This document shows, one piece after another, positions 1 through 64,000 of a stretch of 64,000 bases of DNA. Numbering within the stretch: the stretch's first letter is position 1; each line of letters begins with the position of its first letter. The DNA comes from Macrostomum lignano (lineage: Eukaryota). Below the pieces are notes generated by a model, which was not told the DNA's origin, did no database searches, and saw nothing but the letters and a program-made list of their open reading frames with translations. A program made the translations under genes and the position numbers. The stretch is taken from contig NIVC01000759.1 of NCBI GenBank assembly GCA_002269645.1, forward strand, positions 372,001 to 436,000, given 5' to 3'.

Positions 1-2537
1 GTTCTGCTGTGAACGACGTAGCTCTGCTTGTCAAAGCAAGTTAGCAACAGTTTTTTACAACTATTATAGTTATGGCCATCTGGATTCAAACGTTGCCATA
101 GATCTTGCATGAACTCTGGAAAGTCTGCAAACTCCAGTTGGGATTTCTCCGGTGCCAGTGGCAAGTCACTCGTTTTGTCATGAATTTCGGGTGGGCAAAT
201 CAGGTCAACCTCGACCAGAAATGCTGTTGGCGCATCGTCTGGGTGATTCAAAATAGTGGCATCAGTCCAAGTCATCAGTTCTTCAGGCTCAACCCACTTG
301 AATTCTTTGTAGGGCAGCTGCATTGATAGCGCAACACCGTAAAGATTATTGACATCAAGAGGAATGAGTGATGCTGACTCATTTGCTGACTTCTCCATCG
401 CCACCTGATGTACATTAACAAAACACATACCACCACGAATACCTTCTTCAAACATCCTATACATTGTGTTGTCAGTTAGTACCAGTAGCTCCAGCTTGAC
501 TCCAGTACTTTTCAAAGCCGAAGAGAAGGATAATCCAGGAGTGGATATGAAGTGGACTGGATCTAATCCATCATCTAGAATACTAAGACGCCTGAACGAC
601 TCAAAGACATCAGCAAGCTGCCTAACATCAAGCTGGAGGTAAGCAAGCATGTAGTCTTTTAAATTCGCTGCACCAAATTCATCCCATGCCCTCCTCGCTC
701 GTTCATACTGCTCGGTGGTGCATTCACTCTTTGAGAGGGTGCTGAAAAATTCCTGACGAGGTGGTAGCTCGTTTAGCTCCAAGTCAGCTGTGCTTTGTAC
801 AAACTCATAGGGAAAGACACCTTTGGCTTCAAGAGTGACATCAGTGAGAGTGGGATAGAACTCCTTTAGGGATTCGGTGTGGATTCGTTCATCCTTCGGT
901 AAATCTCTAATAGGAGAGTTTAAACTGCTGCTGAGAAATTGGAAAGAGTCCAAAAATTGGATCGTGGCATAGAGTGGCACAGTTTTTCCTTGAATAACGA
1001 CTTCATTAACTTGCACTTCGGCGGTTAGAGACAGGCATTTCTCTGTCGTAATTGGTACAACACTTAGACGCCAGTGCCTCATTTTTCCCAGTGCTACAGA
1101 AAAGAGAAAATGCATGTCGTAGTTCTTTAGGTTATGGAACAGAACAGGTAAATAGCGTCGCTTTAGCTGAGCAGCAATGTTACACTTGGAGCATGCAGCA
1201 CCTCGAAATTCACCAGACAGGTGATCATGATCCCAAACCTTTAAAATGGTGTCCTCATTGAACTTCTCATGACAGTAATAGCACGTATCGGCTGCTTCAA
1301 ACAGGCTTTGAGCGTTTGGATCAATAATCTTCGGCTGATAACTGTGGCTCCTGTTCCACTCATAAATTTCGCGCGCAAGCTGTTCAAGAGAAAGAAGAAG
1401 TTGCTCAATGCAGTTCTCTGTCGAAGAGGCTGTAAAGGCTTCATACATTGATTTGGAGTCTCTGAGTGCAGGTCCTTTAACACCTGCTCTTTGGACAATC
1501 AGATACCCAGCAGCTGCTGGTGTATGATGAGAAATTTTTTGTAGCCCTGCTGGAATTTCAGTGTTCATGGGAACATTGAAGGACTCCAAATCTGCATAAA
1601 CTACAAATGGTGGAGAAACTGTTTTCTCATAGCTCGTAAAGGACATTATGCTCTTTTCTTTGGTGGGCATAATCTCTTTCACCATACAGCTGTTTGATTG
1701 GTAACAATCTTCACGATGAGCACTAAGACGCTCAGTAGATTTGAAACCTGTCAAGCATCTCTCGCACCATTTTCTCTGGTGCAGTCCATCATGACTATTG
1801 AGCAGACGGTTGAGATTTACAATCCCACACCAATGTCCTTTTTCAGAGTTGTTGGCTTTTGAAAAAAGTAGCAGTGGAACTACGATTCTTCCTTCGGCGA
1901 CTTCTACCTTTGGCTGTCTTAAAACTTCCACTGTTCCATTCTTCCACGTCAGCACAGTGAAGCACACGTTAGAATTTCTTTTCTCAACTTGTTCAAGGCT
2001 GCTAAGTTGAATTGGCTTCGGAATTCCTTCCAAATCGAGTCCAGGAAGCCAAGCCTGATAGGATGAGAGTCGGTGAGGAGCCTTGCGAATTCTGTCATCA
2101 TCGTGGTGCAAGACGGCAATGCAAGCGTACAGGAAGCAATCATCACCTGTACTAGGCGGATTTATAACGGCTTGCTTAGCTTTAAGATCTCTTGGTAGCT
2201 CAAACTTGTCAGCATGACCAATATAGTAGCGAATCCGGTCACCGTATGACACAAAAACGTCAACAAAGTTGACACCACCAAGCACCCAGCCGCTACCGTT
2301 TGTATTTAACAATTCAATGACTCTTTCGCAACCATTCACTTGAGTAGTCCACCAGGCTTCAAAGTCATCAGCTGAATCCAACTGCCCCATTGGCACGCTA
2401 ATCCACTTATCCTCTTCAGCCACCATCTCACCTCCTCTCATTCGCTGCATATGTACATTCAATCTCAATTGAGCACGCACCAATTTACTCCTGTCAAGCA
2501 GTCTCTCGGATAGAATACGCTCTACGTTTGACCTCAT
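1..2537 (-). CDS. polB: Protein-primed family B DNA polymerase with C2H2 finger and endonuclease VII domain (Polinton/Maverick/adintovirus type); 3'-partial, runs off window
   Basis: Manual translation gives one open frame from ATG 2537 to the window edge (845 codons). It is absent from the ORF track because no stop lies in the window. Motifs: WCERCLTGFKSTERLSAHREDC, VVYADLES (ExoI), CYYCHEKF..DHDHLSGEFRGAACSKCN (EndoVII), FHNLKNYD (ExoII), FLDSFQFLSSSL, KGVFPYEF, YLQLDVRQLADVFE (ExoIII), RGG, LDVNNLYG (Pol motif A). Confidence 0.9.
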   Translation of the reverse strand, partial: MRSNVERILSERLLDRSKLVRAQLRLNVHMQRMRGGEMVAEEDKWISVPMGQLDSADDFEAWWTTQVNGCERVIELLNTNGSGWVLGGVNFVDVFVSYGDRIRYYIGHADKFELPRDLKAKQAVINPPSTGDDCFLYACIAVLHHDDDRIRKAPHRLSSYQAWLPGLDLEGIPKPIQLSSLEQVEKRNSNVCFTVLTWKNGTVEVLRQPKVEVAEGRIVVPLLLFSKANNSEKGHWCGIVNLNRLLNSHDGLHQRKWCERCLTGFKSTERLSAHREDCYQSNSCMVKEIMPTKEKSIMSFTSYEKTVSPPFVVYADLESFNVPMNTEIPAGLQKISHHTPAAAGYLIVQRAGVKGPALRDSKSMYEAFTASSTENCIEQLLLSLEQLAREIYEWNRSHSYQPKIIDPNAQSLFEAADTCYYCHEKFNEDTILKVWDHDHLSGEFRGAACSKCNIAAQLKRRYLPVLFHNLKNYDMHFLFSVALGKMRHWRLSVVPITTEKCLSLTAEVQVNEVVIQGKTVPLYATIQFLDSFQFLSSSLNSPIRDLPKDERIHTESLKEFYPTLTDVTLEAKGVFPYEFVQSTADLELNELPPRQEFFSTLSKSECTTEQYERARRAWDEFGAANLKDYMLAYLQLDVRQLADVFESFRRLSILDDGLDPVHFISTPGLSFSSALKSTGVKLELLVLTDNTMYRMFEEGIRGGMCFVNVHQVAMEKSANESASLIPLDVNNLYGVALSMQLPYKEFKWVEPEELMTWTDATILNHPDDAPTAFLVEVDLICPPEIHDKTSDLPLAPEKSQLEFADFPEFMQDLWQRLNPDGHNYNSCKKLLLTCFDKQSYVVHSR

Positions 2538-2917
2538 AGCTGCTACGCTGGTGAATGCATCTGGAGTAGCCTGATGATCACCCTGCCCAGGTTCTGCTTG
2601 CTGGCGTTGCTGTTGTCGAATTCGAATGGATTCGAGGACTCCATTGTGTGCACTGATGATTCTGTTTGTGAAGTTCCCACCTGCATTTTTAAAAAGGTTG
2701 TTGCAAACTCAAATTATTCTAAGAGTTCACTTTTTCGTGCATTTTGAACTTTAATACTCAGACTTATACTCATTTAATGATATGAATTCTTTTATTTTTT
2801 CAGATTTAGATTATTTCCTTATAATTTATCATGAAGCAGTTCATATTGGCTAAGCTATAGGAAGCTTTAAATTCTTTTCATCGAGAGAATTTTGCAAAGA
2901 ATCCGATTTTTCGCTCG

Positions 2918-4210
2918 TTATTGGTTAAGATCATGATAATTAAGCTCAGAAACACAACTAACTTTAGGAGAAAACTTGCTCATACCTTCATTTTCAACGT
3001 TGTCTTTATTCTCCATGTGACCTGCGATGCTGGTGGTGGTGGTGGTGCTGGTGTTTGTGGCAGTGCTGCTGCTAGCATCAGTTGGCTCAGACAAGTCTTC
3101 CTTGGGCTCAGACCAGTCTACTTCTTCTTCATCTGACTCAGACCAGTCTTCTTCATCTGACTCAGACCAGTCTTCTTCATCAGACTCAGACCAGTCTTCT
3201 TCATCTGACTCAGACCAGTCTTCTTCATCAGACTCAGACCAGTCTTCTTCATCTGACTCAGACCAGTCTTCTTCATCTGACTCAGACCAGTCTTCTTCAT
3301 CTGACTCAGACCAGTCTTCTTCATCTGACTCAGACCAGTCTTCTTCATCAGACTCAGACCAGTCTTCTTCATCAGACTCAGACCAGTCTTCTTCATCTGA
3401 CTCAGACCAGTCTTCTTCATCAGACTCAGACCAGTCTTCTTCATCAGACTCAGACCAGTCTTCTTCATCAGACTCAGACCAGTCTTCTTCATCTGACTCA
3501 GACCAGTCTTCTTCATCAGACTCAGACCAGTCTTCTTCATCAGACTCAGACCAGTCTTCTTCATCAGACTCAGACCAGTCTTCTTCATCTGACTCAGACC
3601 AGTCTTCTTCATCAGACTCAGACCAGTCTTCTTCATCAGACTCAGACCAGTCTTCTTCATCAGACTCAGACCAGTCTTCTTCATCAGACTCAGACCAGCC
3701 TTCTTCATCAGACTCAGACCAGTCTTCTTCATCTGACTCAGACCAGTCTTCTTCATCTGACTCAGACCAGTCTTCTTCATCAGACTCAGACCAGTCTTCT
3801 TCATCAGACTCAGACCAGTCTTCTTCATCAGACTCAGACCAGTCTTCTTCATCAGACTCAGACCAGTCTTCTTCATCTGACTCAGACCAGTCTTCTTCAT
3901 CTGACTCAGACCAGTCTTCTTCATCTGACTCAGACCAGTCTTCTTCATCAGACTCAGACCAGTCTTCTTCATCAGACTCAGACCAGTCTTCTTCATCTGA
4001 CTCAGACCAGTCTTCTTCATCTGACTCAGACCAGTCTTCTTCATCAGACTCAGACCAGTCTTCTTCATCTGACTCAGACCAGTCTTCTTCATCTGACTCA
4101 GACCAGCCTTCGTCATCCGTCTCAGACCAGTCTTCTTCTTCTTCACAAAACTCAGACCAGCTCTCATTGGTCATAGGCCAATCTTCGCCAGACTTAGCGT
4201 AGTCCACCAA
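2918..4210 (-). CDS. Hypothetical highly acidic repeat protein (EEDWSESD)n, probable Polinton accessory ORF
   Basis: 430-aa ORF, co-oriented with polB, with unique N- and C-terminal flanks around about 42 copies of a 24-bp unit. The true start may be the ATG at 4174. Confidence 0.45.
   Translation of the reverse strand: MVDYAKSGEDWPMTNESWSEFCEEEEDWSETDDEGWSESDEEDWSESDEEDWSESDEEDWSESDEEDWSESDEEDWSESDEEDWSESDEEDWSESDEEDWSESDEEDWSESDEEDWSESDEEDWSESDEEDWSESDEEDWSESDEEDWSESDEEDWSESDEEDWSESDEEGWSESDEEDWSESDEEDWSESDEEDWSESDEEDWSESDEEDWSESDEEDWSESDEEDWSESDEEDWSESDEEDWSESDEEDWSESDEEDWSESDEEDWSESDEEDWSESDEEDWSESDEEDWSESDEEDWSESDEEDWSESDEEDWSESDEEDWSESDEEDWSESDEEDWSESDEEDWSESDEEDWSESDEEEVDWSEPKEDLSEPTDASSSTATNTSTTTTTSIAGHMENKDNVENEGMSKFSPKVSCVSELNYHDLNQ
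3110..4135. repeat. 24-bp tandem repeat GACCAGTCTTCTTCATC(T/A)GACTCA
   Basis: Directly visible; units differ almost only at one T/A position. Confidence 0.95.
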
Positions 4211-5010
4211 AACTGGAGCGCCTTGAATGGACTGGAAGTGTTTTCAAATCAAAACAAAACCCATATTTCATTTAAATATGCAAATTTAATGATTAAGTTT
4301 ACTTATTCGCGCTAAGAGCTTGCAATCAAAAGCGTTATACAGTTGTCTAACAGACTTGCCACTTTTAATTATTATTCAGAAAAAATCCACTGATTTTTTT
4401 AATTTGCGAATCAAATCACACAGAATCTATTTATCTATGAGCGTACTTATCTAGATCCATATTTTATAAAGAAGTAAAGCAAAAACTTTGAAAACTCACT
4501 TTCACTGTAGCTAATTTACTAGCAAGTTTATTTTGATTCAGTAGGGCATGCAATGTTTATTACCCGACAATTAACAGCTGGATACATTGAAATTTGATTT
4601 GGTTTGATTCACGCTTATCTCGAAAAGCTTCATTTGAAATTGCAGCATGCATGCAGAAGTTTAAAGAACACTGAGCAAGAGTTCGAAACATTAAATAAGT
4701 TTATTAAGCAATTATATTAGGTGAAAAGTACATCATAAAAACCATTTAATCAACCTATATCCCCTATAGCAACACACCCTAGCATTTGAAGTAGTCCTGA
4801 AAACCATTACGAGCAAAACAGAAGCTGATATGGGTTTCGTTTGAATATTAATATTTGGATAGTGCACACACACATTTCTTTTTCTACTCCAATATCCTCA
4901 TGAATGCTTTACCAACCCACAGTTCTAATATATTGTAACCAACGTCCACACTCCACACCAACCCAAATAAAAACGAATTTGTATGAGTACAGAGAAAATA
5001 AAATAGGAAA

Positions 5011-6396
5011 TTACATCGGGGTAAGAGTGATTTTATTGCCGTCAACTTGCACAACATACCCAGCTCCACTCACGTGCGGCAATAGCAGATTTAAAGTAAA
5101 ATAGTTAGCACCTGCATTTTCATTAATATCAGCAACATTTGCCGGCGTCATCGTCGTCGTTGGCAGGTCGATGGATGCTAGCAGCTCATTGAGCTCATCA
5201 TGACCATTTGCAACAGTAACAGCTGCATCAGTGACTGTGGCTGGAATTTTGGTTGAAGCAGCAGAGTCGGCGCCAACCGGGGCACCAGCAGCAGCAGCAG
5301 CAGAGTCGGCGCCAACCGGGGCACCAGCAGCAGCAGCAGCTGAGTCGGCGCCAACCGGGGCACCAGCAGCAGCAGCAGCTGAGTCGGCGCCAACCGGGGC
5401 ACCAGCAGCAGCAGCAGCAGAGCCGGCGCCAACCGGGGCACCAGCAGCAGCAGCAGCTGAGTCGGCGCCAACCGGGGCACCAGCAGCAGCAGCAGAGTCG
5501 GCGCCAACCGGGACACCAGCAGCAGCAGCTGAGTCGGCGCCAACCGGGACACCAGCAGCAGCAGCTGAGTCGGCGCCAACCGGGACACCAGCAGCAGCAG
5601 CTGAGTCGGCGCCAACCGGGGCACCAGCAGCAGCAGCAGAGTCGGCGCCAACCGGGACACCAGCAGCAGCAGCTGAGTCGGCGCCAACCGGGACACCAGC
5701 AGCAGCAGCTGAGTCGGCGCCAACCGGGACACCAGCAGCAGCAGCTGAGTCGGCGCCAACCGGGACACCAGCAGCAGCAGCTGAGTCGGCGCCAACCGGG
5801 ACACCAGCAGCAGCAGAAGCAAAGCCGTCAAGTTCGATGTCCTCCTCCATCTCGTCGCCTTCTTCTTCAATCATCGAACTATCGATTTGAACCATTTGCT
5901 TGCCTCTTATGGATGGAGCACGTCTAATAGGTACAATGGCTTGCACTGCGTCAGCTGTCTCAGTTTCCATTCCATTGTTTGGCTGAGGAAGTATCGAGGG
6001 TTCTCTAGTATTTACGTCTACGAACTCATCGCTGGAACTTAGGCTGTCGTTTCGAGCTTGAATTACACCATTAATTACTTGACTGAGCACGCTCGATCGC
6101 TGCTTGGCTGCTGCCACTTCCGCCGTTTGATGCTCCATGTGTCGCCTCGCCGCTCCCATTACCATTCGTCGAAAAGATCGCGCTGTGTCTTTAGTCCCAG
6201 GCAGCAATTGGTGACCCCGATGAGCCTTAGATTGCTTAGCGCTCTTCTTCGCTTCATATAGAGAAACCTTTGAGCACTGCCAGCAGACACTCCACTTCGT
6301 CACGTTCGTGCAGTTTTTATGTCGATCCGGTCGGAGTCCACCTTGTTTGCATTTTTTACAAGTCATGCACACCTCGTATTGCCAATCGGACGACAT
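5011..6396 (-). CDS. Hypothetical protein: Cys-rich N-terminus (CxxCxxC...C...CxxC) plus (GVPVGADSAAAA)n repeat; probable Polinton accessory ORF
   Basis: 461-aa ATG-started intronless ORF with long unique coding flanks, co-oriented with polB. Confidence 0.6.
   Translation of the reverse strand: MSSDWQYEVCMTCKKCKQGGLRPDRHKNCTNVTKWSVCWQCSKVSLYEAKKSAKQSKAHRGHQLLPGTKDTARSFRRMVMGAARRHMEHQTAEVAAAKQRSSVLSQVINGVIQARNDSLSSSDEFVDVNTREPSILPQPNNGMETETADAVQAIVPIRRAPSIRGKQMVQIDSSMIEEEGDEMEEDIELDGFASAAAGVPVGADSAAAAGVPVGADSAAAAGVPVGADSAAAAGVPVGADSAAAAGVPVGADSAAAAGAPVGADSAAAAGVPVGADSAAAAGVPVGADSAAAAGVPVGADSAAAAGAPVGADSAAAAAGAPVGAGSAAAAAGAPVGADSAAAAAGAPVGADSAAAAAGAPVGADSAAAAAGAPVGADSAASTKIPATVTDAAVTVANGHDELNELLASIDLPTTTMTPANVADINENAGANYFTLNLLLPHVSGAGYVVQVDGNKITLTPM
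5260..5820. repeat. 36-39-bp GC-rich tandem repeat (GAGTCGGCGCCAACCGGG(A/G)CACCAGCAGCAGCAGC...)
   Basis: Directly visible inside ORF 5011..6396; unit length varies by whole GCA triplets, so the frame is preserved. Confidence 0.9.
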
Positions 6397-7599
6397 TCTA
6401 ATTTGAAATTATTCACTAATAATCGCTACTTGATCTTCAGCTGCTGCTCCTCTCTATTTATATTCTTTTCAAATTTACTATCAGCAGTAACGGGCCAGCA
6501 GATCTTATATAGGATCCAGTTCAATGCATAGCGTTATACGTTTATAATGGTCTTTTATTCACAAGTAAATACAAGCAGCCAGTGTAGACTCCATATACCC
6601 TCGGCCTCAAGTTTAAATTATCTTATAAAAACAAAAGGGCCCATTTCATCCTTTTTCAAAACGTTATGCCGACGCATGCATAATACAAACCGTTGCTTTA
6701 TGACGAAAACAACTTGGAATATAATCTTAACAGTAATTTTCCAAAACTTTATTGCCCCTATCGAGCCAGCCAGACAACCCCGATATCACTTCGCTGCAAT
6801 GCGTTATCTGGAGGGGGCGAAAATTCAAGGCTACCTTAAATCAGTTTACAACTTAATTGATCTCTGAAGAAGGCGCAGCCATACTTTGCAAAAAAGAAGC
6901 TCCAGGCCGAAAGAGTAAGCAAACAAAAACCTGCGAATTGGCAAATTTTTAAAAGCATACGAGCCTATTATAATTTCAGTATCTTCTACTATGCATAAAT
7001 GATTAAAAAACAGTTGCATTTCTATACCATCTCAAAAGTCAGACACAGCCATATACATGCACAGTATACGCGCAGCACCACCATTTATTTTATTCATACG
7101 CGCTTCTCGTTTTCTGCTCCTACCGCTGCTTTATGCTTACGAGTACATGAAATCCTATACATGTAGTTGCAAATGCTCATCCTTCCCCCATACCTGGTAC
7201 TCAGCGAAGGCTTGTAAGTTTTAGGCGATCAGGGCTCTAGGAGCCATCTCTCCAGTACGTAAACCAGTGACGGAATTTCCACGGAATTTCCTGCGGCCGT
7301 GTTCTGCTAACTCCTACTACTGAGTAGGAGTCTGTCTCAGTTTTTCTGAGACAGAAAACGTCTTAGACACGCATGCAGCGTGTCTAATTGCTACGAGCGT
7401 AGTAGTACAAATAATCCAACACGGAACTGAAGGACTGACACATATAAGAGCAGCAGAGGCTAAAATTAGCAGCAAAGTTTTAACAGTTGGAAGATGGTTT
7501 CTTGAGGCGAGGGCGAGGCTATGTTTAGAAGCCCTATTTGCGAAAACGTTCTGCGCACACACGCACAACGATAAAACGGCCCAATTAGGGGCAACTACA

Positions 7600-8290
7600 C
7601 GAAAAACGATAATTGTCAGTTTTCATGCATAAATCTGACGCATCGACCGATGAAGAACGACCTGCATCTGCGCTCGATAGTTCGCCATTTGCTACTGAGA
7701 CGCAGAAGGCAAAGCAGGGATCGCGCGATCTGCTGCTGATATGGATGAAGAGCCGGAGACGCTGGTCGCACGATCGTCTTCTCGCGAACGAGCAACTGTT
7801 CTACTGTTGACCCTGTGCGCAACCGCTGCAGCAACCGAGATTTCCTGCATCGCCGCCGCAAAGCATCTGGCGGCCGTCGTCGGAGTCGTCTTCACTGACG
7901 GTCGGAAGGCGCCGGCGATCTTTGTGCCGTTCAGCCGGAAGGGGTTGCAGTGTACCAGCAGCTGCTGCAGGCTCCTGGACGGCAACTACGTGTGACAGCA
8001 GGATGGAGCTCCATAACGACGAGGCGTTTCCCCAACGGGGCGATGACCGACTACTGGCCTCCCAGCATGTGGCCGCCGTCAACTTCGGACCTTTAATCCC
8101 TTGGATTATGGCATCTGAGCGCACGTGTAGTCCAAGGCCAGCGTTGATTGTCACACGAAATTTTGTCATCGTCGCTGCGACAAAAATGTCCGAGGACTTC
8201 ATTGTTCAGATCAAGCATACCGAGCTTTCCCACAGGCACAGCAGGTTGTGGACAGTGGGGGGGTGATGGCTTGAGGATGTTGCTGATGAC
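7600..8290 (+). pseudogene. Decayed Tc1/mariner (maT/DD37D-like) transposase fossil
   Basis: Frameshifted remnants read IVFS..EQLF (first D region), AAVVGVVFTDGRKAPAIFVP, GNYV*QQDGAP (second D) and YWPPSMWPPSTSDLNPLDYGI* (WPPSSPDLNPLDY motif). Confidence 0.75.
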
Positions 8291-8699
8291 TTGCGCGTGA
8301 AGTTGCATGCTGACTAAAAGTGTTGCTTTTTTGCGAAGTTGCTGCGAGGTGTAGCGAGGCCAGCCTCATGAGACATGAAACTCGTGACTTTTTCGATATT
8401 GCAGCTGATGAATTTATGAGCTTGTAATATTTGAAGTTGCGAAACACGCCCCTCTCGAGTCAGGGGGGTCTATTCACCTTCTAATGTCGTTTTAGGTTTC
8501 TTGCAAGCAGTGAAAGATTAATATAGGCCAGTTTTATTAGTTCTAAAGTTTCCAGACGATTTCTGTTTAAAAAATTACAATTTTTCTAGATGGATCTGCT
8601 TGATAAGGCTCCCCTTATTCACATTGTCGCGCGAGTGAATCAGTAATTTCATACAATTTATCCATTCTCACACAGACATTCTTTACAAACACTCACACG

Positions 8700-9575
8700 G
8701 TATCGCAGTCTCACAGACAGTCATCACACATTTGTCACAGAGTCTCGCACAGTCTCACACAGTCTCACAGAGTCTCACACAGTCTCACACAGTATCACAC
8801 AGTATCACACAGTATCACACAGTATCACACAGTATCACACAGTATTCAACAGTCTCACACAGTCTCACACAGTATCGCACAGTCTCAAACAGTATCACAC
8901 TGTATTACACAGTATCACACAGTATCACAGAGTCATACACAGTCTTACACAGTATCTCACAGTATCACACAGTCTCACAAAGTATCACAAAGTCTCACAC
9001 AGTATCACACAGTATCACACAGTCTCACACAGTCTCACAGAGTCTCACACAGTCTCACACAGTATCACACAGTATTACACAGTATCACACAGTATCACAC
9101 AGTATCACACAGTATTCAACAGTCTCACACAGTCTCACGCACACTGTGTCTCACACAGTCTCACACAGTATCACACAGTATCGCACAGTCTCAAACAGTA
9201 TCACACTGTATTACACAGTATCACACAGTATCACAGAGTCATACACAGTCTTACACAGTATCTCACAGTATCACACAGTCTCACAAAGTATCACAAAGTC
9301 TCACACAGTATCACACAGTATCACACAGTATCACACAGTCTCACACAGTATCACAAAGTATCACACAGTATCACACAGTATCACACAGTCTCACACAGTA
9401 TCACACAGTATCACACAGTCTCACAAAGTATCACAAAGTCTCACACAGTATCACACAGTATCACACAGTATCACACAGTCCCACACAGTCTCACACAGTA
9501 TCACACAGTATCACACAGTATCACACAGTCTCACACAGTCTCACACAGTATCACAAAGTATCACACAGTATCACG
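8700..9575. repeat. 10-bp minisatellite (CACAGT(A/C)TCA)n
   Basis: Directly visible; explains spurious ORF 8732..9658. Confidence 0.95.
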
Positions 9576-10213
9576 CAGATTCACAGACTTCTGAAGTACA
9601 CTCACAGTGTCAGATTTCTTACACATCTGCCTGCTGCTTGCATTTCAGGAGCATGTGAAATGCTTTAAAGTTACTTTCAGTAGCCATAAGCGGAAAAGTT
9701 ACTTTAAATTTCCTGAAAAAATCTTCTAAATCTCAGCATCGGAGTTAAGAGTGCGTCACGCGTCATTGCCGTTCTCGGTCTGGGCTAGGGCTCAGGTTCA
9801 CAGACACTCGAATGCTCATTTTCTTTTCACTGAGTTGAGAACAGTCAACCAACCTCGCCGCCCCTGCAGGCTTTGAGCACAGAGGCAGCTGAGCAGCAGA
9901 AAAAGCTTCGGACGGTAGGGGGTGGCTTCGGGTTGTATGACAGAGATGCAGCTTCGTTTCTAAGAAAACAGACCCCAAGCCCTCTGTTTTTACCAACCGA
10001 CCGCCCGCCCCCCTTCCAGAGCATTTTACTGCGGCAGTCCTGGCCACATGAATAAACTGCAATGAGGGGGGGGGGGTCAAAGCCCTCGCTTGACAACAAA
10101 AATATCATTTTTTTGGATTCGTTTCAACTCAACTGCTTTTGCAGGGTAGCAAGTTCTAGGTCAGTACACTCGTATCGTGACTTACAGTGCATCAGTTCAC
10201 CTGACTCTCAATG

Positions 10214-10403
10214 TGATGTGTTTGGAAATGAAATCGTAGTGTTAATTCGTAAAGTAATTTGTATATTTATTTTCACTCCGAAGAGTGGAATCGTAAGCAA
10301 GCGCAGTTCTGAGAAAACAAAGTTCGTCTGGGCCGTCTCTCTTTCTAGAGAGCAAACGTTAGGAGGTTAGGCCATAGATGTGCTTCGACTAAACCACGCA
10401 TCA
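10214..10403 (-). repeat. 3' LTR of the Gypsy element
   Basis: Identical base-by-base to 14084-14273; TG...CA ends. Confidence 0.97.
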
Positions 10404-10417
10404 TCTTCCCCCTCCTC
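10404..10417 (-). promoter_or_regulatory. Polypurine tract GAGGAGGGGGAAGA
   Basis: Directly abuts the 3' LTR on the element strand. Confidence 0.85.
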
Positions 10418-10432
10418 AAGAGAGTCTCATTC

Positions 10433-11676
10433 TTATAGTTCTTCGATTAGCCGTCTTGGGGGTATGCCTTTATTCATTCGACCAGATCGCCGGGCTTGCG
10501 GGTGCTGGACCCTTGTGGTGGGCTCCAGGTCAATGTCGACCGTCGACGCCTGGGCCGGCCTGAAGGGAACCAGGTTCCGTGCAGTCCAAACTTTTCCATT
10601 GTCGAGGCGATAGGTGAATCTGCCCAAAACTTCTTGAATGAGGAATGGTGACGTAAATGGTGATTTGCCTTTCGGCACATGTGGGAGTCGGATGCGCACC
10701 ATGTCGCCCAGTTTGAAATGTTGCCGAGTACTCGTTCCGGCTCCAGTTGCTTGCGGGTCGCTAGAATCGCAGCTCTTTAGCTCCTCCGCAATTGGCTTCT
10801 CAATTTCTAGTTTACGGGGCTGAAACTTTGTTCGGATATCCCGCCCTAGCAGCAGTCGTGCTGGTGAGTCGCCGTCTTCGTTAGGCGTCGTCCGATAGCT
10901 GCAGATGACTTGCTGCATTCCCTCTTCGAAGCTTCTCTTATCCGCTTCAAAGGTTTGCGCAGCATGCTTAAGTGTCCGGTTAAAAACTTCTACTTTACCA
11001 TTTCTTCTTGGCTCATATAGCGGAACGCAGTCATGCCTGATGTCGCGCGAGGCGAGGAAGTTTTTCATTTCAGTGGAGACGAAGCTGCTTCCATTGTCGG
11101 ACACCAGGACATCCGGGTTTCCAAAACGGTCGAATGTTTCCGTCAGCCACTTGATAATCTTCGCCGATCTGATGTCTCCAGTCAGGAGAATTTCTGGTTA
11201 GGACGAGTAGTAGTCTATCAAGGCAACAATAAATCGCTGAGTTTGAGGAGCTATCGCGAATGGGCCAGAGATGTCGATTGCCAGCTTTGGCGCTCAGGCT
11301 TTTGTATAGAATTCCCGTCTGGTACGATGACTCTATGGGACTTTGCGCTGTCCTGACAAGCTAGGCAATGCTTGACGTAGTTATTGATCGCTCTGTCCAT
11401 ACCTGGCCACCACTAAGCAGATCGCAGGAGACGCTTCATCCTCACAATGCCGGGGTGTCCTTCATGCGCGCGTTTTAGTATTTGCGGTTGTAGTTTAGAA
11501 AGCGGCACAATTTGTTCGCCACGAAATAAAATGTTCTTGTCAATCGTCAGTTCATCCTGGACTTGTCGAAAGGCACTAGCTTCCGATCGTTTGTCGATAG
11601 GTCTGGAGAGTCGCGTAGCTTCCATTACAATCTGAAATAGCTCATTGGTCTTCGTCAGTTCTTGCAAGTTCTGCAT
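10433..11676 (-). pseudogene. Gypsy integrase (HHCC finger plus DDE core), interrupted
   Basis: HEGHPGIVRMKRLLRS in 11413..11676; SDNGSSFVS..YEPRRNGKVEVFNRTLK..YRTTP in 10433..11104; the pieces are separated by stops or frameshifts. Confidence 0.9.
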
Positions 11677-11709
11677 ATTTATGTTAATTGCACTGCTGAC
11701 TGCAAGGAT

Positions 11710-12825
11710 TCAAGGTATCCGAAGACTGCAAGGTACTTCGTTACCATTCGGCTGTCGTTGCGAAAGGACCGCTCCTATTCCAACATCTGATGCGTCTGTT
11801 GTCAGGATCGTCGGCAAGTTTGGGTCAAAAATAGCCAGTTCAAGGCGTTCGTGGAGCAGCGACTTCACTCGTTCGAAGGCTTTTTGCTGCTTTTCTCCCC
11901 AGATAAACCTCTGGTGCTTTCTTGTCAACATTCGTAGGGGCTCTGTAACGTTAGCCAAGCCTGGCAGGAAGTTCGAATGGTAGTTGATCAATCCAAGGAA
12001 GGATCGAAGTTCTTCGGAATTCTTCGGTGCCGGTGTATTCTTGATAGCCTCTAGCTTCGCGGGGTCGGACTCGACGTTCCCAAGTTCGTTGATAATGTAG
12101 CCAAGGAAAGGCACTCGTTCTTTTCGGAGTATTGACTTGGCGGTGTTGATTCGGAAGTCTTTTTCGTGCAGCAACTTCAGAACCTTCCGTAGTTCTTCGT
12201 CGTGTTCCGCGATGGTCTTTCCGAAAACGAGAATATCGTCAATGTATGCAATCGTGTGATCACAACCAACTAGTGTGTTGCTAACGCATCGTTGAAATAC
12301 GGATGCGGAGTCCACCAAGCCCATTGGCAGTCTATTGTAGGCATAGAGTCCGATCGGGGTTGCAGTTGTGGTTAAATGCTTGCTTTCTTCGTCCAGCTCA
12401 ATGTGGAAGTAGGCGCGCTTTAAATCAATCTTAGACTTGTAGCGGGCGCCTCGGAGCTTCAGAAAGAGGTCGTTGATGTTTGGTACGGAGTACCGGTCAG
12501 GGACTACAAACTTGTTCAGGTGCGACAGGTCAGTTGTAATCCGTACGCTTCCGTCGGCTTTCCACACGGTAACCAAACCGTTGACCCACGAACTTTTCTC
12601 GATTGGGCTCCAGATTCCGCATTCCTCCATTTGCTTGATCTCTGTGATGGCAGCCTCTTGGCGGGCAAACGGAATTGTCCTAGTGGGGATGCACTTGGGA
12701 ATTGCATCAGAGCGAATTGTAATTTTATGTGTGTGGTCCGGGAAGGTTCCCAGTGACTCCTCGGACAACTTAGGAAATTGTTTTTTGACCTCGCTGAATT
12801 GGTCAGAAATGGCTGAAACCTGCAT
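11710..12825 (-). pseudogene. Gypsy reverse transcriptase with truncated RNase H
   Basis: KIDLKRAYFHIEL, YNRLPMGL, AYIDDILVF and LTTDASDVGIGAVLSQ; the RNase H C-terminal part is missing. Confidence 0.92.
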
Positions 12826-14082
12826 CGATGATCCGTCGAACTTTCAGGCGATCCTGCGTGACGAACAAATTCGCTTCGACTGAACGATCTAGGACCCTCA
12901 CATTTGCTGTGATACAACCAAGGACGTCCGATATGCTAGAGTTGTCGTAATTCACAAGAGAAGAGGATGTCGGCTTGATTTTGCACTCTGGCCAAATGCG
13001 CTTGAGGTCGGACTTTCGGATAGTCGATACTTCGGCAGCCGTGTCGAGGAGAGCGCTGTAGCTGCCTCTCTTGCCTACAAGGGTGACTTCGACGGACGGC
13101 GTCTAGTGTCTGCTGACCAGTCTCACCTTCTCGCGGACATGGTTGACGCTCTTCTTCTGGGTTCTCCTCTGGGATATTATACACTGCGCTGCAAAATGGT
13201 TAGGTTTGCCACATCCTTTGCACAATTTTCCAAGGGCTGGACACTTTGGGTCACGATAGAGATGAGTATTGGATCCGCAACCCATGCACTGCTTATTATG
13301 TTGTTTTCCCTTGTCAAAGCGTGCGGGTGGGGCACCGGCATCTGCTTTCCGTCGACGTGGCGGCCCACTTTTAGAGCTCGGCTGGCTTTGCACTTGCTGA
13401 ACTGGGGCTGGAGCGCCGCTTCGGATTATCTGGCCGGTCTCGGTGGCTGCTTCATCGGCCCGCATAGCGGTCAGAAACGTCTGCAGATCGATGGCTTGCT
13501 CAGTTAATAGCTTCTCCTGGGTGCTCTTTGACGCGCAGCCGATGACAAGCTGCATTGCCAGTTGGCGGTCTTCGCCGGCTCCGTACTCGCAGTCCGTGAT
13601 TACGCTCGTAGCGTGCGAAGGGCAGTAAAGTAGTCATTTACCGATTCGCCCGTTTCTTACTTGCGGCGTCGAAACTCATATTCGGCTCGGACGGGGTTTT
13701 TCGCCGTTGAAAATATTGGCTTCAGCTCATCGACATACTCTGTGAAGCTGGAGTTCTCTTTGTCCTTCACGCAGTGTGCGTAGAGAATTCGTCTTCCTTC
13801 AGACCCCAAAGACGTACGCAGAAATGCTTTCTTAAAAGCCTCCGAGAGCTGTGTGCCTGTTGTCGTCTCTGTAAGGTAGTAGAAATCCGATACCTCTCTT
13901 TGCCAGATGTCCCACTTGGTTGTCGGATCGCCAGGTAGCTCCAGAAACTTGGACGGTTGTGGTATTGAGACGCGGATTGCTTGATGATTCGTCGTCGAGG
14001 CCAATGGTTCTTGGCTCGTATTCGGCTTTCCTACCGGCGGTGGCGTCTTTGGCGGCATCGGTTCGCAAATCCTCGTCACCAA
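12826..14082 (-). pseudogene. Gypsy gag (double Cys/His knuckle) and aspartic protease, split by frameshifts
   Basis: gag pieces at 13657..14082 and 13103..13555 (CMGCGSNTH...CKGCGKPNHFAAQC); the protease motif LLDTAAEVSTI near 13040 lies in a third frame. Confidence 0.85.
14069..14081 (-). promoter_or_regulatory. Primer binding site TGGTGACGAGGAT, complementary to the tRNA-Ser(GCU) 3' end with one G-U pair
   Basis: Starts 2 nt inside the 5' LTR. The tRNA assignment comes from my recall of the metazoan Ser-GCT 3' sequence. Confidence 0.75.
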
Positions 14083-14083
14083 T

Positions 14084-14273
14084 TGATGTGTTTGGAAATG
14101 AAATCGTAGTGTTAATTCGTAAAGTAATTTGTATATTTATTTTCACTCCGAAGAGTGGAATCGTAAGCAAGCGCAGTTCTGAGAAAACAAAGTTCGTCTG
14201 GGCCGTCTCTCTTTCTAGAGAGCAAACGTTAGGAGGTTAGGCCATAGATGTGCTTCGACTAAACCACGCATCA
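14084..14273 (-). repeat. 5' LTR of the Gypsy element
   Basis: Identical to 10214-10403. Confidence 0.97.
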
Positions 14274-14715
14274 CAATGCCAATCCTCTCTGACTCTCATT
14301 CCCGATCTCTCTGACTCTCAATGCCAATCCTCTCTGACTCTCATTCCCGATCTCTCTGACTCTCAATGCCAATCCTCTCTGACTCTCATTCCCGATCTCT
14401 CTGACTCTCAATGCCAATCCTCTCTGACTCTCATTCCCGATCTCTCTGACTCTCATTCCCGATCTCTCTGACTCTCATTGCCAATCCCTCTGACTCTCAT
14501 TGCCAATCCCTCTGACTCTCATTGACAATCCCTCTGACTCTTAATGCCAATTCCTCTGACTCTCAATGCCAATCCCTCTGACTCTCATTCCCGATCTCTT
14601 TGACTCTCATTGCCAATCCCTCTGACTCTCATTGACAATCCCTCTGACTCTTAATGCCAATCTCTCTGACTATCAATGCCAATCCCCCTGACTCTCATTG
14701 ACTATCCCTCTGACT
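14274..14715. repeat. 45-bp (about 22-bp subunit) minisatellite CAATGCCAATCCTCTCTGACTCTCATTCCCGATCTCTCTGACTCT
   Basis: Directly visible. Its first partial unit (CTGACTCTCAATG) lies left of the Gypsy element, so the element inserted into this array. Confidence 0.9.
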
Positions 14716-14861
14716 TTCATTGCTAATTCTAAAGCAATGGGAGCAATGAGCAATGATTCTAAAGCAATGAGAGCAATGAGCAATGATTCTAAAGCAATGA
14801 GCATTGCTAATTCTTCTTTTCTCCACTGCAGAAAAAAAACCCAGTCAAATGTCAAGTTAGA

Positions 14862-15125
<264 letters not shown>

Positions 15126-15161
15126 GTCACGGCGTGTTTAAAAAATAATTCATTTAGTATG

Positions 15162-15199
15162 GGCTACCGGTTTCGAGCCTCTGGGCTCTTCGTCAGGCC
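15162..15199 (-). ncRNA. Minimal hammerhead ribozyme motif (Penelope A)
   Basis: Minus strand reads GGC-CUGACGA-A-GAGCC(CAGA)GGCUC-GAAA-CCGG-UA-GCC: conserved core, stem II, palindromic short stem III. Confidence 0.75.
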
Positions 15200-15547
15200 A
15201 AAAATCAGTGTTTCATGCAGTGCAAGTTGGTCTTTTAAGTATTAGTTTTCTCAGTCTAATAAAATCGCTGAGCTGCTGTACATATGAGGGCTGTACATTT
15301 AAACTGGCTTCATTCTAGCTCTAACTTGTCCCAGAGGCTTTCAACCGGTCAGTTTAAGCGACGGTATATTTAGTATATTAAAAAATTGTTTTTTCGAAGT
15401 ACGATTAAATAAAATGCGGTATTGAGGGTGGGAGCATAAAAATCAATATTGAGCGTACAATTAAGCAGTTTGAATAAAATAAAATAAATGACACGTGAAT
15501 AAATATTGTACTTCAATAGGGTAAAAATAGCGCATTGGTTAAAATGA

Positions 15548-17455
15548 TTAAATGTTTCCTGGCTGAGACTTGAACTTATTGGGAGCCAGGAGGCTCTGTA
15601 AGTTACGTTGCCGTGTAAAAGCGGGCAGTATGCGGGAGCCAGGTTTATTTTGTAGCTTATCAAAGTTTTTAGCAATCTCGTTGGCAAGCCAGACCGTAGA
15701 TGGGTGAAAAGGAAGGACCATTGGGATGGGTCGGAGAAGATGATTGTCGACCCTGATGTTCGTACCTGGCGGTTTGTCAGTCCCCAGTTTTTTAATCCAG
15801 ATTTCTTCCCTTAGTTCGATTTTGTTGTTATTAAGAACTTGTTCGATAGCAATGGAGACAAAGTTTGCAATCGAGTGATTGGGGGTGAGAAAGTGCTCTG
15901 ACCCCGAAGTTACGACTCTCCTGTTAATATTTGACCTGTGCTGGTTCATTCTATCTCTCATTGTTCTTCTAGTCATCCCTACATAGAAGATTTTCCCAGG
16001 GTGGCACTGGTTGCAGGAGATGCCATAGATGATGTTCTTGGAGCCACAGGACAGGCTCTGAGAGATTAAAAAACCGGAAGCCGGTTTCAGTCCCTGGGCG
16101 GAGAGAGCAGGCGGTGAGTGGGTGCAGCATTTGCAGCGGGATGACCCACAGGGATGGAACCCTTTGGGAAGCAGACCCAGATTGGTCGTTGGTCCCGCAG
16201 TCCAGTTCATAAGTATGAGGACATCCTTTTTGCAGTTTCTAAGAAAAATCTTCGAGTGGCCTAATTGCTTGAGTTCCGATTTTAAAGAATTGAAAGCATC
16301 GTTGAAAGACTTGTAGTCATCACAGATACGAGCGTACCGAAGGATTTGGGATTTTACTACCCCCTTGAAGGTGTGTGACGGATGGAAGGACTGTCGGTGC
16401 AACAATCTATGAGTGTCTGTTTCTTTTGAAAACAGTTGTGTTGTGAAGCGGTTTTCAGCTTTCCTGATGGTCATGTCAAGGAAACTGACCTCAGTTGATG
16501 AGGAGCTGACGGTGAGTTTGATGTTGGGGTTGATTGAATTTAGGTGTACAACAAATTCTGTCAGAGTTTCAGCCGGGTGGTCCCAGTGAATGAAGATATC
16601 ATCTATGTACCTAAAATAGATGTTCGGCTTATAAAGAGCAGTTCTCAGGGCAGTTTCCTCCCAGAGGCTCATGAAGAGACAGGCATAGCTGGGCGCAAAT
16701 ATGCGCCCCATGGCTGTACCTCTAAGTTGTAGGAAAATCATTTTGTCAAATTCAAAGTCATTCCTGTACAAACACAATTCCAGTAGCTTTATTATTTCAG
16801 CATCCGGTCTAATGGGATCCGGGTATCGGTTAAAGAATTCCTGGATCGCTGCAATGCCCTGATCTATTGGGATCATGGAGTACAGACTCTGGACATCACA
16901 GGTTGCCAGAGTCGAACCTTCCGTGCAGCTTTTCTCCATAAGGTGTGCCTTTAAGTCATAGGAGTCCTTAATGAAAGTGGGTTGCGCTTGGGCAATCGGT
17001 TTTAGAAAGAAGTCTATGTACTTTTCTGCCCCAATTGCTTCAGAACTACATCCGCTCACAATAGGTCTGCCTGCTGGGACCCGAAAGGGGATCAGCCAGG
17101 TGGCCGGGTCCTTGTGAATTTTTGGGAGCAGGTAGAAATGCCGGGGACGGAAGTTCTCTCCGGGACAAAGAAATGCACACTGTTTCTTAGATATGAACTT
17201 TCTGTTACATAAATTGAGGAAGATCCCCCTAATAAGTTCCGCAGTCACGGGTTGCAATGGCTGGTCCAGCTGTTGATAGGCATCAGTGTCAAACAGTTGG
17301 TTGTAGGCTGCAAATTCGTAGTCCTTAGGGTGCATGATGACCACTGCGTTGCCTTTGTCCGCCTTTTTTATAAGGACGGAGCTGTTTCGCTTGAGCCTCT
17401 GAATCGCCCTGGTCTCTGGTGCCTCTAGGTTGCCTTTGATCTGTCCCGTTGTCAA
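15548..17455 (-). CDS. Penelope-like RT + GIY-YIG endonuclease (635 aa open; 1-bp frameshift upstream at about 17453)
   Basis: IKKADKGNAVV, YLLPKIHK, GRPIVSG, DVQSLYSMIP, QLRGTAMG, FRYIDDIF, CGSSRCKCC linker, NIIYGISC..FYVGMT..RMNQHR, AFTRQRNLQSLL. Confidence 0.93.
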   Translation of the reverse strand: MTTGQIKGNLEAPETRAIQRLKRNSSVLIKKADKGNAVVIMHPKDYEFAAYNQLFDTDAYQQLDQPLQPVTAELIRGIFLNLCNRKFISKKQCAFLCPGENFRPRHFYLLPKIHKDPATWLIPFRVPAGRPIVSGCSSEAIGAEKYIDFFLKPIAQAQPTFIKDSYDLKAHLMEKSCTEGSTLATCDVQSLYSMIPIDQGIAAIQEFFNRYPDPIRPDAEIIKLLELCLYRNDFEFDKMIFLQLRGTAMGRIFAPSYACLFMSLWEETALRTALYKPNIYFRYIDDIFIHWDHPAETLTEFVVHLNSINPNIKLTVSSSSTEVSFLDMTIRKAENRFTTQLFSKETDTHRLLHRQSFHPSHTFKGVVKSQILRYARICDDYKSFNDAFNSLKSELKQLGHSKIFLRNCKKDVLILMNWTAGPTTNLGLLPKGFHPCGSSRCKCCTHSPPALSAQGLKPASGFLISQSLSCGSKNIIYGISCNQCHPGKIFYVGMTRRTMRDRMNQHRSNINRRVVTSGSEHFLTPNHSIANFVSIAIEQVLNNNKIELREEIWIKKLGTDKPPGTNIRVDNHLLRPIPMVLPFHPSTVWLANEIAKNFDKLQNKPGSRILPAFTRQRNLQSLLAPNKFKSQPGNI

Positions 17456-17681
17456 TTCTCTACCAGATTTTGGTTCTCAAGTACCAGCAAGTTGCACTCA
17501 TCCCTTCTAAGTCTGAGGGGAACCTCCTTCCCTGATTTCCCGGTGAAGGGGGGCGGGCTGGTATTGGCGAGACCCCTCTTTTTGAAAAAGTCTTTCCAGA
17601 AAAGTTTACGATGAAATTCCGTCACGCAGTTCCTCAACTCATCGAAATCAAAGGCTTGGGTTGGGATAAAATTGAGTCCCT

Positions 17682-17898
<217 letters not shown>

Positions 17899-17899
17899 G

Positions 17900-23542
<5,643 letters not shown>

Positions 23543-24257
23543 GCGTCTCGCACTGCTTCCATGCTTGAGTTGAGCTGCAATCGAGTCGCATAGGCAGCCA
23601 CTGCGACTTAGCCCTGGCCTGTTTAGATGCCTTTTTATCATTGTTGCCTCTGCTGCAGCCAGCGAGAGAAGATGCTCAGCCCTTCACCCCGCACCGAATC
23701 TCTGAGCACAGCCGCACCCTGTGCTCTCAAGCCGCAATTTTCTCTCTGCGCCTCCCTCCCTAGACTCGAACCCGTTTTCATTTCGGCGGTCTCTGGGTGG
23801 CGCTGGCAGCATCCATGTTTCTAAGAAAACAGCTCTCCGTTTTTGTTGGTAGCGACGGCAGAATCTGCTCTAATTTGTGTATTTGGAGTTGGTCTTGCGT
23901 TGAGAATGAGACTTGTAATTGGAATTGGAAATGTACCTTAGGCACACTGAGCAGATGAAAAACTTGAATAGATGCGGTAGCAACACTGCATAATATTTAC
24001 CATCAGCTAAAAATCGAAAGGTAGATTAAAAAATCAAAAGTCAAGTGAACATAGGGGTCAAAGTTATGGTAGTCACTAGGGGTCACTGGGGGTCAGTCAT
24101 CAGGAAGCAGGCAGAGTCAAGTGAGCATCAAGTAGTCACTGGGGGTCAGTTATGAGAAAGCATCAAGTAGTCAACATCAAACGACAAGAACTTAACAAGT
24201 GACTAATAAGCATCAAATATAACATGACAGACTTCACTCTGATTCTGCAACATGTTT

Positions 24258-27200
24258 TCAACGAGAACCCAAGCTGAACAGCTGCAGACTCCGTGAGCGC
24301 TTCTGAGCTTTGCTCGGATCAAAGGAGACCTGCCGAGCGAGCTGTGACACGGTCTGAGCAACGCAATAGTACTTTATAATTTCGCCTCTCTCATTTCTGA
24401 ACTCGTACGGCTTCTCCGCCATGTGCCGCCTCACGAGAATCATGATGTCCTCCAGGTGCTTCTCCGTGTAAAATTGCTCGATGTAGTCGCACAGGGTCTG
24501 CACGAAGACGCTGCCAGTCTGAGGGTCGCGGTAGGACACCTGACCCTCTGTGGTAGGGAAGCAGAACAGGAAGTCACTCTCTGGAGGGTACAGGGCCGGG
24601 TTCTGCGCGAACTCTGGGGGCAGCTGGTCGACTGCCAGCCCCCTGTGCGTCACTTCGTCTGTGCCACTGCCACGGCAGGCCTGGACAAAGAAGAGCTTCG
24701 GCTTGCCCGCCAGGTCGGGGCAGACGGAGGCCTGGAGGAGGGTTGGGAAATGTGTAGAAATTTGTAGAGCTGCAATGCTTTGTATCATATGCACAGATGA
24801 GCCAGACCCAGACCCACCTTGAACTTGGCTGCGAGCTCCAGAACCGGACTCTGCACTCCATGGCCATCGATAATGCAGTCCCTTCCCTGTGGGTCCTTGC
24901 GGCCGTGGGCCATCAGGAAGCAGACAAAACTGCCGTGCTTGGCGAGCTCCTTGGACTTCTTTGTCTCATTGAGGAAGTCATCGATCTCTGCAGTTGTGGT
25001 ATTTTGCTTCTCCATGATGGTGAAACTCAGCTTCCTGAAAAGCTTCCTCACTCGCTCCACATCCCGCTCCGAGCCTTTGCGCTCCTCTTCGCCGCTGCCG
25101 GCTGAGTACGCGTTGATGTTGATGATGAGGCAGAACCCCTGCGGGTTCGTCACCTGGTAGAAATCCTCATGGAGTCTGGAATGCAGCAGGGTGATCGGGG
25201 CGTGAAGCAATGAGTGCAGAACAGGAATCTCCAGAGACCTTTGCCTAATTATGGGTGCAGTTTTGCCCAAGAATGCCGTGGAATGCTGTGGGCACACTGT
25301 ATTATATATAATCTCTTCCTTACTAAACCTAAACTGATCATTGTTATATCTCTGAAGAAAAAAGAACTAAAAACCAATCGAAGCAAATCATATTCTATGA
25401 GCGTTGCATGCAGCCCACAATAAAGCTTTGACTTCATTTAAAAATCTTTTTTTCTTCAAAATTTAATGCTATTAATTAGCTCGTAAATCCAGCATTCAAT
25501 TTTTAATGTCACTGTAACAGACGTGCCAATATATCCGCTTTTTTCATACAAAACTTACGGAACTGTCGGCGTCTTCTCAGACTGGGACCTCTGCTGGTGC
25601 CGCCGCTCAGCGATCCACCGCGTCAACTGAGACCCGTGCCGAGAGTTCAGCTTTGCGTAGTCAGCAACAGACTTTCGCTTCCATGGAAGAAAGTGCGAGG
25701 CATCCCTTAGATCAAGGACAGAGACACCCAGTAAGTCAACGATGAAGCTGAGCGTTTCGACATCTTGATATTGAGCAGCCAGATGAGCCGCTGTAATCCC
25801 GTTAAAACCTCTTTTCAAAAGGCATGACCGGCCGAGTTGCTGAACGAGCCACTTGAGACAGGAGTTAGTAGCTTCATTCGTAGCGGCATGGTGAATGGCA
25901 GTGCGTTGGCAATTGCCAGGCTGATGGAAGCAGTCGGATCCGAGGACTGATTTGAAGAACTGCATGGAATCGGCGCCCTGAAACTCAGCAGCGAGATGGA
26001 TGGGAGTGCTTCCTTGTTGGTCTCGAACGGAGAGACAGTCGGTTCCGCACTCGTTCACCAGCCACTTGAGACAGGAGTTAGTAGCTTCATTAAAAGCGGC
26101 GCCGTGAATGGCAGTGCGTTGTAAGTAGCCAGGCTGATGGAAGCAGTCGGATCCGAGGACTGATTTGAAGAACTGCATGGAATCGGCGCCCTGAAACTCA
26201 GCAGCGAGATGGACGGGAGTGTCTCCTTGTTGGTCTCGAACGGAGAGACAGTCGGTTCCGCACTCGTTCACCAGCCACTTGAGACAAGAGTTAGTAGCTT
26301 CATTCCTAGCGGCTTTGTGAATGGCAGTGCGTTGTAAGAAGCCAGGCTGATGGAAGCAGTCGGATCCGAGGACTGATTTGAAGAACTGCATGGAATCGGC
26401 GCCCTGCTTCCAAGCAGCGAGATGGACGGGAGTGTCTCCTTGTTGGTCTCGAACGGAGAGACAGTCGGTTCCGCACTCGTTCACCAGCCACTTGAGACAG
26501 GAGTTAGTAGCTTCATTAAAAGCGGCGCCGTGAATGGCAGTGCGTTGTAAGTAGCCAGGCTGATGGAAGCAGTCGGATCCGAGGACTGATTTGAAGAACT
26601 GCATGGAATCGGCGCCCTGAAACTCAGCAGCGAGATGGACGGGAGTGTCTCCTTGTTGGTCTCGAACGGAGAGACAGTCGGTTCCGCACTCGTTCACCAG
26701 CCACTTGAGACAAGAGTTAGTAGCTTCATTCCTAGCGGCTTTGTGAATGGCAGTGCGTTGTAAGAAGCCAGGCTGATGGAAGCAGTCGGATCCGAGGACT
26801 GATTTGAAGAACTGCATGGAATCGGCGCCCTGCTTCCAAGCAGCGAGATGGACGGGAGTGCTTCCTTGTTGGTCTCGAACGGAGAGACAGTCGGTTCCGC
26901 ACTCGTTCACCAGCCACTTGAGACAAGAGTTAGTAGCTTCATTCCTAGCGGCTTTTTGAATGGCAGTTTGTTGTAAGTAGCCAGGCTGATGGAAGCAGTC
27001 GGATCCGAGGACTGATTTGAAGAACTGCATGGAATCGGCGCCCTGAAACAAAGCAGCGAGATGGACGGGAGTGTTTCCTAGTTGGTCTCGAACGGAGAGA
27101 CAGTCGGTTCCGCACTCGTTCACCAGCCACTTGAGACAGGAGTTAGTAGCTTCATTCGTAGCGGCCTGGTGAATGGCAGTGCGTTGTAAGAAGCCAGGCT

Positions 27201-27948
27201 GATGGAAGCAGTCGGATCCGAGGACTGATTTGAAGAACTGCATGGAATCGGCGCCCTGCTTCCAAGCAGCGAGATGGACGGGAGTGCTTCCTTGTTGGTC
27301 TCGAACGGAGAGACAGTCGGTTTCGAACTCGTTCACCAGCCACTTGAGACAGGAGTTAGTAGCTTCATTTAAAGCGGCCTGGTGAATGGCAGTGCGTTGT
27401 AAGAAGCCAGGCTGATGGAAGCAGTCGGATCCGAGGACTGATTTGAAGAACTGCATGGAATCGGCGCCCTGCTTCCAAGCAGCGAGATGGACGGGAGTGT
27501 CTCCTTGTTGGTCTCGAACGGAGAGACAGTCGGTTCCGCACTCGTTCACCAGCCACTTGAGACAAGAGTTAGTAGCTTCATTCCTAGCGGCTTGGTGAAT
27601 GGCAGTGCGTTGTAGGTAGCCAGGCTGATGGAAGCAGTCGGATCCGAGGTTTCGGTTAATGAGCTCCATCCATGACTCATCCAGATACAAGGCAGCCAGG
27701 TGCACTGGAGTGTTCATCTTCTCGTTGGTGCAGGTGAGGCATTTGGTTCCAAGTTTCTTAATGAGAGCCTCCATGCAGCTTAGACTGTCGGGAAGGCAGG
27801 CCACGTGGTGAGCAATGGACTGCTCCAACTGGTTGACGCTGACGGTATGGTTGGTGTCGAGCTGCCGGCAGAGCTCGAGGAGGCTGTCCAAGTCATTGGC
27901 AGCGAGTGCTGCAGCTACCAATGCGCGCATTGAGGCTTTCGGCTCCAT
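24258..27948 (-). CDS. Ankyrin-repeat-caspase fusion protein (3 exons: 27948-25559, 25175-24818, 24731-24258; about 1,073 aa)
   Basis: GT-AG introns 25558-25176 (CC|gtaagt...ttccag|A, phase 2) and 24817-24732 (phase 0) join the ankyrin ORF in frame to a caspase with RKGSERD, FLMAHG (His), KPKLFFVQACRG (Cys) and SYRDPQTGSVFVQ. Confidence 0.85.
25903..27606 (-). repeat. Eight near-identical coding 213-bp units (71 aa, two ankyrin repeats each)
   Basis: Unit: TAIHxAAxNEATNSCLKWLVNECGTDCLSVRDQxGxTPVHLAAxxQGADSMQFFKSVLGSDCFHQPGxLQR. Confidence 0.95.
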
Positions 27949-28321
27949 GTGAGACAGGGCTGGGTGAGTCAGTGGCGAAGGAGAGAGTGGGTGAGTCCAC
28001 AATTAACGTGTTGGCATTTAATACTTTAGTGCCCCAAAGCAAAACACGAGTACGCGATGTATTATAGGATAAAAGAAGAAAGAAAGAACTGCGCGAAAAC
28101 ACTGCCTGCTCAGCAGCGCGGCTGGAATAAAATAACCCCCCGGCCGGCGGAGGGGTGGGCGCCCACCTAAACAACACAGAACGTACACACGCGGCGGGGG
28201 GCCGCACAGACGCAGCGCGCTTGGGCACTAAAGCCGGTTTGCTCAAGGCAAGCCTAGCGCAAACCGCAGCCGCGGCGGAAAGGTGGATGCAGAGGAAGGT
28301 TGGCGACCGTAGCAACCATTT

Positions 28322-29271
<950 letters not shown>

Positions 29272-31106
29272 TTTCATGTACCCGAAGAATGGCCTACTCC
29301 TGGAGTGCCTCCTGGGAGACCCATTGTCTCGGACTGCAGCTCGGAAAGCTACATGTGCGCCAAATTTATCGATCTCTTCCTACAGCCGATCGCTAAGGAA
29401 CAAGACTCCTTCATCCGAGACACGGACCACTTTCAAGCGGCTATCAATGATTTGATTTTTGAAAAAGACAAAAATGTCTTTCTGGTTACAATGGATTTTG
29501 AATCCCTGTACACCAATATTCCCACTGATAAGGGATGGACGCCATTAGAGATGCCTTTCAAAAATTTCCCCAAACCTCAAGGCCAGATAACCATCTTCTT
29601 GCGCTCCTGGACATAAAATTGAACAAAAATGATTTTGTTTTCAACGACACGCGGTACCTTCAAGTCAAAGGCACAAGCATGGGAAAGGCCTTTGCGCCAT
29701 CCTACGCCAACATATTTATGTCTGCCTGGGAATCCAAAGCTTTAGAAGCTGCTCCGTTTACCCCTCGTTTCTTCAAGCGCTACATTGACGACATTTTTAT
29801 GGTCTTCGTCGGCACTGAAGACGAACTAAAGGAGATGCACAGGCATCTGAGTGAGTTCGATTGCAACATCCGACTCACGATGCAGTACAGCAGAGAGAAG
29901 GTTCACTTCCTGGACTGCTGTGTCAGTCTGACTGACGAAGGCAACAACAAGAGACTTTCGTGTTCAATCTACTTCAAACCCACCGATTCACGCCAGCTTT
30001 CAAATCCGGGGTCATTTCACCCAAAGCACACTTTCAAAGGTATACTGAAATCTCAGTTCCTCCGTTACGCTCGCCGTTGCACATTTAAAGAAGACTTCGA
30101 TGAGGCCAGCAGCAGCTTAACAAGCATCCTGAAGAAACAAGGATATTCTGTCCGCTTAATCAGGGATGCTAAAAAATCTGCCCTCATCCAGCTGGGCTTC
30201 TACATTGATGGTCGGTGGGAGTTCGGCTTCCAGGATTGTGGCAATCTGCCGTCCTTGCAGAGAGCACGGGCATTTTGGTCAAGTTTGTTTAGGGTCCAGC
30301 GCAACAAATATGATTTACAAAATTTGTCAAAAAGTCCGCTGTGACTCTAGTAATGTGGTGTATGCCATTCTGTGCAAGACTTGCAATGACCGCTGTATCT
30401 ACGTAGGTGAGACTGCAGGCGCTCTTAAAGTCAGACTTCAGGCTCACCTGAGCGACATCAGACTGGCTAAGGACACCCCAATCTCCAGGCACTTTCGGTC
30501 ACCAAACGACTGTATTTAGGACCTCCGCTTTATGGGTCTGTGGTACCTCAGTACTGAGTGCCTGGCCACTAAAGAGGGCGCTCAACGCAGGCGGAGGAAT
30601 ATGGAGCAGAAGCTCATCGCTTTACTACAGACCCAGACTCCAGCAGGCTTAAACACCGTCATCACTGAAAAAGACGCCTGCATCCCAATAGTGATCCCCA
30701 CGGACCACTCTGGGCGAATTGTTCATCAAATTGGCACGGCCATTTCGAACCACGCTGCAGAGCTGGATACGGTGGCTGCCTATACTCGCTCACGCTCATT
30801 AAAGGACATTCTATGTCCATCCAATCTGCCCGCCGTAACTAATGGTCAGGCCCGAAACTCAAACCTCTTTTCAGATGAGCACTAGATGTACAGATGTACA
30901 CACGCGTTGCAACGTGCCCGCCCAACCATATTGATCATTTTATTTTACTCGCGTCTTTCTATACTCACTATAAATACTCAACTCTGTTTTTTATTTACAA
31001 TATACCCTGACAAAGACCCTGTTTAGGTCGAAAGTTCGGTTTTTTCTCAAAATTTAATTAAAGAAATTGACTTTGCTTTAACTGTGTGCGAGGTTTTATT
31101 TCGCAT
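29272..31106 (+). mobile_element. Penelope-like element C, 5'-truncated and frameshifted
   Basis: HVPEEWPTPGVPPGRPIVSD, DFESLYTNIP, QVKGTSMG, RYIDDIF, NVVYAILC..YVGET and AAYTRSRSLKDIL across ORFs 28300..29616, 29535..30344, 30166..30519 and 30532..30885; followed by TATCTATCT at 31107-31115. Confidence 0.9.
31004..31040 (+). ncRNA. Degenerate hammerhead ribozyme motif (Penelope C)
   Basis: ACC-CUGACAA-A-GACC(CUGUUUA)GGUC-GAAA-GUUC-GGU; the core has G8>A relative to CUGANGA. Confidence 0.55.
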
Positions 31107-31645
31107 TATCTATCTAGGTGAGTCGTTTAAAATTGAGTAAAACTTGTTTATTTAAAGATCATGCTGACGATTTTTATTTAACTTTAATTTCTTAGGATTT
31201 TTCTGCACGAACTGAAATTGCTTATTTCAAAATCTTGCAACTTACTTTCAGTAGCATGGCAAGCAAAATTATCGTGACAGTTAATAGTAAATATGCTCGT
31301 AGAAGCATCGTTTTTCTATCTTAGTTTTCTCAACCTACTTGCTCACACTGGAAGCGTGTGCACAGGCCAGAAACTGTACACTCTCGCTTGGAGCATGACT
31401 CAGTCAATTTGGGTGTAAAAAAACGAACTCAGGGCTCTGGGGAGGGGGTGAAGGCTTAAACAGTCGAGTTTCGGTTTCTAATTTTACAATTCTAGGAGTG
31501 CAAAAGAAGACCGGCAATGAGGGCTCATCGTTTTTAGTTTTTATTAACAAAAACAATTTTATTTTGGTAAAAAGTATAATGGCTTTAAACTGGCTGGATG
31601 CATAAAATTATTGATAGCTTGCTAGATGCTAGAGGAGAGAGTGAG

Positions 31646-32498
31646 CAGAGGCGCCTCCATGAATTTTATGGTCAGGGGGGCAAAGCCAAGAATTCTGCAT
31701 AACAAAAGTCCAACATTATTTTAGAAATCGATGTGGTTAGCACTCATTTTGGAGTCGCAGACGCTTATTTTGGCGCCACAGACAGGCACTCAGTTTGGCA
31801 CCACAGACAGGCACTCATTTTAGCGCCACAGACAGGCACTCCTTTTAGCGCCACAGACAAGCACTCATTTTAGCACCACAGACAGGCACTCATTTTGGCG
31901 CCACAGACAGGCACTCATTTTGGCGCCACAGACAGGCACTCCTTTTAGCGCCACAGACAAGCACTCATTTTAGCACCACAGACAGGCACTCATTTTGGCG
32001 CCACAGACAGGCACTCATTTTGGCGCCACAGACAAGCACTCATTTTGGCGCCACAGACAAGCACTCATTTTAGCGCCACAGACAGGCACTCCTTTTAGCG
32101 CCACAGACAGGCACTCCTTTTGGCACCACAGACAGGCACTCAGTTTGGCGCCACAGACAGGCACTCATTTTAGCGCCACAGACAGGCACTCATTTTAGCG
32201 CCACAGACAGGCACTCATTTTAGCGCCACAGACAGGCACTCATTTTGGCGCCACAGACAGGCACTCATTTTGGCGCCACAGACAGGCACTCATTTTGGCG
32301 CCACAGACAGGCACTCATTTTGGCGCCACAGACAGGCACTCATTTTGGCGCCACAGACAGGCACTCATTTTGGCGCCACAGACAGGCACTCATTTTGGCG
32401 CCCTGAAGCAAAATTATTAATTTCCATAACGGGTCACAAGGTGGGACGGGGAGGACTAAGAATCGACATGTTCCCCCATAGCTTTTACGACGCCCCTG
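31646..32498. mobile_element. Possible non-autonomous DNA transposon (MITE-like) carrying an internal minisatellite
   Basis: Imperfect termini CAGAGGCGCC...GACGCCCCTG with subterminal G-run and C-run; no clean TSD. Confidence 0.35.
31745..32402. repeat. 25-bp minisatellite CATTTTGGCGCCACAGACAGGCACT
   Basis: Directly visible; no unique spacers. Confidence 0.95.
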
Positions 32499-32548
32499 GA
32501 TGAGGATGATAGCGAGTGTAAAGTGTGCTCAATTTTGGCCGGATGAGG

Positions 32549-35117
32549 TCAGGGTTTCCGCATGAACTCGTGGCTGAGCAGCTCCTCGGTGTCCGCACGC
32601 CGGCTCGGCTCCTTCTCAATACAGCGCTGGTAGAAGTCGCGCAGGCTGTCGGAGGTCTTCGCCGGCAGCTGCGGCATGTCGTGCTGGCGGACCCGGTGCC
32701 CGATCATGTGCCAGGGGAACTCGCCATTGGGAAACTTCCCCGTCAGCAGCTCATAGACGGTGCAGCCGAACGCCCAGACGTCAGTCTTTGGCGAGTACAT
32801 CAGCTTGCCCGTATCCGTGAACAGCTCGCAAGCCATGAAGAAGACGGTGCCGCACAGGTGAGGTGTGCTGTCGGTAATTGTGTTTGTAATCTCCTTGACG
32901 AGGCCGAAGTCGATCAGCTTGATTCTGCCCTTGTGCGTCAGCATGATGTTCGAGCCTTTGATATCCCTGTGCAGGATGGTCGGCTTCCGGGTGTGCAGGA
33001 AGTTGAGCGCAGTGCAGATCTGTGCAGGTGTTACATATAGGTTTCAGGTGTTATATATAGGTTTCAGGTGTTATATACAGGTTTCAGGTGTTATATACAG
33101 GTTTCAGGTGTTAAGTATAGGTTACAGGTGTTAGATATAGTTTGCAGAGTGTTGGATATAGGTTTCAGAGTGTTAGATATAGGTTTCAGGTGTTAGATAC
33201 AGGTTTCAGAGTGTTAGATACAGGTTTCCGAGTGTTAGATATTGGTTGCAGGTGTTAGATATAGGTTTCAGGTGTTAGATATAGGTTTCAGGTGTTAGAT
33301 ATAGGTTTCAGGTGTTAGATATAGGTTTCAGGTGTTAAGTATAGGTTACAGGTGTTAGACATAGTTTGCAGAGTGTTGGATATCGGTTTCAGGTGTCAGA
33401 TAAAGGTTTCAGAGTGTTAGATATCGGTTGCAGGTGTTAGATACATGTATAGGTTGCAGGTGTTAGACAGATATTAGATATATGTAGCAGGTGTTAGATA
33501 TACATGTACATTAGGTTTCAGGTGTTAGATATAGGTTTCAGGTGTTAGATATAGGTTTCAGGTGTTAGATATAGGTTTCAGGTGTTAGATATAGGTTTCA
33601 GGTGTTAGATATAGGCTGCAGGTGTTAGATATAGGTTTCAGGTGTTAGATATAGGTTTCAGGTGTTAGATATAGGTTTCAGGTGTTAGATATAGGCTGCA
33701 GGTGTTAGATATAGGTTTCAGGTGTTAGATATAGGCTGCAGGTGTTAGGTCTGGGATCTTACCTGTTGGGAGAAGTCCCTCACTGCTTTCTCAGCGAAGG
33801 GCTTCTGCTGCTGCTGCATCAGTCCGGAGAGGCTGTTGCCGGAAATGAGCTCCGTGAAGATGCACAGCTTGCCTTGCTTGGTGCGCTCATACTTGAGGAA
33901 CTTCAGAATGTTCGGGTGCTCGAGCTTCCTCAGCACGGCGATCTCGGCGCACTCCTTCTCGACAGCCTTGTTTAACTTTTTGGAGGTCATAGCGCCTGCC
34001 AGCTTGATAATCTTGACAGCCACAGTCTGGTTCTTGTCAGTCAGCGCCTTGTACACCTTGCCGAAGCCGCCCGATCCGATCTGCTGCTTGCATCCGTCAT
34101 CGTCGCGAACAAATTGCCAGCTGGAGAAGTTCGAGTCCAGGGTCAGCCGAGTTAAAAGGCTGTAAAAAATTGTCAATCGCCTGTTTTGAGAACACTGACT
34201 ATGAAAAAAAATCGATTGAATTTGCAAAATATGGTCTTGATAAAAATTGTTATTAAAAATGAGTTTCACTGTACGTACCAGTTCTCCACTGACTGCCGCT
34301 TGTTCTGCGACTCCTGTGGCTGTTCGTTCTGCTCCTGCTCCTGGGTCTTCTGCTCCTGCTCCTGGGTCTTCTGCTCCTGCTCCTGGGTCTTCTGCTCCTG
34401 CTCCTGGATCTCCTGCTCCTGGATCTTCTGCTCCTGGTCCTTCTCTTCCCCATTAGGCCGCCCTCCCAGCTCGGCGACAAACTTCAGCAGCCGAGATCCG
34501 TGCTGAACGTTCTGCTCCATGTAGTCGGCCACCGAATTCCCGTCAGCGTCGAGAAGGTCGAACGCGGAAACGCCCAGCGAGTCCACGACGAGGCGAAACG
34601 AGTCCAGGTCTTGGTTCTGAGCAGCCAGGTGAGCAGGCGTAGCTCCATCCGAGTCTCTGTCCAGCAGGCAGGCTGGGCCGAGCTTTTCGACAAGAAACCT
34701 CAACGAGCTGCTGCTGGCTTCGTTCATGGCGGCCCAGTGAGCGGCGGTGCGCTTGAGCTGGCCGGGCTGCTTGAAGCAGTCGGGTCCGAGGGTTCGGTGA
34801 ATGAGCTCCAGCCATGACTCATCCTGGTGCATGGCGGCCAGGTGCACCGGAGTGTTTTGGTATTCGTTAACGCAGGTGAGGCAGTCGGGTCCGAACTTCT
34901 CAATGAGAGCCTCCAGACAGCAGAGTCCGCCAGGCAGCTGAGCGACGTGGTGAGCCACCGTCTGCTTGCGATTGCGCACGGTGAGCTGCAGCATCGAGTC
35001 CATGTTGCAGCAGAGGGGGAGCAGCCGGTCCGGCTCCCTGACATGGAGAGCGATGGAGACCGACAGAGCCTCCATGAGCTCTGTTTTCTTCTTTTGCATG
35101 CCGGTAGAAGCAAGCAT
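32549..35117 (-). CDS. Ankyrin-repeat Ser/Thr protein kinase (STE/MAP3K-like domain; 3 exons: 35117-34279, 34159-33763, 33019-32549; about 568 aa)
   Basis: GT-AG introns 34278-34160 (phase 2) and 33762-33020 (phase 0) keep the frame. Motifs: [39 protein letters not shown]. The N-terminal ankyrin module is homologous to that of the caspase gene. An alternative in-frame acceptor lies at about 34120. Confidence 0.85.
33025..33748. repeat. 20-bp minisatellite GGTGTTAGATATAGGTTTCA filling kinase intron 2
   Basis: Directly visible; runs to within a few bases of both splice sites. Confidence 0.95.
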
Positions 35118-35178
35118 TTTGGAGCAGGTAAGGCGAGTAGCAGAGTAGAGCTGTGCTCAGTTGAGCGAGTGTACGAAG

Positions 35179-35186
35179 TATTTATA
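35179..35186 (-). promoter_or_regulatory. Candidate TATA box (TATAAATA) of the ankyrin-kinase gene
   Basis: About 60 bp upstream of ATG 35117. Confidence 0.45.
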
Positions 35187-35439
35187 CCCGACAGTGCGCT
35201 CTCAACTCTCAAGTCGGCCTGCAGCCAGCTGTCTACTAGCAGTAGGCAGTCTGCATTTTTGGCTCCTGCCTAAATACTTGAAGTAAGAGACCCGAGGCTG
35301 CTGATTTAAGCAAAATATACAATACCTTCACAGCAGTGCTAGCAAAATTGTCTCCATGGCAACTGTCTCTATGATGTATTTCAATATCCATGGTGCACTG
35401 TGTTCATAGTGAACTGTCTCCAGTCTCCTGTACAGACCA

Positions 35440-36265
35440 TATCTCCCAATCCGCCCCACCACCGAATCTGCCCCACCACCGAATCCGCCCCTCCACCCAA
35501 TCTGCCCCTCCACCCAATCTGCCCCTCCACCCAATCTGCCCCTCCACCCAATCCGCCCCACCACCCAATCTGCCCCTCCACCCAATCTGCCCCTCCACCC
35601 AATCTGCCCCTCCACCCAATCCGCCCCACCACCCAATCTGCCCCACCACCCAATCCGCCCCTCCACCCAATCCGCCCCTCCACCCAATCCGCCCCACCTA
35701 CCAATCCGCCCCTCCACCCAATCCGCCCCACCACCCAATCTGCCCCTCCACCCAATCCGCCCCACCTACCAATCCGCCCCTCCACCCAATCCGCCCCTCC
35801 ACCCAATCTGCCCCACCACCCAATCTGCCCCACCACCCAATCTGCCCCTCCACCCAATCCGCCCCTCCACCCAATCCGCCCCACCTACCAATCCGCCCCA
35901 CCACCCAATCCGCCCCTCCACCCAATCCGCCCCTCCACCCAATCCGCCCCTCCACCCAATCCGCCCCACCACCCAATCCGCCCCACCACCCAATCCGCCC
36001 CACCACCCAATCCGCCCCTCCACCCAATCCGCCCCACCACCCAATCCGCCCCACCACCCAATCCGCCCCACCACCCAATCCGCCCGTCCACCCAATTTGC
36101 CCCACCACCCAATCCGCCCCACCACCCAATCCGCCCCTCCACCCAATCCGCTCCACCACTCAATCTGCCCCACCATCCACCAACAAATCCTCCTCTTCAC
36201 CCAATCCGCCGCTCCACTCAATCCGCCCCTCCACCCAATCCGCCTCACCCAATCCGCCCCTGCAC
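35440..36265. repeat. 18-bp C-rich minisatellite (CCAATCCGCCCC(T/A)CCACC); G-quadruplex-prone on the minus strand
   Basis: Directly visible. Confidence 0.95.
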
Positions 36266-36624
36266 AACTCAAATCCTATAGAATCAAAGCCATAGCATTT
36301 GTTGGGATAATTATCCCCATATACGAGTAAATCACCCGTATATTCAGAAGCAGAGTTGCGGAAGGATTTGCAGAACTTCTCGGGAGTTTTTCTCATCAAA
36401 GACTCAATAAAATTCGACTAAGGTGTTCGCTCCCGGACTGGGAAGGGGTTGAAAAAATTGCAAATAATTTTATAACAGCGAATGCAAAAGCAGCAACGGA
36501 AGGCAGACGCAATTTCTAAGAGTGAAATCAGATGCAACCGAATAATGTGGCGGGACAGAAATAGGATTTGGGATTTTGGGAAAATTCGGACAGGGGCAGG
36601 TAAACTTGACGCTGGGATTTTTCT

Positions 36625-36812
36625 GGTGTGGGAATCGGTGTGGGAATCGGTGTGGGAATCGGTGTGAGAATCGGTGTGGGAATCGGTGTGGGAATCGGTG
36701 TGGGAATCGGTGTGGGAATCGGTGTCGGAATCGGTGTGGGAATGGATGTGGGAATCGGTGTGGGAATCGGTGTGGGAATCGGTGTGGGAATCGGTGTGGG
36801 AATCGGTGTGTA
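36625..36812. repeat. 12-bp minisatellite GTGTGGGAATCG
   Basis: Directly visible, just downstream of the laminin stop. Confidence 0.95.
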
Positions 36813-36858
36813 ACAGGGTGGGACATGAAGTCGAGCAGCCGATAAAAAGTCAGTCTGG

Positions 36859-57715
<20,857 letters not shown>

Positions 57716-58089
57716 TTAGGAATGAAATGAAAGCAGTGCTAAAATGTGTTCAAAAGGCTATCATTTGATAAATATACTAAAAGGTTATTTCGTTAAAACT
57801 GCTAGTAGGAAGAAAGCTATGAGTTTTTAAACTTGCTGAAATCTTCTGGAACTTCTTCGTCGCTTTGTATTGGCGCAAAAACCGAGAGTTCATAACAAAA
57901 TTGTTGTTCGTTAAATCAAAATAATTACGTGTAACAAAGCAATATATCAAATATTTGCTTTTTGCACTGACTGACGAGAAATGCATAATATTTAGTTTTT
58001 ATTCAACAAGTTATTTAATCAACTTAGTTTTACCCTCAGCTCAAAGCATGATTTGAACAGGTAACCGATATCTTCATTAAATTTTATTG

Positions 58090-58875
58090 TAGCTTTTTGC
58101 AGCCCATTTGGGCCTACGCGCATTGAATTTAATCCAAGATACGTTCGCCAATGTAACGGAGCTTTTGTCTATGGTAGCAAGGCTGGCACAGCAGCATTTA
58201 ATTTGGTCCAACAAGCATCAAATTTGGTTCAAACGCTCGTGAGCCTTTCGGCAAACTCCTGCCTTCTCGCAACCGTCTGCGGGTTGTTGCGTACCGCTGG
58301 AATGTCAGCGTCTCTACCGACAATTTTCTGTCGCTTTTCAAGAGTTCTGCTGATATTCAAAATCTGATAACCAACTGGAACTGTTCCTTAAACTTCTGCT
58401 GCATTTTCTGCACCGTCAACCGTCAACGAAGGGTTCGTCTCAATTGCATCGAGTACTCGTAGCAGTTGGACCTGAGGCTCTCGAGCAACTTGCCTTGGCG
58501 ATTGCCACCCTTTCGCAGGCGATCTCTGCCGGCAGATTTTCAACGCACTGATGGATGCTGAAAACAATATTTTCTTTTACATTCAGCAGCCTTTAGGTGT
58601 TCACCTCTGTCAAGCGCTTCAATCACCAGCCAATGCCATGGCATTCGTTCAACAACCTAGCATAGGCCTATGATCCACAATTGTGCCATGTGGGGCTGAT
58701 CTTGCTCCTCCGCAGCAGTTGCAAATGAAGCTATAGAGCAAATTGAATGCTTGTTGGACCAAATTAAATGCCGCTGTGCCAGCCTTGCTACCATAGACAA
58801 AAGCTACATTACATTGGCAACCATATCTTGGATTAAATTCAATGTGCATAGGCCCAAATGGGCTGCAAAAAGCTA
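58090..58875. mobile_element. Non-autonomous TIR element with 129-bp inverted repeats and a probable Tc1/IS630-type HTH remnant inside
   Basis: Arms 58090-58218 and 58747-58875 match at 121 of 129 positions. The internal minus strand has broken AIETNPSLT..QKMQQKF..SRTL..PAVRNNPQTVARRQEFAERL. Confidence 0.75.
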
Positions 58876-60838
58876 TATTATAACCATGGCAAGACAAGAC
58901 AGAATTATTAGGCCCTAAAAACTAGCCTATGTATTTTTAAAAGCTGCCTCACAACAATCATCTAGATGAAAAATTGATATAATTTTTTTATCAATTGTTA
59001 ATTTATAATTAATAAAACCTAATCTAAGATTCTAATATGCCAGATTATAAATTATAGGCCCTAATGTCTTATAATCTCACATATCTTCATTGCTTTCATT
59101 CTAACTATAGGTAGGAACTTGCTATATATCATTCATATTTCAGTTTGGATAAGAGGCATATAGTATAGTATTGCAAATTTTTCTCTACTAAAGCAATAAC
59201 TAATAATGAAGGATCCTTGAATTAAATTCTACCAGGCCTAGGCCTAATATACTAGCAGAATAGCCAAAGCTCACCTCCCTGCTGCGTCTTTGGACCACCT
59301 TGTAGCTATAGGCCTAACATACATCAGCATTAGGCTATTAGCAGCAATATATACACTTTAGTAACAGATTTTTTAATAATTCAACTTAAAAACTAGCAAT
59401 AACACTATAAATCTTTATATTTCATTCCAACATTTGTAATAAAATTTTAGTATAAAATTCAAGTTTATGTTTTTATATATTATATTATATCTTATATATT
59501 TATATTTAACAATCTAAATCAATAATCCTTTACTTTTGTTCATTGAATTATTTTTTAGATATTTATTTTTTCTGTTCAGTTTAAAAATAAATATTATAAT
59601 AGATTAAATAAGAAGATTGCTAAGTTTTAATTAATAAATTATCAACTATCAACTAGTAAAACTAATAATAAATAAGTAGTCATATAGCAAAAATTAATAA
59701 TGAGTATTCCTTTAGGTGCAGGCAGATGGCTAACTAGATAATTAAGTTATATGATTATTTAAGTTATAAGTCTACTAGCCTATATCTATTTTATACTGAC
59801 TAACTAATTGAGTTTACATGTATTACTTAATTGATAATCAAAGACTATATACTAGAAAGAAACATGTCCTAGTGTACAATAAGCATCTTACTATTTTTCA
59901 ACAGACATCAGGATATATCCCAGCATCTATTATAACACAGCAGATACATTGTATCAAATGACAATTTTTTTGTATTGGCATACAAACCTGGCCTACAAAT
60001 GTGGTCTTGTCATTTTTTCCCAGCATTAAGCCCGGCGTACATTGATACATGATCCAAACTATGGCATACTAAAGATAAATAAGTGTATAGGACCTATTCT
60101 TAATTTATTATAATTTATATTTGTAACTTATGCTTGGATATAAAAATCAATGTGACAATTAAGTTTTTATTTAAGATGGGTTTTTACATTTAGAAAATAT
60201 TATGGACAAGCATTCATTCATTCAAACATACAAACCTTAGAGATTTAGTATATTTAGAAAGGCCTAATATTAGCCAAGTTGAATATATTGATTATCTTTG
60301 ATATTTCATTTTGTTTTTATTATATAAAATATTATAAGCATTTTAATAAACATAGAATATTTAGATAAAATGCTTTTTGCCTTAGCTTAGCAATGATCCA
60401 TTGGCTATTAAACCTATTATTTATAAAGTAAACTAAACCAAAGACCTAGCAATATAGAATATTTTAGCAAATTGATAATTATAAGGTGTTAATGACAAAT
60501 GATATATAAACTATAAGATATGTATTAGAAATTTTACAATTGATAATTGGTTATTAGAAATGTTAATTTTTAAAAATTAATATCATCATCAAAACTCCTA
60601 AATTTGATAGTTTAGGTATAGGGCCTTTACTTAAGGTACTGGCTATTATTTTTGATTGGCTGCTTTTTCTCATTGGCTAGATTGGACTTGCAAGTTTACT
60701 ACTTATAGGCCTAGTCCAATAATGTTTTAAACAACTGAAATCAAATAATAATGCTATTTTTATCCTATATGCCTCTTTAGCCTCATTTTGAATTTATTGG
60801 CCACTTGCAAGTGCATCTGTATTGATGGCACTGCTAGC

Positions 60839-61569
60839 ATGAGCAACTGCAGTTCAAGAGGGGCTGCCTTGGCGCCTGAGCAGTGCTGGCATTTGAGAAG
60901 CCAGCTGCTGCCACTGCTGCTGCTGCTGCTGCTCAACTTGCCTCTGTCGCTGTGCACCTTGTCTGCCAATGAGTGCCCAGACCTGGTAACGCGGTTCAAT
61001 GGCTGTAAGTCTGTGCTGCTGATTGGGCAGACTTTTTATCTTGAACTCCCAGATCTTCAGTTGCTGGGCCAGCCTCCCAGATCCTCATTTGCTGGACCAG
61101 CCTCCCAGATCCTCAGTTGCTGGACCAGCCTCCCAGATCCTCAGTTGCTGAGCCAGCCTCCCAGATCTTCAGTTGCTGGACCAGCCTCCTAGATCCTCAG
61201 TTGCTGGGCCAGCCTCCCAGATCTTCAGTTGCTGGACCAGCCTCCCAGTTCCTCAGTTGCTGGGCCAGCCTCCCAGATCCTCAGTTGCTGGGCCAGCCTC
61301 CCAGATCCTCAGTTGCTGGGCCAGCCTCCCAAATCTAAGCATGCAACTCGGATTATCAAGTGACCCTCACCCCCTCCCCGGCAACCCGCAGCCGTGTCGT
61401 CGCGCCCTCGCTACTTTTTCGCCAGCGTCTCGGACTCGCAGCCGCTGCCCGTGTCGGTCTGCGGCCCCCCCGACGCCGCCGGCCTCTTCACCGCCCGAGT
61501 CGTTGCCGCCCTGCTCACCGACTTCTTCCGCTATCGCGACGTGCAAATTCTGAGCAGACCGCCGCTGCA
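60839..61569 (+). CDS. First two putative exons (60839-61004, 61392-61569) of a secreted or membrane protein gene divergent from laminin; rest not found
   Basis: MSNCSS...QLLPLLLLLLLNLPLSLCTLSA is signal-like. The T|gtaagt phase-1 donor matches the ccgcag|CC acceptor. Exon 2 reads VSSRPRYFFASVSDSQPLPVSVCGPPDAAGLFTARVVAALLTDFFRYRDVQILSRPPL and ends CA|gtgagt. Confidence 0.6.
61040..61335. repeat. 29-bp minisatellite (CCAGATCCTCAGTTGCTGG(G/A)CCAGCCTC)
   Basis: Directly visible; fills the putative intron 61005-61391. Confidence 0.93.
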
Positions 61570-61721
61570 GTGAGTGCCGCCTCCCCTGCTGCTCTGTTTT
61601 GGGGAATCGAGAAGGGCGGATGGTTTTGGAAAGCCCGCCATGAGTCCCCATGATTTGTGACGGGGTCTGAGTTGGTCACCATTTATGCTGTTCAACTTTT
61701 GTCTGCGAGGAACGAAACGTG

Positions 61722-61773
61722 ATAATTAATTGTCTGTCTGTCTGTCTGTCTGTGCCTGTCTGTCTTTCTGTCT

Positions 61774-61814
<41 letters not shown>

Positions 61815-61857
61815 GTCTCTGTCTTTCTGTCTTCTGTCTGTCTGTGCCTGTCTGTCT

Positions 61858-61894
<37 letters not shown>

Positions 61895-61936
61895 GTCTCT
61901 GTCTTTCTGTCTTCTGTCTGTCTGTCTGTCTGTCTG

Positions 61937-61979
<43 letters not shown>

Positions 61980-61990
61980 GTCTCTGTCTT

Positions 61991-62031
<41 letters not shown>

Positions 62032-62143
62032 GTCTGTCTGTCTTTCTGTCTGTGTCTGTCTGTCTGTCTGTCTGTGTCTGTCTGTCTGTCTGTCTTTCTG
62101 TCTGTGTCTCTGTCTTTCTGTCTGTGTCTCTGTCTTTCTGTCT

Positions 62144-62180
<37 letters not shown>

Positions 62181-62215
62181 GTCTGTCTGTCTTTCTGTCT
62201 TCTGTCTGTCTTCTA
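61722..62215. repeat. (CTGT)n-based microsatellite
   Basis: Directly visible. Confidence 0.96.
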
Positions 62216-63750
62216 TCCAACACATGTATACAGCTTCCTATACAGACTTGAATATTCATGCTTTCTACTCTGCCTGCATATCGGCAGTGCAGGCAGCCAG
62301 TACTCATTTATCAAGCAATCAGTAACAGTGAGATAATTATCCATATCAGCGGCTATTTAAAAAGCCTGTTACGTCATCAAAGTGAAGCTGAATTCCGCTT
62401 CCGCCCCCTTGCAGCGCCAGCAGCTGCACAATCGATATGGGCCTCTGAAATATTTTAAAATATATGTTATTGTTCTTCTTCTAGTCTCTCACTTCTAAGG
62501 CTCTTGTTCTACTTCAAATATCAATGTGAGAGCCAAATAACTGAGGCGGCGGATTCAACTGACTTTTCCTGATGATGCAAACACTTGATGGTAACTTACA
62601 GACCGTTGTATTTGATGGTCACAATCTCGAGATGTTTTCTCACAAAATATAATGTCTAAGGTGGAATTCCAAATAAGAAGCTCGTTCGATTTAAGTCACA
62701 AGGTGTTTCTAGTTGTTCGGGTGAACCGAAGGTTCAGTCTATTGTGAAACGTGGATTGAGTGTTGGTTTGGCTTTAGTAAGTCGACTTATAAGTTTTGGT
62801 GTTTGGGTTGAGACCCTAACTGTGTCAATCAAAATAGTCAAACGAGGTAAGCTAGGAGAATGGCGAAGGAGAGGCAAGGGCGAGGAGAGGCGGAGCGAGC
62901 AAAAGGCGAGCTTCTTGCTTGGTTAACATGAGCTTTTATAGTACTTTTCAGTCTTGATCGCATTGGATGGTACATAACTGCTTTTCATTGGTTGAGGTTG
63001 GGGTCGTGTCCTCAGCTTTTGCTATTTGGAGCGCATTCATTGGTTAAAATACATTCAATCTGGATGGGAGCTTTCTAGAGCCAAAATGTATCACTTCATT
63101 CGCTCTATTTTTCGGGGAAGCGAGGCCCTCCGAGCGCATAAAAACAGAAAAGGTATAGTAGGGGGTTAAAATTGATAAAATTGCAGAAAAGGATAACGTA
63201 TTGTATTAAACGAGAAAAGTTGTTGCAGAAAAAAATAGTGCGCAGTGGATAATGTTAGCAAAAATGTTTGAGTAAAAGGGAACCAATTTAAGCAAGGTAA
63301 CATAGGTTAAAGTACAACATCAGTCTAAATAGCAAAAGAAGGGATAGCGCAGCGCAGAGGGCCTTTAGTTAGGCGAAACTAAACTAGTTAAGCAAGGATG
63401 GAATAAAACGTAGCGAGGGTTAACCAAAAAAATCGATAAAATAGGTGTACAGAGCAAAACGGGGGTTTAGCGACACAAGCTTAAAATGAAAACGCGTTGA
63501 GTTAGAAGTAAGGTAATAAAAATCGTTACACAGTGAAAGTTGGGGTGGTTGTAGCAAGGAGCCGCGCAGTTAATAAATCATATGTACAAGCTATGAGGTT
63601 TAAATCTTTTAAATAGGGAGCATGAAATAGTGAGAATTCCAGGAAAAATTGTACAGTCAAAAGGGTATATAACGCGAAACTTAAAACGGAGCAAAGGGTT
63701 AGGCGATTTGTCTTTTTTAAACTGACTGTTAATAATTGAGTGTTAATAAT

Positions 63751-64000
63751 CAATTGAGTTCCATTTGAGTTGCAAACATCATGAGCACGGTGAAGAATTT
63801 ACGATTCTTGCTCGGCGATCTTGCTAGGCGGTCCCAAGATGATTGGGATTTGGGCGATAGGCGGTGGGCGATCACGCTCGTCCTTCTCGCTGTGCTAGGA
63901 GTGCTGGTGCTGCTGCTGCTGCTGTGGCAGTGCTCGGCCTGCTGCCGGTGCTGCTGTTGCTGTCGGCGTAGTTGTTGTCGGTCGGGCGCGCCTGAGGCAT
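63751..64000 (-). CDS. Possible C-terminal end of an ORF entering from outside the window (low complexity)
   Basis: One minus frame stays open from the edge to TGA at 63751 (ASGAPDRQQLRRQQQQH...MELN); no recognisable motif. Confidence 0.25.

What the first reader, a model, noticed from the sequence alone, without database searches (positions are those of the whole stretch)
24258..27948. Spliced ankyrin-repeat-caspase fusion: an apparent direct sensor-protease with no CARD/DED prodomain
Seen: the 815-aa ankyrin ORF ends exactly at a GTAAGT donor (25558). Its phase 2 matches the acceptor at 25176, and two more exons give a caspase with intact His (AHG) and Cys (QACRG) dyad and Asp-pocket residues (R in RKGSERD, Q, R in SYR). 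Established: initiator caspases normally carry death-fold prodomains and are activated by induced proximity. Inference: about 19 ankyrin repeats replace the prodomain, so ligand binding could directly oligomerise and activate the protease, like a one-component inflammasome. I do not know a characterised metazoan caspase with this architecture.
Basis: partly seen in the sequence, partly recalled or inferred. Interest (0 to 1): 0.85.

Follow-up and report, generated by a model that had tools for sequence, protein, structure and literature searches.

The report
Ankyrin-repeat caspase gene in a flatworm
This is a real three-exon gene of the free-living flatworm Macrostomum lignano in which about 21 ankyrin repeats replace the usual death-fold prodomain of an intact caspase. 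Such "ANK caspases" were already described by sequence analysis in parasitic flatworms, but this hypervariable, expanded, free-living version was not.

Summary
On the minus strand, ATG 27948 opens a 2,390-nt ankyrin exon. It ends in phase 2 at a GTAAGT donor (25558) that overlaps the stop codon. Acceptor 25176 and two more exons give an in-frame 1,073-aa protein with Ank (1.7e-63) and Peptidase_C14 (4.6e-43). The Arg/His/Gln-Ala-Cys-Arg-Gly/Arg active-site set is complete, and an LAVD|Q site aligns with the caspase-7 intersubunit cleavage site.

The organism is Macrostomum lignano. RNA-seq-derived gene models of 94-97% identical paralogs read straight across the junction. Both caspase-domain introns are conserved in a paralog whose protein models are 35-48% identical.

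The architecture is not new. "ANK caspases" of parasitic flatworms were published (Lee 2014, as cited by Genome Biol Evol 2024) but never tested functionally. That paper states that free-living flatworms lack them; this gene contradicts that.

New here:
- Eight near-identical 71-aa double-ANK units vary mainly at canonical ANK binding positions (pN/pS 1.7).
- Repeat number appears to differ between near-identical copies.
- An Ank-kinase gene sharing the same Ank module and the same phase-2 intron lies directly upstream.
- The caspase belongs to a Macrostomum-specific clade with swapped N-terminal modules.

A sensor-protease reading is plausible but untested.

The parts
25559..27948 (-). Exon 1. 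Holds the start codon (27948-27946), an N-terminal capping region, about 21 ankyrin repeats and a ~55-aa helical linker. It ends in phase 2 (…ACA GTT CC|).
   Evidence: The transcript-based model P0002 starts at the homologous Met.
25847..27649 (-). Tandem array inside exon 1: 213-bp period (71 aa, two ANK repeats), 8.5 copies, 94% matches. Variation is concentrated at ANK binding-surface positions.
   Evidence: TRF. Unit alignment, pN/pS 1.69 and 7 of 12 variable columns on canonical positions, p=3e-4. With paralog units added, 8 of the 12 most variable columns are canonical, p=2e-5.
25176..25558 (-). Intron 1 (383 nt, GTAAGT…TTCCAG, phase 2, 37% GC). If it is retained, the TAA inside the donor (25557-25555) ends an Ank-only protein.
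   Evidence: The splice-site sequences are the same in both paralog copies in L001.
24818..25175 (-). Exon 2: N-terminal part of the caspase large subunit, with S1-pocket Arg829 (25081-25079) and catalytic His887 (24907-24905).
24732..24817 (-). Intron 2 (86 nt, GTGGGT…CTCCAG, phase 0). Its position is conserved in paralog locus L002.
24258..24731 (-). Exon 3. Holds QACRG with catalytic Cys935 (24677-24675), an intersubunit linker with SGTD and LAVD|Q (24638-24627), the small subunit with Arg984 (24530-24528), and stop TGA at 24260-24258.
   Evidence: AlphaFold gives pLDDT above 90 for the core and below 55 for the linker.
32549..35117 (-). Upstream neighbour on the same strand: an Ank-kinase gene with exons 35117-34279, 34159-33763 and 33019-32549. 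Its N-terminal region and Ank module are related to those of the caspase gene (49-56% identity). It has the same phase-2 intron after the Ank/linker exon and a STE20/MAP3K5-like kinase domain.

Best explanation
What it is: a single, expressed, three-exon gene of Macrostomum lignano. It encodes a 1,073-aa cytosolic caspase zymogen. A long ankyrin-repeat solenoid plus a short helical linker takes the place of a CARD or DED prodomain.

Shown:
- The gene structure.
- Both domains.
- A complete Asp-specific catalytic apparatus.
- A predicted disordered intersubunit linker with an Asp site (LAVD|Q) that aligns with the caspase-7 IQAD|S site.

Inferred mechanism:
- The ANK array is the recognition module. 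Its concave binding surface is being diversified while unequal recombination keeps the scaffold homogeneous.
- Binding of a protein partner or ligand to the array brings two or more zymogens together, or relieves an inhibitory contact.
- The protease then dimerises and autoprocesses at LAVD, and possibly at HED|F at the prodomain boundary.
- The active enzyme cleaves after Asp to trigger cell death or signalling.

Context: the gene is one member of a Macrostomum-specific caspase radiation. In that radiation the same protease core is combined with different N-terminal modules (Ank, Ank+kinase, Ras/Roc, LRAT). This particular Ank module is also used with a STE-type kinase and occurs alone.
For: Gene structure:
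- The spliced reading frame is in frame.
- Exon and intron GC content differ.
- P0001 and P0002 read across the junction.
- The BOX15 models in GenBank derive from RNA-seq and transcriptome assembly, with experimentally set gene boundaries (PMC5730564).
- Donor and acceptor sequences are the same in both L001 copies.
- In a paralog whose protein models are 35-48% identical, the phase-2 intron four codons before (D/E)FY and the phase-0 intron after KF(K/Q) are conserved.
- The caspase frame has no ATG before the S1-pocket Arg, so the caspase cannot be made alone from this locus.

Protease:
- Pfam Peptidase_C14 4.6e-43.
- Caspase-7 and caspase-3 match at 1e-31, with R/H/QACRG/R aligned and LAVD aligned on IQAD.
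- The AlphaFold core has pLDDT above 90. Foldseek gives TM 0.89-0.91 to caspase-3 and -7, with caspases-9, -8 and -6 close behind.

Recognition role of the array:
- Eight units are 90-94% identical.
- They show 12 nonsynonymous variable columns against 2 purely synonymous ones, many through multi-nucleotide codon changes.
- pN/pS is 1.69.
- Variable columns are enriched on canonical binding positions 2, 3, 5, 13, 14 and 33 (p=3e-4, and 2e-5 with paralog units).
- Protein length differs among 89-97% identical copies: 1,073, 862 and 694 aa, and P0002 has only 3 units against 8 here. The comparison rests partly on imperfect gene models.
- The same signature is documented for fungal NLR ANK repeats (PMC4986451).

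Modularity.
Against: - There is no direct evidence of ligand binding, oligomerisation or protease activity.
- The protease domain is not distinctly initiator-like.
- Units within one array are not independent samples, because units 5-6 and 7-8 are a recent duplication. The pN/pS and enrichment statistics are therefore indicative only.
- Between the window and its closest paralogs, caspase-domain dN/dS is 0.5-0.8 on fewer than 20 substitutions. That is only weak evidence of constraint.
- Sister copies carry premature stops, and one paralog has QAGRG. Part of the family is therefore decaying or non-catalytic.
- Transcript support comes from near-identical paralogs, not from reads mapped to this exact copy.
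Confidence: 0.5

Rival explanations
1. Housekeeping apoptotic initiator. The ANK prodomain is a docking site for one conserved endogenous adaptor. It would replace the lost FADD/DED route in flatworms, as proposed for neodermatan ANK caspases, and would not be a variable sensor.
For: - PMC11463336 reports that platyhelminths lack FADD.
- The N-terminus of the protease domain (DFYQVTNPQGFCLII) resembles the caspase-8 type by my recollection. Taenia's ANK caspase is auto-named Caspase-8.
Against: - A fixed adaptor interface does not predict near-identical repeats that vary at binding positions, or different repeat numbers between copies.
- It does not predict at least six Ank-caspase subfamilies whose Ank regions are barely alignable with one another.
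- It does not predict re-use of the same Ank module with a kinase.
Confidence: 0.22
2. Targeting module rather than activator. The ANK solenoid anchors the caspase at a cellular structure or recruits particular substrates. Activation would come from an upstream caspase cleaving at LAVD, so the enzyme would behave as an effector.
For: - The best sequence and structure matches are effector caspases-3 and -7.
- The linker Asp site is conserved (LAVD here, ETID in P0007).
Against: - Scores for caspases-8 and -9 are nearly as good.
- Long prodomains are typical of apical caspases.
- The variable binding surface argues for changing partners rather than a fixed anchor.
Confidence: 0.13
3. The fusion is not the main product. 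Intron 1 is mostly retained, giving an Ank-only protein that ends at TAA 25555. The caspase exons would then be used from another start or belong to a decaying gene.
For: - The stop codon lies inside the donor.
- Model P0003 begins inside intron 1, which suggests that some intron-containing transcripts were assembled.
- Ank-only relatives exist.
- Sister copies have premature stops.
Against: - Two independent annotation sets read across the junction.
- The caspase frame has no ATG upstream of the essential Arg.
- The architecture and the intron phase are conserved in a paralog whose protein models are 35-48% identical.
- This copy has an intact 1,073-codon frame and all catalytic residues.
Confidence: 0.07

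Closest known systems
ANK caspases of parasitic flatworms (Neodermata), as defined in PMC11463336 and first noted in Schistosoma by Lee et al. 2014. Examples seen here: Taenia solium P0146, Cichlidogyrus P0185 and Sparganum P0128.
   Same: - An N-terminal ankyrin-repeat region in place of CARD or DED.
- A C-terminal canonical caspase domain.
- Found in Platyhelminthes.
- No functional data.
   Different: - The neodermatan proteins have only a few ANK repeats (Pfam hits span about 60-180 or 75-295) and a ~230-250-aa low-complexity linker. The window protein has about 21 repeats and a ~55-aa linker.
- The window array is internally near-identical and varies at binding positions.
- In my neighbour-joining tree the window protein sits in an all-Macrostomum clade. 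It shows no specific affinity to the neodermatan group.
- The host is free-living, whereas the published family is stated to be parasite-specific.
Fungal NLR (STAND) proteins with highly internally conserved ANK, TPR or WD repeats (PMC4986451)
   Same: - Near-identical tandem repeats.
- Repeat-number variation.
- Variation focused on the concave binding surface.
- Combinatorial pairing of repeat modules with different effector domains.
- Expanded, birth-and-death gene families.
   Different: - There is no NACHT or NB-ARC oligomerisation module here.
- The repeats are N-terminal, and the effector (caspase or kinase) is fused directly.
- This is an animal, not a fungus.
Death-fold initiator caspases (caspase-8, -9, -2) and effector caspases-3 and -7
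   Same: - Caspase fold.
- His/Cys dyad in AHG and QACRG.
- Arg/Gln/Arg S1 pocket for Asp.
- A cleavable intersubunit linker.
- A long prodomain, as in initiators.
   Different: - The prodomain is an ANK solenoid, not a CARD or DED.
- No known adaptor or platform.
- Sequence and fold do not discriminate initiator from effector type.
Macrostomum Ank-Pkinase-caspase proteins (P0071 cluster). [quoted passage not shown]
   Same: - Same species.
- Same caspase clade in my tree.
- N-terminal ANK repeats.
   Different: - P0071 has a kinase domain between the Ank region and the caspase.
- Its caspase domain lies in a single exon after a 3-kb intron.
- In the window, the kinase and the caspase are two separate neighbouring genes, each with its own Ank exon.

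Membership tests
Caspase (MEROPS C14A / Pfam Peptidase_C14) | Significant match to the caspase domain profile and to solved caspases | tested here: met
   PF00656 at 4.6e-43, 148 bits against a cut-off of 21.4. Caspase-7 and caspase-3 chains match at 1e-31.
Caspase (MEROPS C14A / Pfam Peptidase_C14) | Catalytic His-Cys dyad and Asp-binding Arg/Gln/Arg | tested here: met
   H887 (AHG), C935 and Q933 (QACRG), R829 and R984 align with the caspase-7 residues.
Caspase (MEROPS C14A / Pfam Peptidase_C14) | Caspase alpha/beta fold with a flexible intersubunit linker | tested here: met
   AlphaFold model of the 97%-identical P0001: core pLDDT above 90, linker below 55. Foldseek TM 0.89-0.91 to caspase-3 and -7.
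Caspase (MEROPS C14A / Pfam Peptidase_C14) | Asp-directed proteolytic activity | not testable with these tools
   Needs an enzyme assay.
Platyhelminth ANK caspases (PMC11463336) | Ankyrin repeats as the pro-domain, N-terminal to p20/p10, in one polypeptide | tested here: met
   Transcript-based paralog models span the junction.
Platyhelminth ANK caspases (PMC11463336) | Membership of the monophyletic ANK-caspase clade | tested here: inconclusive
   - In a neighbour-joining tree of 193 caspase domains, the neodermatan ANK caspases group together (bootstrap 100) but apart from the window protein.
- The common ancestor of the two spans 172 of 193 sequences.
- The published Bayesian tree places a Macrostomum kinase-caspase as sister to the ANK caspases. 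That protein is probably P0071, which lies in the window protein's clade in my tree.
- No maximum-likelihood or Bayesian tool was available.
Platyhelminth ANK caspases (PMC11463336) | Restricted to parasitic flatworms (as stated by the authors) | tested here: not met
   The organism is the free-living Macrostomum lignano. This is a distribution statement by the authors rather than a structural criterion.
Initiator (apical) caspases | Death-fold (CARD or DED) prodomain | tested here: not met
   No CARD, DED, PYD or DD hit in Pfam.
Initiator (apical) caspases | Monomeric zymogen activated by induced dimerisation | not testable with these tools
   Needs biochemistry.
NLR/STAND-type innate sensors | Central NACHT or NB-ARC NTPase | tested here: not met
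   Absent. Only ~55 aa lie between the last ANK repeat and the caspase domain.
NLR/STAND-type innate sensors | Repeat domain with high internal conservation, repeat-number variation and variable binding-surface sites | tested here: met
   Compared with PMC4986451.

The most novel reading that the evidence does not exclude
Macrostomum carries a germline-encoded, rapidly diversifying receptor-like family. In it, a concerted-evolving ANK array that varies at its binding surface is fused directly, through a phase-2 exon junction, to interchangeable effectors: a caspase, a STE-type kinase, both, or none. This would be an NLR-like non-self or danger recognition system with no NOD module, so that binding of a pathogen- or damage-derived protein would directly switch on a death protease.
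Probability: 0.22. Interest if true: 0.8.

Novelty: new variant of a known kind. Interest (0 to 1): 0.55.

Why it matters
- It shows that ankyrin-prodomain caspases are not confined to parasitic flatworms. That weakens the published idea that they arose with parasitism. Either the architecture dates to early rhabditophoran flatworms or it arose more than once.
- The internally near-identical array that varies at its binding surface, and the re-use of the same Ank exon with a kinase, give a concrete and testable candidate for a caspase activated without a death-fold adaptor.
- The host is a transgenic- and RNAi-tractable model animal.
- If the sensor reading is right, this would be an unusually simple recognition-to-execution device in animals.

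Tried and rejected
I therefore could not see whether this exact copy has a published gene model.
- The supplements of PMC11463336 are not held. I could not obtain the authors' sequence list or identify their Macrostomum kinase-caspase by accession.
- Lee et al. 2014 has no PMC id and was not read.
- A full-text search for six BOX15 gene identifiers found nothing.
- I first suspected that the published 'kinase-prodomain caspase' was a merged model of neighbouring Ank-kinase and Ank-caspase genes like those in this window. P0071 has no second Ank array between the kinase and the caspase, and it is supported by three GenBank and three UniProt models. It therefore looks like a genuine Ank-kinase-caspase transcript or a different locus. 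P0119, by contrast, does look like a merged model.
- The top non-flatworm hits in the exhaustive search (mites, insects, amphioxus) are proteins with several caspase domains, which inflates their scores. They are not close relatives.
- A stand-alone caspase from the downstream exons was rejected because there is no ATG before the essential Arg.
- BLASTP of the Ank regions between Macrostomum subfamilies and against neodermatan ANK caspases gave only generic ANK similarity. Prodomain homology could not be used to test common origin.
Full report
**1. Observation**

The feature lies on the minus strand. The long ORF 25555..28002 is 815 aa when counted from an upstream TTG. Its first ATG is at 27948.

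- From that ATG to 25559 is 2,390 nt, which is phase 2.
- The next bases are GTAAGT (25558 onward). The TAA that closes the ORF is part of this donor.
- The acceptor …CATTCCAG ends at 25176.
- Joining CC|A gives Pro, followed by LHEDFYQVTNPQGFCLIININ….
- Exon 2 (25175..24818) ends AAG|GTGGGT, in phase 0.
- Exon 3 (24731..24258) follows …CTCCAG| and ends in TGA.
- The spliced CDS is 3,222 nt, in frame, and encodes 1,073 aa.
- Exons are 54-59% GC and intron 1 is 37%.

Pfam gives Ank_2 at 1.7e-63 for exon 1 and Peptidase_C14 at 4.6e-43 for exons 2-3. No death-fold domain is found. The repeat count is nearer 21 than 19.

**2. Is the splice real?**

The organism is the free-living flatworm Macrostomum lignano.

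- Two independent protein models of 94-97% identical paralogs, P0001 (UniProt) and P0002 (GenBank BOX15_Mlig020959g1), read …SQSEKTPTVPLHEDFYQVTNPQG… across exactly this junction.
- P0002 starts at the homologous Met.
- The BOX15 annotation was derived from RNA-seq and a de novo transcriptome (StringTie/TACO). Gene boundaries were set from trans-splice and poly(A) reads (PMC5730564).
- In locus L001 of that assembly there are two tandem copies. Both have the same donor and acceptor sequences as the window.
- In the paralog locus L002 (protein models P0007, P0008 and P0015, 35-48% identical), a phase-2 intron sits at the same place, four codons before (D/E)FY. A phase-0 intron sits after KF(K/Q).
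- The caspase frame has no ATG before the essential S1 Arg. The downstream exons therefore cannot encode a complete protease alone.

Model P0003 begins inside intron 1. Some intron-containing RNA was therefore assembled. Because the stop codon lies inside the donor, intron retention would give an Ank-only protein. That is a possible minor isoform.

**3. The protease**

- The best solved relatives are caspase-7 and caspase-3 (E about 1e-31). R829, H887, Q933, C935 and R984 align to the catalytic and Asp-pocket residues.
- LAVD|Q (residues 948-951) aligns on the caspase-7 IQAD|S intersubunit cleavage site.
- An AlphaFold model of P0001 (97% identical) has pLDDT above 90 throughout the core and below 55 in the intersubunit linker.
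- Foldseek returns caspase-3 and -7 (TM 0.89-0.91), then caspases-9, -8 and -6 with nearly equal scores.

It is a canonical, apparently active, Asp-specific caspase zymogen. Sequence and fold do not say whether it behaves as an initiator or an effector.

**4. The ankyrin array**

Exon 1 contains a 213-bp tandem repeat: 8.5 copies with 94% matches. Each 71-aa unit is two ANK repeats.

- Among the eight near-identical units there are 12 variable amino-acid columns. Only 2 columns vary purely synonymously.
- Several changes are two- or three-nucleotide codon replacements, for example AGG/TTA/ACG/TTT, TGG/GAG and AAG/TTT.
- Pairwise pN/pS is 1.69.
- Seven of the 12 variable columns fall on the 12 canonical ANK target-binding positions (2, 3, 5, 13, 14 and 33 of each repeat). 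The hypergeometric p is 3e-4.
- When units from paralog models are added, 8 of the 12 most variable columns are canonical (p = 2e-5).
- Copies that are 89-97% identical elsewhere differ in protein length: 1,073 aa here, 862 aa for P0045 and 694 aa for L001 copy A. P0002 has only 3 units. This suggests repeat-number variation, although some of these models are imperfect.

Three features stand out: high internal conservation, repeat-number variation, and variation confined to the concave surface. This combination is documented for the ANK, TPR and WD repeats of fungal NLRs. There it is attributed to concerted evolution plus diversifying selection on a recognition surface. It is reported to be rare in metazoan repeat proteins (PMC4986451).

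Caveat: units within an array are not independent. Units 5-6 and 7-8 are a recent duplication. The statistics are therefore indicative only.

**5. Family and neighbourhood**

An exhaustive HMMER search of 1.84 billion representatives found 4,913 caspase relatives. Only M. lignano proteins are close.

Among the best 150 hits, Ank plus caspase occurs in two groups:
- Several Macrostomum clusters (P0045, P0047, P0049, P0087, plus P0007, P0008, P0010 and P0015).
- Neodermatan proteins (Taenia solium P0146, Cichlidogyrus P0185, Sparganum P0128).

A neighbour-joining tree of 193 caspase domains puts the window protein in a 33-member clade.
- All named members of that clade are M. lignano proteins.
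- Their N-termini are Ank, Ank+Pkinase (P0071), Ras/Roc (P0053), LRAT (P0076, P0120) or short.

Directly upstream on the same strand, at 35117..32549, lies an Ank-kinase gene.
- Its N-terminal region and Ank/linker module are 49-56% identical to those of the caspase gene.
- Its Ank exon also ends in phase 2 (AACTG|GTACGT).
- Its kinase is most like STE20/MST3/SLK and MAP3K5.

Ank-only relatives of the same module also exist. The Ank exon therefore behaves as a module that phase-compatible splicing joins to different effector exons.

Some paralogs are damaged.
- L001 copy B has TGA after KFKASV.
- L002 has TAA after KFQPK.
- P0010 has QAGRG in place of QACRG.

These may be decoys or pseudogenes. 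Together they suggest birth-and-death evolution of the family.

**6. Comparison with what is known**

[quoted passage not shown] According to that paper:
- They form a monophyletic group, sister to DED caspases.
- They were first noted in Schistosoma (Lee et al. 2014).
- Free-living flatworms lack them.

A phrase search found no other paper on the topic, and none mentions these gene identifiers.

The architecture is therefore not new, but no member has been characterised functionally. The Macrostomum genes contradict the stated parasite restriction. The reported kinase-caspase is probably P0071, which also carries N-terminal ANK repeats.

The window protein differs from the neodermatan proteins in three ways:
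- It has about 21 repeats rather than a few.
- Its linker is ~55 aa rather than ~230-250 aa.
- Its array is near-identical internally and varies at binding positions.

My tree does not join the two groups. Neighbour-joining on such divergent domains cannot exclude the sister relationship seen in the published Bayesian tree. Common origin and convergence both remain open.

**7. Mechanism**

The most likely account is as follows.
- The ANK solenoid is the recognition and recruitment prodomain.
- Partner binding clusters or unlocks the zymogen.
- The protease dimerises and autoprocesses at LAVD|Q, and possibly at HED|F.
- It then cleaves after Asp.

The gene structure, the domains, the catalytic residues and the pattern of variation are shown. 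Binding, clustering and activity are inferred.

The rivals are:
- A conserved adaptor-docking initiator.
- A targeting domain on an effector-type caspase.
- Predominance of an Ank-only isoform.

**8. Verdict**

- This is an undescribed, markedly different variant in a free-living, experimentally tractable flatworm.
- It has receptor-like evolutionary signatures and a neighbouring kinase gene that shares the same Ank module.
- Interest is moderate to high (0.55).

Noticed in passing
window 32549-35117 (-): Three-exon Ank-kinase gene directly upstream of the Ank-caspase gene. It shares the N-terminal/Ank module (49-56% identity) and the same phase-2 intron after the Ank exon. It has a QEQEQKT repeat linker and a STE20/MST3/MAP3K5-like kinase domain with HRD and DFG intact.
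   Followed up: yes
L001:11721-12637 (NIVC01000874.1) and L002:11091-11190 (NIVC01002066.1): Two different Ank-caspase paralogs each carry a premature stop within a few codons after intron 2, before QACRG: KFKASV-TGA and KFQPK-TAA. This leaves Ank plus half a large subunit. They could be pseudogenes, sequencing errors or catalytically dead decoys.
   Followed up: partly
protein P0010 (M. lignano paralog): An Ank-caspase paralog with QAGRG instead of QACRG. The catalytic Cys is replaced by Gly, so it may be a pseudo-protease.
   Followed up: no
proteins P0053/P0197, P0076/P0120, P0071 cluster: Within the same Macrostomum-only caspase clade, other members carry Ras/Roc, LRAT (NlpC/P60-type) or Ank+Pkinase N-terminal parts. 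This is a lineage-specific burst of domain shuffling onto one caspase core. P0071's caspase domain is a single exon after a 3-kb intron (L003).
   Followed up: partly
window 20270-23640: A ~3.3-kb purine-rich (GA-type) satellite immediately 3' of the caspase gene. It gives spurious ORFs of more than 1,000 aa in several frames (RERERE…, SLSLSL…).
   Followed up: no
window 28300-29300 and 33030-33750: A (CTAT)n microsatellite of about 1 kb just 5' of the caspase gene. A ~20-bp minisatellite (tatatctaacacctgaaacc) fills intron 2 of the Ank-kinase gene.
   Followed up: no
window 29535-30344 (+), 11710-12825 (-), 15548-17455 (-): Retroelement fragments. There is a weak RVT_1 match between the two Ank genes, an LTR-type RT plus RNase H, and an ORF with RT plus GIY-YIG (Penelope-like).
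   Followed up: partly
window ~37000-57269 (-): Laminin-like gene upstream, with Laminin_N at 56346-57269 and laminin EGF repeats at 40978-42420. The surrounding region is 58-60% GC and contains a PPPNPP/GGLGGGADW-type repeat at 35.3-36.3 kb.
   Followed up: no
proteins P0119, P0196, P0206, P0009: Several UniProt models of this family look like merged neighbours (P0119 has kinase + partial caspase + Ank + caspase; P0196 has Ank regions and two caspase stretches). P0009 looks like a frameshifted translation. Published domain architectures for this species need checking against the genome.
   Followed up: partly
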